64,000 bases of DNA, from contig JBKHVI010000008.1 in the NCBI GenBank assembly GCA_046570105.1, positions 1-64,000 on the forward strand. Reading direction: 5' to 3'. How positions within the stretch are numbered: position 1 is the first letter of the stretch; every line of letters starts with the position of its first letter. Position numbers and translations under genes: made by a program. Origin of the DNA: Bacteriovoracia bacterium (GTDB lineage: Bacteria > Bdellovibrionota > Bacteriovoracia > Bacteriovoracales > Bacteriovoracaceae). This document shows, piece after piece, positions 1 to 64,000 of this stretch. The notes under the pieces were generated by a model that saw nothing but the letters and a program-made list of their open reading frames with translations, did no database searches and was not told the origin of the DNA.

Positions 1-958
1 CAAGGCTTGAGAGCACTGTGCCCATGGTGTATTCATTTTCACTGGCGACATTACTGGGCTCAGAAATATCGATATCGACAATTTGCGCACCTGGAGCGAC
101 ACCATCAAGACTAGGGTTCCCCGAAAAATGAGACGCCATGACAGAAGCGACGCCTTCACCGTGAGAGTCGCCACCTGTTTCGGGTTGCTGAATTTTAAGC
201 AGGGCCTTCTCTTTATCAAACTCGACAGTTAACACCATCGCTGAGTTCGGAAGATTAAAATACTCTCCAGTGGCGCCAAAAGTTCCGCGGCACTCCACTT
301 CTGAGAATTTGTCATCCACATCAAGATCCATGCAGACCTTGTCAGTCACTTGCACTTTAAATTTATTGGTTTTGCCATCACCGTTGAGATCAGGCTTGCC
401 ATCAAAGCTCACGCGGTCTTCATCGACAACACCTTCAAAACCATTTTCAGTCGCAGTCAGTGTGTAGCTGGCATAATTTGATGAAGATCCCAATTTTAAA
501 ATTTTACGCGCGCCCGTGGTGGTCACTCGAAAGCCCGGATGATGAGGCGAGATGCCATCGTCATACACACCCACGATCACACCGCGGCCATCGGCCGTGG
601 GATTTTCTTTCCAGAACTCAAGAATGCCGAAATCTTTTTTCGCCAAGTACAGCGCACCATCGGTGATGGGAGCGGGGTTTTCAGCATGGGCGATTTTTTC
701 ATCGAGAATAGCTTCTGAAGATTCGTTGAGATTTAATTCATTCAAGGCCTCGACATCACCCTCAAGGCGCACGATCACATCGCCACTGGCCTGAATTCCC
801 AAAGCGGCCGCTTCGCTTTTAAGCGCCTCGGCATCGAGACTCCCGGCGATCAAAACAACTTTTGCTCCAGAACCTTTGAGTTCAAGGCGCTTGGTTTTAA
901 GAGCTTCTTGTCCGCAAGCGGCCAAAAGGAGCAAAACCATAAGGGTTGTGTAGCGCAT
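1..958 (-). CDS. S8 subtilisin-family serine peptidase, TPP-II-like lipoprotein (partial, runs off window start)
   Basis: Translated by hand (absent from ORF track): MRYTTLMVLLLLAACG lipobox; DGRGVIVGVYDDG (catalytic Asp); DSHGEGVAS (His); GVAPGAQI; GGAG RBS upstream of ATG 958. Confidence 0.85.
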   Translation of the reverse strand, partial: MRYTTLMVLLLLAACGQEALKTKRLELKGSGAKVVLIAGSLDAEALKSEAAALGIQASGDVIVRLEGDVEALNELNLNESSEAILDEKIAHAENPAPITDGALYLAKKDFGILEFWKENPTADGRGVIVGVYDDGISPHHPGFRVTTTGARKILKLGSSSNYASYTLTATENGFEGVVDEDRVSFDGKPDLNGDGKTNKFKVQVTDKVCMDLDVDDKFSEVECRGTFGATGEYFNLPNSAMVLTVEFDKEKALLKIQQPETGGDSHGEGVASVMASHFSGNPSLDGVAPGAQIVDIDISEPSNVASENEYTMGTVLSSL

Positions 959-1051
959 AAGTTCTCCTGGGAATCGACGGTATTCTAGCTCTCGAATGAA
1001 AATTACAGTGAAAGCCTGTATTTTTTACGAGGATTAGGCTCTACTGTCATC

Positions 1052-2035
1052 ATGAGATTTCATACTGTTGGCCTTTGTTTGGGATTATTATTTTCCTGCG
1101 CTAAGCCTCCTAAATTTGAGAACCTAATCGACACCCCGCTCACCACCGGAGGAGTCAATAAATGGCAGGCGACCTGGGCGTTATTCTTTGAGGACGATCC
1201 GCGCGCGTTTCCAGAGCAGGAACTCCCCATTCGCGCACTCAAAATGAGCGATTTAAAGTCAGATTTTGCTGCGGTCTGGCTGGGTCACTCTTCCATTCTT
1301 TTAAAATTGAAAAATGACTTCGTGCTGTTTGATCCCGTCTTTGGCAAACGCGTTTCTCCGTTTCAATGGCTGGGTCCCGTTCGGGCCCATCCACTGCCGA
1401 TTGATGTGACAGAACTTCCCACTCTTAGTGCAGTGGTGATTTCTCATGATCATCACGATCATTTAGATGAACTCACCATTCGCGAACTCAGTGCTCGCAC
1501 TGAAAAGTTTTTTGTACCACTGGAAGTCGGTGCGATTCTGCGCGACTGGGATGTGCCCCATGACAAAATTGTCGAACTTAATTGGTGGCAAAGTGTCGAG
1601 CATCGTGGGCTTAAAATCAGCTGCACGCCTGCACGCCACTTCTCTGGCCGAGGCCTCATCAATTGGAATCAAACTCTCTGGGCGAGTTGGGTGATTGAGC
1701 ATCCAGCGCTTAAAGTTTATTTTGGAGGCGACACTGGTTTCTTTGAAACCTTCTCTGAAATTGGAAAGAAGTTGGGCCCCTTCGATCTGACTATGATGCC
1801 GATTGGCGCCTATGATGAATTATGGTCGGCGATTCATGTGACTCCGGAAGAATCCGTGCGAGCGCACAAGATGCTCCAGGGAAAATTATTTTTCCCGATT
1901 CATTGGGCGACTTTCGATCTCTCTCGCCACGCCTGGGATGAACCGAAAAAAAGATTCTTAGATGCGGCAACGGATATTGATTATGTTCTTCCCTTGCCGG
2001 GCGAAGTGATTCAGCTCAATCCCACCACGCGATAG
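1052..2035 (+). CDS. MBL-fold metallo-hydrolase (NAPE-PLD/RomA-like), probable lipoprotein
   Basis: WLGHSS, ISHDHHDHLD, PARHFSGR, GDTG, PIHWATF motifs. Confidence 0.9.
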   Translation: MRFHTVGLCLGLLFSCAKPPKFENLIDTPLTTGGVNKWQATWALFFEDDPRAFPEQELPIRALKMSDLKSDFAAVWLGHSSILLKLKNDFVLFDPVFGKRVSPFQWLGPVRAHPLPIDVTELPTLSAVVISHDHHDHLDELTIRELSARTEKFFVPLEVGAILRDWDVPHDKIVELNWWQSVEHRGLKISCTPARHFSGRGLINWNQTLWASWVIEHPALKVYFGGDTGFFETFSEIGKKLGPFDLTMMPIGAYDELWSAIHVTPEESVRAHKMLQGKLFFPIHWATFDLSRHAWDEPKKRFLDAATDIDYVLPLPGEVIQLNPTTR

Positions 2036-2487
2036 ACACGAGTCTCTTGGGGGGTTTCCAGTTCAAACTCTTCCCCGACTTTGCATCCAACGACTGCATC
2101 ACCGATCGGCGAGAAAACCGAAATCACCAAAATACCTTTGCCATTTACGTTGAGCATAGTTCCGCCCGCAGTGGAGCAGACAAAATAGCTGCGAGTCTGA
2201 CCTTTGAACTCAATCTCTACCAGTGCACCAATTCCCACTTCATCATCTGACTGAAAAGATTTAATAGGAGTCTCTTCAATCATTTGTTGCTCAAGTTTAA
2301 GCTCTTCCACGCGCTTACTTTGCGCTCCGGCCAGGTAACCGGCCTCAATTCCGCGTGTATCGTATTTTCCATCCGGTTTTACATCACCATCTTTGGCATA
2401 ACTTGCGGTTGTCGCTTCGGCCTCTTGTGCCACCTTGAGTTCAAGCGTCACTTTTTCTAATAACTGACGGCGGATTTCACTTTTCAT
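2011..2487 (-). CDS. GreA/GreB family elongation-factor-like protein
   Basis: KYDTRGIEAGYLAGAQ and C-terminal ISVFSPIGDAVVG-KVGEEF. Confidence 0.8.
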   Translation of the reverse strand: MKSEIRRQLLEKVTLELKVAQEAEATTASYAKDGDVKPDGKYDTRGIEAGYLAGAQSKRVEELKLEQQMIEETPIKSFQSDDEVGIGALVEIEFKGQTRSYFVCSTAGGTMLNVNGKGILVISVFSPIGDAVVGCKVGEEFELETPQETRVYRVVGLS

Positions 2488-2570
2488 AGTTGCCTTCTTT
2501 ACTCACACAAGAAAAAGATTCCTTCGAGAATCATATGTGTCAAACACAGAGTATTTACTACAATATTCTA

Positions 2571-3875
2571 ATGATTATACAGCATCTCTATCAAATGCTC
2601 TTTGAGTTTATCGTGCCCGATCGCGACAAACTCAAAAAAACAGAGATACGCGCGATTCATACACATCTGCTCACGGTGATCTCAACCGGTGCACTGATGT
2701 GGGCCTATGCCATATTGGCCTTCTTTACTATTTCAAATCCCTGGCCCTGTCGCATCGGTGTTGCCGCCTCAACGGTTCATCTGCTCTCTCCTCTGCTCTA
2801 TCGCATAAATCGAAATATTTTATTTAACGCCAGTGTGCTGCTCTTTGCAGGTCTTGCTCACCAGGCCACCTTCGCCTATTTCACGGGCGGATTTATGGAT
2901 CGAATTATTATTTGGTTTGGCATTCTGCCTTTCTTGGGCGCCATCATCGCCGGAAAACGCGGAGCGATTATGTGGTGCCTCATTACTCTAGGTGCCTCGG
3001 CTGCTTTCCTCATGCTCCATCTCAATGGCCACCCCTTTCCTAACGCCATTTCAGAAAACGGTCGCTTAATTGCCCAGGCCTATATTGTATTTGGCTGGAT
3101 CTTTTTAAGTTCAATTCTGAGTTTTACTTATCTTTATCATGAAGAGCGGCATGAAGAAGCGATGGGAAAACAAAAGACCCATGTGGAAAATCTTTTCCGC
3201 GTACTCTTTCATGATCTAGGAAATCCTCTGGCCTTATTACAAATGGGAATGGAAAGCGCTCGCACAGCAAAAGACCCTATGATTCAAGCGCGCTCACTGG
3301 AGATCTCACAGAAAGCCGTCAATACCATGGTGGAGATCACCGAAAACGTGCGCCAGATGTATCATGTCAGAGAGAGCAACGGCCCAATGGATTGCGTCCC
3401 CACCTCATTACCCAAGGTCATCGCTCGCTTAGATATGCTCTTTCAAACGCAAATGCGTGAGAAGAGAATCAAGCTCATGTTTGATCCCATTCTTCATCAA
3501 GGCACCATCGTGATTGTTGAACCGGTGAGTTTTCTCCACCAAGTGCTGGCCAATATCCTTTCCAACGCCATTAAATTTTCCAACGAAGCCTCTCTGATTA
3601 CCATCGAAGCGGCGCCCTATAATCGCGATTTCATCTTACTCAAAATTAAAGACCAGGGCATTGGGATGACACCCGAACAACTGGCCCAATTCTCCACAAA
3701 TGAAATTAAGAGTTCTAGTCTGGGTACTCGTGGTGAAAAAGGCAGCGGCTTTGGGCTCAACCTCATGAGAAATTTCGTAGAAAGATACAACGGCGAAGTT
3801 CATGTCTCATCTGTCACAGAAGGGCTTGAGCGCGGAACAACCTTCACTCTCAAACTGAAAGGTAATTTCACTTGA
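2571..3875 (+). CDS. Membrane sensor histidine kinase
   Basis: Several TM helices; HDLGNPL H-box, NAIKFS, DQGIGM, GSGFGL; start moved to ATG 2571. Confidence 0.9.
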   Translation: MIIQHLYQMLFEFIVPDRDKLKKTEIRAIHTHLLTVISTGALMWAYAILAFFTISNPWPCRIGVAASTVHLLSPLLYRINRNILFNASVLLFAGLAHQATFAYFTGGFMDRIIIWFGILPFLGAIIAGKRGAIMWCLITLGASAAFLMLHLNGHPFPNAISENGRLIAQAYIVFGWIFLSSILSFTYLYHEERHEEAMGKQKTHVENLFRVLFHDLGNPLALLQMGMESARTAKDPMIQARSLEISQKAVNTMVEITENVRQMYHVRESNGPMDCVPTSLPKVIARLDMLFQTQMREKRIKLMFDPILHQGTIVIVEPVSFLHQVLANILSNAIKFSNEASLITIEAAPYNRDFILLKIKDQGIGMTPEQLAQFSTNEIKSSSLGTRGEKGSGFGLNLMRNFVERYNGEVHVSSVTEGLERGTTFTLKLKGNFT

Positions 3876-5164
3876 AGCACAACCCCACTCTTGATTCACT
3901 GACGGAAGACCAATTCTTGCATGGAAGAAAAGGCCCCTGGCCACAACCGCAACCCGCTCATCCTTTGGGCGAAGCTCCGGGTGTTGTACATGTTCCTCTC
4001 AATGAATGGATTGATTGGTGGCTGCATATTGGTTCCCGCTATGTTCTCACTCTGGGACTCACACCTATAGAGTATCTGCGCTCAATCATTCAACCAGGCC
4101 TTGCTCCGGTGGATGATCAAGAGTTTGCTCGCCTGCTGTCGCATTCGATGATTAGTAAATTCATCACCGATAAATTCGATACTCATGACCAAGATATTTT
4201 TAAAAGCTTTGATCTTGCGGGGAAATATCTGATTGATCTCGAAGCCATTCGTGTGGTGAAACCTTTTAAAGGCATGTTCGCCTCAGGTACCAAGGTTCTC
4301 TTGTTACGCAATGGTTTTGATTACACACCCGAAGCCATTTGGGTGGATAAAACTCAAACTCTTCTCACTCCAGAGAACTCTGAAGCGTGGAATCTGGCCA
4401 AGTATTTTGTGCTGCAAGGCTGTGCCATGGCAGCGACCCTGGTTGTGCATCCACTGATTCATTTCCCGCTTGATAGTGTGAATGCCGTAACGAAAACGGC
4501 CCTGCCTGTTTGGCATCCGCTGGCACTCAGAGATTTATTAGTTGAAGGCTTCAAAGGCATTAAAGGGAATCTCTCCTATCCTCCCTATTGTTTCCCTCTC
4601 ACACCTCCACCCGTGCCCTCAAGCTATGGTGAATTTCAAAATGCTTACTGGCCGGCGTTTCTTAAATTCGCTCGCTCCATGCTTCACGATGTGAAGTCTG
4701 ATGATCAATTAGTCCACAGCTGGGGAAAATTTCTCTCGCCGCTCTTACCTGGATTTCCCGCCGACTTCTCTGACCTTGAAACACTTTATCAAACTGCCGC
4801 GAGCTATTTGTGGCAAGTGACTGTTGGCCACTCGGTTGATCATTACAACTATGGCAAAATGGACGTGCGAAAAGTGCCACTGCGTATGCGCCAAGAACCA
4901 CCGAACAAAGACGATAAGATTCATTCTCGTGAAAAACTCGTGCGTTTCTGGGACAGCGGTAAATATCGTATGGCCCAACGTTTGTTCTTTCGCCCCACCA
5001 CCGTCACCACGCTGATTGGCAGTGAGTATCGCTGCATGAATGAACGCGAACGGGATGCAGTGAAATTATTTAGAAGTGAGTTGCGGGCGATAGACATTGA
5101 GGTCAAAAAAAGGGGGATATGTTATATCCCCCTAGAAGAAATTGCGGCGAGTATTCAGTACTAA
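3872..5164 (+). CDS. Divergent lipoxygenase-like protein
   Basis: WNLAKYFV...HPLIH...T..ALP..HPL; HSVDH; C-terminal IAASIQY resembling the LOX terminal motif. Confidence 0.6.
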   Translation: MKHNPTLDSLTEDQFLHGRKGPWPQPQPAHPLGEAPGVVHVPLNEWIDWWLHIGSRYVLTLGLTPIEYLRSIIQPGLAPVDDQEFARLLSHSMISKFITDKFDTHDQDIFKSFDLAGKYLIDLEAIRVVKPFKGMFASGTKVLLLRNGFDYTPEAIWVDKTQTLLTPENSEAWNLAKYFVLQGCAMAATLVVHPLIHFPLDSVNAVTKTALPVWHPLALRDLLVEGFKGIKGNLSYPPYCFPLTPPPVPSSYGEFQNAYWPAFLKFARSMLHDVKSDDQLVHSWGKFLSPLLPGFPADFSDLETLYQTAASYLWQVTVGHSVDHYNYGKMDVRKVPLRMRQEPPNKDDKIHSREKLVRFWDSGKYRMAQRLFFRPTTVTTLIGSEYRCMNERERDAVKLFRSELRAIDIEVKKRGICYIPLEEIAASIQY

Positions 5165-6387
5165 CGATAAACGCGCTGAAGCTCTACGGCGATACGCTCA
5201 TTCATGTCACCGGCGCGTGAACACATGAGATCTTTAATATCGAGTTGGTAGTTAACAAAAGCGTTAATCCCTTCGTCGTAAAACTCATGGTAGCAGTCTG
5301 GCAAACCAATGACGTGGCCAAACTCATGGCGAATTGTCCACTGGCTCTCATACTCTTCAATCGATTGATTTGAATCCATCACGATTTCATTGCCGCCCAG
5401 ACCATTCACATGAGGAACAACACCGGGCTGAAACTTCAGACGTGGGCCATTTGCAAAGCGACCGAAATTAATTTTAAGCGCCCACTCTCCCCACTTAAAT
5501 TCCGCTTCGACGTTATCCTTCAAGTAAGGACCAAACTTAGCAATTGAAGGCGTATTAAACGGAACAATCATGAGGTTAGTATCTTTGTGATCTACGTCCG
5601 AGCGAACGGCATAATCTGGAATATCAAAAAACGCACGCCACACTTTGGCGCTATTGGCGCTAAAGGTAGCAAACAATTCACCGAGCTTATCGGCCGCTTC
5701 ACTTTGTTTCACGCGCTTCTGGCAGCTCGCCAAAGTTTGGGTCTCATAGTTCAAGCACATGCCGACTAAGTGGCCACGGACAACTTCTTTTTCAGCATCA
5801 GGTAATTGCGCAAAATCAGCAAAACGACCTGCATTCCAACCATTGGTGATGAAGAAATAATAACTGCGCACATCTTTTTTCTTAGCGCGGACATAGTGTG
5901 ACATCCAAGGCATCAAAGACTTCAAACGAGCAGCCGTTTGATAGTTACGATCCACACGACGAGCGAGTTTCACGAATTCTTCATCCGATCCACCAGGCAA
6001 CACAGAAGGAAATTCAGCGCCATTTAAAACGGCGATGAGTTCAGCTGGCAGTTCTTTTTCTAAGAGAGCATTGTTCTCACCCACTGTGGTGATGGAATAG
6101 ATCGATGGTTTATCAATCGGAATACCACCGCGCGTGCCGGGAGAAGTCAGACGCAAAGCTTCCGATGGAGAGCGACGGTTGTTTTCAAACTCAAGCCATT
6201 TCGCCAAACGATCGCCCCACTTAATCGCAAGTGCTAGAGGTGGTTGATCGAGTTCGTCTTTGTTGGCATTTTTCGCCAAGAGAGCTCGGTACTCACTTGA
6301 TGTCGTTTCAAGATCTAAGTGAACAGGTGGATGGGCCAGAGCAGTCAAAGCAAAAGACGCCATCGCGAGAGTAAGTAGAATTTTCAT
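5161..6387 (-). CDS. Secreted zinc metalloprotease (metzincin-like)
   Basis: Signal peptide; HEFGHVIGLPD motif followed by a Met-turn-like DLM. Confidence 0.75.
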   Translation of the reverse strand: MKILLTLAMASFALTALAHPPVHLDLETTSSEYRALLAKNANKDELDQPPLALAIKWGDRLAKWLEFENNRRSPSEALRLTSPGTRGGIPIDKPSIYSITTVGENNALLEKELPAELIAVLNGAEFPSVLPGGSDEEFVKLARRVDRNYQTAARLKSLMPWMSHYVRAKKKDVRSYYFFITNGWNAGRFADFAQLPDAEKEVVRGHLVGMCLNYETQTLASCQKRVKQSEAADKLGELFATFSANSAKVWRAFFDIPDYAVRSDVDHKDTNLMIVPFNTPSIAKFGPYLKDNVEAEFKWGEWALKINFGRFANGPRLKFQPGVVPHVNGLGGNEIVMDSNQSIEEYESQWTIRHEFGHVIGLPDCYHEFYDEGINAFVNYQLDIKDLMCSRAGDMNERIAVELQRVYR

Positions 6388-6448
6388 ATTTCCTCCAGAA
6401 GAAGGAAGAGCATCCCTTAGGAAGAAAGACTTTGACTAGAGTGAGGGT

Positions 6449-6484
6449 AAAAAAGAAGAGGGAAGGCCAGAGCGGCCTTCCCTC
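6449..6484 (-). terminator. Rho-independent terminator
   Basis: gagggaaggcc/ggccttccctc 11 bp stem, T-rich tail on minus strand, just after stop at 6494. Confidence 0.85.
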
Positions 6485-6493
6485 GTAAAATCA

Positions 6494-7738
6494 CTAACGT
6501 ACGGCTTCGACTGAAGCTTCTTTATCACTTGAAAGTGTTGGCACTGTGCCGACCCAGCTGAAGTTATCAGAGAGGGCCTTGACGTGTTTTAACTTCATCA
6601 AGAAAGTCTTTTTATCGTTCAAGGCGCCGGTATCAACGTTTGAAAGATCAACTTGGACTGCAGTGAGGTTTTCACCAACTGAAGTTGTGATGGCATTCAA
6701 TTCGCTGATTGTACCTTTCACACTTGCGCGACCCACGATGGTGTTAATCACACCACGGCGGCGACCTTCGATCACGAGTTCGATGCGATCTTGTGCTTCC
6801 ACCAGACCTTTAACTGTGAATGAAAGTTTCTTCGCTGTGAAATCAAGAACAGCGTCAGTTACGTTTTGCGCCACTTGACCTTGCAACTCAGTCGCGTTGG
6901 TCAAAAGGACATCGATGCGTTGAGCGACTGTCACTTCTTCACCTTGGCGATTAACCACTGGAGAAGCACGACGAGTACCGACCAACACATCAGCTGTTGC
7001 GTTTGATACGAGATCGATCGTTTTCTGAGTCGTCAAAGTAGCAAGGAAGCCTACTTCTTGAGCGAAGTTTGGATTCAAGAATTGAACATCCAACTGGCCC
7101 GCAACTTTTACGTTTACGTTGTACGGAATTTCTACCGGACGCTGACAAGCGTAAGTTTCGGTGCGGTAGCGAGTCACTGTTCGGCATTCCCACTCTTGGT
7201 AAGGAACTTGGCGACACTGATTTTCTCCTGGCACTTGGTAGCACCATGGAACTGATTCAGTCGTACACTCTTGATCTTGATAAGGAACCTGACGGCAGAT
7301 GCGCTCGCCTGGAATGGTTTCACAACGACGTTGTGGTGGAGCTGGTTCACATACGCGCTGACCGTTACGAGTCGTGCAGCGTTCGCCGCCTGGGAAATCT
7401 TGGCAACGTGTGCGGCCTGGACCTTGTGAACATTCTTGACGGTAACGAGTCACTGTACGGCAACGGCGCTCATCGCGACGGCCACATTCTTGACGTGGTG
7501 GAATCCAAGAACATTCTTGGCGGTAACGAGTTTCGTATCCACACTCTTCTTCTTGATAAGGGATTTGGCGTGTACAGGTTGAATCCTGCATCTCCGTGCG
7601 GGTGCGCGTCTCAACCAGCATACGCTCGAGAGTTACGTGCTCATGCGGCTGACCTTGGAAAGTGAAGTTCGCTTGCTCAACGGCAAACGCGCTGACTGAC
7701 AATAACATCCCCACGAAGAGGGGCCAAAAAGATCCCAT
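6494..7738 (-). CDS. Secreted protein with Cys-rich repeat region
   Basis: Signal peptide; repeated CRQVPYQ and CRTVTRYRQEC units; GGAG RBS. Confidence 0.8.
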   Translation of the reverse strand: MGSFWPLFVGMLLSVSAFAVEQANFTFQGQPHEHVTLERMLVETRTRTEMQDSTCTRQIPYQEEECGYETRYRQECSWIPPRQECGRRDERRCRTVTRYRQECSQGPGRTRCQDFPGGERCTTRNGQRVCEPAPPQRRCETIPGERICRQVPYQDQECTTESVPWCYQVPGENQCRQVPYQEWECRTVTRYRTETYACQRPVEIPYNVNVKVAGQLDVQFLNPNFAQEVGFLATLTTQKTIDLVSNATADVLVGTRRASPVVNRQGEEVTVAQRIDVLLTNATELQGQVAQNVTDAVLDFTAKKLSFTVKGLVEAQDRIELVIEGRRRGVINTIVGRASVKGTISELNAITTSVGENLTAVQVDLSNVDTGALNDKKTFLMKLKHVKALSDNFSWVGTVPTLSSDKEASVEAVR

Positions 7739-7773
7739 GAAAACTCCTTTTATAGGTTAACGCAGACTTACGA

Positions 7774-7790
7774 AGCAAGAGCCGTACCAA
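7774..7790 (-). promoter_or_regulatory. sigma54 (-24/-12) promoter
   Basis: Minus strand TTGGTACGGCTCTTGCT, GG-N10-GC, upstream of the 7738 start. Confidence 0.7.
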
Positions 7791-7884
7791 AAGTGGCGAC
7801 ATACTAAATCACTCACTTGCTGCGTGGCACGGGGCGAAGTGCCACCATGGACTGGTGACAATTTCACTCAGACTCTCTGCAGCA

Positions 7885-7911
7885 TAAAGATGAGCGCAAG
7901 ATGTCCGATAA
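7885..7911 (+). promoter_or_regulatory. sigma28 (FliA)-type promoter
   Basis: TAAA-N15-TCCGATAA, 7 nt before ATG 7919. Confidence 0.65.
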
Positions 7912-7918
7912 GTTCATT

Positions 7919-8995
7919 ATGAAATGGTTGCGAAACCTGCTGCAGTCACAAGACGCGCGCTACTTTTTAAAAACCGCAATTAAAATTGCGATCGTTCCTG
8001 TTGTGACAACAGGTCTCATTATTTATTCACTCTTGATTTATCTCGGCATGAATTACTCCTTCTTCTTGGCCAATGGTTATGCCGAAGGCCCCGATATGAA
8101 AGAAGCCTTCTGGGATCACTTTGCTGTTTCACTACTTGAATTAGTGCCGTGGACATTAACGATTTACGCAGGAATATTTGCTTTAGGATTGATGCTCGCT
8201 TACTTGGTTTTGCGTCCCTTCTTTCAAGTGGCACAAATGTGTGAAGATGTTTTGAACGGAGAAACTCCCAATACAAAACTAGATCCCATCAGCGCGCAAA
8301 AACTGGTGCTACGCTCGGCCGTTTTTTTTATGGAGTATCTCGACGAACGTGAAAAGCACCAATCGAAATCATCTTTTGCTATTCCTTCTGAGATTCAAAA
8401 AATTAGCGCTCCACGTCCCGACGGTGTGTTTTATCTTCAATACGCTCTCCTCATAACACTGGTCACAGGCATCTCTGGTTTTGCCATTTATGTCGGCATC
8501 AGTCACATTCACGAACAAATTGTGGAAGCCGCCATGGCGGTGTTAAAGGCCAATAAAACCATTGGCACATTTTTATTGTCTCAACGAGATAGCGTAGAAA
8601 ATATCGGCTGGGCCTGCACCGCCTTCACCACTCTGCTTTATATTGTGATTGCTCGCAGTATTATTCGCGAAGTCGAAGGTGTCTCTTATGGATATTTGCG
8701 CGACATTCGTGAAGTCTTAGGTGGCAATCATGCCAAACGTCTGACTCCACGTTTTAATGATCCGGGTAAGGACGCTGCGTTTGCGATTAACCAGGTGATG
8801 AATTTATTGTTTACCAAAAAAGGCACAATCCTTGAGCTGCCTGCCCATACGCGCCAGGACGCACCGCCGGCCTTTATTGAAGAATTCAAAGGTAAGAACG
8901 GAGAACGTGTCTATCGCGTCGTAACGCCTGATGGTCAGATCATCGAAGGTCTCGACTATGAAGATACGGTTAAACTTCTCAAAAAAGTCAGCTAG
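7919..8995 (+). CDS. Hypothetical membrane protein (two TM-pair modules, HAMP-like segment)
   Basis: Four hydrophobic segments; IREVLGGNHAKRL..R.ND...A.AINQ HAMP-like stretch. Confidence 0.7.
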   Translation: MKWLRNLLQSQDARYFLKTAIKIAIVPVVTTGLIIYSLLIYLGMNYSFFLANGYAEGPDMKEAFWDHFAVSLLELVPWTLTIYAGIFALGLMLAYLVLRPFFQVAQMCEDVLNGETPNTKLDPISAQKLVLRSAVFFMEYLDEREKHQSKSSFAIPSEIQKISAPRPDGVFYLQYALLITLVTGISGFAIYVGISHIHEQIVEAAMAVLKANKTIGTFLLSQRDSVENIGWACTAFTTLLYIVIARSIIREVEGVSYGYLRDIREVLGGNHAKRLTPRFNDPGKDAAFAINQVMNLLFTKKGTILELPAHTRQDAPPAFIEEFKGKNGERVYRVVTPDGQIIEGLDYEDTVKLLKKVS

Positions 8996-9054
8996 CTTCC
9001 CCTGGCCCACCTCTTTTAAAGCGCGCTAAGATTCTTCTCAATCAGGAGATTCTT

Positions 9055-9825
9055 ATGAAGTTCGTTCTCGCGACATTTATGTTGAGCTTGTCTTTGAATG
9101 CTTGGTCTTGGGGCACTATCGGTCATCGAGTCGTGGGACATCTGGCAGATCAACGTCTCACCCCTGCTACCAAAGCTAAAGTCGCTGCCTTGTTAGGCAA
9201 AGAAACCCTGGCCGATGTCGCTAACTGGGCCGACTGGATTAAGTCTGATCCCAACTGGCGCCACGCCAATCCTTGGCACTATGTCAGTATTGCTGACGGA
9301 AAAAAACTCGCTGAAACAGAACGTGCCGAAGCGGGTGATATCGCTCAGGCCATTGAGCGCTTCACGTTGGAACTCAAAAATAAAAAATTAGCAAAAGAGA
9401 AGCGTCGCGAGGCGCTGGCCTTCTTAGCACACCTCATTGGTGATGTGCATATGCCTTTGCATGTTGGCCGCAAAGAAGATGCCGGTGGCAATAAAGTAGA
9501 ATTGAAATGGTTTGGCCGCAAAACGAACTTGCATGAAATCTGGGATGAAAAAATCATCGAGATGGAGAAGATGAGCTATCGTGACTATGCCGCCTGGGTC
9601 GATAAAGCCTCACGCACCGATGAGAAGAAATGGCGCGCCAGTGATTTGGCAGTGTGGATGCAAGAGTCGCAAGATCTGCGCGATTTAGTTTATTCATACC
9701 CCAAAGATAAAAAACTTCCTCCTTATTGGGAGTATGAATATCGCTACCGTACCTATCAAGTGCTCAATCAACGACTCCTCCAGGCGGGTGTTCGTCTGGC
9801 CGCTCACCTGGAGAAAACCCTGTGA
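9055..9825 (+). CDS. S1/P1 nuclease
   Basis: Signal peptide, then WGTIGH, WAD, WHY, HLIGDVHMPLH, LHEIWD. Confidence 0.95.
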   Translation: MKFVLATFMLSLSLNAWSWGTIGHRVVGHLADQRLTPATKAKVAALLGKETLADVANWADWIKSDPNWRHANPWHYVSIADGKKLAETERAEAGDIAQAIERFTLELKNKKLAKEKRREALAFLAHLIGDVHMPLHVGRKEDAGGNKVELKWFGRKTNLHEIWDEKIIEMEKMSYRDYAAWVDKASRTDEKKWRASDLAVWMQESQDLRDLVYSYPKDKKLPPYWEYEYRYRTYQVLNQRLLQAGVRLAAHLEKTL

Positions 9826-10721
9826 GTGATATTATTCATCAACCGCTTTCGCACTGGTGGGACGTAGTCGATCCTACTCCCGAAGTTTTGCGCGGGATCG
9901 CCGATCGCTTTAAACTTCACCACACGTCGGTGCAAGACTGTCTTGATCCGGAGCACTTTCCTAAAATTGAAAAAGTCGGTGATACACTTTTTATGATCGT
10001 GCGCTGCCTCGATCATGAAGCTCCCAAAGACGCTGATGATTTATTAAGTCTCACTCGAAAACTCGCGTGTTTTTTGCATAAAGACTTTTTGATCACCATT
10101 CATCGCGGAGACCAGCCGTTCTTAATCGATGCCCGTACCAAAGTCGATGCCTCGCAAACGCCCCAAGATATTCTGGTGCGCTTGATGAAAAAATCTGTTG
10201 AATCTTATATGCCCTATTTGGAAAATACTGAGCATGAACTCGAGCGCCTCGAAAAAGAGCTTTTAGGCCGCTCGCCTTCAGGAAGTGAGCTGATCGCTCT
10301 TTATAGTCTGCGCTCGCGCCTCTCCTTGATTAAGCGACAAGCGTGGCATACCTCAAACGTGTTAAAAGAATTTATCACCATTCATTGCCCCACTCCCTCA
10401 CCATGGTTAACTGATCTGCGCGAAAGTGCTGAAGGTCTCTGGCAATACTGTGATGAATTAATGGAAGATGTGCAGAACTTATTAGGTCTTCATATCGCTC
10501 TCTCGGGTCATCGTACCAACGAAACCATGCGCTTTCTCACCGTGGTCTCACTATTCTTCTTACCACTGACATTTATCGTGGGTGTCTATGGAATGAATTT
10601 CCAGTTTATGCCTGAGTTGAATTGGCGTTACGGCTATTTTATCTGTCTCGCTTTAATGGTCGCCGTATCACTGTTTATTTATTGGAAAGTGAAATCGAAA
10701 GGGTGGCTCGTGCGTGAATGA
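9822..10721 (+). CDS. corA: CorA family divalent cation transporter
   Basis: YGMNFQFMPEL signature, two C-terminal TM helices. Confidence 0.9.
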   Translation: MSDIIHQPLSHWWDVVDPTPEVLRGIADRFKLHHTSVQDCLDPEHFPKIEKVGDTLFMIVRCLDHEAPKDADDLLSLTRKLACFLHKDFLITIHRGDQPFLIDARTKVDASQTPQDILVRLMKKSVESYMPYLENTEHELERLEKELLGRSPSGSELIALYSLRSRLSLIKRQAWHTSNVLKEFITIHCPTPSPWLTDLRESAEGLWQYCDELMEDVQNLLGLHIALSGHRTNETMRFLTVVSLFFLPLTFIVGVYGMNFQFMPELNWRYGYFICLALMVAVSLFIYWKVKSKGWLVRE

Positions 10722-11238
10722 AAGACGCATCTCAGGTTTATTAATTTTAACCTTTGGTTTGTTGGCTCTCTATGATCTCACTCTTGAGTGGGAGCGCGCC
10801 TCACTGCCACATATCCTCGCCGAGTTTTTTTTAGGTGCTGTCGCATGGGGATGGGGTTTGCTACTCCTAAAAAAAAGCTGGCGACTCAAACAAGATTTGC
10901 GTAACTCAAAAAATCAAATTGATCACCTCGAAAATGATCTGCAGCATTGGCGCACAGAAAGTGCAAAATGGAGTCAGGGACTCTCCCTTTCTATTGATAA
11001 ACAATTTAGCTTGTGGAAACTCTCACCAGCTGAAAAAGAAGTGGCGCTGCTTTTGATGAAAGGTTTAGAACTAAAACTGATTGCAGAAGTTCGTCAGACC
11101 ACCGAACGCACAGCAAGACAGCAGGCATTCAACGTTTATCAAAAATCCGGCTTAAAAGGTCGGGCCGAATTAACGGCATTTTTCCTAGAAGACTTACTGG
11201 TAACTCCTGAGAATTCACCAGCAACAATTCACATATGA
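10714..11238 (+). CDS. Membrane-anchored LuxR-type HTH regulator
   Basis: Two TM helices, coiled coil, LSPAEKEVALLLMKG...IAEVR..TERT.R HTH. Confidence 0.85.
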   Translation: MNERRISGLLILTFGLLALYDLTLEWERASLPHILAEFFLGAVAWGWGLLLLKKSWRLKQDLRNSKNQIDHLENDLQHWRTESAKWSQGLSLSIDKQFSLWKLSPAEKEVALLLMKGLELKLIAEVRQTTERTARQQAFNVYQKSGLKGRAELTAFFLEDLLVTPENSPATIHI

Positions 11239-11284
11239 CATTCGGCCGATGGCCAAAGTTTATCGCCTAAGAGATTTTCTGAAG

Positions 11285-12478
11285 ATGAAAATCTTCTTTT
11301 TAATCTTTTTAAGTCTTCCTCTTCACGCCGGCACCTTGGTTGAGCTGATACAACTCACCCAAGAGCGTGCCCATTATATTGAGCTGATCCGCCAAGAGGC
11401 GCGAGCTTATGATGCTCAGGTGCGTCAAGCAGGTACGCTCTCTAACCCTAATCTTATGCTGCAATTGGGACAAATTGAATCGGCCGGCAGTCGTGGAGAT
11501 GTGATCGATGTCACCTTGACGCAACCGTTGCCTTGGTTTGGAAAGCGCCAAGCTGTCATTGAAAAACAAGAATCACAAAAGAAACTCGGGCTATTGGAAG
11601 GTAAACAATCAGAACTCAATCTTGAGCACTATGTTTTACGACTCGCCCTTCGTATCTCCGCCCTTAAAGAATTAACCGGACATGCGATGGAGCGACGTCG
11701 ACGGTTTGAATTATTGCGCCAAAGTTTATTAGCAAGACCGCAGCTCTCGCCGATTCAACGAGTGGAGCAGGGCCTAATCGAAAATCAACTGCGGATGCTT
11801 GAGCGTGGAATTGTCATGCTTGAATCTGAGCAACGTACGCTCACTCGCACGCTTAACAATTGGTTGGGGCAAGAATTTGAACTCAAACTTGATTGGACGC
11901 GTCCGCCTAATATTGGTGCGCTACAAGATTGGGAAGAAAGATTAATCGCTGAGTCTCCAGAATATAAGCGTCGTCAATTTACTCAAGACGGCCTACAAGC
12001 AGAATTAAAAGCTGCCGAACTGCAGTCATATCCGGATTGGCAATTGGGAATGAACTATCGCCAGGAGAAACTCGCACCACAGAATAATTTTTATCATGCC
12101 GTCGTAGGACTTACCCTCCCACTTTTTGATCGAGGTCAACACCAAGAAGCAAAATTGCGGGTGGAAATGAGAGTCAATGAAGCTCGCTTCAGTTTAACTC
12201 AGCTCAGGATAAAAGAAGAATTGGTGACCGCCTACGAGAAGGCCCACTCACAAATACGACTCATGAAAACATTTAATATGGACTTGATAAATAAATCAGA
12301 GCGCCAATTCAAAGAAGCTGAGAATGAATTTCGAAAAGGGCGCATTGATGCTCCGACATTTTTAGCAACTGATGATCAGATTCACGAATCGATTGATACT
12401 GCCTTTCAAACAACCATTGATGCCATCGAGGCCCACAATCAACTTCGTTTGATGGTGGGTCTTTCTCCGGAGATTTAA
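11285..12478 (+). CDS. TolC/CzcC family outer membrane efflux protein
   Basis: Signal peptide from MKIFF; NPNL and LTLPLFDR motifs; adjacent to RND pump. Confidence 0.85.
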   Translation: MKIFFLIFLSLPLHAGTLVELIQLTQERAHYIELIRQEARAYDAQVRQAGTLSNPNLMLQLGQIESAGSRGDVIDVTLTQPLPWFGKRQAVIEKQESQKKLGLLEGKQSELNLEHYVLRLALRISALKELTGHAMERRRRFELLRQSLLARPQLSPIQRVEQGLIENQLRMLERGIVMLESEQRTLTRTLNNWLGQEFELKLDWTRPPNIGALQDWEERLIAESPEYKRRQFTQDGLQAELKAAELQSYPDWQLGMNYRQEKLAPQNNFYHAVVGLTLPLFDRGQHQEAKLRVEMRVNEARFSLTQLRIKEELVTAYEKAHSQIRLMKTFNMDLINKSERQFKEAENEFRKGRIDAPTFLATDDQIHESIDTAFQTTIDAIEAHNQLRLMVGLSPEI

Positions 12479-15400
12479 ATGCTCACAAAAATGATGAATT
12501 GGGCGCTCCACAATCGCCTCACCGTTTTAGGCCTCACATTGGTACTTCTAGTCGTCGGCAGCCGCGCCATTATGGATATGGCGATCGATGCTGTTCCCGA
12601 CGTCACCAATATTCAGGTGGTGGTGAATGTTAAAACCGGAGCGCTTGATCCAGAAAAAATCGAAATGCTAGTGACTCGACCGATTGAGACGGAAATGGCA
12701 GGAGTCGGTGGACTCAAGGACATGCGCTCCATCGCAAAATTTGGACTCTCACAAACCACGCTTATTTTTGATGAAGGGACTGATATCTACTGGGCGCGAC
12801 AACAGGTCGCCGAAAGACTTCCGGGTATCGATCTTCCAGAAAAAGTCAGTCCTGAACTTGCACCTATGACCACGGGCCTAGGTGAAGTCTATATGTACAC
12901 TCTTCAGACCAATGAATTATCACCCTTGCATCGTTTGGCCATGAAAGAACGCCTGACGGAGCTGCGGAGTATTCAGGATTATATTGTACGCCCTCAACTC
13001 AAAAGAGTGAAAGGCATTGCCGACATTGACTCCAATGGTGGTTTTGTAAAACAAATCCACATTAACTTTTTAACTAAAAAACTTGATCAGTTCGGCATTA
13101 CTCTCGTGCAGGCCAATCATGCCCTCGAGAGTTTGGGTGATAATAGTGGTGGTGGTTATATTCAGCGCGCTGGTGAACAAGTCATTGTGCGCACACTTCC
13201 CTCCATTTCAAGCCTGGCCGATTTGGCAGAGTTTCCACTCTACGTCACTCCCTTGGGCCAAGTCATTAAAGTCTCCGACGTGGCGATTGTGCGTGTCGAT
13301 CATGCCCTTCGAGTAGGTGGCGCCACTTTTAATGGCGAGGAGGCGATTTTAGGAACCGCTCTCATGCGCGTGGGCGCAAATGGCCGCGAGGTGGTGGCAG
13401 GAATTGAAGAAGCTTTGAAGGAGCTGACTTTACCAGCAGGTATCACCCTCGTTCCGCTCTATACTCGAAAATTCTTAGTTGATAGTACCATCAGTACAGT
13501 CTCTAAAAGTTTAGTGGAAGGTGCCATTCTCGTTATTTTTGTACTCTTTGTTCTGCTGGGACATTTCGTTGCCGCCAGTATCGTCGCCTTGGCAATTCCA
13601 CTTTCTATGCTTTTTGCTGCTGAGGGAATGCGCTTAGGAGGCATCACCGGAAACCTCATGAGCTTAGGCGCGATTGATTTTGGTCTCTTAGTCGATGGCT
13701 CAGTGGTCTTAATTGAGACTATTCTCACACGCCTGGCCCTCACTCCAATTAAAGATGCCCACCATAAGCGCGCCGTCATCCTCTCCTCTGCCAGCGAAGT
13801 CATCCGTCCGATGGTGACAGGCATCTTTTTAATCATGGTGGTCTACGTTCCTATTCTCACGCTTAGTGACGTGGAAGGAAAAATGTTTCGCCCGATGGCA
13901 CAAACCGTCTTGCTCGCCTTGGGTGGTTCACTGTTTGTCGCCATCTTTTTAATGCCCGTCTTAGCCGATATGTTTCTCAAAACAGCACCAGGCGAACATG
14001 AAACATTCTTCTTTCGCTGGACAAAAAAATTCTACACACCCGTCTTGGACTATGTTCTCAAGAAACCTGTCTCCCTTATCCTATCTGGTGTGGGGGTTGC
14101 GCTCCTGACAGTCGTACTGTTGACTCGCATGGGCTCAGACTTTATTCCCACTTTAGATGAAGGTGATTTAGTGATGGGAGTCACTCGTAGCTCTCGAATC
14201 TCGATTGATAAATCTGTCTTCGAACAAACCGAAGTCGAAAAAATCATTAAAACCTTCCCGGAAGTGCAATTTGTGTTCGCACGTCTTGGCACTCCAGAAT
14301 CCGCCACTGATCCTATGGGGGTCAACTTAGCGGACACATTTGTTATTTTAGAAAAAGACCGTACAAAATGGCAGCACTCTTCTAAAGAGGCACTCTTTGA
14401 TGCTATTCGCGCTAAACTTCTAGCTAAATTCCCTAACGATGAAGTCAGTGCGACTCAACCCATTGAGATGCGCTTTAATGAAATGCTAGAAGGCTCACGC
14501 GCCGATGTGGCCCTCAGAATATTTGGACCGGATCTTAAAACTTTATTTGAAGCAGGTGAAAAGGCCTCAGCGATTGTAGAAAAAATCTCCGGCATAGAAA
14601 GTGTAGAACAAGATCCACTGACTGCTCTCCGACTGGGGCCAGTGTTGGACATTAAACCGGATTATGCTGCCCTTGCTCGTTATGGGATTATGCTTGAGAC
14701 GCTGAATACCACAGTCGCCAGTGCTATGGCGGGATTAGAAGTCGGCAGCTATTTCGAAGGGCCACGGCGCTTTCCTCTTATTGCTCATATCGCTGAAGAA
14801 GAGCGTGAGAGTTTAGAAATGATCCAGGCGATCCCACTGGATCTTCCGCGCGGAGGAACAGTCCCCCTCAATCGTGTTGCTCAATTAGTAGAAGAAGAAC
14901 GTGTCACGGTCATTGCTCGCCAGTGGGCCGAGCGTTACGCTGCAATCTCTATCAATATTCATGGCCGTGATCTTGGAAGTTTTGTGGCTGAAGCACGCGC
15001 TTTAGTGGAAAAAGAAATTAAGCTTCCCGCTGGCTATCGCATGGAATGGGGCGGACAATTTAAAAACCTTGAGCGTGCTAAAGCGCAATTATTTCTAATT
15101 GTCCCTCTAACTCTTTTGGGTGTCTTTCTGATTTTATGGAAAGGCTTTGGTGATCTCATTCGTACCACAGTTGTTTTTATGAGCGTGCCATTTGCCGCTA
15201 TGGGTGGAGTGATCGCCCTATGGATCAGAGATATGAATCTCAGCGTTTCGGCAGGAGTCGGATTTATTGCTTTGATCGGTATTGCACTTCTGAATGCCTT
15301 GGTGCTGGTGACAGTCCTCAATAGCGAAACAGAAAAAGCTCAGGATCTTATCGATGCTATTAAACGTGGCACACTTTCACGATTGAGACCGGTACTCATG

Positions 15401-15586
15401 ACAGCTCTAGTGGCAGGTCTGGGTTTTATTCCGATGGCGCTCAATACCGGTATTGGCGCTGAGGTTCAAAGGCCCTTGGCGACAGTCGTGATTGGTGGAC
15501 TCTTGAGTGCTACCGTGCTGACTTTGCTCGGACTGCCTGTGATGTATTTGTGGAGTGAGAAGTTTAAGAAGCAGCGCCGACTTTAA
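12479..15586 (+). CDS. czcA: CzcA/CusA heavy-metal efflux RND permease
   Basis: IDAVPDVTNIQV, AIDFGLLVDG, RLRPVLMTA, GAEVQRPLATVVIGG; 1035 aa. Confidence 0.92.
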   Translation: MLTKMMNWALHNRLTVLGLTLVLLVVGSRAIMDMAIDAVPDVTNIQVVVNVKTGALDPEKIEMLVTRPIETEMAGVGGLKDMRSIAKFGLSQTTLIFDEGTDIYWARQQVAERLPGIDLPEKVSPELAPMTTGLGEVYMYTLQTNELSPLHRLAMKERLTELRSIQDYIVRPQLKRVKGIADIDSNGGFVKQIHINFLTKKLDQFGITLVQANHALESLGDNSGGGYIQRAGEQVIVRTLPSISSLADLAEFPLYVTPLGQVIKVSDVAIVRVDHALRVGGATFNGEEAILGTALMRVGANGREVVAGIEEALKELTLPAGITLVPLYTRKFLVDSTISTVSKSLVEGAILVIFVLFVLLGHFVAASIVALAIPLSMLFAAEGMRLGGITGNLMSLGAIDFGLLVDGSVVLIETILTRLALTPIKDAHHKRAVILSSASEVIRPMVTGIFLIMVVYVPILTLSDVEGKMFRPMAQTVLLALGGSLFVAIFLMPVLADMFLKTAPGEHETFFFRWTKKFYTPVLDYVLKKPVSLILSGVGVALLTVVLLTRMGSDFIPTLDEGDLVMGVTRSSRISIDKSVFEQTEVEKIIKTFPEVQFVFARLGTPESATDPMGVNLADTFVILEKDRTKWQHSSKEALFDAIRAKLLAKFPNDEVSATQPIEMRFNEMLEGSRADVALRIFGPDLKTLFEAGEKASAIVEKISGIESVEQDPLTALRLGPVLDIKPDYAALARYGIMLETLNTTVASAMAGLEVGSYFEGPRRFPLIAHIAEEERESLEMIQAIPLDLPRGGTVPLNRVAQLVEEERVTVIARQWAERYAAISINIHGRDLGSFVAEARALVEKEIKLPAGYRMEWGGQFKNLERAKAQLFLIVPLTLLGVFLILWKGFGDLIRTTVVFMSVPFAAMGGVIALWIRDMNLSVSAGVGFIALIGIALLNALVLVTVLNSETEKAQDLIDAIKRGTLSRLRPVLMTALVAGLGFIPMALNTGIGAEVQRPLATVVIGGLLSATVLTLLGLPVMYLWSEKFKKQRRL

Positions 15587-15800
15587 GTCGAAGTTCACGA
15601 TAGCCCATCTCAATGGCATCTCTATGATCATCAAAATCATAGAGCGTGCCGATATGTCTAAAAATTTTGAAAGATTCTTTGCTAACGACATCGACTTCCA
15701 CGTGAAAGCGCTCTTTGACTTGATGAACAGTGATGCGTCCTAAGAAATAAGGATCATTGGTGAATTCCACTAGCTTTTCTAGGGGAAAGGACTCAGGCAT
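15564..15800 (-). CDS. Small hypothetical protein
   Basis: ATG 15800 overlaps the decarboxylase stop; protein-like composition. Confidence 0.6.
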   Translation of the reverse strand: MPESFPLEKLVEFTNDPYFLGRITVHQVKERFHVEVDVVSKESFKIFRHIGTLYDFDDHRDAIEMGYRELRLKVGAAS

Positions 15801-17211
15801 GAGAGCTCTCCCAACGAGTGCCGGCGGCTTCCACATCATCGAGAATTTTAGTCAGAACTTTTTCATCGGCCCCAGGATGAACCACAATAAAACGCAAGAA
15901 GCTCTCACCACCACGACTTGACCAGTTGATCATCGCCTCACCGCGGGCGAGAAGCTCTTCACGAATAGGCCTAACCGCAAGGTTTGCCATGAATTTACGC
16001 TTGGGCTTATAGCGGAAACACACATTCAAACTTTCTGGCTCATAAATGAGTTGCAGAGAAGGACGCTTTTTAATTTCTTGGGCCATAAATTTCGCGCGTG
16101 CATAGAAGGTGTCTACGAGCTTCTCAAAACCTTCATCTCCCATCGCGCGCCAAGTAAGCCAAACTTTCAGCGCATCAACTCTTCGGCCACATTGCAGCGA
16201 CATGGGGCCCAGATCAACCGTGTTTTCTTGGCCATCATGGAAGAGATAGTTATTTCCACCGCCACGCTGACTGGCAAGTAAGCTGCCGATATGCGGAGTG
16301 AGAATAAATGAACTCACGAGACCCGTGCCAAGCATTTTGTGGGTATCCCATGTGACGGAATCGGCACGATCAATGCCTTTAAGATTGTGGCGATGTTTTT
16401 TCGACATCAAACTGCCCCCGCCCCAAGCGGCATCGACATGTAACCACAATTTATGTTTCTCACAAACATCAGCAATATCATTAAGCGGATCAAACGCTCC
16501 AAGCACAGTCGTGCCCGCAGTAGCAGCGACACACATCGGAGTAAAACCACGCTCTTTAGCCGCTAAAATTAAACGGTCTAGCTCAGAGGCGCGCATGCGG
16601 CCTTGGGCATCGCTTGGCACCGGAATCAGATTATCAGTGCCAATACCTAATTGATTGAGCGCTTTGAAAAATGAGTAGTGCGCTTCTTCTGAAACAAAAA
16701 CCGAGAAGCGCGTGTTGCCATTACCAAATCGGCGCGTCTCAGGGAATTTGGTATTGCGTGCAAGTAGAAGGCCCGACATGTTGGCGTTCGATCCACCGGT
16801 GACCATAATGCCTTCCGTGCGATCCCACCCCACCATTTTTCCAAGTTTATGAATCAGCGCGCGCTCAATGAGTGTAGCAATCGGTGCGGCTTCATAGGTG
16901 GCCATGGTGCTATTACCCAGTGCCGCGACAGTATCACCAATAAAGGCGACTGGATTGGGAGCAGCGTAGAGTTGATTCGCAAATGTGGGATGAAGAGTAT
17001 TGCGCGCGTGCTTGAGATAGGATTTTAAATCATCGCGAATTTTATCCAACTCACGGCCTTGCTGAGGAAGAGTCATATCAAAACTATCACGCAACTCTAC
17101 TGGCGTTTCAAAAGCGCCTACGCCCCGCTCATCAGATGAGCGAATGAACTCGTGAATATCAGCGAAAAACGCCTCGAATGGAAAATCTTGCCAATTATTT
17201 TTCATGCCCAT
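15793..17211 (-). CDS. Group II PLP-dependent decarboxylase (GAD/CSAD-like)
   Basis: ATAGTTVLGAFDP, LHVDAAWGG, DTHK PLP lysine, QCGRRVDALKVW. Confidence 0.9.
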   Translation of the reverse strand: MGMKNNWQDFPFEAFFADIHEFIRSSDERGVGAFETPVELRDSFDMTLPQQGRELDKIRDDLKSYLKHARNTLHPTFANQLYAAPNPVAFIGDTVAALGNSTMATYEAAPIATLIERALIHKLGKMVGWDRTEGIMVTGGSNANMSGLLLARNTKFPETRRFGNGNTRFSVFVSEEAHYSFFKALNQLGIGTDNLIPVPSDAQGRMRASELDRLILAAKERGFTPMCVAATAGTTVLGAFDPLNDIADVCEKHKLWLHVDAAWGGGSLMSKKHRHNLKGIDRADSVTWDTHKMLGTGLVSSFILTPHIGSLLASQRGGGNNYLFHDGQENTVDLGPMSLQCGRRVDALKVWLTWRAMGDEGFEKLVDTFYARAKFMAQEIKKRPSLQLIYEPESLNVCFRYKPKRKFMANLAVRPIREELLARGEAMINWSSRGGESFLRFIVVHPGADEKVLTKILDDVEAAGTRWESSHA

Positions 17212-17226
17212 CTTCTAACACAATCT

Positions 17227-17844
17227 CTACTGAGGTGCCACGACCAGTTTAACGGCACGCACCACATCTTTCCATTCAGCACGTTGAGTATAGTCGGCAT
17301 GGGCAAACGAGTAATAAATCTTGCTGTCTTTACCCACTACAAAGGTGGCCGGCAAAGGCAGAATATTGGTGGAAAGATTGAGCCCCAGGGCCTTGTATTC
17401 TTCAAGGACTTTAGCATCGACTTGAAAGGCGATGCCTAAGAGCCTGGCGGCATCATTGGTTGGGTCTGATACGAGATCAAAACTTAGACTATTTTTTTGC
17501 TTGGTTTTCTTCACTTCTAAAGCTGGATCCGGACTGATCGCAACAATCTGTGCGCCCTTAACACTTTTAAGATCCGCCTGAATTTCTTTGAGCTGCTTCA
17601 TGCAGTATGGGCACCAACTTCCGCGATAAAAAGTCACAATAAGTGGACCCGTCTTAAGCCATTCACTGACTTTCTTCTCACCTAATTTTATGTCGGGAAC
17701 ACTCTCACCGACTCGTGGAGCGCGTTCAGCAATTTTCGTTTCTTTGAGCTTTTGAGTGGCATCAGCAAAGAGTTTTTTGCGCTCTTCTGGAGTCATGCTG
17801 TGAGCTGTAAATGAGATACAAAGAAGTAGTAAAAACCAACGCAT
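17227..17844 (-). CDS. AhpC/TSA peroxiredoxin-like protein, secreted
   Basis: FYRGSWCPYC, AISPD, PLPATFVV. Confidence 0.9.
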   Translation of the reverse strand: MRWFLLLLCISFTAHSMTPEERKKLFADATQKLKETKIAERAPRVGESVPDIKLGEKKVSEWLKTGPLIVTFYRGSWCPYCMKQLKEIQADLKSVKGAQIVAISPDPALEVKKTKQKNSLSFDLVSDPTNDAARLLGIAFQVDAKVLEEYKALGLNLSTNILPLPATFVVGKDSKIYYSFAHADYTQRAEWKDVVRAVKLVVAPQ

Positions 17845-18138
17845 AAAACCTCCTAAAGCGGGTCAATGTCTGAAGCCCCAGTATTGTGACGTAAATCCCA
17901 GGGGGTGGCGATGAAAATGGGCGACCTAAGTGCCATAAGCCTCGCTAAACTTCGTTGAGGGGGGTGAGCTAAGCTATCAAGATTAGGCGGCTAATTGATA
18001 TTGCGGCTTCCCCCCTCAAGGCGGGCCTAGAATCTAGCTATCAAGAAACAGAGTGATGGATTCTTGCAGCACGTTCGTTCTTTAGAATCCACCCCCAACC
18101 TCGGCCGGCTATTTGAGCTCGCCACGGAGGAATGGGTT

Positions 18139-18360
18139 ATGAAGGAATATTTTTGGCGTCGCGGTTTGTTTTTCTTGGGATGTTTTATTTATCTGAATGC
18201 GTGTCAGGCACCCAATGTCCACGCAATCGATGAAGAAGAAAAAGACATCCCCAGTTTCACTCGTGAAGAGCTGTTAGCTGGTGGCGGTGAACGCAGTTTT
18301 GAAACTTATGCAGTGGCCGTTCAGGAAGAACACCGCGAGAAAATCCTTCACGAAGAGTAA
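18139..18360 (+). CDS. Small probable lipoprotein
   Basis: GGAGG RBS, LNAC lipobox-like, followed by a terminator. Confidence 0.65.
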   Translation: MKEYFWRRGLFFLGCFIYLNACQAPNVHAIDEEEKDIPSFTREELLAGGGERSFETYAVAVQEEHREKILHEE

Positions 18361-18385
18361 ACTGGATTTTTTCGATCCTTAGACA

Positions 18386-18420
18386 GGGGGGAAGGGGCAC
18401 GGCGGCTCCTTCCCTTTTTT
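18386..18420 (+). terminator. Rho-independent terminator
   Basis: gggaaggggc/gctccttccc stem plus T-tract. Confidence 0.8.
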
Positions 18421-18421
18421 A

Positions 18422-18503
18422 TTAAGGTTCCAACACACTTATCAGTAAGCACCGCATACTATCAAGAGTTTAAGGTTCCAACACACTTATCAGTAAGCAC
18501 CGC
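18422..18503 (+). repeat. Two identical 34 bp direct repeats (REP-like copies 1 and 2)
   Basis: ttaaggttccaacacacttatcagtaagcaccgc at 18422-18455 and 18470-18503, 14 nt apart. Confidence 0.95.
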
Positions 18504-18768
18504 TTCTTTTAAACTGCGACGCGATCTCAAGCATTGGCGGCAGGGTTCGGGGCCATCGGAATTAATAATCCGTATTTAACGAACACTCAGGGGAATCGAA
18601 GGCCAGAAGCCCGGTGAGCGTAACGCCACAAACGACCGAGTTGAGAACTATTACGATAGAAGTTCATGAAAGTTTAAAAAAGCCAACCAAGTGTTCGCGA
18701 GAGTAACTGAACTTCACTCAGATAACTTAATTTACCTGGGTCGAATGAACACATGTAAAAGTAGTTTA

Positions 18769-18795
18769 TCTATCTAACAGGTGTGTTGAAACTTC
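18769..18795 (-). repeat. Degenerate inverted REP-like copy 3
   Basis: ctaacaggtgtgttgaaactt versus ctgacaagtgtgttggaacct of copy 5. Confidence 0.6.
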
Positions 18796-18815
18796 CCTAC
18801 TTGATCTTAAGCTCA

Positions 18816-19367
18816 TCACTGATGGCTTTCTAAGGATTCATACCATTCAAAGCCCAGAAACCCCTTTTGGGTTTTGAATATGACTTGCTGCCCTTCTTTT
18901 AGATCTGGATATCTATCAGTACAAAAGGCATCACCATCGATCGTTCTGCTAGCGCTTGATACCTTAGCTCGAAAGCACATAACTCCTTTTCCATCATTCC
19001 TTTCAAAGCCCTCACCTAAAACAATCGACTTTTCTATTTTCAAACTCGAATCAAATTTAGAATTTATGAACGACAGAAGATAAAGATTCAGAAAAAAAGA
19101 AATTAATACAAATATACCGTATGCTGAAAAAGTATCTTTCGCTTTCAATGATGTGGAGGCACGTCTATTAACGACATAAGCGATAAAAAGATAAGGTAAA
19201 CTCAACAACAAACTAAAGATACTTACAGGGATTAAATCTAAAATCTGTCCTTTCGCATCTTGAGCAAAACCGATCGATAATAAAACGCCAAACAATATGA
19301 ATAAAAAAACTTCAGCGTTCCATCTCTTTCGAAGAAAAGAGTCATCTTTTTTCATTTTAACATTCAT
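18816..19367 (-). CDS. AT-rich hypothetical membrane protein between repeat copies
   Basis: Three TM segments; G-rich RBS before ATG 19367; visibly more AT-rich than the flanks. Confidence 0.75.
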   Translation of the reverse strand: MNVKMKKDDSFLRKRWNAEVFLFILFGVLLSIGFAQDAKGQILDLIPVSIFSLLLSLPYLFIAYVVNRRASTSLKAKDTFSAYGIFVLISFFLNLYLLSFINSKFDSSLKIEKSIVLGEGFERNDGKGVMCFRAKVSSASRTIDGDAFCTDRYPDLKEGQQVIFKTQKGFLGFEWYESLESHQ

Positions 19368-19390
19368 TTGTTTACCCCCTCTCCAAAAAT

Positions 19391-19415
19391 GTTCCAACAC
19401 ACTTATCAGCAAGCA
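19391..19415 (+). repeat. REP-like copy 4
   Basis: gttccaacacacttatcagcaagca, 24/25 identical to copies 1 and 2. Confidence 0.9.
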
Positions 19416-19456
19416 ATGCGAAACCATAAGTAATTATCTATTAAATGATTAACGAA

Positions 19457-20110
19457 TCAACTTAATACAACCTTAGGAACAATCGGTTTTCCAGTGGTGC
19501 GATCCTTCTCATAGGAAAAGATCGTTTTTTGTAGTCCGGTCTTAATGCTCTTAGATTCTAATTGAGAGAAGGATTGATTAATCCATTCTAACTCTCTTCG
19601 ATCTATACCTTGCTCTAAGGTAAAATACGCTAAAACACGCTCCAACTGAAACGACATGCGAGAATCAATCTTATTTTTAAAATGTAGACTACTATAGGGA
19701 TAAGTTTCAGCTCTCGTAACCATTTTGGCTTCGACAGGATTACGATAGATGTACTTGTATACATTCATAAGATACTCATAACTGTCGATCAGTGAGCCCT
19801 TGTACCTACCACCAAATATTTTGTTAATCCTCTTCGATCGCTTTTGAATATCTAATGTCACTCCTTTCATAAAGAAATACATCAGGCGATCGATGTCGAG
19901 ATTGGGCGTTAAAACTAAAAGATGGAAGTGATTGCTCATCAGGACAAAGGCAGCAATCCGAATTCCATGTTCTTTTTGTAGCCACTCAAGTCTGGAGTTC
20001 ATCACCTCCCAAACTTCATCCAACGAGAGGAAGAAATACTCGCGATTATTTGATCGCGCCGTGATGTGGTAATAGTGATCTCGTGATCTTTCGACGGCCT
20101 TTCTTGGCAT
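19457..20110 (-). mobile_element. REP-associated tyrosine (Y1 HUH) transposase, RAYT/TnpA-REP-like
   Basis: YHITARSNNR, VLMSNHFHLL (HUH), YIYRNPVEA (catalytic Tyr), YPYSS; flanked by inverted repeats. Confidence 0.9.
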
Positions 20111-20208
20111 AACGCACCTCTCCCAAGAGGGCTCTTATCAAAAATTGTTCTGTGGACGCAAACTCTGCCAATAGAAAAAGTTAGATATTTCAAATACGAA
20201 GCAAAGAA

Positions 20209-20245
20209 CCAACACACTGCTTACTGACAAGTGTGTTGGAACCTT
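20209..20245 (-). repeat. REP-like copy 5 (inverted) within a 10 bp hairpin
   Basis: tgcttactgacaagtgtgttggaacctt at 20218-20245; ccaacacact (20209-20218) pairs with agtgtgttgg (20230-20239). Confidence 0.9.
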
Positions 20246-20260
20246 CCTAAGATCCAGTTC

Positions 20261-21646
20261 ATGAAAAAAGCTCTCTGTTGGATAAGACGCGATCTGCGTT
20301 TGCACGATCATGCTGCCCTCTCGCAAGCTCTGCAAGAAAACGACGAGGTTCAACTCGTTTTTGTTTTCGATCCACTCATCTTAAATAAACTCTCCGACAA
20401 ACAAGATCGCCGTGTGACCTTTATCATGAAGTCATTGCAAGACATCGAGCGCACTCTGCAAAAGCGTGGCGCTTCGGTTCTTATTCGTTATGGCAATCCG
20501 GTGGAAGAAATTCCTAAACTCGCGCGTGAAATGGGAGTCACCGCGGTTTATGCCAATCGCGATTACGAACCTTACGCCAAAAAGCGCGATGAAGAAGTTC
20601 AAAAGCAACTAGCGAATCTGGATATCACTTTCAAGCAATATAAAGACTCCGTCATGTTTGAAGAACATGAAATTCGCAATGGCTCAGGACTGGTTTATAA
20701 AGTCTTTACTCCCTACAAAAATAAATGGCTGGAAGTTTTGCGCGCCCAAGATGAAGTCGTGCCGGACTATCGTATGAATTCCACCAAGATCGCAAAACTT
20801 GTGAACAAAAAAAATGTGCTGGATTTTGACTGGCATAAAGAAATTGGTTTTGTCGCGACTCCTGCTGTGCTCACGGGTGGAACGACCGAGGCGATGAAGC
20901 GTCTCAAACAATTTTCTATTCCCATGGCGCGCTATCATGAGACGCGCGATATTCCCGCGCTTGATGGAACATCGAATCTTTCGCCTTATATTCGTCATGG
21001 CTGTCTTTCGGTGCGCGATATGATTCGCGCAGGCCTCGAGCAGCGAAACGATGGTGCCAAGATTTGGCTCTCAGAAGTCATCTGGCGTGATTTTTACCAC
21101 ATGATTTTGGACACGCATCCTTATGTGGAAAAGTCCTCTTTCAAACCCGACTACGATCAAATCAAGTGGCGCGGAAAAGAAGAATGGTTTGTTGCTTGGT
21201 GCCAGGGCGAGACGGGCTACCCGATTGTCGATGCGGCCATGCGCTGCTTGAACCAAACTGGCATGATGCACAATCGTCTGCGCATGGTGGTGGCAAGCTT
21301 TCTGTGCAAAACACTTTTGATTGATTGGCGTCAGGGTGAGCGCTATTTCGCGGAAAAACTCTTAGATTTTGACTTGGCGGCCAACAGTGGTGGCTGGCAG
21401 TGGAGCTCGAGCACCGGTTGTGACGCTCAACCCTACTTTCGAATTTTTAATCCCTATAACCAATCAGAGAAGTTTGATAGCGACGGTGAGTTCATCAAAG
21501 CTTGGATTCCTGAGCTAGGTCATTTAGACAAAAGTGATATTCACTCACCCACGCCCATGCTTGCCCCCGATTATCCACGGCCGATCGTGATTTATGAAAA
21601 GATGCGTGGAGAAGCTCTCGATATGTACGGCGTGGTGAAAAAATAG
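20261..21646 (+). CDS. phrB: Deoxyribodipyrimidine photolyase
   Basis: WIRRDLRLHDH, TSNLSPY, WRDFY, MHNRLRMVVASFL, GGWQW. Confidence 0.95.
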   Translation: MKKALCWIRRDLRLHDHAALSQALQENDEVQLVFVFDPLILNKLSDKQDRRVTFIMKSLQDIERTLQKRGASVLIRYGNPVEEIPKLAREMGVTAVYANRDYEPYAKKRDEEVQKQLANLDITFKQYKDSVMFEEHEIRNGSGLVYKVFTPYKNKWLEVLRAQDEVVPDYRMNSTKIAKLVNKKNVLDFDWHKEIGFVATPAVLTGGTTEAMKRLKQFSIPMARYHETRDIPALDGTSNLSPYIRHGCLSVRDMIRAGLEQRNDGAKIWLSEVIWRDFYHMILDTHPYVEKSSFKPDYDQIKWRGKEEWFVAWCQGETGYPIVDAAMRCLNQTGMMHNRLRMVVASFLCKTLLIDWRQGERYFAEKLLDFDLAANSGGWQWSSSTGCDAQPYFRIFNPYNQSEKFDSDGEFIKAWIPELGHLDKSDIHSPTPMLAPDYPRPIVIYEKMRGEALDMYGVVKK

Positions 21647-21773
21647 TTTGAGCCTTCAAACACTAATCCACTGCGGCGTTTATTAGACAGGCCTGCTTTT
21701 AACCTGACAAGTGCTTGAACTTGGGCGAAAATATCCCGACTTCCAAGTATTTATTCTCAGGAGATAAACCCCT

Positions 21774-22448
21774 ATGAGTGCAGCCGTCACGAGATATTTC
21801 ACGTCCTCTATCGGCCGCAAACAATTGATCGCCTTGTCGGGTCTTTTGCTTTGCGGGTTTTTAGTCAGTCACCTTCTTGGCAACTTTTTGCTCTTGGTGG
21901 GTTCAGACGCTTTTAACCTTTATGCCTACAAACTTATTTCTTTGGGTCCTATTTTGTATGTCGCCGAAGCGGGCCTTGCCGCTCTTTTCCTCGGGCACCT
22001 TTTCCTCGCCATGAAACTCACTTGGGAAAACAAAGTCGCACGCGGACAAAAATACTATGTGAAAAATCGCACGGGTCGCGGTGAAACCATTATGAGTGCC
22101 ACCATGCCTTACACCGGTTTGGTGATGTTAGTGTTTTTGGTTTTGCACATCTTGCAATTTAAGTTCGGCTCTTATTACGAGACGACAGTGGACGGAGTGG
22201 TCATGCGTGACCTCTATCGCACCGTCATTGAATACTTCCGCTCTCCTTTGAACACCGCTTGGTATGTGTTTGCGATGTTGGCCGCGGCAGTACACACGTC
22301 TCACGGAGTGCAGAGTGCCTTTCAAAGTTTTGGTTGGAATCACGGGGCGTGGACGCCTTGTGTGAAGAAGGCCGGCTACGCTTACGCCATTTTGGTAGGC
22401 GGAGGATTCGCAGTTATCTCAATCTTGTTACATGTTAAAGGAGCTTAA
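21774..22448 (+). CDS. sdhC: Succinate dehydrogenase cytochrome b subunit
   Basis: SSIGRK..IALSG, HLLGN, heme His residues; first gene of operon. Confidence 0.92.
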
Positions 22449-22450
22449 AG

Positions 22451-24367
22451 ATGTCCTCCTCTAAATTAGATAGTAAAATTCCTAGTGGTGCCCTGGAAGA
22501 TAAGTGGGACAAACACCGCTTTGATTCAAAACTCGTGAACCCTGCTAACAAGCGTAAGTTCTCAGTTATCGTCGTAGGTACAGGACTTGCTGGCGGTTCG
22601 GCCGCTGCGACTCTGGCCGAGCTTGGTTACAACGTTTCAACTTTCTGTATTCAAGATTCCGCTCGTCGTGCTCACTCGATCGCGGCTCAAGGTGGTATCA
22701 ACGCTGCTAAGAACTATCAAAACGATGGTGACTCGATTAAGCGCTTGTTCTACGACACCATCAAAGGTGGTGACTACCGTGCGCGTGAGGCGAACGTTTA
22801 TCGTTTGGCACAAGTTTCTAACAACATCATCGATCAAATGGTCGCTCAAGGTGTGCCGTTTGCTCGTGAATACGGCGGCTACCTTGATAACCGTTCATTC
22901 GGTGGCTCACAAGTTTCTCGTACATTCTATGCTCGTGGACAAACCGGCCAACAACTTCTCTTGGGTGCTTACTCAGGCATGATGAAGATGGTCGCTAAAG
23001 GTAAAATCAAAGAATACAACCGCCGCGAGATGCTTGATCTCGTCCTCGTGAATGGTCAGGCGCGCGGAATCATCGTGCGCAATCTTATCACCGGAGAACT
23101 CGAGCGCCATGTCGCTGATGCCGTTCTCTTATGTACGGGTGGTTACGGTAACGTCTTCTTCCTCTCTACCAATGCGATGGCTTCAAACGTGACGGCTTCT
23201 TGGAGAGCGCACAAGCGTGGGGCCTATTTCGCTAACCCTTGTTACACGCAAATTCATCCGACCTGTATTCCTGTTCACGGTGAATCTCAATCGAAATTGA
23301 CTTTGATGTCAGAGTCACTTCGTAACGATGGCCGCGTATGGGTTCCTAAAAAGCCTAATGAATCGCGCCCGATTGAACAGATTCCTGAAGAAGATCGCGA
23401 CTACTACCTCGAGCGCATTTATCCTTCGTTCGGTAACCTCGCTCCTCGTGACGTCTCTTCTCGCCAGGCCAAGTACAGAACGGATGAAGGCCTAGGCGTG
23501 GGTTCAACTAAGCTCGCTGTTTATCTCGACTTCCGTGACGCCATCAAGCGCGACGGTCTCGGAACGATCGCCGGAAAATACGGCAACTTGTTTGAAATGT
23601 ATGAGCGTATCGTAGGACAAGATCCTTATAAAACTCCTATGATGATCTATCCTGCGGTTCACTACACCATGGGCGGTCTGTGGGTTGATTACAACCTCCA
23701 ATCAACTATTCCTGGATTGCACGTATTAGGTGAAGCCAACTTCTCTGATCACGGCGCCAACCGCCTCGGTGCTTCGGCATTGATGCAAGGTCTAGCGGAT
23801 GGCTACTTTGTTATCCCTTACACTTTGGGCCACTACTTCGCTTCTAATAAGCTTGAAAAAGTCACCACTGATCACGAAGCCTTTAAAGAAGCGGAAGACG
23901 GTGTTCGCAAACAAGCCGATCTTCTCTTCAAGGCCAAAGGTGGCCGCACGGTTGATGATTTCCACAAATCCCTTGGTAAAGTGATGTGGAATGAAGTCGG
24001 TATGGCGCGTACGGAGAAAGGTCTCCACTCCGCCATTAAAGACATCAGAAAACTCAAAGAAGAATTCTGGCAAGACGTGAATGTTCCGGGTGATGCCTCG
24101 AACTACAACGTCGAACTTCACAAAGCGACACGCGTAACAGACTTCTTAGAGTTAGGAGAACTCATGGCCCTCGACGCTCTTGAGCGTAACGAATCTTGTG
24201 GCGGTCACTTCCGCACAGAATTCCAAACGCCTGATGGTGAAGCGCTTCGTAACGATGACAAATACTGTCACGTTGCTGCATGGGAATGGACTGGGAAATC
24301 ACCTATCCGTCACATCGAAGAGCTGAAGTTCGAGAACGTACAACTTGCAACCAGATCGTACAAGTAA
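22451..24367 (+). CDS. sdhA: Succinate dehydrogenase/fumarate reductase flavoprotein
   Basis: [15 protein letters not shown] (FAD His), HYTMGG, HGANRLG. Confidence 0.97.
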
Positions 24368-24377
24368 GGAGCCGACC

Positions 24378-25169
24378 ATGTCTGCTAACGATAACATGAC
24401 CATCTATCTCAAAGTCTGGCGTCAAGCGAACGGAGCGCAGGAAGGAAAATTTGTCGATTACAAAGTCGATCAAGTTTCACCTGATATGTCTTTCCTTGAA
24501 ATGTTCGACGTTTTAAATGATCAACTCGTCAAGAAAGGCGAAGACCCCATTGCTTTTGATCACGACTGCCGCGAAGGCATTTGTGGTATGTGCTCGATGA
24601 TGATTAACGGTAAGGCCCACGGCGGTCAGAAAGGCACTACAACTTGCCAGCTGCATATGCGCAAATTCAAGTCAGGCGATTCAATCGTAGTAGAACCGTG
24701 GCGCGCGAAGGCCTTCCCACTAGTAAAAGATTTGGTGGTTGATCGCTCAGGCTTCGATAAAATTATTCAGGCGGGCGGTTACACCACAGCTCAAACTGGT
24801 AACGCACCGGACGCCAACGCGAATCTTATTCCAAAAACTGTCGCTGACGAAGCGATGGATGCGGCCGCTTGTATCGGTTGTGGTGCGTGTGTGGCTTCTT
24901 GCCCGAACGGTTCAGCGATGCTCTTTATGGGAGCAAAAATTAGCCAACTCGCTCTTCTCCCACAAGGCCAACCGGAAGCTCCTCGTCGTGCCATTAATAT
25001 GGTTAAGACACACGATGAGTTGTTGTTCGGTAACTGTACCAATCACGCTGAATGTGAAGCCACTTGCCCGAAAGAGATCTCGATTGAGCACATCGCTCGT
25101 ATGAATCGTGAGTTCACTAAAGCAAGCTTCACTTATTACGAGAAAGAGCGCTCAGGCGGCGCGAGCTAA
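24378..25169 (+). CDS. sdhB: Succinate dehydrogenase iron-sulfur subunit
   Basis: [25 protein letters not shown] before ATG 24378. Confidence 0.97.
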
Positions 25170-25175
25170 TCTCTT

Positions 25176-26255
25176 TTGCGCCTCTATTCCGACACAATAG
25201 CTAGTTTCCTGAACCATGCAGAACGCATGGTTCGGGAAATATTATCTACAGAATGCGGCCTCTCTGTAGCACGCACACGTTTCACTGTCGCTCGCACCAC
25301 CTGGCCCATCAACTTGGTGTGCTTTGAAGACAATCGTCGCTGGGGTTATTTCGAGCCGCATTTTTTCCAAATCGGCATTAACGCTCGTCTAGTTGGTACT
25401 ATTCATGACTCTGTCTTGCGTGATCTTTTACGTCATGAACTCGCTCACTATCTTGTGCGTGTATTTCACGGACCGCATGTGTCAGCTCACGGCAGTGAAT
25501 TTAAAGCTCTCTGCGCGCGCTATGGCTGGAGTGAAGAAGTAGCGGCGGCGGCAGGAGATTTACCCTCGATTGAAAAGAGCGGTGATATTAAATCTCAAGC
25601 GATCATCGAAAAAGTAAAAAAACTTTTGGCGCTCGCGAGCTCCACCAACGAACACGAAGCGGAGCTCGCCACCATTAAGGCCAACCAACTTATTCTACGC
25701 TATCACCTTGATCGCTCTGAATTAAAAACTGAGCGTGAGCTATGTGTTGTAACCGTGATGGAATCAACGAAAAAGAATACGTTGATGGTGGCGATCTATG
25801 AAATCCTCACCCACTTCCTCGTGCGCCCGATGCTCTATTACGGACAGGGACAAGTCCGTCTTGAGGCTGTCGGCTCTCGGGAGCAAACTGAACTTGCGCT
25901 CTATATTGCCGACTTCTTAACACTCGAACTTGAGATGCTTTGGAAAACAAACTCTAAAACTCAAGGTCTTAAAGGTCTGCGCGCCAAGAATTCTTTCTTC
26001 ATGGGAGTGGCGAAAGGCTTTGCGGAAAAGCTTCATGACTCAAGAAGAAATCATACTGAAGCTGAATCGCGCGCGTTGATCAAAATTGAATCCGAAGTCT
26101 TAACTCTCATGCGTGAATTCATGGGTGGAATGTCACAAAGTTTCTCAGGACAGGTGATCGATAATCAGGCGATGGAAAGTGGCAGACGCGAAGGGCGCAA
26201 TCTCTCGATCACGCCCGCCGTGAAATCATCAAATCAAACGCTCTTACTTAAATGA
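25176..26255 (+). CDS. SprT-like metallopeptidase domain plus DUF2786-like domain protein
   Basis: RHELAH...HG.EFK; IIEKVKKLLALASSTNEHEAELA. Confidence 0.8.
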   Translation: MRLYSDTIASFLNHAERMVREILSTECGLSVARTRFTVARTTWPINLVCFEDNRRWGYFEPHFFQIGINARLVGTIHDSVLRDLLRHELAHYLVRVFHGPHVSAHGSEFKALCARYGWSEEVAAAAGDLPSIEKSGDIKSQAIIEKVKKLLALASSTNEHEAELATIKANQLILRYHLDRSELKTERELCVVTVMESTKKNTLMVAIYEILTHFLVRPMLYYGQGQVRLEAVGSREQTELALYIADFLTLELEMLWKTNSKTQGLKGLRAKNSFFMGVAKGFAEKLHDSRRNHTEAESRALIKIESEVLTLMREFMGGMSQSFSGQVIDNQAMESGRREGRNLSITPAVKSSNQTLLLK

Positions 26256-27674
26256 ATCCAAATAAGCTTCAAGGTCTTTCTTCTCTTGCGTAGAGAGAGA
26301 CTCTCCGCCCTTAGGCATCTTGGTGAAAGGGTTTTTCGAATTCACGCTTTTCATTACTTTGACTTTATTTTTAGCAAACCATGACTTGTCTTCACCATGG
26401 CAAATCAAACAGCGAGTCGCCAAGATATGTTCGCCTGGCGATTTTTTCGGCTCAATTTTAACAGGATTTTTATCCGCACGATTGAGCGCCTGACAAACGA
26501 CACCTAGACTTGGATCACCGCTTGTCTCCACCATCGCCAAACAATCTTGCATCGACATAGAAAGAATCGTTCCAATAGCAGCACTATTCTTATCGCCTAG
26601 CTGAGACCATTGAGTACAAAGTTTTGACCACACCGTCGATATCTCTTCTAGTTTTGATTCATCCTCTGCTCCCAGACATTGCACGACACTTTCTAAGCTG
26701 CGCTGTGGTCCTTGAGGAATGCTGGAGTAATGAATCGAGAACTGAGTTGGACCATGTTCTTTGTGAATATAAGCGACTCGTCCATCGCCCAAGAAGATGG
26801 GGAAATAGGAATTTCCTGAAATATTATTGGTCACCTGCTGAACAACATCGTTTTCAATATCGTACACATAAACATTTCGTACCTGAGATGTTGCATCCAG
26901 TGTCGCCGGGTACATCGAATCGTGTGGAATCGTTGCATAGCTATGAGAAATATCGCGTGCGACATGGAAGGTGATTTTTTTATTATCGTAGGAGAATGCC
27001 GCCTTACCACCAGCAAACGGCAATGACTTCACTAGCCCGGTTTGACCATTTGGCAGAATATCATAAACTTCTGTTTGGTTCGTGAGGATATTCAACGCTG
27101 AAAAACGCTTACCATCGGGAGACATCATGGGAAGTCTCAAATCACTGTTTTGATAAGAGAGATACTGCGAGGCATTTCGATCAATCACATAACCATCAGC
27201 AGTCTTTTTTATTTTTTTGATAACAACTTGTTTTTCGACTTCATCGTAGTAGAGCAACTGACGATTACCTTGTGCATCGGCATAACCCACACTCTGATAC
27301 GATCCGCCGATGTATTCACTCATCTTTGTACCTGAAGCAGGCACTCCGTCCTTGAGATCAACAATCGTAATTTTCCAAGGGATATGGGGCTGCTGAAAGT
27401 TTTGATGTAAGAGCGTTAAGATTTCACCATCAGCACTCGGAACAGGATCGGCATTGCCTCCCAAAACTGTTTGCTCGCCAGTTTTAGTATCAAGCATGAG
27501 ATTTTGCCCCAAGGCGATATAATAAATATAGCGGCCGTCTGCTGAAGTTTTGAAAAAGTAATTAGGAGTCATATTCAATTTAATCGTCTCAACATCTCGC
27601 ACCTGAAGTGGATTGCAGAAATCTTGAGCGAATGAACTATTGATTAATAGCAAAGCAAGAATGACAAATTTCAC
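26244..27674 (-). CDS. Secreted TolB-like beta-propeller with C-terminal c-type cytochrome
   Basis: PSADG, SPDGK, FSYDNKK blade motifs; CLICH and KMP at C-terminus. Confidence 0.7.
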   Translation of the reverse strand: MKFVILALLLINSSFAQDFCNPLQVRDVETIKLNMTPNYFFKTSADGRYIYYIALGQNLMLDTKTGEQTVLGGNADPVPSADGEILTLLHQNFQQPHIPWKITIVDLKDGVPASGTKMSEYIGGSYQSVGYADAQGNRQLLYYDEVEKQVVIKKIKKTADGYVIDRNASQYLSYQNSDLRLPMMSPDGKRFSALNILTNQTEVYDILPNGQTGLVKSLPFAGGKAAFSYDNKKITFHVARDISHSYATIPHDSMYPATLDATSQVRNVYVYDIENDVVQQVTNNISGNSYFPIFLGDGRVAYIHKEHGPTQFSIHYSSIPQGPQRSLESVVQCLGAEDESKLEEISTVWSKLCTQWSQLGDKNSAAIGTILSMSMQDCLAMVETSGDPSLGVVCQALNRADKNPVKIEPKKSPGEHILATRCLICHGEDKSWFAKNKVKVMKSVNSKNPFTKMPKGGESLSTQEKKDLEAYLDSFK

Positions 27675-28414
27675 TTCAACACCTTTTGTGCAATCTCTTT
27701 AAGACCAGGCCCATGGTATCCCGGAATCCGCATAACAATGCGTCCGTACTTGTAAAAAACAGTTGATGGGTAATGAATACCGATATCCGCAGCAAACAAG
27801 ACACTTGAGTTGGCGGCTTGAGCATACTCAGCAGGAAGCTTTTTATCAGTCACAATCTTTTTCAAAAGTTCAGAGTCGGCTTCCGCATCTACCGCAACTG
27901 TCACCGGATACTTAACGCCGTAGTTTTTCAAAGCGGCGACTTCACCTACAGAGAGTTCCATATGCGGCGACCAAACATAAATGACACCGCCGTTTTTATT
28001 TTTTTTCAATAATTCAGCAATATCAATGTCGCGCAAGCTAGGGCGATTGGGTTTTGAAAAAAGAATCTTCGCTTCACACTGAGGCGTCTCTACTTTAAAA
28101 CCTGTTGTTGATTTGGGGCCAACTAACACAAAACGTGTATGAGTTTTTTCCGGATAAACTTCAATGCTCCCATAATTAGGAATTCGGCTCGCCACTCCAC
28201 CAGGAAAACGCAACCACTCCTGTGGAGTGCCTGCCGCATCAAGCGCTTTGGTCACTTGATCAAGACAGACAATATCTTTTAATGGTTGAACCTTGGCCGG
28301 TGCTGCCAGCGCCTGGGCAATAAAAAATGAAATAAGAAAACTCAATCCCCACCCCTTTGACCTATTCATTCTATCAGTTGAGACGAATAATTTGTTAGAG
28401 GGAAATGTTCCCAC
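27671..28414 (-). CDS. Secreted hypothetical protein, possible Cys-less thioredoxin-like domain (start uncertain)
   Basis: IYVWSPHM and YPSTVFYKYG spacing resemble a Trx fold. Confidence 0.55.
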   Translation of the reverse strand: MGTFPSNKLFVSTDRMNRSKGWGLSFLISFFIAQALAAPAKVQPLKDIVCLDQVTKALDAAGTPQEWLRFPGGVASRIPNYGSIEVYPEKTHTRFVLVGPKSTTGFKVETPQCEAKILFSKPNRPSLRDIDIAELLKKNKNGGVIYVWSPHMELSVGEVAALKNYGVKYPVTVAVDAEADSELLKKIVTDKKLPAEYAQAANSSVLFAADIGIHYPSTVFYKYGRIVMRIPGYHGPGLKEIAQKVLK

Positions 28415-28473
28415 TCAATTCTTGAGTAAAATCGTTTTTGCCATCTGAAGCGCGCTTTCCTACACTTAACGCT

Positions 28474-28929
28474 ATGGATATTCTTAGCAAATTTGCCCCC
28501 TACTTTCGCTCCATCAATCACTTCGACCGCGAGAACGGTTTGAGTTTTGAAATCCTCGCTCCTGGGGAAATCATCTACCGCTTAAAGGTGCAAGAAAAGC
28601 ATTTAAGCTCGCCGGGCATCGCCCATGGTGCAAGCATCGCGGCCTTTATGGATTGTGTGCTCGGACTCACCGCCCTTTCAAAAGCTCTCACTGAAAACAA
28701 TCTCACTTCAACAGTTGAATTCAAACTCAACTTCATTCGCCCGGCGCGCTTAGGCGATGAGTTGATCGGCACTGGCAAGATTGATTACAAAGGTAAATCC
28801 CTTATCATCGCTTCAGGTGATATTAAACTTGCTAGCGGCGAATTGATCGCCAAAGGTTTGGGAACTTTTAACACTTACCCCTTAGAAAAAAAGGGAGAAC
28901 TCTATGCTGCACTCGCCGACCAGAATTAA
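28474..28929 (+). CDS. PaaI family thioesterase
   Basis: GIAHGASIAAFMD, TVEFKLNFIRPA. Confidence 0.9.
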   Translation: MDILSKFAPYFRSINHFDRENGLSFEILAPGEIIYRLKVQEKHLSSPGIAHGASIAAFMDCVLGLTALSKALTENNLTSTVEFKLNFIRPARLGDELIGTGKIDYKGKSLIIASGDIKLASGELIAKGLGTFNTYPLEKKGELYAALADQN

Positions 28930-29320
28930 TCCTCACGCACGTTCTGCTCTTATCATCGGCAGTGTGTTTATGTTTCTCGGTGTGATGCTGGGAGCCTTCG
29001 GTGCTCATGGACTCAAAAAAATGGTTGAGCCCAGTTTGCTCGAAACTTGGGAAACCGGAGCACGCTACCTACTCATTCACGCTTTGGCCCTGCTGGCCCT
29101 TGGCTGCTTTATTCTCAATACCGGCATGGCACTCACATGGACACGTCGCCTGATGATGGCCGGTGTGGTGCTCTTTAGTTTCAATTGTTTTCTCTATGTG
29201 CTCACCGGAATTAAAACTTTCGCCATGATTGTTCCGATTGGTGGAACTCTGCTCTTAGCGAGTTGGGCAAGTTTCATTTGGGTGTTGTGTTTTTTTACGC
29301 GAAAAGAATTGGCACGCTAA
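28904..29320 (+). CDS. DUF423 membrane protein
   Basis: LGAFGAHGLK, WETGARY, PIGG. Confidence 0.9.
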   Translation: MLHSPTRINPHARSALIIGSVFMFLGVMLGAFGAHGLKKMVEPSLLETWETGARYLLIHALALLALGCFILNTGMALTWTRRLMMAGVVLFSFNCFLYVLTGIKTFAMIVPIGGTLLLASWASFIWVLCFFTRKELAR

Positions 29321-30030
29321 ACGTTTTTAGCATCGACGCCATAGAGCCACTTGTGCTGCTGACCGATCACTCTAAATGGCGCACCCCAATCTTCATTGAG
29401 CTTCATGACTTCTTGAAAGCGCTTCAGTGGCATTTTCTCGCCGGGTGAAAACGCCGGTGTGAGAACCCAAGGAATCGGATGCGGTCCCACTTGCTCTTCA
29501 ATTTGGCGACGAGCTTCGAAAGCGGCACCAAAATCAGCATTATCGGCGATGACTGCTTTGATCTGGCCTTTGTGTCCGAAGTCGCGAATAAATCGTGCCA
29601 ACAGTTCTAAACTCGTGCGCACACCGGTTGACGGTGTTTTAAAATCAAAACTAATAAAGTCACTGGCCTTAAAAGCTTCTTCGACAATACGAGAGCCCGC
29701 GGCTTCAAGATTGATCCAGTAGCCTTTGAGTTTTAAATCAATGATAAGTTCCATCAATCCAGGAACGTGTTGCGGATGAAGCGGATCACCGCCGGTGATG
29801 GACACTCGACGCAACGGCCAGCGGCCTTCGTGAGCGAGCTCGTCGACTTTTTTCAACACCTCAGAGAGCTCCATGCCTTTCTTTGCATCAAACTCCCAAG
29901 TCTCTTTTGAGTCGCAATTCACACACCCAATGGCACACCCTTGAAAACGCACAAACACCTGCGGAGAGCCCAATTGGACGCCCTCGCCTTCGGTCGCTCG
30001 ATAAATGGTGTTAATCAGAAGTGTGGTCAT
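29317..30030 (-). CDS. queE: 7-carboxy-7-deazaguanine synthase (radical SAM)
   Basis: EGEG..G.P.VFVRFQGC...C..CD, ITGGDP, QQHK. Confidence 0.85.
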   Translation of the reverse strand: MTTLLINTIYRATEGEGVQLGSPQVFVRFQGCAIGCVNCDSKETWEFDAKKGMELSEVLKKVDELAHEGRWPLRRVSITGGDPLHPQHVPGLMELIIDLKLKGYWINLEAAGSRIVEEAFKASDFISFDFKTPSTGVRTSLELLARFIRDFGHKGQIKAVIADNADFGAAFEARRQIEEQVGPHPIPWVLTPAFSPGEKMPLKRFQEVMKLNEDWGAPFRVIGQQHKWLYGVDAKNV

Positions 30031-30165
30031 GGGGCTTACATAGCATTTTTCAACCCATCGGGGAAACCTTTGACTTGAGGACACATGAAAAGATTACTAA
30101 GCTATTTGAGAGATCCTCCATATGTGGTTAAACGATACTTCACCGAAAGTTTTTTTGGAGTTTGC

Positions 30166-31008
30166 ATGAAACATGTATGGCTTATGTCATTGATTTTACT
30201 TGCATCATGCGATGATGCTCCCTCCGTTCGAAGACAGAACAACAATGAACGCGCCCGTGAGAATGTCGAAACGATTTCAGGGGTTCGCTCTCAACTCCAT
30301 CGCGTCCGAGGGACAACCATCCTCGCCACGACTGGAGAAATCTCCGCGGCAGCCAGTTTACCAGTGGGCTACGCTGATATTCCACGTATTGAAGAATCAG
30401 ATGATGGCCTCGGAAGTTCTCCTGTTGTCCGCAGTGTTCGTCCTGGTGTGGTCTGTGGCACTGACAGTGAATTAACATCATATCGCGCTCGCATGACGGA
30501 CTGTGCTCAAAAAAATCCACAACACTCCGCTTGGAATGGTACTGCCAACGGCAATGCTGGTGAAGGTATCTGGCGACTCATCGTACGTGAATCGAACGGT
30601 CGTGAAGCTTGGGTGGATGAATCAACCGGACTTATCTGGAGCGATGTTATTTCTTCAGTAAGTAACTGGTGTCAGGCCTCAGGTAATATTGAAGGTGAAT
30701 TAACGGAAGAGGGAATTGACTGCAACGATCTCTCGCAAGGTATCTCACGTTGTGATGGAGCTGCTTTGATGGGTGTACCGGCCGCTGATATTTCCTGGCG
30801 CCTTCCTACTCGTGGTGACTATCTACAAGCGGACTTGAATGGTTTACGCTTTGTACTTCCGCGCACAGATGCCGCTGTTTGGACCGCCACAGTAAGTGGT
30901 ACCAATCGTGAAAACGCTTGGAGCATTACCCCACAAACAGGTGTGCTTGCCAGTACGACACGCAGCTCGAACCTCTCTGTTCGCTGTGTTGGCCGTCGCT
31001 TAAAATGA
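30166..31008 (+). CDS. Lipoprotein with DUF1566/Lcl C-terminal-like domain
   Basis: LASC lipobox; D..TGLIW, WRLPT, SVRCV. Confidence 0.75.
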   Translation: MKHVWLMSLILLASCDDAPSVRRQNNNERARENVETISGVRSQLHRVRGTTILATTGEISAAASLPVGYADIPRIEESDDGLGSSPVVRSVRPGVVCGTDSELTSYRARMTDCAQKNPQHSAWNGTANGNAGEGIWRLIVRESNGREAWVDESTGLIWSDVISSVSNWCQASGNIEGELTEEGIDCNDLSQGISRCDGAALMGVPAADISWRLPTRGDYLQADLNGLRFVLPRTDAAVWTATVSGTNRENAWSITPQTGVLASTTRSSNLSVRCVGRRLK

Positions 31009-31526
31009 GCTTTGATCTCGCGCAGAGATATACAGAAGCGAGACAAAAAGCATTGGCAGGAGAACGCGGTCTTCAGCGCCTGAGTGAGAGTGATCTTAAA
31101 CAACTCACCCAATCTTTAGTGGGTCCTGAACTTGAGCGCCATCAAGCTCTTTTTCTGCTCGCTCACGCCTCTCATCCCGTCCGTGAACTTGAAGCCACTT
31201 TACTTGTCTTGCCTACTCATCAACTCAATGATGAAGATCTCGTTTGGCTTCTCAACTGCTTCCAAAAACATATCATTCAAGGCCGTTTTAAAGAAGGTGA
31301 GCGTCTCACTCACGATTTTCTAGAGACGCTTCGCAAACTCATCCACCACTCTTCTCGTCCTGTAGTGGAATGGGTCTTGCGTACAATTGATGAATGCAGC
31401 TCACAAGGAATTGTGTTTCGCCCAGAATTGGCTAAAATAAAACCTAGTATCTGGAGTTTGTGGCGAGCGGAAAGTCGCACGATTTTAGAACTGATTACTT
31501 ACCTCGAAAGAAAGTGGTCACCTTGA
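31005..31526 (+). CDS. Hypothetical helical-repeat-like protein
   Basis: ATGA overlap with upstream stop; amphipathic helices. Confidence 0.7.
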   Translation: MSFDLAQRYTEARQKALAGERGLQRLSESDLKQLTQSLVGPELERHQALFLLAHASHPVRELEATLLVLPTHQLNDEDLVWLLNCFQKHIIQGRFKEGERLTHDFLETLRKLIHHSSRPVVEWVLRTIDECSSQGIVFRPELAKIKPSIWSLWRAESRTILELITYLERKWSP

Positions 31527-31852
31527 AAGGTATCGACGAAGAATTGGTTAAGGCGCAGCTCAAGCGAGCACAAAATATGGCCGGGCTGCCATTGTGGGAG
31601 CTCAATTCTCAAGAAGACATTAAGGTCTATTTTCGTGTCGACGAAAAAATCTCTCCCGCCAAATTTAAAACTGACCCACTGGTACCTGGTGGCTATCTTG
31701 CAAACTCTCTTACTCTGCGCGCCATGAAGCCGCTGCTCTTTGTCGCGGGCCAGGATCTGGATGAATTGGCCGACATTCAGCACTGCGCCTGTGGTGAAGA
31801 ATGGGATCAGCAGTTTTGGAAATTCTGCCCTTTTTGCGCTCGTGGCGCCTGA
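31523..31852 (+). CDS. Hypothetical protein with C-terminal zinc ribbon
   Basis: TTGA overlap; CACG...WKFCPFC. Confidence 0.7.
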   Translation: MKGIDEELVKAQLKRAQNMAGLPLWELNSQEDIKVYFRVDEKISPAKFKTDPLVPGGYLANSLTLRAMKPLLFVAGQDLDELADIQHCACGEEWDQQFWKFCPFCARGA

Positions 31853-31888
31853 CTTGCCGATCCGTCTCTAACATCTCACAATTAACCT

Positions 31889-32917
31889 ATGCTACTGACG
31901 CAAAAATTCCATTCCCTGAATGAAATTGATCCGGAATTTATTCCGGCGATCGAACAATTGATGCATGAACATTGTGTCGATTTTGCTGCCTGGAAGATGC
32001 TGGAAAAAGAAACCCCAGCGGATGAAACTTTTAATTACTGGTTATTTTTTGGCCCGACACAAAACTCTCCGGTGGGAATCGCCCAAGTCGCTTTCAAGAA
32101 ATTGAACACCGATCAGTATCTTCCTTGGTGGAAGAAAATTTCCGGCGTTTTTGATCGCAACCTCTCCAAATGGAAACTGGCACGCTGGCAACTGTGTGAT
32201 GGAGCAGATGGCAGCGCTTTATTTGATCAGCGCTTTGCTAGAACTGGTAAAGAAAAACTCAACGAACTATTTAAAGAGCTCGAGGCACGTGATGATGTTA
32301 TGGCGATGAGTATCACCACTCCTCATGCCATGAGCCCCTATCGTCCGAAATGGCTTGAGATTCCTCATGAGAATAAAGCGCAATGGTTGGCGCTAGTGCC
32401 GCTGGAACGCAAAAGTCGTGACTATCAAGATTACCTGTCGGCACTTCCGCCGGAAGATGGAAAAGCTATCCGCGATTCGTGGAAAAAACTCCACAAGGAC
32501 AGCCAAGTTATTATCGGCGACTTCCCCACACTAGAATCTCGCAATGAACTTTATCAATCGTGCTCAGAAACTGATAAAGCTGCGCTGGAAAAGTTTAACG
32601 GTGGACTGCTCACCTTCCAAAAAGGCAATCAACTGCTCGGTGTGATTCATTATCAAGAAGGCCAACAAGGAACCTTCTTTATTGAGCCTATGCCTTTTGA
32701 AGCGCAAGGTGAAGAGATCGTCGGTGACAATCTTTATGTTCAGTACGGAATTTTGAAAGCTCACGAAATTTCACAAGTCAGAAAAGTAATTGTTTGCCGC
32801 CAAGGACGTCCGCTGCGTCTGGAAAACAATGCTGAAGCCCAATTCTTCCGTCAGCAAGGTTTTCTCACTAAAGATATTTATGACATCGGTTGGTCGCGCT
32901 CTGACTATATCAAATGA
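31889..32917 (+). CDS. Hypothetical protein (possibly GNAT/FemAB-like fold)
   Basis: 342 aa ORF; DYLSALP....IR segment only weakly suggestive. Confidence 0.6.
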   Translation: MLLTQKFHSLNEIDPEFIPAIEQLMHEHCVDFAAWKMLEKETPADETFNYWLFFGPTQNSPVGIAQVAFKKLNTDQYLPWWKKISGVFDRNLSKWKLARWQLCDGADGSALFDQRFARTGKEKLNELFKELEARDDVMAMSITTPHAMSPYRPKWLEIPHENKAQWLALVPLERKSRDYQDYLSALPPEDGKAIRDSWKKLHKDSQVIIGDFPTLESRNELYQSCSETDKAALEKFNGGLLTFQKGNQLLGVIHYQEGQQGTFFIEPMPFEAQGEEIVGDNLYVQYGILKAHEISQVRKVIVCRQGRPLRLENNAEAQFFRQQGFLTKDIYDIGWSRSDYIK

Positions 32918-33282
32918 ATCACGCCACTTTCGTTTCCTTGGTTGTGCATCAGTTTTACGATAAAGCACGAACAGATATTCTCATTGGCTACCACTTCGCT
33001 CGTATCGCGGATTTCGCCACTCACATGCCGCGAATCGTGGCTTTTTGGGAAACTCAACTGTTAGGTTACGCTCACAAATTTGATCCCCCCTTAGATGTCA
33101 TAAATGCTCATATGCCCTTACGCATTCATCGCGGTGAAGTCGGAAGATGGATGAAGTTGTTTCGAGAAACATTGAATGAAGCGCAAATACCTGATGAATT
33201 AAAAACAGACTGGGATAAAAAACTTACTCAGTTTGAGCAGGTGTTTTTGCGGCATCCACTTTTATTTGCTTCTTCGGATTGA
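32914..33282 (+). CDS. Group III truncated hemoglobin
   Basis: FYDKA..D..IG.HF, HMPRIVAFW, W..LF.ETL. Confidence 0.85.
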   Translation: MNHATFVSLVVHQFYDKARTDILIGYHFARIADFATHMPRIVAFWETQLLGYAHKFDPPLDVINAHMPLRIHRGEVGRWMKLFRETLNEAQIPDELKTDWDKKLTQFEQVFLRHPLLFASSD

Positions 33283-33667
33283 AAGCTTTTACCTTAAAAT
33301 ACTTACTCACCCAGCGCTCGAGTTCAGGCTCGCCATCGACATCATCGAATAACCAGTTGTATGTGGTATAGCCATATATTTTTTGAGCTGAAGCCTCGGC
33401 CTGTGCAGCCGTTTCAAATTCCACAGCAATAAATCCCAAACCACGTGTTTTGAGTGTATGAGCAGAAAGACAACCTTCACCGTAATTTGTGCATGGAACA
33501 GCATCATTAATTGATCGGGCCAAGACAATTTCAATTTTATCTGGCCCCTCATGAGGTGCCATGGCAAACATTTGCTCTTTCTTGTAGATGACTTCTTTTT
33601 TACTGCAACTTAAGAGCAGTAGACCTAAGCATAACTTTGCCAAAAGTGTTGAAGTTGATAGACTCAT
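33224..33667 (-). CDS. Hypothetical lipoprotein
   Basis: LLSC lipobox. Confidence 0.7.
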   Translation of the reverse strand: MSLSTSTLLAKLCLGLLLLSCSKKEVIYKKEQMFAMAPHEGPDKIEIVLARSINDAVPCTNYGEGCLSAHTLKTRGLGFIAVEFETAAQAEASAQKIYGYTTYNWLFDDVDGEPELERWVSKYFKVKAFNPKKQIKVDAAKTPAQTE

Positions 33668-33706
33668 AATGAAAGTTTAGACCTCTCCAGCTTAAAAGGA
33701 AAGTCT

Positions 33707-35143
33707 ATGTGGCATCCACATCCTCGCACGCCCTTACGTTGGGGTACTGAAAATCGCTCTTGGGTGAAAATTCATTCTCCCAATGATGGAAAATTGATTG
33801 GAGAAGTCGAGCAGATAAGTCCATTAGACGTAGAACATTTAGCTAAGCAAGCCCTGCTCGGCCAAGCAGTTCTTGCGAAAACAGATCTGTTTTTGCGAGT
33901 TCAATGGCTCAAAAATATCGCCGTAAAAATAAGAGAATCACAAAAAGATCTCGCCAACTTAATTGCTCTTGAGGGCGGCAAACCTCTTCGAGATGCCCGC
34001 ATTGAAGTGGAACGAGCGGCCCTCACATTCGAGATTTGTGCCGAAGAGGCCATGCGAGTTCATGGCGAACAACTTCCCCTCTCGCATAGCCCAGCTGCTA
34101 AAAAGAAAATGGCCTTTACTGTGCGCGAAGCGATCGGCCCCGTACTTGTACTTTCCGCTTTTAATCACCCATTAAATTTGCTCGCTCATCAAGTCGGTAC
34201 CGCCATTGCGAGTGGCTGTGCCGTGGTTTTTAAGCCCTCGCCTGGCACTCCCTATTGCGGAGAATGGTTGCTGGAAGCGCTACTTGCTCTGGGAGTTCCA
34301 GCAACAGTGTGCCAAATATGCCATGCTCAAATTCCTGAAATTGAATTACTAGTTCAACGTCCAGAATTTCAATTCGTCTCATTTGTAGGTTCGGCCAAGA
34401 TTGGTTGGAACTTGCGGCGCTTAATTGCCCCTGGAACGCGCATTGCTCTCGAGCATGGTGGAATTGCTGCTGCGATGGTTTGTGCCGATGCAGATCTGGC
34501 GCAAGCGACTCATTGTCTGGTCAGAGGTGCCTTTTATCATGCGGGCCAAGTATGTATCTCGACGCAAAAGATTTTCGTTCATCAAAGTATTTGGGATAGC
34601 TTCGTCAGTGGCTTTGTCACCGCGACTCGCCAGCTCAACGTGGGGGATGCCCGCGATGAAAAAACGGATCTCGGTCCCTTGATTCGAGTGACAGAAAAAA
34701 TTCGCCTCATCGAATGGATTAAAGAAGCGGAAGCACTCGGCGCGCGTGTGCTATTAAAAGACACCGATGATCGTTCGGGCTCGCTGATGGGCGCGACAAT
34801 TCTCTCGCATGTCCCAACGACATCCCGATTGATGAATGAAGAGGCCTTTGGCCCGGTGGTGTGCCTCATCCCTTTTGAGAATGATGAAGAAGTTTTCGCT
34901 GCTGTAAGTGATTCACCCTTTCATTTCACGGCATCAGTCTTCACTAAGGACATGGCCAATGCGCTAGAATCGGCCAAAAAACTCTCTGCTATGAATGTCA
35001 TGATCAATGACCACACCGCTTGGCGAGTCGATGAGATGCCTTTCGGAGGTCATCGACAATCTGGTCTTGGAATGGGTGGAGTGAAGTGGGCCGTTGAGGA
35101 GCAGACTCGTCTCAAACAAGTCGTACTCCCCATTCAAAACTAA
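33707..35143 (+). CDS. Aldehyde dehydrogenase
   Basis: FNHP, KPS, FVGS, LEHGG, GQVC, EEAFGPV, PFGG. Confidence 0.93.
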   Translation: MWHPHPRTPLRWGTENRSWVKIHSPNDGKLIGEVEQISPLDVEHLAKQALLGQAVLAKTDLFLRVQWLKNIAVKIRESQKDLANLIALEGGKPLRDARIEVERAALTFEICAEEAMRVHGEQLPLSHSPAAKKKMAFTVREAIGPVLVLSAFNHPLNLLAHQVGTAIASGCAVVFKPSPGTPYCGEWLLEALLALGVPATVCQICHAQIPEIELLVQRPEFQFVSFVGSAKIGWNLRRLIAPGTRIALEHGGIAAAMVCADADLAQATHCLVRGAFYHAGQVCISTQKIFVHQSIWDSFVSGFVTATRQLNVGDARDEKTDLGPLIRVTEKIRLIEWIKEAEALGARVLLKDTDDRSGSLMGATILSHVPTTSRLMNEEAFGPVVCLIPFENDEEVFAAVSDSPFHFTASVFTKDMANALESAKKLSAMNVMINDHTAWRVDEMPFGGHRQSGLGMGGVKWAVEEQTRLKQVVLPIQN

Positions 35144-36057
35144 TAAGCTGTTTCTTTGAGGGCCATCTCAAGAGTTGGGTAGCGGTAGTGAAAATGCACT
35201 TCATCATGAAAGCGTTTAGGTAAAACACGCTGGCCATCAAGGAGCACAGTACTCATTTCACCAAACACCGCCTGCATAACAAACGCCGGTGCCGGAGCAA
35301 AGGCCGGACGCTTGAGAACTTTTCCTAGTACTTTGGTAAATTCAGCATTGGTGGCCGGATAAGGAGCGGTGGCATTGTAAACACCACGGAAACTGCCCTC
35401 TTTAGCGGCACGGATATACATGGCCGCGAGATCTTCAATATGAATCCAGCTCATCCACTGTTTACCTGAACCCAAGGGGCCGCCTGCACCCATTTTGAAA
35501 ATCGGAAGCATTTTAGCTAAGGCACCGCCGCCGCGACCAAGCACAACACCCACACGCATTATCGCAACTCTTACACCGAGTGATTCAGCACGCTGTGCCT
35601 CTCTCTCCCAGTCTTTGCAAACATGAGCGAGGAAATCATTAGCCGAGCCTTCCGTTTCATTGATCTCTTCATTTCCACGAGGGCCGTAGATCCCAATGGC
35701 AGATGTCGAAACCAAAGTCTTAGGAGACTTTGCTCCCAAATCTTTCATCGCTTCAACTAAGAAATGAGTGCCATCAATACGTGTATTGTAGATTTTCTTT
35801 TTCTGCTCATCACACCAGCGCTTTTCAGCAATGCCTTCACCCATCAAGTTCAAAACGGCATCAACACCCTCGAATGCTTCAAGAGGTGGCAACTCTGTTT
35901 GTGATTTCCATTGAAAGAAACGACACTTGCTTCCTAATACGAGAGCTGCTCCAGGAATATGGCGAGTGAGGACGACGACTTCATCGCCGGCTTCAATTAA
36001 TTGACGAACAATAACTCTACCGACAAATCCAGTGGCCCCTGTTATTAGGACTCGCAT
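35140..36057 (-). CDS. TIGR01777 family NAD-dependent epimerase/oxidoreductase
   Basis: ITGATGFVG, SAIGIYG, GSGKQWMSWIH, QRVLP. Confidence 0.93.
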   Translation of the reverse strand: MRVLITGATGFVGRVIVRQLIEAGDEVVVLTRHIPGAALVLGSKCRFFQWKSQTELPPLEAFEGVDAVLNLMGEGIAEKRWCDEQKKKIYNTRIDGTHFLVEAMKDLGAKSPKTLVSTSAIGIYGPRGNEEINETEGSANDFLAHVCKDWEREAQRAESLGVRVAIMRVGVVLGRGGGALAKMLPIFKMGAGGPLGSGKQWMSWIHIEDLAAMYIRAAKEGSFRGVYNATAPYPATNAEFTKVLGKVLKRPAFAPAPAFVMQAVFGEMSTVLLDGQRVLPKRFHDEVHFHYRYPTLEMALKETAY

Positions 36058-36233
36058 ACTGTCTCCTCATTAGTGTGAAACTAGTTAGACAATAGCCACA
36101 AAACCACTAAAACTCAAGGATTCTCAATACTTTCCCTTGTTCAAGCAATCTTGGTCAAGGGTTAGACGGCCCACCATTTCATGCCGCATTTATGGCGTAA
36201 TTAAAGTAGCTTAGACAAACAAGGAGTGACCCC

Positions 36234-37171
36234 ATGAAATACTTTAATATCCAAATGGCGGCACAGATCTCAGGCCTCTCGACTCACACGATCCGCGCTT
36301 GGGAGAAGCGTTATGGCGCTCTCCGTCCTGATCGAACTGAAACCGGGCGTCGCCAATACTCGACAGAAGAAATTGAACGTCTCACTTTATTGTCGCAACT
36401 CACGAATCTCGGCAACTCCATTGGCCAAATTGCGCGCCTGCCTGATGGTGAACTCAAAGAGATTTATCAAAACTCACCCACTCTCGTGAGTCGGCCCTTT
36501 TAGCCGCTCAAAGTTCACCACTTAAAATCCAAATTAACGCCGAAGAAACGCGCAGAAATTTGCTGATGGCATTGGCCGGCTACAAAGTCGATATCATTTC
36601 TCATGAATTGAATAAGGCCAAAACCGCCCTGACTCCAGGGGGCTTTGCTTTTGAGATTTTAATTCCACTTTTAAAAGAAGTTGAAGGCCGTCGCAAAGAG
36701 CAGAATCTGACGACAGCTCAAGTCACGGCCCTTATCGCGATAATTAAATTCCACGTGGGTAATATAATTTATGGCCACTACGAGAAAAAAATTAAATCGG
36801 TAAATAAATTTGCTCTCGCTACACCTGAGGGAGAACTCTACTTGATGGACATCATGCTCGGAGCACTCCTATGCTGTCAGCATCAGATGAATTTCTTCTT
36901 CTTGAGTTCAAACCTGCCATCACCCTCAATTAGTGAAGCGATTAATGCCATTGAGGCGAACGTACTTATTCTCGGCGTGAGTCAGTTGCAAAATTTAAAA
37001 ACACCTCTGCCAAACTTTATTGAAGACATCCTGACTCATTCGAAGAAATTAAGCGAAGTGTGGGTGGTGGGAATGAATGATCTCACTCGCCAAATGAATG
37101 CAAAAACAAAAAAAGTGAGAGTCTTTGCCAACTACGATGAGCTCAATAAAATTATGGAGCAAATGGATTGA
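36234..37171 (+). pseudogene. MerR family regulator, CarH/LitR-like architecture, split by a 1 nt frameshift (real lesion or sequencing error)
   Basis: MerR HTH (TIRAWEKRYG..P.R...G.R.Y); adding one A to caaaac at about 36468-36473 joins the two ORFs with no stop. Confidence 0.8.
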
Positions 37172-37998
37172 TTCCTCATATTGTGATTGGTGCGGGCCTG
37201 GCAGGCCTAACTGTAGCCCGCGCGCTCAAGGCCCCTATCATTGAAAAATCTAAAGGCCTTGGTGGCAGACTCGCCACGCGTCGAGTAGGAGAGGAGAAAT
37301 TTGATCACGGCCTGAGTTTTTGGCCGGATACCATTGAAGCACAAAAACTCAATCACGGATCATACGTCACAGAGGGCATGACCTCACTCGCCAAATCATT
37401 AGCGAGCGAGCTGAATATCAATCGCGATAATCGCGTCTTAAAACTCGAACAAATTCAAAGTGGCTGGCGACTGCAAACTCAAACCGGATTGATAGAAACC
37501 CAAAATGTGATTTTAACTGCTCCTATGCCTCAAGCTCTCGAGCTGATTGCTCAAAGTGATTTAGCGATAAATCCCAATTGGCAAATTCACTACCATAAAG
37601 CGCTTATTGGTCTCTACCGACTTGATCTCAAAATGAGTGATAAGAATTTTAACTTTCAGGACCATCAGGTCATTTTACAAAAAGACAAAAAACTCTGCTC
37701 TGACGGAGTTGTGCTTATGAGCTCAAGCTCGTTTGCGGATGAACATTTTGAAAAGAGTGATGCTGAAATTCTTGAGCAACTCAATCTTGTTTTATTCGCA
37801 GCACTTGGGAATCGAACCCTCAAGCATGCTGAAGTCAAAAAATGGCGCTATTCGACTCCCAAATCTTGCCATGAGTTTCCTTACCTTGAGCCCTATCCAG
37901 GACTTTTTCTGATCGGCGATGCCTTTCTTTATCCCGGTGTCGAAGGTGCACTTTTAAGTGCACAAACACTCGTGCGAGAAAAATTTAGAGTGTTATAA
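37168..37998 (+). CDS. Renalase-like NAD(P)/FAD-dependent oxidoreductase
   Basis: IGAGLAG, EKSKGLGGRLATRR, FDHG, KWRYS, GVEGA..S. Confidence 0.88.
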   Translation: MIPHIVIGAGLAGLTVARALKAPIIEKSKGLGGRLATRRVGEEKFDHGLSFWPDTIEAQKLNHGSYVTEGMTSLAKSLASELNINRDNRVLKLEQIQSGWRLQTQTGLIETQNVILTAPMPQALELIAQSDLAINPNWQIHYHKALIGLYRLDLKMSDKNFNFQDHQVILQKDKKLCSDGVVLMSSSSFADEHFEKSDAEILEQLNLVLFAALGNRTLKHAEVKKWRYSTPKSCHEFPYLEPYPGLFLIGDAFLYPGVEGALLSAQTLVREKFRVL

Positions 37999-38005
37999 TT
38001 GAGGG

Positions 38006-39148
38006 ATGAAAGGTCTAGGTATTGTTTTAACTGGTGGTGGTGCCCGTGCCGCTTATCAAGTAGGTGCACTTCGTGCGCTCTATGAAATTATTGGTGAAGA
38101 CAAAAACCTTTTTGAAATCGTCACAGGAAATTCCGCCGGCGCTATCAATGCCATTTACCTCGCGGCCAATGCTCAAGACTGGGACATTGCCACTGGTCAG
38201 CTCTGGGATCTTTGGAAGAACATCCGCCCACAAGACATCTTTGATTTGGGTCCTGTTTCAGTTGGAAAACTTGGCAGTCGTTGGTTAACCGGAACAGTGT
38301 TGGGTGGGCTTAAGCCTGAAGGTACTTCGGTCAACCATTTACTTGATACTGGACCGCTTCGCCATTTAATTGAATCAGAAGTCGATTTTGATGCTTTAAA
38401 TAAATCCATCGCCAATGGCACTCCTTCAGGCTTTGCTATTTCAACCACCAATCTCTACTCGGGCTCGAGTGTAGTGTTTCATAAATCACAAACGCCTGTT
38501 GAGGAGTGGGTGCGCACCGATCGCTTCTCTCATCCATCTGAGATTACCAGTGATCATATTATGGCGAGTTCGGCGATTCCGATGTTCTTTCCCCCCATTA
38601 AAATCGGTGAGAGTTGGTATGCTGACGGCTGTGTTCGTCAAACCACTCCCCTTTCCCCAGCCATTCATTTGGGAGCTAAAAAAATTATCGCTATCGGTAT
38701 CCGTGCCCCTCATGCCGGCGACCAGATGCAAATGAAGGCCTTTGCTCCTGGAAAGAATCCAACTATCGGCCAGATCGCTGGTGTATTAATGAATGCGGTT
38801 TTCTTGGATGCGCTAGAAAGTGATGTGGAACGTCTTTCACGTATTAACCAAACACTCTTTCATTTGGATCAACAAAAACGAGAAGAGTTCTTTCATAATC
38901 TTCGTCCTATGCCGATCTTGATGCTGAGACCATCGCAAGACCTTGGCGCTATGACTGCACAGATGAGTAAAGAACTGCCCACCATGTTGCGCTATCTGCT
39001 TAAAGGAATTGGTGTCTCAGGTAATGAAGGCCTTGATCTCTTAAGCTATCTTGCTTTTGATAAAACCTACTCTGTACCGCTGATGAATCTTGGCCACCAA
39101 GACACCTTAGTCAGGAAAGACGAGATCAAACGCTTCTTAGAACTCTAA
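38006..39148 (+). CDS. Patatin-like phospholipase
   Basis: GGGARAAYQVG, GNSAG, DG motif. Confidence 0.93.
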   Translation: MKGLGIVLTGGGARAAYQVGALRALYEIIGEDKNLFEIVTGNSAGAINAIYLAANAQDWDIATGQLWDLWKNIRPQDIFDLGPVSVGKLGSRWLTGTVLGGLKPEGTSVNHLLDTGPLRHLIESEVDFDALNKSIANGTPSGFAISTTNLYSGSSVVFHKSQTPVEEWVRTDRFSHPSEITSDHIMASSAIPMFFPPIKIGESWYADGCVRQTTPLSPAIHLGAKKIIAIGIRAPHAGDQMQMKAFAPGKNPTIGQIAGVLMNAVFLDALESDVERLSRINQTLFHLDQQKREEFFHNLRPMPILMLRPSQDLGAMTAQMSKELPTMLRYLLKGIGVSGNEGLDLLSYLAFDKTYSVPLMNLGHQDTLVRKDEIKRFLEL

Positions 39149-40512
39149 CGAGATGCCTTGGTTGCACGTGAGGTTAAAACCTTGCGGCCAGCACCACGAC
39201 GTGCCGGACGAGCCGTTTTACGACCTGTGCGCTTCTCCGTCATGGCATCGGTATAACGAGCACGACGGTCACGGCTGACAACTTTCTCGACTTTCTTTTT
39301 CACTTTCTCAACGGCACGGGCCTTCGCCTTATCACGTGCTTCTTGATTAAGCTTAGCATCAGGAATCATCTGCAAAGGTAAGTGAGTCTGCGCTTGAATC
39401 GCTTGGTTGATCTCAGTGATCATGCGACCATCGTGAGACGCTACCAAGTTATAAACGACGCCATGACGGCCACCACGGGCGACACGTCCACAGCGGTGAA
39501 GATAATAAATCGCTGTTTTCGGCAAACCGTAGTTCACCACCCAATTCAAGTCTTCAATATCAATGCCGCGAGCAGCGACATCCGTAGCTACCAAAATTTG
39601 GGCTTTTTTCGCCACAAAATCGGCCAGCGCTTCTTCACGCTCTTCCGACTTCATATCGCCGTGAAGAATACGCATCTTCATCGAAGGAAGTTTCTCTTTA
39701 AGAAACTTATGCACTTCTTCGGCCTGATTTTTTTGATTAGTAAAAATAATTCCACGGCCCTTGGCTTCTTTCTCTAAGAACATGCGCACGACATGATTCT
39801 TCTCTTCCGGCTCCACACGCACGTTGTAGGTGTCGATGCGAATCTGCGGGCGGTGAGAGTCTTGGAAAGTCACTCGTTCGAGTTTCTTGCCAGGAAAGCG
39901 CTCATTTAAGAAATTATCAAAAACCGGCGGAAGCGTGGCGGTGAAGAAACCTAACTGCAGCATGGAAAGATCGGCTTCTTCAAGCATCTGTTCGATATCG
40001 CGCTTAAAGCCCATCTCAAAAAGATTATCAGCTTCATCCATCACAAAAATTTTCACATGTCCCAAAGACAATTCTTTGTTTTTGATCGCACTCTTCACGC
40101 GTGAAGGTGTCGCCACCAAAATATCAAAAACCGAATGGCCCATGGATTTTGTTTTGGCATGAGAGTCGCCACCAGTCAGCAAACGCACACGCAGCTTCAC
40201 ATGGTGAGAGACACTCTTCATGACGTTATAAATTTGATTAGCAAGTTCACGCGTCGGCGCAAGCACAATGGCGCGTGGTGCACCTTTATGCGAAGTCGCT
40301 CCGTGCTTTTCTTCTTCAACTTTGAGCGCGTGAAAAATCGGAAGTGTGTAAGCGAGTGTTTTACCCGAGCCAGTTTCCGACACAGTTACTACGGATTTGT
40401 TTTTCGTCATCAAAGGAATGGTTTGACGCTGTACTTGAGTAGGGTTTTTTAGTCCGGCTTCTTTAAAGAAATTCTTAAAAGCTGGATGCAATTCTAGCGA
40501 TTCAAAAGACAT
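39145..40512 (-). CDS. DEAD-box RNA helicase
   Basis: TGSGKT, PTRELA, DEAD, TDVAARGID, HRCGR; basic tail. Confidence 0.95.
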   Translation of the reverse strand: MSFESLELHPAFKNFFKEAGLKNPTQVQRQTIPLMTKNKSVVTVSETGSGKTLAYTLPIFHALKVEEEKHGATSHKGAPRAIVLAPTRELANQIYNVMKSVSHHVKLRVRLLTGGDSHAKTKSMGHSVFDILVATPSRVKSAIKNKELSLGHVKIFVMDEADNLFEMGFKRDIEQMLEEADLSMLQLGFFTATLPPVFDNFLNERFPGKKLERVTFQDSHRPQIRIDTYNVRVEPEEKNHVVRMFLEKEAKGRGIIFTNQKNQAEEVHKFLKEKLPSMKMRILHGDMKSEEREEALADFVAKKAQILVATDVAARGIDIEDLNWVVNYGLPKTAIYYLHRCGRVARGGRHGVVYNLVASHDGRMITEINQAIQAQTHLPLQMIPDAKLNQEARDKAKARAVEKVKKKVEKVVSRDRRARYTDAMTEKRTGRKTARPARRGAGRKVLTSRATKASR

Positions 40513-40660
40513 AACTATTCCTTAGGGGGATTTGACGTGGCCCGTTATAGCGGGTTTAACTACAGAATACAAACAATATTTTCCCACTGGGGGCCCGGAA
40601 GTTGCTAAAATAGTTGAAGTTTCTGGCCCCCATGGGCCAATTAAATGGAAAAGGATGTCC

Positions 40661-41722
40661 ATGAAAAAGCTTCTACTCACACTCGCCCTCACTCTCCCTA
40701 CTCTCTCTTACGCGCAGATTTTTGATCTCTCGCGTGTTGCATGTACTGGTGGTGCAGCAGCTTGTGCACTTTTTGATGCTGAAATTCAAAAAGTCGAAAA
40801 TGAAATCAACGCTGATTTACCTGCAGGAGATCCCAAACGTTTGATGGAAGGTATGGCGAATTCTCAAGCCGCTTCTGGTAAAGGTGTGTCGACTGATTAC
40901 ATCTCTCACTTTGATACTTTCATGGTGGGTGCAGGTTTGGGCCTTGGTGCTGATCTCGAAGAGAACAAAGAATTTGATAGTGATCTCTCGGGTATTGGCA
41001 TGATGGGCGCTGTGCAAGTGGGCCTTAACATGTCAGCTATTTTTGATAATAGCTTTTTGGGTCTCGATCCCAAACGCACAACGGTTGTCGCCAACTTTTT
41101 TACTTTTAATCTTGATCGCGACTTTGATGAAAACAATGTCAAAGCAGAAATGATCTCCTTTGGCTTCAGTGGGACTTATAAATGGATTGATGGCAATGGT
41201 AATCGTCTCTTTGGTTGGGATGGTGTGCGCCTCCATACCGGCTATCAATACAGCTCAGTGAAATTTGCTTTCACCAGCGCGATCAATGAAGAAGTGAATG
41301 AAACAAGTAGTGGTAGTACTATTACCGGGACTATTACTGGCGACCCCAAAGCGACTATTGAATCAAGCTCTCACAGTATTCCCCTCGAAATTTCATCAGG
41401 GGTCAATTTCCTCTGGGTGATGAGTTTCTACGGCGGACTTGGTACCGATCTTAATATTGGTTCTGCTGAAGGTAAGGGTGATCTCAATGCGGAAGATAGT
41501 GTTTTGACTTGTACAGGTGGCGCCGCTTGTGGTGGTAACCCTACGGCCACAGTCCGAGCAAGTGCCAACATCGATGAAAAAGCCGAAGTGAACCCTTTCT
41601 TCCTTCGCGGCTTCGTCGGTCTCCAAGCTAATCTTCCTTATGTTCGTATCTATGCTCACGCTAATAAAGTTTTTGGTACTGAAGTTTACTCGTTCGCCAC
41701 TGGCCTTCGACTGGCCTTTTAG
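40661..41722 (+). CDS. Probable outer-membrane beta-barrel protein
   Basis: Signal peptide, alternating beta-strands, C-terminal Phe. Confidence 0.7.
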   Translation: MKKLLLTLALTLPTLSYAQIFDLSRVACTGGAAACALFDAEIQKVENEINADLPAGDPKRLMEGMANSQAASGKGVSTDYISHFDTFMVGAGLGLGADLEENKEFDSDLSGIGMMGAVQVGLNMSAIFDNSFLGLDPKRTTVVANFFTFNLDRDFDENNVKAEMISFGFSGTYKWIDGNGNRLFGWDGVRLHTGYQYSSVKFAFTSAINEEVNETSSGSTITGTITGDPKATIESSSHSIPLEISSGVNFLWVMSFYGGLGTDLNIGSAEGKGDLNAEDSVLTCTGGAACGGNPTATVRASANIDEKAEVNPFFLRGFVGLQANLPYVRIYAHANKVFGTEVYSFATGLRLAF

Positions 41723-41738
41723 TTAGCTTTCTTCCTCC

Positions 41739-42257
41739 CTATAAGGGCCTGCGAATGTGGGCCCTTTTTTTTCGCCACACACTCGGTCGCATAAATCCCC
41801 CATACTTCCACAAACCTCGTCTAGCTCGCATAGCTTCTTCGCGTAAGCGCCAAAGCTTGCGCTGATCGCCCTCGGCCCAGGCGTAAAGCGACGTGCAACC
41901 TTCAAACACTAAGCGTTCATTGAGTGAAGGAATATCTTTAGCGATAAGATCCCCCAAGATGCGTCCATAGCGATCCCTTCCTTGATAGATCAAATGCCAT
42001 TGCGTTTGAGTTTTAATGATCTTTTTGAGGCATTGAGTGGCCAACCTCCCTGCATCGAGTCCCCCCAAAGCAGTGGGCTGCCCTAGCTCGGGAGAATCGA
42101 TGGCCGCCAACCGCAGCCGCTCTCCGCCTCGTAATTCCACAGTATCCCCATCCAAAACCTTATGAATCACGACCTTGGCGCTGAGAGGGAGGCCGGTAAA
42201 AAGCTCTCGCCCCAAAAATAGACACGCCAAAGGAAGAAAAAAAAGGTAGGTACGCAT
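41739..42257 (-). CDS. Thermonuclease (SNase) family protein
   Basis: DGDT, RLAAIDSPE, DRYGR, RGLW. Confidence 0.9.
   Translation of the reverse strand: MRTYLFFLPLACLFLGRELFTGLPLSAKVVIHKVLDGDTVELRGGERLRLAAIDSPELGQPTALGGLDAGRLATQCLKKIIKTQTQWHLIYQGRDRYGRILGDLIAKDIPSLNERLVFEGCTSLYAWAEGDQRKLWRLREEAMRARRGLWKYGGFMRPSVWRKKRAHIRRPL
41743..41772 (+). terminator. Rho-independent terminator
   Basis: aagggcc/ggccctt stem plus T-tract after stop 41722. Confidence 0.75.
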
Positions 42258-42327
42258 GACACGACCTTAGTCGATACGCCGGGGTTCTTACACCCTTGGA
42301 AACCAACGCCGGGGAGTTTTCTCATTT

Positions 42328-43455
42328 ATGAAAACCAATCAACTTGTTAATGAACATTTCAAATTTGAATTACAGCACGTAGACAAGAACTGCGGAGCAC
42401 GTGCAGGGATTATTCATACCCCACACGGCAGTATTGAAACACCTGTCTTCATGCCGGTGGGAACTCACGGAGCGATCAAAGCGCTGCAGCCTAAAGAGCT
42501 CGTCGATCTCAATATTGAAATTTTGCTCTCAAATACTTATCACCTGCATCTGACCCCTGGATCTGAATTGATTGCTAAGGCCGGTGGTCTGCATAAATTC
42601 ATGGCCTGGGATCGTCCAATTCTCACAGACTCTGGTGGCTTTCAAGTTTTCTCTTTGCAAAAAAATGGCATCACTGAAGAAGGCGCACTTTTCCGCGATG
42701 CTGACGGCAAAGATATTAAACTCACTCCCGAAATCTCAATCGGTGTTCAACAGAACTTAGGCTCGGACATCATGATGGCGTTTGATGAGTGTATTCCGTT
42801 TCCAGCGACTGAAAAGTATGTGGAGAACTCAATTGCTCGCACTCACCGCTGGCTCGATCGCTCCATTGAAGCTTGGCACAACCCAAAGCAGGCATTGTTC
42901 GGAATTATCCAGGGTGGCGTTTACGAGAAATACCGCGATATCTGCTTAGAAGAAGTGGTGAAGCGCGATCTTCCAGGCTACGCCATTGGTGGAGTATCTG
43001 TGGGAGAAGGCCCTGAGCATATGCAGGCCATTGTTAAATATACCGCTCCCAAAATGCCGGTGAATAAACCACGCTATGTAATGGGCGTGGGGATGCCAGA
43101 AGATTTATTGATGATCTGGGAAAACGGTATTGATATGAGTGACTGTATTATCCCGACAAAATTTGCTCGCGGCGGAACACTCTTCACTAACCGTGGAAAA
43201 ATTCGCATTGATCACAAGAATTACCGTCGTGACTTCTACCCCATCGAGCCTAATCTAAAAGACTACGTGAATACCAATTTCACACGAGCCTATATTAAGC
43301 ATCTATTTGATTCCAATGAGATCTTGGGGCAAATCTTGGCGACGGCCCACAACATCGCTTTTTATAAGTCGATGGCGGTGAGAGCACGGGAAGCGATCTT
43401 GCAAGACCGCTTCCTGGAATTTAAAAAAGATTTTTTGGCCAATTACACAAAGTAA
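42328..43455 (+). CDS. tgt: tRNA-guanine transglycosylase
   Basis: TPVFMPVGT, NTYHL, TDSGGFQVFSL, GIIQGG. Confidence 0.97.
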   Translation: MKTNQLVNEHFKFELQHVDKNCGARAGIIHTPHGSIETPVFMPVGTHGAIKALQPKELVDLNIEILLSNTYHLHLTPGSELIAKAGGLHKFMAWDRPILTDSGGFQVFSLQKNGITEEGALFRDADGKDIKLTPEISIGVQQNLGSDIMMAFDECIPFPATEKYVENSIARTHRWLDRSIEAWHNPKQALFGIIQGGVYEKYRDICLEEVVKRDLPGYAIGGVSVGEGPEHMQAIVKYTAPKMPVNKPRYVMGVGMPEDLLMIWENGIDMSDCIIPTKFARGGTLFTNRGKIRIDHKNYRRDFYPIEPNLKDYVNTNFTRAYIKHLFDSNEILGQILATAHNIAFYKSMAVRAREAILQDRFLEFKKDFLANYTK

Positions 43456-46203
43456 TTAGAGATTAAGATCATCAACGATGTCCTCGACTCCTTGGCCAAT
43501 TCTCTTTCCTAATCGTGAGAAGAAGGAGCCGACATCTCTAGCAGCTTGTTCAAGGTCTTCTTTAACTTGCTCCCCTCGAGGCTTCGTTGTTGTTCCCTCT
43601 TCTTCAGACTGAGGAGTATTGTCCTCGCTGGCACGAGCAGCGCCTCCCAATCTTCTCTTTTGAACTTCAACTTTTATCTCAGATGCCTTCGTACTTAAGG
43701 GTGAAACTAGCTGTGTACGGTTAAGATCGAAAATATTTTTGTATTTATCAGCGACCTTGCTCCAAGCGGCATCCTCGACTTGATACCAATTACTCTCGTA
43801 GCACTCATTGCGTTTACGCTTATTAAGTAAGCGAGTCGCAAAGTTGCTATTAGGATATTTGCGCAAACAAACATCAGCGCGAATTTCGGCCTGTTCAGTT
43901 AGTTGGACGAGATAGTTATCAGTAATATCAGCTTCTACTCGCACACGTTGTGACTTAAGCCAATCTTGATACTCTTTTGAGCGCGCGACATCGGTACAAA
44001 TACTCTCTACGGTTGCACTAAATGTTTGTTGATATTCGTGGTAACGCAAATCTTGCGGGAATTCACGCTTAGCTTCTGCTTCACATAGTTTTCCCATCAT
44101 TCCTAACTGTGTAATCCAAGCGAAGTCAGACTTTAGTCGGGCCGTTAACTTAGAGCGATTATCTTTAATAAGTTGTGACACCTTATTAGCTTCTATCTGA
44201 CGATCAGCTTCATAGAGTCGACTGATCTCTTTCGTGAAAGTAGGAAGGGTTAGGTCAAACAGTAGCAAAGATTCTCGACCATCAGTTATGCCCATCGCCT
44301 CAAAAGACATATCACTCACAACACGTCTTACTTCTTCAGGAATATCCATACTGAGACAGTTAAACTGCGAAGATACCATCCAGCTTTCGCCTACACTAAA
44401 AGGCCCAGGAATAGGTTCTTCAGAATTATCAATGCCTTTATTTAAACAGACTTCCCATAGATTCGCTGCTGACTCATCAATCAAGTTTGCTTGTGTGATA
44501 AGAAAGTCTTGGTGAAGTTTCATATTGTCCGCACGGACAATTTCAAATTTGTTTGCGTCCAAATACATCTTTTGCAGATCAATCGTTAGATTTTCTGCAT
44601 TCACCAAATCTTGAGGAATAAGCTCTTGCACCAATGCGAGGATCTTCTCATCGTAACAGGCTTTCTCGTCTGCTTGACGATAGCAACTCGTCATAATTTT
44701 TAATGGTTCAACTCGTTGACTCAATGATTTATAAAACTCATTTAACTTCTTATAGTACTCTTGGTTTTCACGAGCGACCTTGATGTGCTCGACAATTTGC
44801 TTCGTGAAAACGTTTTCCATTTGAGTGCGAAAACTTGTCACCTTATCCGGCGCCTTAAGTGCAGCACAGCCATTGACGTGATTGAGTTTAGCCTCAACGA
44901 CCGACTGATCCAGCATTAAATTTAGATTTTCTCGAAGGCAACGACGAGATTGAATATCCACGGTGAATGGAAAGAGACTTTCTGCCAGTGGCTTAGTCGT
45001 AGCACTGGCACGAGGATTCTGCTCACATTCCACTACCATCTTGAAGATATCGGGGGCCAACAGAGTGTTAATATCTTTTTCGAATTGTTTAAAGAGGCCT
45101 GGGCTATCATACTCAAGCCCATCGAAAACTTTTTCTTGTAGATGCTCATACACATCTTTTGGAATTTTTCTTTTTGTGGTGTCACCTGAATAACGATAGT
45201 ACGCAATGGTATCGGCAAAATGCTCGGCAGGACTGTTTCTCGCGTAATCACGAACGAATTGATCATTGCGTAACGTCGTCACCCATTCTTGCACTGTCAC
45301 CTTGCGGGTCTCATCCCAATATTCTTTTAAACTCCATCCACCGATTTCTTTCCACTTTCCAATTTGTGAATAGTAATTGCCTGCACCGGGCGCATCATCC
45401 GCTAGTTTATAGTCAATTTGGTGACCAAGTTCGTGGGTGACACCTTCATAAATAAAGCCATTGTCTTTATCGCCCCAAAAACTTAAGCAGCCATCATTCA
45501 CTAAGACATATCCCGTTGACCAGGCCAGTCCACAAGTCATTGGACCACTATCTTCGATGGCAGACTTGCGAGGAATACGCTGAATCTCGTTCATCTTTGG
45601 CAAATTTCTAAATGGTGTCGTGAGCGCATGAGACATACGCCAAAAGCCATAGAACTCATCTCGCGAAAAGAGATAATCTGCTAAGGGAAACACTTTACCG
45701 TTATAGGTACCGGCCGATGAACTATTCTGAGAGTAAATCTTATTTTTGAAAGAAAGATGATATCCCATTTTGAGATACCACAAATAGGTCATCCATCCTT
45801 CAAGACCATCAGTACTGTTATAGACTTTGTTGACCACACAAACAGCATCACGACAGTCAGCATAGGAGATAGCATCAGGGTTATTTAAATCACCAAGGTT
45901 ATCACCAATATCTTTTAAAAACTTCGCTTGAGGAATAGGTAACGTTTTAAGGTCGAGATGTTTCCATTTGCCTGAAACCTTTGAACCTGTGTTCAATTGC
46001 GTCTCGTAATGAAGAGCTTCCCGCTTCACTTCATCAACAGTGAATAATTCATTTCGACAGCTCGGATTTGCTCCAGAAGCCGGAAGGCGCAAAGTGACAA
46101 ATTCATTACGCCCTTCAAGCCAGCGCTCAGACACAAGCTTTTGCGGTGCTTGTGGTGAACAAGCGACCACGAACAAGAGAGGTAATAGTTTATTCTTCAG
46201 CAT
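43456..46203 (-). CDS. Large lipoprotein with zinc metallopeptidase domain
   Basis: VVAC lipobox; HELGH and YARNSPAEHFAD. Confidence 0.7.
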   Translation of the reverse strand: MLKNKLLPLLFVVACSPQAPQKLVSERWLEGRNEFVTLRLPASGANPSCRNELFTVDEVKREALHYETQLNTGSKVSGKWKHLDLKTLPIPQAKFLKDIGDNLGDLNNPDAISYADCRDAVCVVNKVYNSTDGLEGWMTYLWYLKMGYHLSFKNKIYSQNSSSAGTYNGKVFPLADYLFSRDEFYGFWRMSHALTTPFRNLPKMNEIQRIPRKSAIEDSGPMTCGLAWSTGYVLVNDGCLSFWGDKDNGFIYEGVTHELGHQIDYKLADDAPGAGNYYSQIGKWKEIGGWSLKEYWDETRKVTVQEWVTTLRNDQFVRDYARNSPAEHFADTIAYYRYSGDTTKRKIPKDVYEHLQEKVFDGLEYDSPGLFKQFEKDINTLLAPDIFKMVVECEQNPRASATTKPLAESLFPFTVDIQSRRCLRENLNLMLDQSVVEAKLNHVNGCAALKAPDKVTSFRTQMENVFTKQIVEHIKVARENQEYYKKLNEFYKSLSQRVEPLKIMTSCYRQADEKACYDEKILALVQELIPQDLVNAENLTIDLQKMYLDANKFEIVRADNMKLHQDFLITQANLIDESAANLWEVCLNKGIDNSEEPIPGPFSVGESWMVSSQFNCLSMDIPEEVRRVVSDMSFEAMGITDGRESLLLFDLTLPTFTKEISRLYEADRQIEANKVSQLIKDNRSKLTARLKSDFAWITQLGMMGKLCEAEAKREFPQDLRYHEYQQTFSATVESICTDVARSKEYQDWLKSQRVRVEADITDNYLVQLTEQAEIRADVCLRKYPNSNFATRLLNKRKRNECYESNWYQVEDAAWSKVADKYKNIFDLNRTQLVSPLSTKASEIKVEVQKRRLGGAARASEDNTPQSEEEGTTTKPRGEQVKEDLEQAARDVGSFFSRLGKRIGQGVEDIVDDLNL

Positions 46204-46606
46204 GTTCCACCACCCTCGTCACTTGATCAATATTAGGATCGTAGACGACACTGAGACCTAATTTGGCACAGCTCAATTCTTTTGAAGCATGCAGATGATT
46301 ATCTGGCTTCTTCATTTCTTTAAATGTTGTCGAGCAGTCTTTGAACTGGTGACGCCAATACAGGAGACTCCTCTCTTCGACAGAAGGATCACGCAATCCT
46401 GCGATCACAACATCTTTTGAGACTTGGTATTTTTGATTGTCAGCGTAGACTAAAACTTCAGCAGTGCTGGTAGGTTTTTCGACGGACTGAGGCTCACCTT
46501 TTTCAGATATGAGCGCAGCTTTCGTCATCAAACCATATTTCACACGCGTGCTTTTTTCCCCGCAGGCCATGGCGAGAATAAGCAACAAAGAATAGCGAAA
46601 AAGCAT
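46190..46606 (-). CDS. Hypothetical lipoprotein
   Basis: AMAC lipobox, GGAGG RBS. Confidence 0.75.
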   Translation of the reverse strand: MLFRYSLLLILAMACGEKSTRVKYGLMTKAALISEKGEPQSVEKPTSTAEVLVYADNQKYQVSKDVVIAGLRDPSVEERSLLYWRHQFKDCSTTFKEMKKPDNHLHASKELSCAKLGLSVVYDPNIDQVTRVVEHAEE

Positions 46607-46626
46607 AAAGGCCTCCTTCGATATTC

Positions 46627-46654
46627 CTATCGGAGGAGGCCCTTACAAAGTTGA
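46627..46654 (-). promoter_or_regulatory. Possible sigma28-type promoter
   Basis: Minus strand TCAACTTT-N12-TCCGATAG. Confidence 0.5.
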
Positions 46655-46688
46655 CCTAAATTAGCGGTCTTGCCTTTAAATCAGTAAC

Positions 46689-47870
46689 TTAGTCGATCAC
46701 TGGGCTATAGATTTCGTTCAGGGCCGACATATTAAAGCCTTTGCCGCTACCAAACTTCGTAGCAACACCTTTCATCCACAAGAAGTCTGGACGACCTTCA
46801 GAAAGCCATGATCCACCAACGATCTTGCCAGCAACATCAAGCTCCAAAAGATAGATGTACTCACGCGACAAGTAGTTTTGCGCATCAGTGCCAGTAACTG
46901 GGTTCATTGATACTGTTCCTGACTCCTCAGCATCTTCAGCCGATTCTGGATCAAGTAAAACAGCTTCTTCACCGTAGGTCATTGATGTTTTAACCTTCAA
47001 AAGTTTCGCGATACCTTTAGCTTTCTGAGCAGCTGTTGGAGCAAGCGTCTCCAAAATTTCTGAATTGAATCCTACAATCGGCTGGTTCCACACATCAGCA
47101 AATCTATCAACATCAGCGACGAATCCACGGTCTTGAAGGCCTAGGATGTTGGTGAGGGTCAAGTGGAATGAACCAGGGTTCACTCCAATACATTTCTCAG
47201 AATTAGCTTCAGATGGAGAAGGCATTGTGCGAATACGATCTTCTGGGTAGTCCTCTCCTGGAACTTTACCTTTCGCTTTACAACGATCGCCGATACGAGT
47301 GTAAACGTTGGTTTTATGAACTTCAGCATAGTAGAAACTCAAGAGACCTTTCACGTCAGTTGAACCGAAAGGAACAACTACGCCGTCTTTGTTTTTAAGA
47401 TCAACACGCTTAGGCTCAGCGTGGGCAATAGCAGCCGCCGACCAACCGTGACAGATCCCTTCCCACCAAGCATCTTTTGGTGAGTACATTGAAAGAACTT
47501 TTTTAGTGACTGGGTAACTGTAATTGCCATTATAGATATCCAACTTCTCAGCTGGAGATAACCCTTCAAGTTCAGCAGTTGAGAGCTTAGCTACTTCTTC
47601 TTTGCTAAAAAATTTGTATTTGAAGTTTTCTGGATTAGGTTCTGAATTCCAACGATAAGCGATACCACCATTCATTGATGGCCAATAAGTGTCTGACCAA
47701 CCGATGTGAATATTAGAAAGCTTGGCGCTTAATGGAAGTTTATTGAAATCAGTAACAATGGCCTTACCAGTGACTTTCGCCAATTTAGATGGGTCATTGA
47801 CTTTATTCCATGGGCCGGCGTGAGCACTCGCCATTGAAGCAAGTACCAACAGAGGAACGATTGTGCGCAT
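46689..47870 (-). CDS. Secreted transglutaminase-elicitor-like protein
   Basis: WSDTYWP...GIAYRW, SPAEKLD, WEGICHGW, NPGSFH, VWNQP. Confidence 0.8.
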   Translation of the reverse strand: MRTIVPLLVLASMASAHAGPWNKVNDPSKLAKVTGKAIVTDFNKLPLSAKLSNIHIGWSDTYWPSMNGGIAYRWNSEPNPENFKYKFFSKEEVAKLSTAELEGLSPAEKLDIYNGNYSYPVTKKVLSMYSPKDAWWEGICHGWSAAAIAHAEPKRVDLKNKDGVVVPFGSTDVKGLLSFYYAEVHKTNVYTRIGDRCKAKGKVPGEDYPEDRIRTMPSPSEANSEKCIGVNPGSFHLTLTNILGLQDRGFVADVDRFADVWNQPIVGFNSEILETLAPTAAQKAKGIAKLLKVKTSMTYGEEAVLLDPESAEDAEESGTVSMNPVTGTDAQNYLSREYIYLLELDVAGKIVGGSWLSEGRPDFLWMKGVATKFGSGKGFNMSALNEIYSPVID

Positions 47871-47965
47871 AAAGCACTCCTTAAATTCAGGTTTAATTGA
47901 AGCCGGAGTGATATAGCTCAAATCGTGAACGCGCTGCGCAATTTATGGCAAAGCTAGTAAATCTT

Positions 47966-49270
47966 TCAGGCCCGGGCGGGAAATTTCAAAGTGACACAGG
48001 TGCCAGAATTGGCCCTATCTTCTTGTTTTTCAACACTTGTTAACGTGATAGTGCCGTCCATTCGCTCGGTATAGAACTTCACCAACGGAAGGCCTAGCCC
48101 TGAGCCCTTCTCTCCCTCAGTACCGGCACGATTGGTATTCACATCGAGACGAAAAAGTCCCGGAATCATCTCTTCGGGGATCCCACTGCCTTCATCTGTC
48201 ACATAGATATAAATAGAGTTATCGCTCCCCTTTTCGGCCAACAACTGCACCGTATCGCCTGCTTCAGAAAACTTAATGGCATTGGTGAGTAAATTAAAAA
48301 GAATATTTTTTAAAAAGAAAGGATCGGCGACTAATTGCAAATCCGTTTTTGACCAAACAAGGGCGACCTCTTTCTTTTGAGCAAATTCTGTCACTAGCAA
48401 ACTAACAGCAGAAAAAACTTCATCACATGAGCATTTTTCCTTTTTAAAGTTTAACTTACCCGATTGAGCAGTCACAAATGTTTGTGCCCGTTCAAGCATG
48501 ACACGCGCATTATCCATTCCAGCACTGACTCGCTCAACAAGCACAACCGTTTCAGCCTCAAGATTTGATCTTCTTAACATATCAAGCGACACCATACTGA
48601 CGGCCAAAGGAGAAGAGAGATCGTGCGTGAGCATTGATAATATAACTTGTCGCTCTTCTGCTTGCTGAAGCAATGTGGCCTGCTGAAGATTTAGTTCAAT
48701 CATGGCATCTTTGAGTTCTTGATTAGATTTTAGCACCATGGTGTGCTCTTGATTAATCAAGCGACTAAAAGCAACCCCCGTTCCTACGACGGCCGCTGAA
48801 ATTGTAACCAGTAGAACCATTCGATTAATATCTAATCGTTCTGGAGCAAGAGTTGTTATCGGTAATAAACCAGAAACTCCGCAAAAATAGATTATCAAAA
48901 TCATTACGCTACAAACGAGCCAGCTTACCCAGCCCGCTTTGATTCCGTACATATAGAGAAACCACATGGGAAGTCCCACGAAGACAACCATGCCGGGCGC
49001 ACGAATTCCTCCAGCTAACAAAGCTGCCGCTGAGACACCTATAACGATGGCAGAAATTAAACACAGAAAGGCTTTACTGTATTGCTGAGATTTATAGAAA
49101 TAAAGTGCGATTAACCAACTGAAAGCGCAGCCACCTGAAATCCACCAGCGGGTATCAAAAATTATTGCCCGCGTGAATAGAATCACAATAGCCGGCAGTG
49201 TCGACCACAACAAGATGCGAACAACTGATCCAGCTCTTCGACCAACAAAACTTTGATCGCTTAAGATCAT
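47966..49270 (-). CDS. Membrane sensor histidine kinase
   Basis: HDLSSPL, NLLTNAIKFS, DEGSGI, GSGLGL. Confidence 0.9.
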   Translation of the reverse strand: MILSDQSFVGRRAGSVVRILLWSTLPAIVILFTRAIIFDTRWWISGGCAFSWLIALYFYKSQQYSKAFLCLISAIVIGVSAAALLAGGIRAPGMVVFVGLPMWFLYMYGIKAGWVSWLVCSVMILIIYFCGVSGLLPITTLAPERLDINRMVLLVTISAAVVGTGVAFSRLINQEHTMVLKSNQELKDAMIELNLQQATLLQQAEERQVILSMLTHDLSSPLAVSMVSLDMLRRSNLEAETVVLVERVSAGMDNARVMLERAQTFVTAQSGKLNFKKEKCSCDEVFSAVSLLVTEFAQKKEVALVWSKTDLQLVADPFFLKNILFNLLTNAIKFSEAGDTVQLLAEKGSDNSIYIYVTDEGSGIPEEMIPGLFRLDVNTNRAGTEGEKGSGLGLPLVKFYTERMDGTITLTSVEKQEDRANSGTCVTLKFPARA

Positions 49271-50391
49271 ACTTGTTCTATCGCCAAACTTATCATTTCT
49301 GTTAACTTCTCCAAATCGTCGTAACTAATATTATTAAACATAGCGATTCGCAATTGATTGCGTCCTAGTTTGCGATACGCATCGATATCGAGCGCCATGT
49401 TTTGCGCGCGAAGAACTTTGGTGAGATCTTCGACAATATATTTATCATCAACATCAATCGTTGCGACGGCTTTCGATCTAAACTGAGCATCTTTCACAAA
49501 CGCAGAAAGATAACTCTTAGAATCCGCCCATCCATATAACAGCGACGCTTTTTTCTGTGCTTCCGCTTGAACAGTTTTGTATCCCAGTTGGTTGAGATGC
49601 TTCACCTGTTCATTGAGTAAAAACAAAGTGGCCAATGATGGTGTGTTATAAGTTTGATTAAGGCGAGAATTCTCTATGGCATGTTGCCATTTAAAAAATT
49701 CAGGAATGTAGCGAGACTTATCACGCCCCAGCTTAAGCGCTCGCTCAATCGCTTTGGGAGACATGATGGAAATAAAAAGACCGCCTTCAGAGGCAAACAC
49801 TTTTTGCGGAGAAAAGTAGAATATATCGACGAGATTAAAGTCGACCGGAATCTGTCCCGCTCCCGAAGTGGCATCAATGGCCATAAGCGAATTTGAATTT
49901 TTTAATTGAGGGATGTTTGAGAGTTGCACACCCGTGGAAGTTTCATTCAACGTAGCGCAAACAAAATCAATATCGGCTTCTTCAAATGGATTAATCCCTT
50001 CTCCGTTAGCCACTTTATGTTCCCGGGCCTTGATCCATGGGATTAATTGATGGGCCTTAAACCACTTTTCGGAAAACTCCCCACACACAAAATGGGATGA
50101 TTGTTTTTCTACCAGTCCTAACCCAATCATATCCCACAGCATGGTCGCGCCGCCATTTCCCAGCACCACTTCATAACCAGCAGGCAATTGAAAATATTCA
50201 TTCAGCCCATCTTGAATCTCTTTAACAATATTTCTGACCGCCATTTTTCTATGACTGGTACCAAGGACGCTCTGACCTGAATTGGCCAATTTTTTTAAAT
50301 GCTCAACTGGAATCAATGACGGTCCACAACCAAACCGAGGATCGGCCGGGCGAAGGTGATTGGGAACTATGAAGTTTTCAAACATAACCAT
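49267..50391 (-). CDS. serC: Phosphoserine aminotransferase
   Basis: RFGCGPS, GTSHR, NETSTG, DATSGAG, FSPQK, QTYNTP, YRKLGRNQLR. Confidence 0.9.
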   Translation of the reverse strand: MVMFENFIVPNHLRPADPRFGCGPSLIPVEHLKKLANSGQSVLGTSHRKMAVRNIVKEIQDGLNEYFQLPAGYEVVLGNGGATMLWDMIGLGLVEKQSSHFVCGEFSEKWFKAHQLIPWIKAREHKVANGEGINPFEEADIDFVCATLNETSTGVQLSNIPQLKNSNSLMAIDATSGAGQIPVDFNLVDIFYFSPQKVFASEGGLFISIMSPKAIERALKLGRDKSRYIPEFFKWQHAIENSRLNQTYNTPSLATLFLLNEQVKHLNQLGYKTVQAEAQKKASLLYGWADSKSYLSAFVKDAQFRSKAVATIDVDDKYIVEDLTKVLRAQNMALDIDAYRKLGRNQLRIAMFNNISYDDLEKLTEMISLAIEQV

Positions 50392-50471
50392 GCTCCATCG
50401 AGAGTAAATCCCACATCATATTGCCATTCTTGAAACCTTTTTGGGATACTTTCGCAGTCGAAAGGAAATTA

Positions 50472-51083
50472 ATGACGCTCTATCGCTCAATCACGCTCTG
50501 GGTTTTATTTGTCGCACTCTCTGCAAGTAATGCAAAGGCCGTCGACAGCTTTACTCAACAATTTAAGTATATTGGTTTCCACCTAGGTACGCTCACGGAA
50601 TTTTATGACGCTATTCAAGTGGATGACCAAGGGACGACAGACAAGTTTGCTATCAATCCCATGCTTGGCTTCTCACTTGAGATTGAAATCACACCGGACT
50701 GGATGTGGGCCCCAGAAATTAATTGGGTGCTGCCTCGCGAAGCGGGCGAAGGTGTTTCAAAGAATCTACTCATGATTCGTAACGATGCCATTTGGCGCGC
50801 TACTGACATATTGCGTCTCAGAGTCGGAACATCCTTCATGATCAACAACATCAAAGGCCAAGGTGGCAGTAAGCGACTCAATAACGGCGCTGGTACCTCC
50901 GAGTTCTATGTTCCATCAGAGTCGCGCACCTCTATCAACAACACTCTCGATCTTGGTGCCGAGGCCCTGATGGATGAGTTCGCCTTTCGTTTTCAAACCT
51001 ATATTTACTCGCTGTTAAAGTCTGAGCGGCGCCAAATTAGCTATAGCTTGACCCTGACTTACTACTACGACATGGGAAAATAA
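50472..51083 (+). CDS. Probable outer-membrane beta-barrel protein
   Basis: Signal peptide, amphipathic strands, aromatic C-terminal strand. Confidence 0.6.
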   Translation: MTLYRSITLWVLFVALSASNAKAVDSFTQQFKYIGFHLGTLTEFYDAIQVDDQGTTDKFAINPMLGFSLEIEITPDWMWAPEINWVLPREAGEGVSKNLLMIRNDAIWRATDILRLRVGTSFMINNIKGQGGSKRLNNGAGTSEFYVPSESRTSINNTLDLGAEALMDEFAFRFQTYIYSLLKSERRQISYSLTLTYYYDMGK

Positions 51084-51084
51084 G

Positions 51085-51882
51085 ATGAAACTCTTAATCG
51101 CTTTATTGATACCGACTCTCGCCCATGCTTTCACCCTCAACAATTCTATTGGTGCGCGATTTAAAGACGAGAAAGTAAATGTTCGAGTTGGCATCAATCC
51201 TTCAGCTTGTGCCAATGTTGATCTCAATGAAATCTCAGGGCTAGTTGGGGAAGCCATAGATGAGTTTTGGAACAAAGTCCCCAGCTCTCGACTTGAATTA
51301 AAAGATGGTGGCAGTTACCAAACAGGTGACGATGATTTTTGGAATGGTGAGCTCTGTCTGATTGGCGGCACTTGTGGAGCTCCGGTGATTCCTGGTGTGA
51401 GTGATATCGTGATCACCTGTAATCAAAATGCGACGAACTTCACCGCCGGCTCACTCTTGGCCCTTACTCTTCCCAACGTGATCCGTGGAAAGAATATTCA
51501 AGGTGCTGTCGTCATTATCAACGATACATCGACAACTTTTGATGAACTCTCGCGTGACAAGAAAGTGGCCGTCATTGCCCATGAAATCGGCCACGCCATC
51601 GGCCTTGGACACAGTGAAGAGAAATCGGCCTTGATGTATTTTGCTGTCGTTCCTAAGCGCTCAAGCCTAGGCCAAGATGATATTGACGGTGTGACTTATC
51701 TTTATCCAGTACAACTCGATGTCTTTGGCGCCGGCTGTTTTCTCGGCAGCATCGCTGCCAGTTCAGACGACGATTCACAAGGACCAGGAAGTTTTTGGCC
51801 CACAGCCATGGTGGGCCTATTGCTGGCACTGTTCTTGAGAAGGCCGGCTAAGAAATCGATCTCAGCGAGTTCCCTCGCTTAG
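51085..51882 (+). CDS. Matrixin (M10-like) metalloprotease with C-terminal membrane anchor
   Basis: HEIGHAIGLGHS, ALM Met-turn, DDIDGV..LY; TM helix plus basic tail. Confidence 0.9.
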   Translation: MKLLIALLIPTLAHAFTLNNSIGARFKDEKVNVRVGINPSACANVDLNEISGLVGEAIDEFWNKVPSSRLELKDGGSYQTGDDDFWNGELCLIGGTCGAPVIPGVSDIVITCNQNATNFTAGSLLALTLPNVIRGKNIQGAVVIINDTSTTFDELSRDKKVAVIAHEIGHAIGLGHSEEKSALMYFAVVPKRSSLGQDDIDGVTYLYPVQLDVFGAGCFLGSIAASSDDDSQGPGSFWPTAMVGLLLALFLRRPAKKSISASSLA

Positions 51883-53608
51883 CACATTCGGCTTCATAGA
51901 TTTCTAGCATCTCTTTTTCTTCGCTGTTGAGAAGTTTCTCATCAATCAAATTCGGATCAAGTCCCACATGGGTGAATGATCTAAAATGCAGCATCCCTTT
52001 GTGAGTAGGATGTTTTTCAACCACCACCACATTCTCTAAGCGCACACCAGCAAAGCCTGGCACATAAATCCCCGGCTCAACTGAAACGACTTGGCCAGCT
52101 TTCATGGGAAGTTCTGAACGCAGAGAAATACTTACGCCACCTTCATGCACGTAAACGCCGACACCATGGCCTGTGCCATGAGCGTAATTAAACCCATGCT
52201 TCAACAAAGGAGCACGACAGATGCCATCAAGAACGATGCCCTTTGTTCCTTCTGGGAAAACGGCATTAAGACACTGAAGAAATCCTTTCAACACGAGAGT
52301 ATAAATCTTTTTATATTCGGGATTGGCCTGACCTCGTGGACTGGCAAAAAAGGTGCGAGTCGTATCGGTGGCAAATCCACCGGCAAAATAACCACCCGAA
52401 TCCAAGAGAATCATATCATCTTCTTTTATCGTGATTTGATCCGAGGGATTTCCATAATGAATGATAGAACCGTTGGGGCCGACACCGGCGATAGTATTAA
52501 AGCTTTGTTCTTTTGAACCTTGCTCCTGATATTTCACCGTTGTTTGTTGATACAAATCAAGCTCGGTTATTCTTTTACCTGCCTTGATATTTTCTTTGAC
52601 CCACTTAATGGTATTAAAAATCGCTTTATCACTTTTTGTGAAACTGTTTTCCATTTCACGAATTTCGGCCGGCTCTTTAATCGACATCCATTCAACGAGT
52701 CCGCCATTTTTTTCTTTTAAGCGCTCAGGGTGCATGACAGAAAGAAGCATCGAAAAGTCCGCACAATTGGCCTGGGTTGGATCAAACGAGACCTGCTCGA
52801 GGCGCAAGGTATTCTGTAAGCGACTGAGTTCGAGGGGCACTTGTTCATGAGGAACCTTGATCCACTCGACGCCATCAATCTTGGCGGCTTTATCAGAAAT
52901 CGGAGTATCGGGAGTGACGAAAACATATACTTTGCGAAGTGTGGCCAGGGCACGGGCCCGAAAACTTGAAAGATGAGGTAACTGGTAACCACGACAGTTC
53001 GTAAGCCAGGCGATTTGATCAAGCGCGGAAAGATACATGCCTTGGGTTTCGTTCTCAAAAATGAGCGCTGTTTTTTCTAGCGTATCGCGGCCACGATTTT
53101 CTCGTGGAACGAATTGAACTTCTTTAGGTGCCGGAAGTGGTAGGAAATCAATTTTTGCCGCTAATTCCGCCTTAAAATAAGCAACCGTTTCACAGACTTT
53201 TTCAAGACGCTTCAAAAAATTAAGCGTCGTGCGATCCGCTTCAATGCCTACACGCTTAAATTGGTGCTCATTAATATCATTGATAAGCGCTTGAGTTGTA
53301 GGGGTTGATTGATCACACTTCACCACATGAACAACATCATGCGGAGCTTCCATGTCGGCTTGTTCATGATAACGGCCGTCTACGTAAAGTCGGGCCTTAC
53401 CCTGGCGTGGAACGAGTAGCTCAGCAGTTGAACCTGTGAAACCCGAGAAATAGAAACGGTGACAATCCTCTAGAGGAACGTATTCATTGAGATAGACATC
53501 AAAGCTCGAGACATAGAATGCGTCGAGTTTTTCTTGCGTCATAAATTGCTGAATTTTTTGGATGTTCTCTTTCACAGTTTGAGAGGACAGAGTGAGGTTT
53601 TTCTTCAT
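51848..53608 (-). CDS. Xaa-Pro aminopeptidase (M24)
   Basis: SGFTGS, VDGRY, DSGG....TDTTRT, HGTGHGVG...VHE, EPGIY, RLEN. Confidence 0.95.
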   Translation of the reverse strand: MKKNLTLSSQTVKENIQKIQQFMTQEKLDAFYVSSFDVYLNEYVPLEDCHRFYFSGFTGSTAELLVPRQGKARLYVDGRYHEQADMEAPHDVVHVVKCDQSTPTTQALINDINEHQFKRVGIEADRTTLNFLKRLEKVCETVAYFKAELAAKIDFLPLPAPKEVQFVPRENRGRDTLEKTALIFENETQGMYLSALDQIAWLTNCRGYQLPHLSSFRARALATLRKVYVFVTPDTPISDKAAKIDGVEWIKVPHEQVPLELSRLQNTLRLEQVSFDPTQANCADFSMLLSVMHPERLKEKNGGLVEWMSIKEPAEIREMENSFTKSDKAIFNTIKWVKENIKAGKRITELDLYQQTTVKYQEQGSKEQSFNTIAGVGPNGSIIHYGNPSDQITIKEDDMILLDSGGYFAGGFATDTTRTFFASPRGQANPEYKKIYTLVLKGFLQCLNAVFPEGTKGIVLDGICRAPLLKHGFNYAHGTGHGVGVYVHEGGVSISLRSELPMKAGQVVSVEPGIYVPGFAGVRLENVVVVEKHPTHKGMLHFRSFTHVGLDPNLIDEKLLNSEEKEMLEIYEAECAKRGNSLRSIS

Positions 53609-53669
53609 AGAATCATCCTTGTTTAGATATAAAAAATTACCGCGAGAGCATAGCGAAGGGAAGGATATT

Positions 53670-54761
53670 ATGGCCGTAAAACCACCGGTTTATTACGGAG
53701 ACTACCTCCAACTGACAAAAATTCTGGATGCTCAGGCCCCAGAGTCCGCTAAAAGAGGCCCTGCCGCTCATGACGAGATGCTTTTTATCGTCATCCACCA
53801 AACTTACGAACTTTGGTTCAAACAGATCCTGCACGAAATCGCTTCGGTTAAAGAACTCTTAGCTCTTGTCCCGATGCCTTCAACCGCCCTCTCCACCATC
53901 GTTGGCCGGCTTCATCGTGTAACGGAAATTCAAAAAATTTTGGTTGATCAAATTCGTGTGATTGAAACCATGACTTCCCTCGATTTTCTCGAGTTCCGTG
54001 ACGATCTTTTACCCGCTTCCGGATTTCAAAGTTTACAATTTCGTTTGCTCGAAGCGGGCCTAGGCGTCACTTCTAAACATCGCATGGCCGTTGAGCACCA
54101 ATTCTTTCAATCTAGACTTAAACCAGCAGATCGCGAAGCTTTGCAAAAAGCCGAGAACTCTCCTTCACTCATTGTTTTAATGGAGCAATGGCTTGAACGC
54201 ATGCCCTTTGCCCAATTTGATGATTGGGATTTTTGGAGTCAGTACTCTGATCGCGTACAAAGCATGCTTGATCGCGATGAAAAATCGATCAAATCCAATC
54301 CCACTTTAGATGATCGCGCCCGTGAAATGGAGTTAGCGAATTTAAAGGCCACTCGAGAAAGTTTCCTTACACTTTTAGATGCCTCTCGCTGGCAACAAGC
54401 TCAGGACGAAGGTCGCGTGCGTTTGTCTCAACGTGCAACACTGAACGCTCTCTTTATTCAGCTTTATCGTGACTGGCCGGCAATGCAGATGCCAAAACAA
54501 ATTCTCACCCTTGCTGTCGAGATTGATGAGCAAATGACCACTTGGCGCTATCGTCATGCGATTATGGCACAAAGAATTTTAGGTACAAAAATTGGTACCG
54601 GTGGTTCCAGCGGCAGCGACTACCTTAAGAAAACAACTGAGCGCAATCGTGTCTTCACTGACTTTTTCAATCTCTCGACTTTTTTGATTCCTAAATCTGA
54701 GATCCCAGAGTTACCTGACTTCTTAAAAACAGAGATGGGTTTTTCTTATGAAGGGATATAA
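53670..54761 (+). CDS. kynA: Tryptophan 2,3-dioxygenase
   Basis: YGDYLQL, HDEMLFIVIHQTYELWFKQ, PASGFQS, GTGGSSG. Confidence 0.95.
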   Translation: MAVKPPVYYGDYLQLTKILDAQAPESAKRGPAAHDEMLFIVIHQTYELWFKQILHEIASVKELLALVPMPSTALSTIVGRLHRVTEIQKILVDQIRVIETMTSLDFLEFRDDLLPASGFQSLQFRLLEAGLGVTSKHRMAVEHQFFQSRLKPADREALQKAENSPSLIVLMEQWLERMPFAQFDDWDFWSQYSDRVQSMLDRDEKSIKSNPTLDDRAREMELANLKATRESFLTLLDASRWQQAQDEGRVRLSQRATLNALFIQLYRDWPAMQMPKQILTLAVEIDEQMTTWRYRHAIMAQRILGTKIGTGGSSGSDYLKKTTERNRVFTDFFNLSTFLIPKSEIPELPDFLKTEMGFSYEGI

Positions 54762-55929
54762 GCACTATTACCAACATTTTCTGAATGCCAATCCTCAAGA
54801 GTTGCACTTTGCCGCCCACTCTCATCATTTCTGGCCAGACGTCACTCGCGCAGCTCAACTGCAAGCGTGGGATGATGCTGCCCGCTTTAATGATCGCAAA
54901 TGGGAGCATCTTTTTTCTGAAGTGATCCCCAAAGTTCAAAAGCAAATTGCTCATATCCTGAATTTGAAATCTCCTGAGATGATTGCACTAGCACCCAACA
55001 CTCACGATCTTTTGGTGCGACTTTTTTCTGAACTCTTATTACGACCAAACCTCTCGGTGCTTACGACCGACAGTGAATTTCACTCCTTCTCAAGACAACT
55101 TCATCGCTGGGAAGAAGCTCACACGCATCTTTCTGTCACACGAGTAAAAACTCAGACCCTCTTACAAAACAGAGAAGAGTTTATAGCTCAGCTGCAAACT
55201 CAGATCCCTCAGCATCAAGTCGTTTTCCTAAGCCAAGTTTTCTTTAATTCCGGACTTGCCCTCACTCAAGAAGAACTACTTCGTTTAATAAATGCAGCTC
55301 CCAAAGAAACTGTGATTATTATCGATGGTTATCATGGCTTTGCTGCTCTTCCCTTGGATCTTTCAAGTGTCGAGGGAAGAATTTTCTATCTCGGTGGCGG
55401 TTATAAATACGCTCAAGGTGGCGAGGGTGTGGGCTTCATGGTGGTGCCGTCAGGTGCTTGGCGACCGGTCATCACAGGCTGGTTTGCCGAGTACGCTAAA
55501 CTCTCTAGTCCGCGCGCTGGAGAAGTAGGTTTCTCCAATGACGGCATGGCCTTTTGGGGAGCGACACTTGATCCTTCCGGTTGGTACCGCTTCAATGCCA
55601 CTTGGGACTTGTTCCAGGAAATTGATCTGAGCGTCGAAAAAATTCATCAGCATATTGTTAATTTGCAGAGTGTTTTTCTTGATAATTACCAAGCAAGTCC
55701 GAGTGCACTCGATGGACTTACCCCTCTTTTTCAACATCCTCTCCCGCTTCATGGTCACTTCCTGACCTTTGAATCGAAGGACACCAATGAAGCCTCTCTA
55801 CAGAGGGAAAAATGGCTTAAAAATGGTGTCTATGTCGATCAACGAGGAGCGCGCTTGCGCTTCGGTTTTGGACTGTACCATGACCGGACTGATATTCCTG
55901 AGCTGTTTAGACGCCTAAGTCTGAGATAA
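54748..55929 (+). CDS. Kynureninase-like class V PLP enzyme
   Basis: DSEFHS, IDGYH, GGGYKY; overlaps kynA end. Confidence 0.75.
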   Translation: MKGYKHYYQHFLNANPQELHFAAHSHHFWPDVTRAAQLQAWDDAARFNDRKWEHLFSEVIPKVQKQIAHILNLKSPEMIALAPNTHDLLVRLFSELLLRPNLSVLTTDSEFHSFSRQLHRWEEAHTHLSVTRVKTQTLLQNREEFIAQLQTQIPQHQVVFLSQVFFNSGLALTQEELLRLINAAPKETVIIIDGYHGFAALPLDLSSVEGRIFYLGGGYKYAQGGEGVGFMVVPSGAWRPVITGWFAEYAKLSSPRAGEVGFSNDGMAFWGATLDPSGWYRFNATWDLFQEIDLSVEKIHQHIVNLQSVFLDNYQASPSALDGLTPLFQHPLPLHGHFLTFESKDTNEASLQREKWLKNGVYVDQRGARLRFGFGLYHDRTDIPELFRRLSLR

Positions 55930-55960
55930 CAGGTCTGGTTAAGCCTTTCTAAAAAAGCGC

Positions 55961-55987
55961 TAAAGTTCAACGAAAACATGCCGATAG
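55961..55987 (+). promoter_or_regulatory. sigma28 (FliA)-type promoter
   Basis: TAAAGTT...GCCGATAG with TAAA-N15 spacing. Confidence 0.75.
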
Positions 55988-56029
55988 AGCCTTCAATGGA
56001 AAATAAAACCAATTGAGGCGGTCGGGTTT

Positions 56030-56224
56030 ATGGGCATTAAGTTTGGCAGTGTGATTCTTACTATCTTGTTTCTCTTCATCGCGAAAATTTCGTTTGAAGC
56101 GACAACTGATATGGGAAAAACTTCTGCTGATCGAGCCCCTGCCAGCGTGAGTGCTGTAAACTCAGTCAACTCTATCGATGCTGATTACCAAATTCATATG
56201 CAGGGCCAATACAAGAAGAATTAG
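56030..56224 (+). CDS. Small secreted or membrane-anchored protein
   Basis: N-terminal hydrophobic helix, RAPAS linker, promoter upstream. Confidence 0.7.
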   Translation: MGIKFGSVILTILFLFIAKISFEATTDMGKTSADRAPASVSAVNSVNSIDADYQIHMQGQYKKN

Positions 56225-56236
56225 TTCTTTTTTTTT

Positions 56237-56397
56237 ATTCAAATTCATCCGTAAGTCCGAAACTCACAACTATATTTAATAAAATCATTCAGCTTGAGGA
56301 CGCCTCAAGCTTTCTATTTTTAGGATTGAATCATCCTGGCAAAAGCCTACTGTCTAAAGAAGTTCTTTGCGCCAGGATGAGACGGATGAATTTGAAT
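56237..56397. repeat. Intergenic element with perfect 16 bp terminal inverted repeat and two internal hairpins
   Basis: attcaaattcatccgt 56237-56252 / acggatgaatttgaat 56382-56397; inner stems 56291-56311 and 56331-56380. Confidence 0.85.
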
Positions 56398-56404
56398 GGG
56401 ACTA

Positions 56405-57748
56405 CTAAGCCAGCATCTCTCTCGCTCGCGCTTTGAATTGAGTTCCACGATCCACATAATTTTTAAATTGATCAAATGACGGATGGGCCGGTGAAAACAC
56501 CAAGCTGCCCACGAGTTTTTGTTCGCGCACTTTTGTGAATAAACCCACCAGATCATGAGCAGCTTCTACTTTGAATTCACTCGAGAGTTCATTCACCAAA
56601 CGTTCAGTCGTCATGCCAATGGTGAAGATCTTGGTTACACGATTCTTAAAGCCCACGAGATCCGGTAAAAGCTTATCTGTCTCATTACGAAGCTTTCCAC
56701 CCACCACTAAGTACAAAGGCTCATTACCCTCAAAGGCCGCCAGAGCAGTCCGAGTGGCTTCTCCGTTGGTGCTTTTGGCATCGTTATAGACCTTAAGGCC
56801 AGAAAAGTTTCCGACAAACTCCAAGCGATGCTCCACACCGGCAAAAGTCTCGATGAATTTTTGAAAGAGTTGATCGAGTTGAGCAATACCAAGTAGCGAA
56901 AGGGTTTTCCACGCACAGAAATAATTGGCGCGATTGTGGGCACCGACAAGTACTCCCTTGCTAAAATCAAAGTGCGCCAGAAAATCGGCAGGCAAATTGG
57001 CCTTACTAAAGAGGTGACGTTGAGCGGGATAGGCCTCACTCCACTTCACCCACTCTCCTGACTCCTCACCAACAATCAAATGATCACTAGAGGTCGCATT
57101 TTTTAGAATACGCAATTTCGCCTGTCCGTAATCCTCAAGGCCCGTGTATCGCTCCGAATGATTCAAGGTGAGATTGAGCATCAAAGCTATATGAGGATGA
57201 AAGGCTTCAATCGTCTCTAGCTGAAAGCTAGAAACTTCAATCACGGCATAATCAAAGCTCTCGCCTTTTAAAACCGACAGGGCCATCTCACAATAAGGCG
57301 TGCCGATATTGCCGCCGCAGAAAACTTTTTTCCCGGCAAGTTTTAAGGCCTCATAAATCATCGTTGTCGTGGTGGTTTTGCCATTGGTTCCTGTGATGGC
57401 AATCACCGGAGTCTTTTGGCAGAACCAAAAAGCCAGCTCAATTTCAGAAATGATTCTCAATTTCTTTTGTACGGCCAACTTCAGAACTTCGTGAGTCGCA
57501 GGAATCCCCGGAGAGATGATAATTAAATCAACCTTACTAAAAATTTCAGCAGCATTTTGTTGCTGATGCCAGTAACAGCGCTCAAGGATGCGCTCAAGAG
57601 GTTTACCCCAAACATCTGGATCACCCTCATTCACGGCATGGGTTTCAATCCCGAGACTTTGCAAGAGAGTCACAGCGGCGACACCGGACTTACCCATGCC
57701 AAAAACCGCTGCACGCTGAATATTTTGCATCTCGATAGGTCTCTGCAT
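56405..57748 (-). CDS. murD: UDP-N-acetylmuramoyl-L-alanine--D-glutamate ligase (start may be 57730)
   Basis: GMGKSG, SPGIP, ITGTNGKTTT, EVSSFQL, HRLE, NDAKSTN, SPA..SFDQF. Confidence 0.96.
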   Translation of the reverse strand: MQRPIEMQNIQRAAVFGMGKSGVAAVTLLQSLGIETHAVNEGDPDVWGKPLERILERCYWHQQQNAAEIFSKVDLIIISPGIPATHEVLKLAVQKKLRIISEIELAFWFCQKTPVIAITGTNGKTTTTTMIYEALKLAGKKVFCGGNIGTPYCEMALSVLKGESFDYAVIEVSSFQLETIEAFHPHIALMLNLTLNHSERYTGLEDYGQAKLRILKNATSSDHLIVGEESGEWVKWSEAYPAQRHLFSKANLPADFLAHFDFSKGVLVGAHNRANYFCAWKTLSLLGIAQLDQLFQKFIETFAGVEHRLEFVGNFSGLKVYNDAKSTNGEATRTALAAFEGNEPLYLVVGGKLRNETDKLLPDLVGFKNRVTKIFTIGMTTERLVNELSSEFKVEAAHDLVGLFTKVREQKLVGSLVFSPAHPSFDQFKNYVDRGTQFKARAREMLA

Positions 57749-57766
57749 GTGTGTTATACCCCAAGC

Positions 57767-58993
57767 ATGAATTTAGAGGCCCGCCACCAGGCCCTGATAA
57801 GTTTCTTATTACCCTATCAGGACATCTGGAAAAACGAAATCATGCTGCAATATCCAAACTCATTGGATGGCTATCCTATGTCATGGATTGAGGAGCTTCT
57901 GCCTTGGGTTGAACCTGAAAAGACACTCCAACTGACTTACGATCAAGGATGGGACACACTTTCAGGCGAACTCTCCGCATTTCATCGGCAAACTCAAACT
58001 TTATGCTCTTTTCCTCAACTCACAGCAACGAGAGCGCTTCCAGTTACTTCCGATACGTGGGTTAAAATTATTCCCAAGAAGCAACATGAGCTGGAGCGTC
58101 TGGCACCTATTTTAGCTGACTTCATGAAACTTCATCGATTACAGAATGTAGTTGATATTGGCGGCGGACTTGGCCACTTAGCGCAAACCCTCGCCCATCA
58201 CTATCATCTCCCTGTTCTAAGTCTAGATATGGATGAAAAACTCCAAACTGCGGGCCTGAGATGGCAGGCGCATAAGTGGCCCAATTCAAGATTTCCTGTG
58301 CGCTACCAAACTCATCGCATCGATCATCATGATCAAACATTCATTGATCTCTTAAAACCTCAAACTCTAAGCACCGGCCTTCACACTTGTGGTGGCCTGG
58401 CCGTCGCTCATCTGAAGGCCGCTCAAGTCGCTGGAGCGGCCCTTGCTAATATGGGTTGCTGTTATCACAAGCTTGAAATGTCTGAGACCAATCTTTCGCA
58501 AATTTCAAAAGAGCAACCTATCCCTTGGGGCCTGTACTCGCTGACTCTTGCCTCAGGCGCTCATCATAAAGTGAGCTTGGATGATACCGTCTTTCGTAAC
58601 CAAGTGAAGCGCTTCCGTTATATTCTGCATTTCTTGTTGCATGACCACTTTGGCATCACAACACCAGTCAAGCTTGGGAATGCCGATCCTAAATCCTATG
58701 TGGGAAGTTTTGCTGATTACGTCCGCGAGCAACTTGCTCGCCTCAATCTGCAATTCGCAGGTACTGACAAAGCGCTGGAAGATTTTCGAATGGACGAAGC
58801 CAGACAGTTATTAGTTGAGCAGATGTTAGCGGCTGCGCTTATTCGCGATCAATTTGGCAGGGTGCTAGAAAGCGCTCTCTTGGTGGATCGCGCGTTGTGG
58901 ATGAAAGATCAGGGACATCAAGTGGAGATCGGAGAAATCTTTGACGCTAAAATTTCTCCAAGGAATCTTATCCTTCTTTCCTGGAAAAACTAG
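57767..58993 (+). CDS. SAM-dependent methyltransferase (METTL25/RRNAD1-like)
   Basis: KKQHE, VDIGGGLGHL, GLHTCG, GCCY, ISPRN. Confidence 0.85.
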   Translation: MNLEARHQALISFLLPYQDIWKNEIMLQYPNSLDGYPMSWIEELLPWVEPEKTLQLTYDQGWDTLSGELSAFHRQTQTLCSFPQLTATRALPVTSDTWVKIIPKKQHELERLAPILADFMKLHRLQNVVDIGGGLGHLAQTLAHHYHLPVLSLDMDEKLQTAGLRWQAHKWPNSRFPVRYQTHRIDHHDQTFIDLLKPQTLSTGLHTCGGLAVAHLKAAQVAGAALANMGCCYHKLEMSETNLSQISKEQPIPWGLYSLTLASGAHHKVSLDDTVFRNQVKRFRYILHFLLHDHFGITTPVKLGNADPKSYVGSFADYVREQLARLNLQFAGTDKALEDFRMDEARQLLVEQMLAAALIRDQFGRVLESALLVDRALWMKDQGHQVEIGEIFDAKISPRNLILLSWKN

Positions 58994-59622
58994 AAAGTCC
59001 AGCTAACCAAAAATTCTGGCAACCAGCCGACACTTGTTCCATCGATATATTTTGAATCGAGAAAATAGAAATAGCTCACACCTACACCAAAACTAAAACG
59101 CGATTTCGTATAGAAGTTAATGCCCGTATCTATCTGCACATAATGCAAATCAACCGAGGTGTTATCGCTTACGAAATCAAAAAACAGAGCATCGGTATCA
59201 TTATTCGAATCAAGATTAAGACCATTCCAGTGAACATAGTTGTAGCGAGGAAAAACAAAAAACTCGAACCAGTTTTTGCGCCAACTTAAGATTGGCCCAA
59301 CATAACCGCCATAGGAGTCAATAAAGCCTGTGCCGTAAAAGACTCCACCAGAGGCGGCAACAGAAGTGCCCTCTTCTTTGTTCACAAAAGAATACTTTGT
59401 GAAGCCGGAGAACACTGGAGTCAGTTGTGATTCGGCGGCCAGACCCATATCCCATTTATCACTTAAGCCGCGCTCATAGGTGATACCAAGAACCGGGATA
59501 CCTGGAGAAATTTGAATTTTGTTTTGACCTTCACCCAGTGGGCGAGCATTTCTGGTCGTCATCATGGGTGCGACTGAACAAGCAGCCGAGAAAAGCAAAG
59601 CGACAAGAAAGATGAATTTCAT
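58990..59622 (-). CDS. Hypothetical outer-membrane lipoprotein/beta-barrel
   Basis: SAAC lipobox, beta-strands, C-terminal Phe. Confidence 0.65.
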   Translation of the reverse strand: MKFIFLVALLFSAACSVAPMMTTRNARPLGEGQNKIQISPGIPVLGITYERGLSDKWDMGLAAESQLTPVFSGFTKYSFVNKEEGTSVAASGGVFYGTGFIDSYGGYVGPILSWRKNWFEFFVFPRYNYVHWNGLNLDSNNDTDALFFDFVSDNTSVDLHYVQIDTGINFYTKSRFSFGVGVSYFYFLDSKYIDGTSVGWLPEFLVSWTF

Positions 59623-59630
59623 TAAATTCT

Positions 59631-60401
59631 CTAGTTCAAGTGGAAAACTTCGCGCATTTCTTGATTCAAAAGACTCATCTTTTGATCAATCAATGGATGA
59701 TTCACATCTTTTGCATCCAAGAGATAGTTCTCAGGACCCAAGGGACGGATCATCAATTTAGTCTGCCAAGTGTTGTCGTGGGCCATATTCACATCTTGGC
59801 GATAGAGATAGCGATCAAGCACTTCTTTAGGAACAAAGTCTTGAATCGAATTGAAGTAATGATCGTTATAAATTTTCTTACCATTGGCCAAGCGAGTATA
59901 GCCTCGTACGACGTAATCGACATAAACCACATCAGCTTCAAAAGCATTGAACATATATTCTAGTGCTTTAAGTGGAATAATTTCTCCACATGTCGCCACA
60001 TCGATATCGACACGAAAAGTACAAATACCTTCTGGATCTGAAACGTCTGGATAAGTATGAGTACAAATATGTGACTTATCTAAGTGCATTTTAACTTTGC
60101 TGCCGCCCTCGCCGCCTTCCCAACCGCCACCGGCAATATCACTCATCAGTGTCATGGTTGAAGCACCGACTGGATCGTAGTTCTGAATGCTTTCATTTAA
60201 AATATTAGCATCGATGATGCGGCAAATTTCACGGGCGATATCGCGGATTTTTTCAGCTGAATATTTCTCAGAAATATAGGCCATATAGGCCTGGCGCTGG
60301 TCTTCGTTCATCGCGATATTAAAATCATAGAGATTAAAACTCAAAATCTTAGTTAAATTATTAAACCCTGAGAGTTTTACTTTCTCTGTGATCGTAACCA
60401 T
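59631..60401 (-). CDS. speD: S-adenosylmethionine decarboxylase proenzyme
   Basis: GFNNLTK.LSF, HLDKSHIC.HTYP, TFR.DIDV.TCG. Confidence 0.95.
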   Translation of the reverse strand: MVTITEKVKLSGFNNLTKILSFNLYDFNIAMNEDQRQAYMAYISEKYSAEKIRDIAREICRIIDANILNESIQNYDPVGASTMTLMSDIAGGGWEGGEGGSKVKMHLDKSHICTHTYPDVSDPEGICTFRVDIDVATCGEIIPLKALEYMFNAFEADVVYVDYVVRGYTRLANGKKIYNDHYFNSIQDFVPKEVLDRYLYRQDVNMAHDNTWQTKLMIRPLGPENYLLDAKDVNHPLIDQKMSLLNQEMREVFHLN

Positions 60402-60487
60402 TACGACTAACCTTTGCTGTATAGAATTAAGCGATTTTTATATGGGGCGGGGGGGCAAATGGCAAGAATTTTAGGCCTAAACAAAGT

Positions 60488-60522
60488 GCCGGGAGCGAAA
60501 TCTTTACATTCCGCTCCCGCAA
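60488..60522 (-). terminator. Probable terminator of mdh
   Basis: gggagcg/cgctccc stem with T-rich tail on minus strand. Confidence 0.6.
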
Positions 60523-60527
60523 TTATT

Positions 60528-61517
60528 TCAAATCAGGTTCATCGACTTAACTGAATCTCTTTCCGAGCGAAGTTCTTCGAGAGTGGCCTTAAATTTCTCT
60601 TGGCCGAATTCGTTATGCTTAATGCCTTCAATCACTTTCAACTTCCCACCTTCAACACGGCATGGATAAGAGAAAATAAGGCCCTTATCGACGCCATATT
60701 CACCATTAGACGATAGGCACATCGAGAAGCTGTTTCCAGCAGGTGTTTCAGTTGTAAGGCGGCGGATACCATCTACCACAGCATTAGCTGCTGAAGCCGC
60801 TGAGCTGGCCCCACGGGCCTTAATAATGGCAGCTCCGCGCTGCTGAACAGTCTTCAAGAAGTCGCCCTTGAGCCACTCATGATCGCTGATAACTTCAGTT
60901 ACCGGCTTGCCATTAACTTTGGCATTGAAGAAGTCAGGGTACTGAGTCGCCGAGTGGTTACCCCAAATCGTCATATTGCTTACGGCGGTAACAGGGACGC
61001 CAGCTTTTTGCGCGATCTGAGTGACGGCACGATTTTCATCAAGTGAAGTCATCGCAAAGAAGCGATCGGCTGGAACACCTTTAGCGTTGTTCATGGCGAT
61101 CAAGCAGTTAGTGTTACATGGGTTACCAACAACAAACACACGCACATCAGAAGCTGCGCTTTTTTCAATGGCATTACCTTGAGCGGTGAAAATTCCTCCG
61201 TTGATCTTCAAGAGATCAGCGCGCTCCATTCCGTCTTTACGAGGAACTGATCCTACACAGATAACCCAGTTGGCATCTTTGAAAGCCACATTGAGATCTG
61301 AACTCATAACGATGTTGCGAAGAAGTGGGAAAGCACAATCTTCCAATTCCATCGCTACACCTTTCAGTGCAGGCAGAGCTTGTTCAAGCTCTAAGAGTTG
61401 AAGTTCGACTTCAGTTTCAGGTCCAAACATGGCCCCCGAAGCAATACGGAACAAAAGAGCATATCCGATCTGACCAGCGGCACCAGTCACCGCAACTTTG
61501 ACACGTTTTTTAGACAC
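60528..61517 (-). CDS. mdh: Malate dehydrogenase
   Basis: [37 protein letters not shown] before GTG 61517. Confidence 0.96.
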
Positions 61518-61637
61518 AACGAACCTCCAGGATTGTTTCGCTGTCATTATAAAGTATGCGCAGAGCGTAGAGTGAGTCTTTTGTGGCCGCTCTCTCTAGA
61601 CAAAAGGAGCGATGGACGACTAGCATCGTAAGTTCTT

Positions 61638-62231
61638 ATGCGTGATAACTCTCGACGACATAGACGGCCTCGCCGTCCGGGTGGAAATGGCGGCCCTCCG
61701 CAAGGCGGGGGCCAAGGCGCCGCTCAACCCAACCAACAAGCTCGCGCTCCTCAGGGGCCGGGAAATGGTTCAGAGCAACGCAATCAATCCTTTCGCAGGT
61801 CTCGTCGCCGTCGCTCCGGACGCCCCCTCTCACCTGCTCAAGTCGTACAAAAATACTTGAACCTTCTGGAGCAGCATCTTACTAATCGCCGTAAGTACTA
61901 CGAATTTTTTAATCGTGAAGATGGCCGTCATCGTCGCAGATTAGAGAAAAACTTTTTTAATACCATTGAGCAGCTGCGCCGCTTTGAAGAAAAGCTCGAT
62001 GGCCGTCAACGCGAAGCTTTGCAGGCCCACGTCGAACGCTATCGTCTCGACCTTACCTACTCTTCGAACCATCAAATTCCGCCTGTTCCTGAACCGGTAG
62101 AGCGTACGGGTGACTTTGCAGACCCTCATTTCACTCCTGTGCAGGAAGAAGCCTTCAAACTTTGGGCCGATGACAAAGAAGAAAGCAGTGGCACGATTGA
62201 TGATTATCTCGCTTACAAAGCATCAAAATAA
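61638..62231 (+). CDS. Hypothetical protein with Arg/Gly/Gln-rich N-terminus
   Basis: 197 aa ORF ending at a terminator. Confidence 0.75.
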   Translation: MRDNSRRHRRPRRPGGNGGPPQGGGQGAAQPNQQARAPQGPGNGSEQRNQSFRRSRRRRSGRPLSPAQVVQKYLNLLEQHLTNRRKYYEFFNREDGRHRRRLEKNFFNTIEQLRRFEEKLDGRQREALQAHVERYRLDLTYSSNHQIPPVPEPVERTGDFADPHFTPVQEEAFKLWADDKEESSGTIDDYLAYKASK

Positions 62232-62260
62232 AAAAGGCTCCAATCGGAGCCTTTTTTTTT
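62230..62260. terminator. Bidirectional Rho-independent terminator
   Basis: aaaaaaggctcc-aatc-ggagccttttttttt between convergent genes. Confidence 0.9.
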
Positions 62261-62280
62261 ACTTTAAAATATTTTATTAA

Positions 62281-62640
62281 TTAAAGACCGTCAGTACCTG
62301 TGGCTGAGAGCTCATCCATAGAAACTTTCTTGAGATCAAGGGCCTGAGCTTCTTTTTCTTTCTTAGAAGGCTTCTGATTATAGAGATAATTATTCAATGT
62401 CTCTTCTTGGTCTTTCAAGATGGCAGCTTTCAATTCATCAGCAGGAATATCAAGAACCTCAGAGACACGTTTAAGCATCTTGAGAGGGATATTACAGAGA
62501 GCGCGCTCGACGTTCGAGATAAATTGGCCGTTCTTATAGCCTAGCAGATGTGAGAGTTCTGATTGAGAATAACCCTTAGGGTGATTCATGCGACGTGAAC
62601 GAATAAGTAGAGCAATATTTTTAAAGCAACGCATGGCCAC
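62281..62640 (-). CDS. XRE-family HTH transcriptional regulator
   Basis: SQSELSHLLGYKNGQFISNVER. Confidence 0.88.
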   Translation of the reverse strand: MAMRCFKNIALLIRSRRMNHPKGYSQSELSHLLGYKNGQFISNVERALCNIPLKMLKRVSEVLDIPADELKAAILKDQEETLNNYLYNQKPSKKEKEAQALDLKKVSMDELSATGTDGL

Positions 62641-62767
62641 TCCTGGAGATACTTGTCGGGTGATTTGAGATTCTAATCATTTTTTTTGGAATGTCATTCA
62701 CATCTCAAAAAAAATAGTAGCACCATCTTACCCCTGTTATTAAAAAACGTGTGATAGGAAAATTTTT

Positions 62768-63526
62768 ATGAAGCTCATTTCGTGGAACGTCAACGGCATC
62801 AGGTCTGTGCACAAGAAGGGATTTCTTGAATGGTTCACTACGACTTCTCCTGATATCTTATGCCTACAAGAGACTAGGGCCTCTTTAGATCAATTCCCAA
62901 GCGATGTGAAAAACTTCCCAGGTTTTGACGTGCACAGCGCCGAAGCTGACAAGAAAGGTTATTCGGGGGTTGCTACTTTTTCTCGTGAGAAAATTCTTGA
63001 CACCAATTTCTTAGGTTCTAAGAATTTTGACGTCGAAGGACGCACACTTATTCATGATTTAGGACATGCCTTTCTTATTAATTGCTATTTCCCCAATGGC
63101 CAACGTGATCACAATCGCGTGCCCTATAAATTAGATTATTGTCATTATGTTCAGAAAAAGATTCGCACACTTCGTAAAATAAAACCTGTCATTATTACTG
63201 GAGATTTTAATACCGCCCACCACCCGATTGATTTGGCTAATCCCGCCAGTAACAAAAACACCACCGGTTTTCTGCCTAATGAAAGAGCTTGGGTGGATGA
63301 ATTTATTCAAGATGGAATGATCGATATTTATCGGCACCTTCATCCCAAAAAAGTTCAGTACACCTGGTGGAGCAATCGACCTGGTTGTCGTGAGCGTAAT
63401 GTGGGATGGCGTATCGATTATTTCTTTATTTCCGAAGAACTTATGCCAAAAGTGAAAAGTGCCAAAATTCTGGATAATGTTTTGGGCTCAGATCACTGCC
63501 CGATTGAACTTATTTTGAAAGATTAA
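62768..63526 (+). CDS. xth: Exodeoxyribonuclease III
   Basis: SWNVNGIR, LQET, GYSGVA, GDFNTAH, GWRIDY, SDHCP. Confidence 0.96.
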   Translation: MKLISWNVNGIRSVHKKGFLEWFTTTSPDILCLQETRASLDQFPSDVKNFPGFDVHSAEADKKGYSGVATFSREKILDTNFLGSKNFDVEGRTLIHDLGHAFLINCYFPNGQRDHNRVPYKLDYCHYVQKKIRTLRKIKPVIITGDFNTAHHPIDLANPASNKNTTGFLPNERAWVDEFIQDGMIDIYRHLHPKKVQYTWWSNRPGCRERNVGWRIDYFFISEELMPKVKSAKILDNVLGSDHCPIELILKD

Positions 63527-63875
63527 GAAAATAGCGAACACGCTCAATCAGATCATCAAAATCGATAGGCTTCATCAGCACTAAAGCGATGCCTTTGGGA
63601 AGATTTTTTGTTTCATTTCCATCGAAGTGTCCCGAGACAATAATGAAGTGACCTTTGAATTGAAATTTCTCAACCAATTCTTGATAGAGATCAGTCCCCT
63701 TCACCCCGGGCATGCGCGCATCTGAAACGATGACATCAAAGGGAGTCTCTGCATAATACTTAAGCGCCTCTTCAGCATTCAGAGCAGTCTTAATAGCGAT
63801 CTTATGATCGGCAAAATAGATCTCGGCCAATTCCAAGATATCTGGCTCATCATCGATGTAAAGAACTTGCTGCAT
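63510..63875 (-). CDS. Single-domain response regulator
   Basis: IDDE, SDARMP, KP. Confidence 0.9.
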   Translation of the reverse strand: MQQVLYIDDEPDILELAEIYFADHKIAIKTALNAEEALKYYAETPFDVIVSDARMPGVKGTDLYQELVEKFQFKGHFIIVSGHFDGNETKNLPKGIALVLMKPIDFDDLIERVRYFLNLSK

Positions 63876-64000
63876 TACTTCAGCCTCTGCCCTTGGTAAA
63901 AAGTCGCCACGACTTGTTTATCAAAATGAGCTCGATTTTTTGTTTGCCCAATTAATTTTTCCAGCAACACTTCCGCTTTCTCAAACTTCTTAGAGGGTGC
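63875..64000 (-). CDS. 3' end of an unidentified gene (partial)
   Basis: Open frame from window end to a TAA overlapping the response regulator ATG (TAATG). Confidence 0.55.
   Translation of the reverse strand, partial: APSKKFEKAEVLLEKLIGQTKNRAHFDKQVVATFYQGQRLK

Follow-up and report, generated by a model that had tools for sequence, protein, structure and literature searches.

The window analyzed here is a 64,000-nucleotide stretch (G000:C8:1-64000) from a 3.0-Mb assembly, 88% complete, of a member of the Bacteriovoracaceae. Bacteriovoracaceae are predators, and the host is likely a predatory bacterium. We write G for genomes (G000 being the window's own), C for contigs, L for homologous loci, and X for sequencing runs. 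The island described here is flanked by a small conserved ORF (18064-18360) and its terminator on one side and by the photolyase gene phrB (ATG at 20261) on the other; the preliminary description had named the left neighbor prx, which has to be corrected to this ORF. It was right that the island starts immediately after a terminator: a terminator-like hairpin with a GC stem and a T-run (18386..18420, + strand, -21.6 kcal/mol) belongs to the small ORF, marks the left edge of the variable site, and is kept in seven of the nine genus genomes that have phrB.

Five repeats, R1 to R5, lie in the island at the places first given for them and in the order +,+,-,+,-. R1 (18424..18455, +) consists of one arm, a 3-nt loop, and GC. 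The stretch after it, which had passed for a 14-nt spacer, is the decayed start of a second arm (18454..18471, +) that agrees in 12 of 18 positions with the arm a doublet would have there; R1 and this decayed arm are both missing from the allele in run X6, where 50 nt are skipped. R2 (18472..18505, +) extends 4 nt into a second arm and is followed by motif A (18511..18717, +), a 5'-clipped copy of a predicted structured RNA that has an 88% copy at G000:C39, shows covariation, and has no Rfam match. Module B (18719..18771, no strand), a palindrome of ~50 bp, comes next, and then R3 (18774..18795, -), a degenerate and shortened copy that is 81% identical to R5 over 26 nt and falls below our strict pattern. 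An orphan ORF of ~180 aa with hydrophobic stretches and a GC of 0.35 (18816..19358, -) separates R3 from R4 (19388..19419, +), which is the downstream end of the transposase unit. The class-2 Y1/HUH transposase itself (RAYT/TIRYT-like, 217 aa; 19457..20110, -) has H61-F-H63, Y120-x3-NP, and a conserved serine tail. R5 and its internally deleted second arm (20200-20218) occupy 20200..20245 (-), ending 15 nt before the phrB ATG, and R5 may supply a -35 element for phrB. The copy at 18422 agrees with that at 18470 in all of 34 nt, the copy at 19386-19419 is 82% identical, the one at 20218-20245 (-) is 96% complementary over 28 nt, and the degenerate one at 18774-18792 (-) reaches 79% over 19 nt.

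The core unit, R4-transposase-R5, measures ~860 bp. Between the direct repeats R1 and R4, the window strain has an additional ~970 bp, made up of a partly duplicated doublet, the clipped RNA-motif copy, the palindrome, the decayed repeat, and the orphan gene. The island is AT-rich as first noted (GC 0.385 versus 0.446 +/- 0.024), although only moderately so. It is the orphan (0.35) and the transposase (0.39) that lower the value; the 265-nt interval stands at 0.446. The orphan is compact, co-oriented with the transposase and downstream of it, spans the R3-R4 gap with 20-30 nt to spare on each side, and has an RBS-like stretch, rich in purines, immediately outside R4. A search against 5.8e9 proteins of similar length returned the orphan alone; a feature score of 0.96 to unnamed clusters of 171-186 aa is a weak match by the tool's own note, and there was no PADLOC match and no significant match in Pfam or NCBIfam. 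Its depth is zero or trace in the contigs of X2, X3, X6, X7, and X9, and it is absent from the relatives compared. Cassette promoters are not above chance (five found, 5.0 expected), no tyrosine recombinase IntI is found among the scanned island or flanking ORFs, and there is no tnpB beside the transposase. The RNA runs X19 and X20 contain only 0.05 of words.

All repeat counts are based on a strict pattern of 19 positions with at most three mismatches, which is matched 18 times in the 3.0-Mb genome and 0-3 times in 12 controls. Sixteen of these are clear copies, and two (C5 and C24) are lone matches at the level of chance. Four of the clear copies are in the island and the other 12 are arms at seven other loci; beyond the island the 64-kb window has no further clear copy, in agreement with what had first been reported. 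These seven loci comprise five full inverted doublets (two on C15 and one each on C54, C61, and C104), a truncated doublet on C46, and a single arm on C121. Most of the doublets in this genome lie between ordinary genes and are free of cargo. The arms outside the island stand mostly as hairpin doublets of 55-70 nt, and the full doublets fold at -15 to -29 kcal/mol (100-116-nt windows), compared with only -1.0 kcal/mol for the single arm, which bears out the view that the hairpin of an arm is weak. Outside G000, doublets are found in G002, G003, G004, G007, and G230.

The repeat is 29 bp long, of the type AAGGT-N~9-ACTT with an inner AAGC-NNN-GC, and its unit can be written R|GTTCCARCACACTT-N6-AAGC-NNN-GC. 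Paired units have a central GC-NNN-GC in common, or stand 7 nt apart, or enclose the transposase gene. A looser regular expression gave 32 matches versus 14-31 in controls and, the controls being nearly equal, served solely for viewing junctions. Many single or spaced arms stop at GC|, the same position as the C|T step of a fused doublet, and these ends suggest a cut site there. As had been claimed, the repeats have no GTAG/GTGG foot: no such tetranucleotide is found at R1, R2, R4, or R5, and one GTAG and one CTAC occur near R3. The GGGGWSAS motif is missing from all five island copies. The copies are not the non-canonical one-offs for which they had been taken, in that they form ordinary REPIN-like doublets and fit the published TIRtron/TIRYT idea (PMC3733652).

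That a Y1 transposase with HFH and YIYRNP lies between inverted repeats is borne out by a Pfam match (PF01797, E=1.8e-7; motifs NHFH and YIYRNP) and by R4 (+) and R5 (-) on its two sides. The NCBIfam model NF047646 (REP_Tyr_transpos) scores 67.5 bits, below its 80-bit cutoff, and the IS200 model 15 bits (cutoff 55). We aligned 31 sequences (alignment A5), namely the window protein, 29 of the 120 listed hits, and the paralog on C1; NF047646 is matched by all 31 and the IS200 model by six. H61, H63, Y120, N124, P125, and also S140 are invariant across the alignment. The predicted model (pLDDT 88) finds its best fold match in E. coli TnpA-REP (4ER8, E=7.6e-8), at 16% sequence identity, followed by IS200/IS608 enzymes. 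Pfam gives no HTH match, and the model has two short helices at residues 169-193, for which no separate match is listed. The enzyme is a class-2 TnpA, RAYT-like, and probably nearest to subclass 2.1 in the scheme of Quentin 2018 (PMC6006769). It has only two homologs in its own genome, 42% identical, and the C1 paralog is not flanked by the island repeat. Its best plasmid matches are at most 36% identical, and homologs were found in 27 of the 61 genomes searched.

An inverted repeat pair lies within 900 bp on both sides of the gene at 17 of 25 homologous loci (a count that left out two contig-end loci, six distant loci, and four further metagenome loci). By eye, these pairs are mostly of the type AGGT-N~9-(A/C)CTT. 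At the other eight loci this distance holds no pair; that of L012 lies farther out. In a tree of 32 proteins, all relatives collected here with no named reference sequences among them, the window protein falls in a supported clade of six rows (95/84) in which every locus bears the island's repeat, and the sister locus L013 bears a variant of the same length. The same repeat at the closest homologs and related repeats at distant ones thus support the view that these repeats belong with the window's enzyme family. The unit also occurs at other sites, once each in G004 and L145 and twice in G007, where the two transposase copies are 87-92% identical to each other and one of them is missing a catalytic histidine (L082 and L084, which hardly differ from the G007 loci, were not counted separately). 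In the window, L081, L083, X2, X6, and X9, the transposase adjoins phrB and the DNA on its other side differs.

Among nine congeners with phrB, the site is empty in G002, G005, G006, and G010. In G001 and G003 the genes that fill it are unrelated and the repeats are lacking, and in G007 it holds a GDSL-type gene behind an 8-nt repeat stub, with no transposase at the site; two of these three filled sites thus have no trace of the repeat. A stretch upstream of phrB in G007 was considered as a repeat remnant and rejected, since the empty sites carry similar letters, making it native promoter region. Strain alleles were taken from six of 22 listed runs, from contigs only; X1 may be the source and not independent, and uncovered parts were taken as absence only where a contig joins across them. 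In X9 (27.7-kb contig), position 18420 is joined to 19391 through 20 other letters, which leaves a bare unit; these letters repeat the first bases of the arm, and the joint reaches the first base of R4. In X6 (32.3-kb contig), one repeat is followed by motif A minus 127 nt and by 586 other letters replacing 18718-19424, and then by the transposase. In X2, two contigs connect a repeat to the tail of the transposase, the sides of the joints measuring just 36 and 66 nt and the intervening letters being unread. The last 60 nt before R4 (block 19470-19411) score 0.93 to L082, at another site, versus 0.54 to L081, at the same site, and the window allele is therefore a mosaic. The DNA between the repeats has been gained or lost among relatives, as the preliminary description had proposed and as the bare unit of X9 and the 586 different bases of X6 support.

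Three of the 18 paired loci have passenger genes between their repeats: in G004 a membrane ORF and a DUF6973 gene, in G028 TumE and HVO_A0114, and in G001 a 140-aa ORF. A low-GC block of 5.3 kb that carries ATPase, TCAD9, and NERD genes is bordered by doublets in G002. The junctions carry footprints of their own. Relative to an empty site in G007, a C15 doublet is flanked by a direct duplication of 70 bp, and short tandem stubs (flank plus GTTC(C)) stand at the outer ends of repeats at C15, C54, X9, L062, L127, and L128. Contig C475 of G007, an array known from one assembly, has four near-identical doublets beside a large serine recombinase, and its units look to be in the same orientation. 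Between the doublets lie an ORF of 183 aa, an Rhs piece of 714 codons whose start falls in the middle of a gene, and an open NHL piece of 215 nt. The Rhs and NHL pieces are homologous to residues 2012-2550 and 1527-1588, respectively, of a single Rhs-type frame (2721 aa) in G000; their order is reversed, since residues 2012-2550 come before 1527-1588 in the array.

Several known systems resemble the island. TIRtrons (Di Nocera 2013, PMC3733652) have a RAYT-like Y1 enzyme (TIRYT) between inverted repeats unrelated to GTAG REPs. The island is alike in having inverted non-GTAG repeats around a Y1 gene (R4/R5, and 17 of 25 loci), and its repeat likewise forms a small dispersed family of singles and dimers. 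It differs in the type of repeat and in the missing GGGGWSAS, which only some TIRs possess, and cargo turnover is here seen directly. The main text of PMC3733652 does not mention Bacteriovoracaceae, although its supplements may list members from the phylum. With subclass 2.1 of PMC6006769 the enzyme has NH[YF]H, YxxxNP, and the serine tail in common, but TIRYTs of that subclass carry a C-terminal HTH that the window protein lacks by Pfam.

REPIN/RAYT systems (PMC3116915, PMC5581495, and bioRxiv 10.1101/2021.07.10.451892) also have extragenic inverted doublets, long hairpins, and a cognate Y1 enzyme flanked by the repeats. They number hundreds of arms per genome rather than the ~17 here, and the island arms are barely palindromic and lack the GTAG/GTGG foot. 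The enzyme gene of RAYT groups 2 and 3 is single-copy at a fixed site, whereas the present one is at different sites in congeners and twice in G007; the IS-like Group 1 RAYTs come closer to such a mobile gene, but these texts do not link Group 1 to REPINs. The best structural match is E. coli TnpA-REP with its BIMEs, the REPtron (PMC3333891 and PMC8266576). There, too, repeat number varies on one side of the gene and the gene is lost or replaced in relatives, while the repeat is a different one and the E. coli gene, unlike the window unit, is fixed at one locus. A model in which REP units are excised, amplified in tandem, and sequester genes or gene fragments from their flanks has already been proposed there (PMC3333891), and TnpA-REP is described as cutting ssDNA at several sites near its repeat and joining the ends (PMC3333891, PMC8266576). 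A literature search on RAYTs together with Bdellovibrio turned up nothing relevant, as judged by title or the start of the abstract. By these sequence comparisons, the island is a TIRtron/REPtron-like element with REPIN-like doublets, of a little-studied kind, in the Bacteriovoracaceae, and the comparative evidence for cargo turnover is good.

We think it probable that this is a TIRtron-type element whose enzyme nicks and rejoins ssDNA near its repeats and sometimes carries neighboring DNA along. Since the DNA between the repeats differs between strains, the enzyme likely carries such DNA when it moves repeats. By analogy with TnpA-REP (PMC3333891, PMC8266576), the protein would bind the repeat in ssDNA and cut at more than one site, with a 5'-phosphotyrosine on Y120, and the ends would then be rejoined. 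Excised pieces, a doublet and some flank, could re-enter at or beside an existing repeat and so give tandem stubs, flank duplications, and repeat-bounded cargo, and host recombination between repeats or between transposase copies would produce losses and mosaics. Capture would be a by-product of repeat mobility and not the work of a dedicated cassette system. Cutting and joining in the manner of TnpA-REP would explain the stubs, the flank duplications, the tandem arms, and the repeat-bounded fragments.

A number of observations at the phrB site count against TIRtron-type capture, namely that the alleles come from contigs only, that the sides of the X2 joints are short, that G001 and G003 are filled free of repeats, and that the G007 stub is 8 nt. 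Elsewhere, the mostly cargo-free doublets, the 0 of 34 motif A loci with a nearby repeat-like motif, the NCBIfam score below cutoff, the single assembly behind C475, and the eight unpaired loci among 25 count in the same direction.

Another account, possible though in our judgment doubtful, is that of a passive hot spot: repeats or the unit insert where they are tolerated, foreign DNA arrives by other means, and host recombination or slippage between repeats of 30-55 bp makes the alleles, with no cargo moved by the enzyme. It draws on the repeat-free fillings of G001 and G003 and the empty sites of G002, G005, G006, and G010, on the X9 and X2 alleles, which can be read as deletions between direct repeats, and on the mosaic transposase tail, which points to homologous recombination. 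Motif A is dispersed alone in other contexts, and C46 has a truncated doublet where G007 has 2.1 kb without a full repeat, both of which fit as well. Insertion followed by deletion, however, does not readily give reversed Rhs pieces between doublets, nor do the 70-bp flank duplication and the recurring outer-end stubs follow readily, and the orphan that fills the R3-R4 gap so closely also speaks against it.

Integrons combine a tyrosine recombinase, IntI, with an attC/attI build and one-way attC sites. The island resembles them in having variable, compact, promoter-less-looking cargo beside a recombinase-like gene, with repeats between the pieces; instead of their build it has an HUH enzyme, repeats of mixed orientation, fragments as cargo, and nothing of the attC/attI kind. 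The integron-like layout first suggested is not supported: there is no IntI, no ordered array common to strains, and the site receives inserts without repeats as well. A dedicated and fixed platform, a single-strand analogue of an integron where cassettes tagged by repeats would be added and removed in order by the HUH enzyme and expressed from the side of the transposase, seems to us improbable. The transposase that stays by phrB while its other side changes (window, L081, L083, X2, X6, X9), the compact and co-oriented orphan downstream of it, and the resemblance of C475 to an array of same-orientation units would suit such a platform. It is opposed by alleles with one or two pieces in no common order, repeats that face both ways, an RNA motif that is clipped and Rhs pieces that start mid-gene, the movement of the unit itself between sites, and cassette promoters at the level of chance. 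IS91/ISCR and Helitrons are rolling-circle elements with unlike ori and ter ends. Both ends of the island are the same inverted repeat; the likeness lies in HUH enzymes that carry neighboring DNA, as proposed here (both are named in PMC3333891). It is hardly credible that the repeats simply terminate an IS200/IS605 element or a remnant of one, as the Pfam Y1_Tnp match and the fold in common with IS200/IS608 enzymes might suggest, given YxxxNP in place of YxxxQ, 217 aa rather than a short core-only TnpA, 15 bits against a cutoff of 55, no tnpB neighbor, only two genome homologs (42% identical) with no near-identical copies, ends that are long inverted repeats also forming doublets, and plasmid matches of at most 36% identity.

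The TIRtron-type reading can be carried further, though we regard the extension as unlikely. This Bdellovibrionota HUH family would be a single-strand capture and shuffling system whose doublets take adjoining DNA (orphans, toxin-antitoxin pairs, Rhs pieces, a structured-RNA gene) into arrays, integron-like without a tyrosine recombinase, and whose cargo reveals a multi-copy, doubly pseudoknotted RNA of 220 nt spread across the phylum. The capture model itself is directly testable, since the locus offers a defined enzyme, a defined repeat of 29 bp, natural alleles that have cargo or lack it, and footprints at the junctions from which the places of cuts can be predicted. Should that model hold, predatory bacteria would have a means of shuffling Rhs pieces along with small accessory genes.

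The 265-nt interval, first described as non-coding, has no common open frame, but it is not featureless, for it contains the conserved motif A, a candidate for an uncatalogued structured RNA that is worth a study of its own. A sequence-only model built from 10 copies, with rough E-values, finds motif A in 58 of the 150 genomes searched from the family, a single genome having as many as 15 scored copies, and in 30 of the 150 from the phylum (22 of the 127 that lie outside the family). Its flanking genes differ from locus to locus; the 88% copy on C39 follows a methylase-type gene in an island that carries an integrase, and it has no repeat close by. Many copies, judged by eye, start ~7 nt after a sigma-70-like -10 box and end before a T-rich run. 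Thirty-seven aligned copies give a structure of 37 pairs, with a closing helix between the 5' and 3' ends, a loop-loop pairing, and a second pseudoknot. In it 92.7% of cells are paired and 27 pairs are changed on both sides, compared with 76% for shuffles and 23-39% for slid controls, figures that are inflated because the structure was derived from the same alignment. RNAalifold returns just 8-10 pairs, and the folding of single sequences does not surpass that of shuffles (z=0.59 and 1.48), so that the support for an RNA rests on covariation. Rfam 15 has no match at E<=5 in the window over 17800-20400, and at 12 homologous loci its hits are a tRNA located elsewhere and four weak ones, which score far below gathering and do not cover the motif core. 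Literature searches for such an RNA turned up nothing relevant, as judged by title or the start of the abstract.

In the window copy, five of six checked pairings are intact and the sixth, as indexed, is at 2/4. The copy lacks the upstream promoter-like signal and the 5' strand of the closing helix, which is replaced by the R2 tail, and it is therefore a clipped passenger. A repeat-like motif within 200 bp was found at none of 34 motif A loci (the same pattern has no hits in 60 kb of control flank), which indicates that motif A is not regular cargo. The notion that motif A is coding DNA was rejected for want of a common open frame, and so was that of a partner of the transposase family, there being no homolog among the ORFs at 30 loci and no repeat-like motif at the 34. 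Among viral contigs, 2 of 10 pattern matches are convincing homologs. Module B is inverted at C39 and solitary in G007.

Doublets, each consisting of two inverted arms of the island repeat, separate or flank other DNA in related genomes of the same genus. At locus L127 of G007 (C475), an ORF and Rhs/NHL pieces are set apart by four near-identical doublets (297–4140); the Rhs/NHL pieces are mid-gene fragments and lie out of order. A large serine recombinase adjoins this array, and a 56-bp stretch beside it exactly matches the tmRNA end region of contig C85 in G000, the assembly that contains the window. In G002, doublets flank a 5.3-kb low-GC block (L136, G002:C154, 4982–10433) with genes for TCAD9 and NERD nuclease proteins, an SMC/AAA ATPase, and one unknown protein. 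We regard this block as defence-like; its PADLOC matches are weak only. Locus L008 of G000 has a truncated doublet (3004–3058), where the corresponding G007 segment (C62:3279–5434) holds 2.1 kb instead, including two secreted-looking genes, one of them M35 peptidase-like.

At the phrB end of the island, the native promoter region seen at empty sites, with its −10-like box 5–7 nt upstream of the ATG, has been replaced (20224–20263). Here a −35-like hexamer falls within the last repeat copy, R5, and a −10-like hexamer lies 7 nt upstream of the ATG. Judged from sequence, the two could form a rebuilt phrB promoter, for which the promoter scan score is at chance level.

The island also contains (18511–18717) a 5′-clipped copy of motif A, a multi-copy, predicted structured RNA of ~220 nt that is preceded by a promoter-like signal, has two predicted pairings of pseudoknot type, and has no match in Rfam. 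Further copies occur at G000:C39:14329–14571, at L157–L186, and at phage loci L149 and L156. Carriers number 58 of 150 family genomes and 22 of 127 genomes outside the family; copies are frequently paired or clustered at spacings of a few kb, with accessory genes close by. Downstream of some copies, in either orientation, is module B, a ~50-bp palindrome (window 18719–18771; L044 1500–1549; L040; G000:C39:14560–14602), which is also present without motif A between genes of an Rhs locus. The C39 region (L003 1292–8005) is an integrative island with a tyrosine integrase, an excisionase-like HTH protein, and an XRE-type regulator, and its 1133-aa methylase/specificity fusion adjoins an intact motif A copy.

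Other repeats were seen in G000. Upstream of the second Y1 paralog are three 277-bp tandem repeats, 78% alike (L002 2130–2960; G000:C1:126138–126959), with no further copy elsewhere in this genome. Also dispersed in G000 is a second palindrome that shares its AAGGT...ACTT build with the island repeat and has 11 copies (contigs C15, C16, C26, C54, C76, and C121); on the 865-bp C121, three of them and one island-repeat arm surround a 95-aa ORF.
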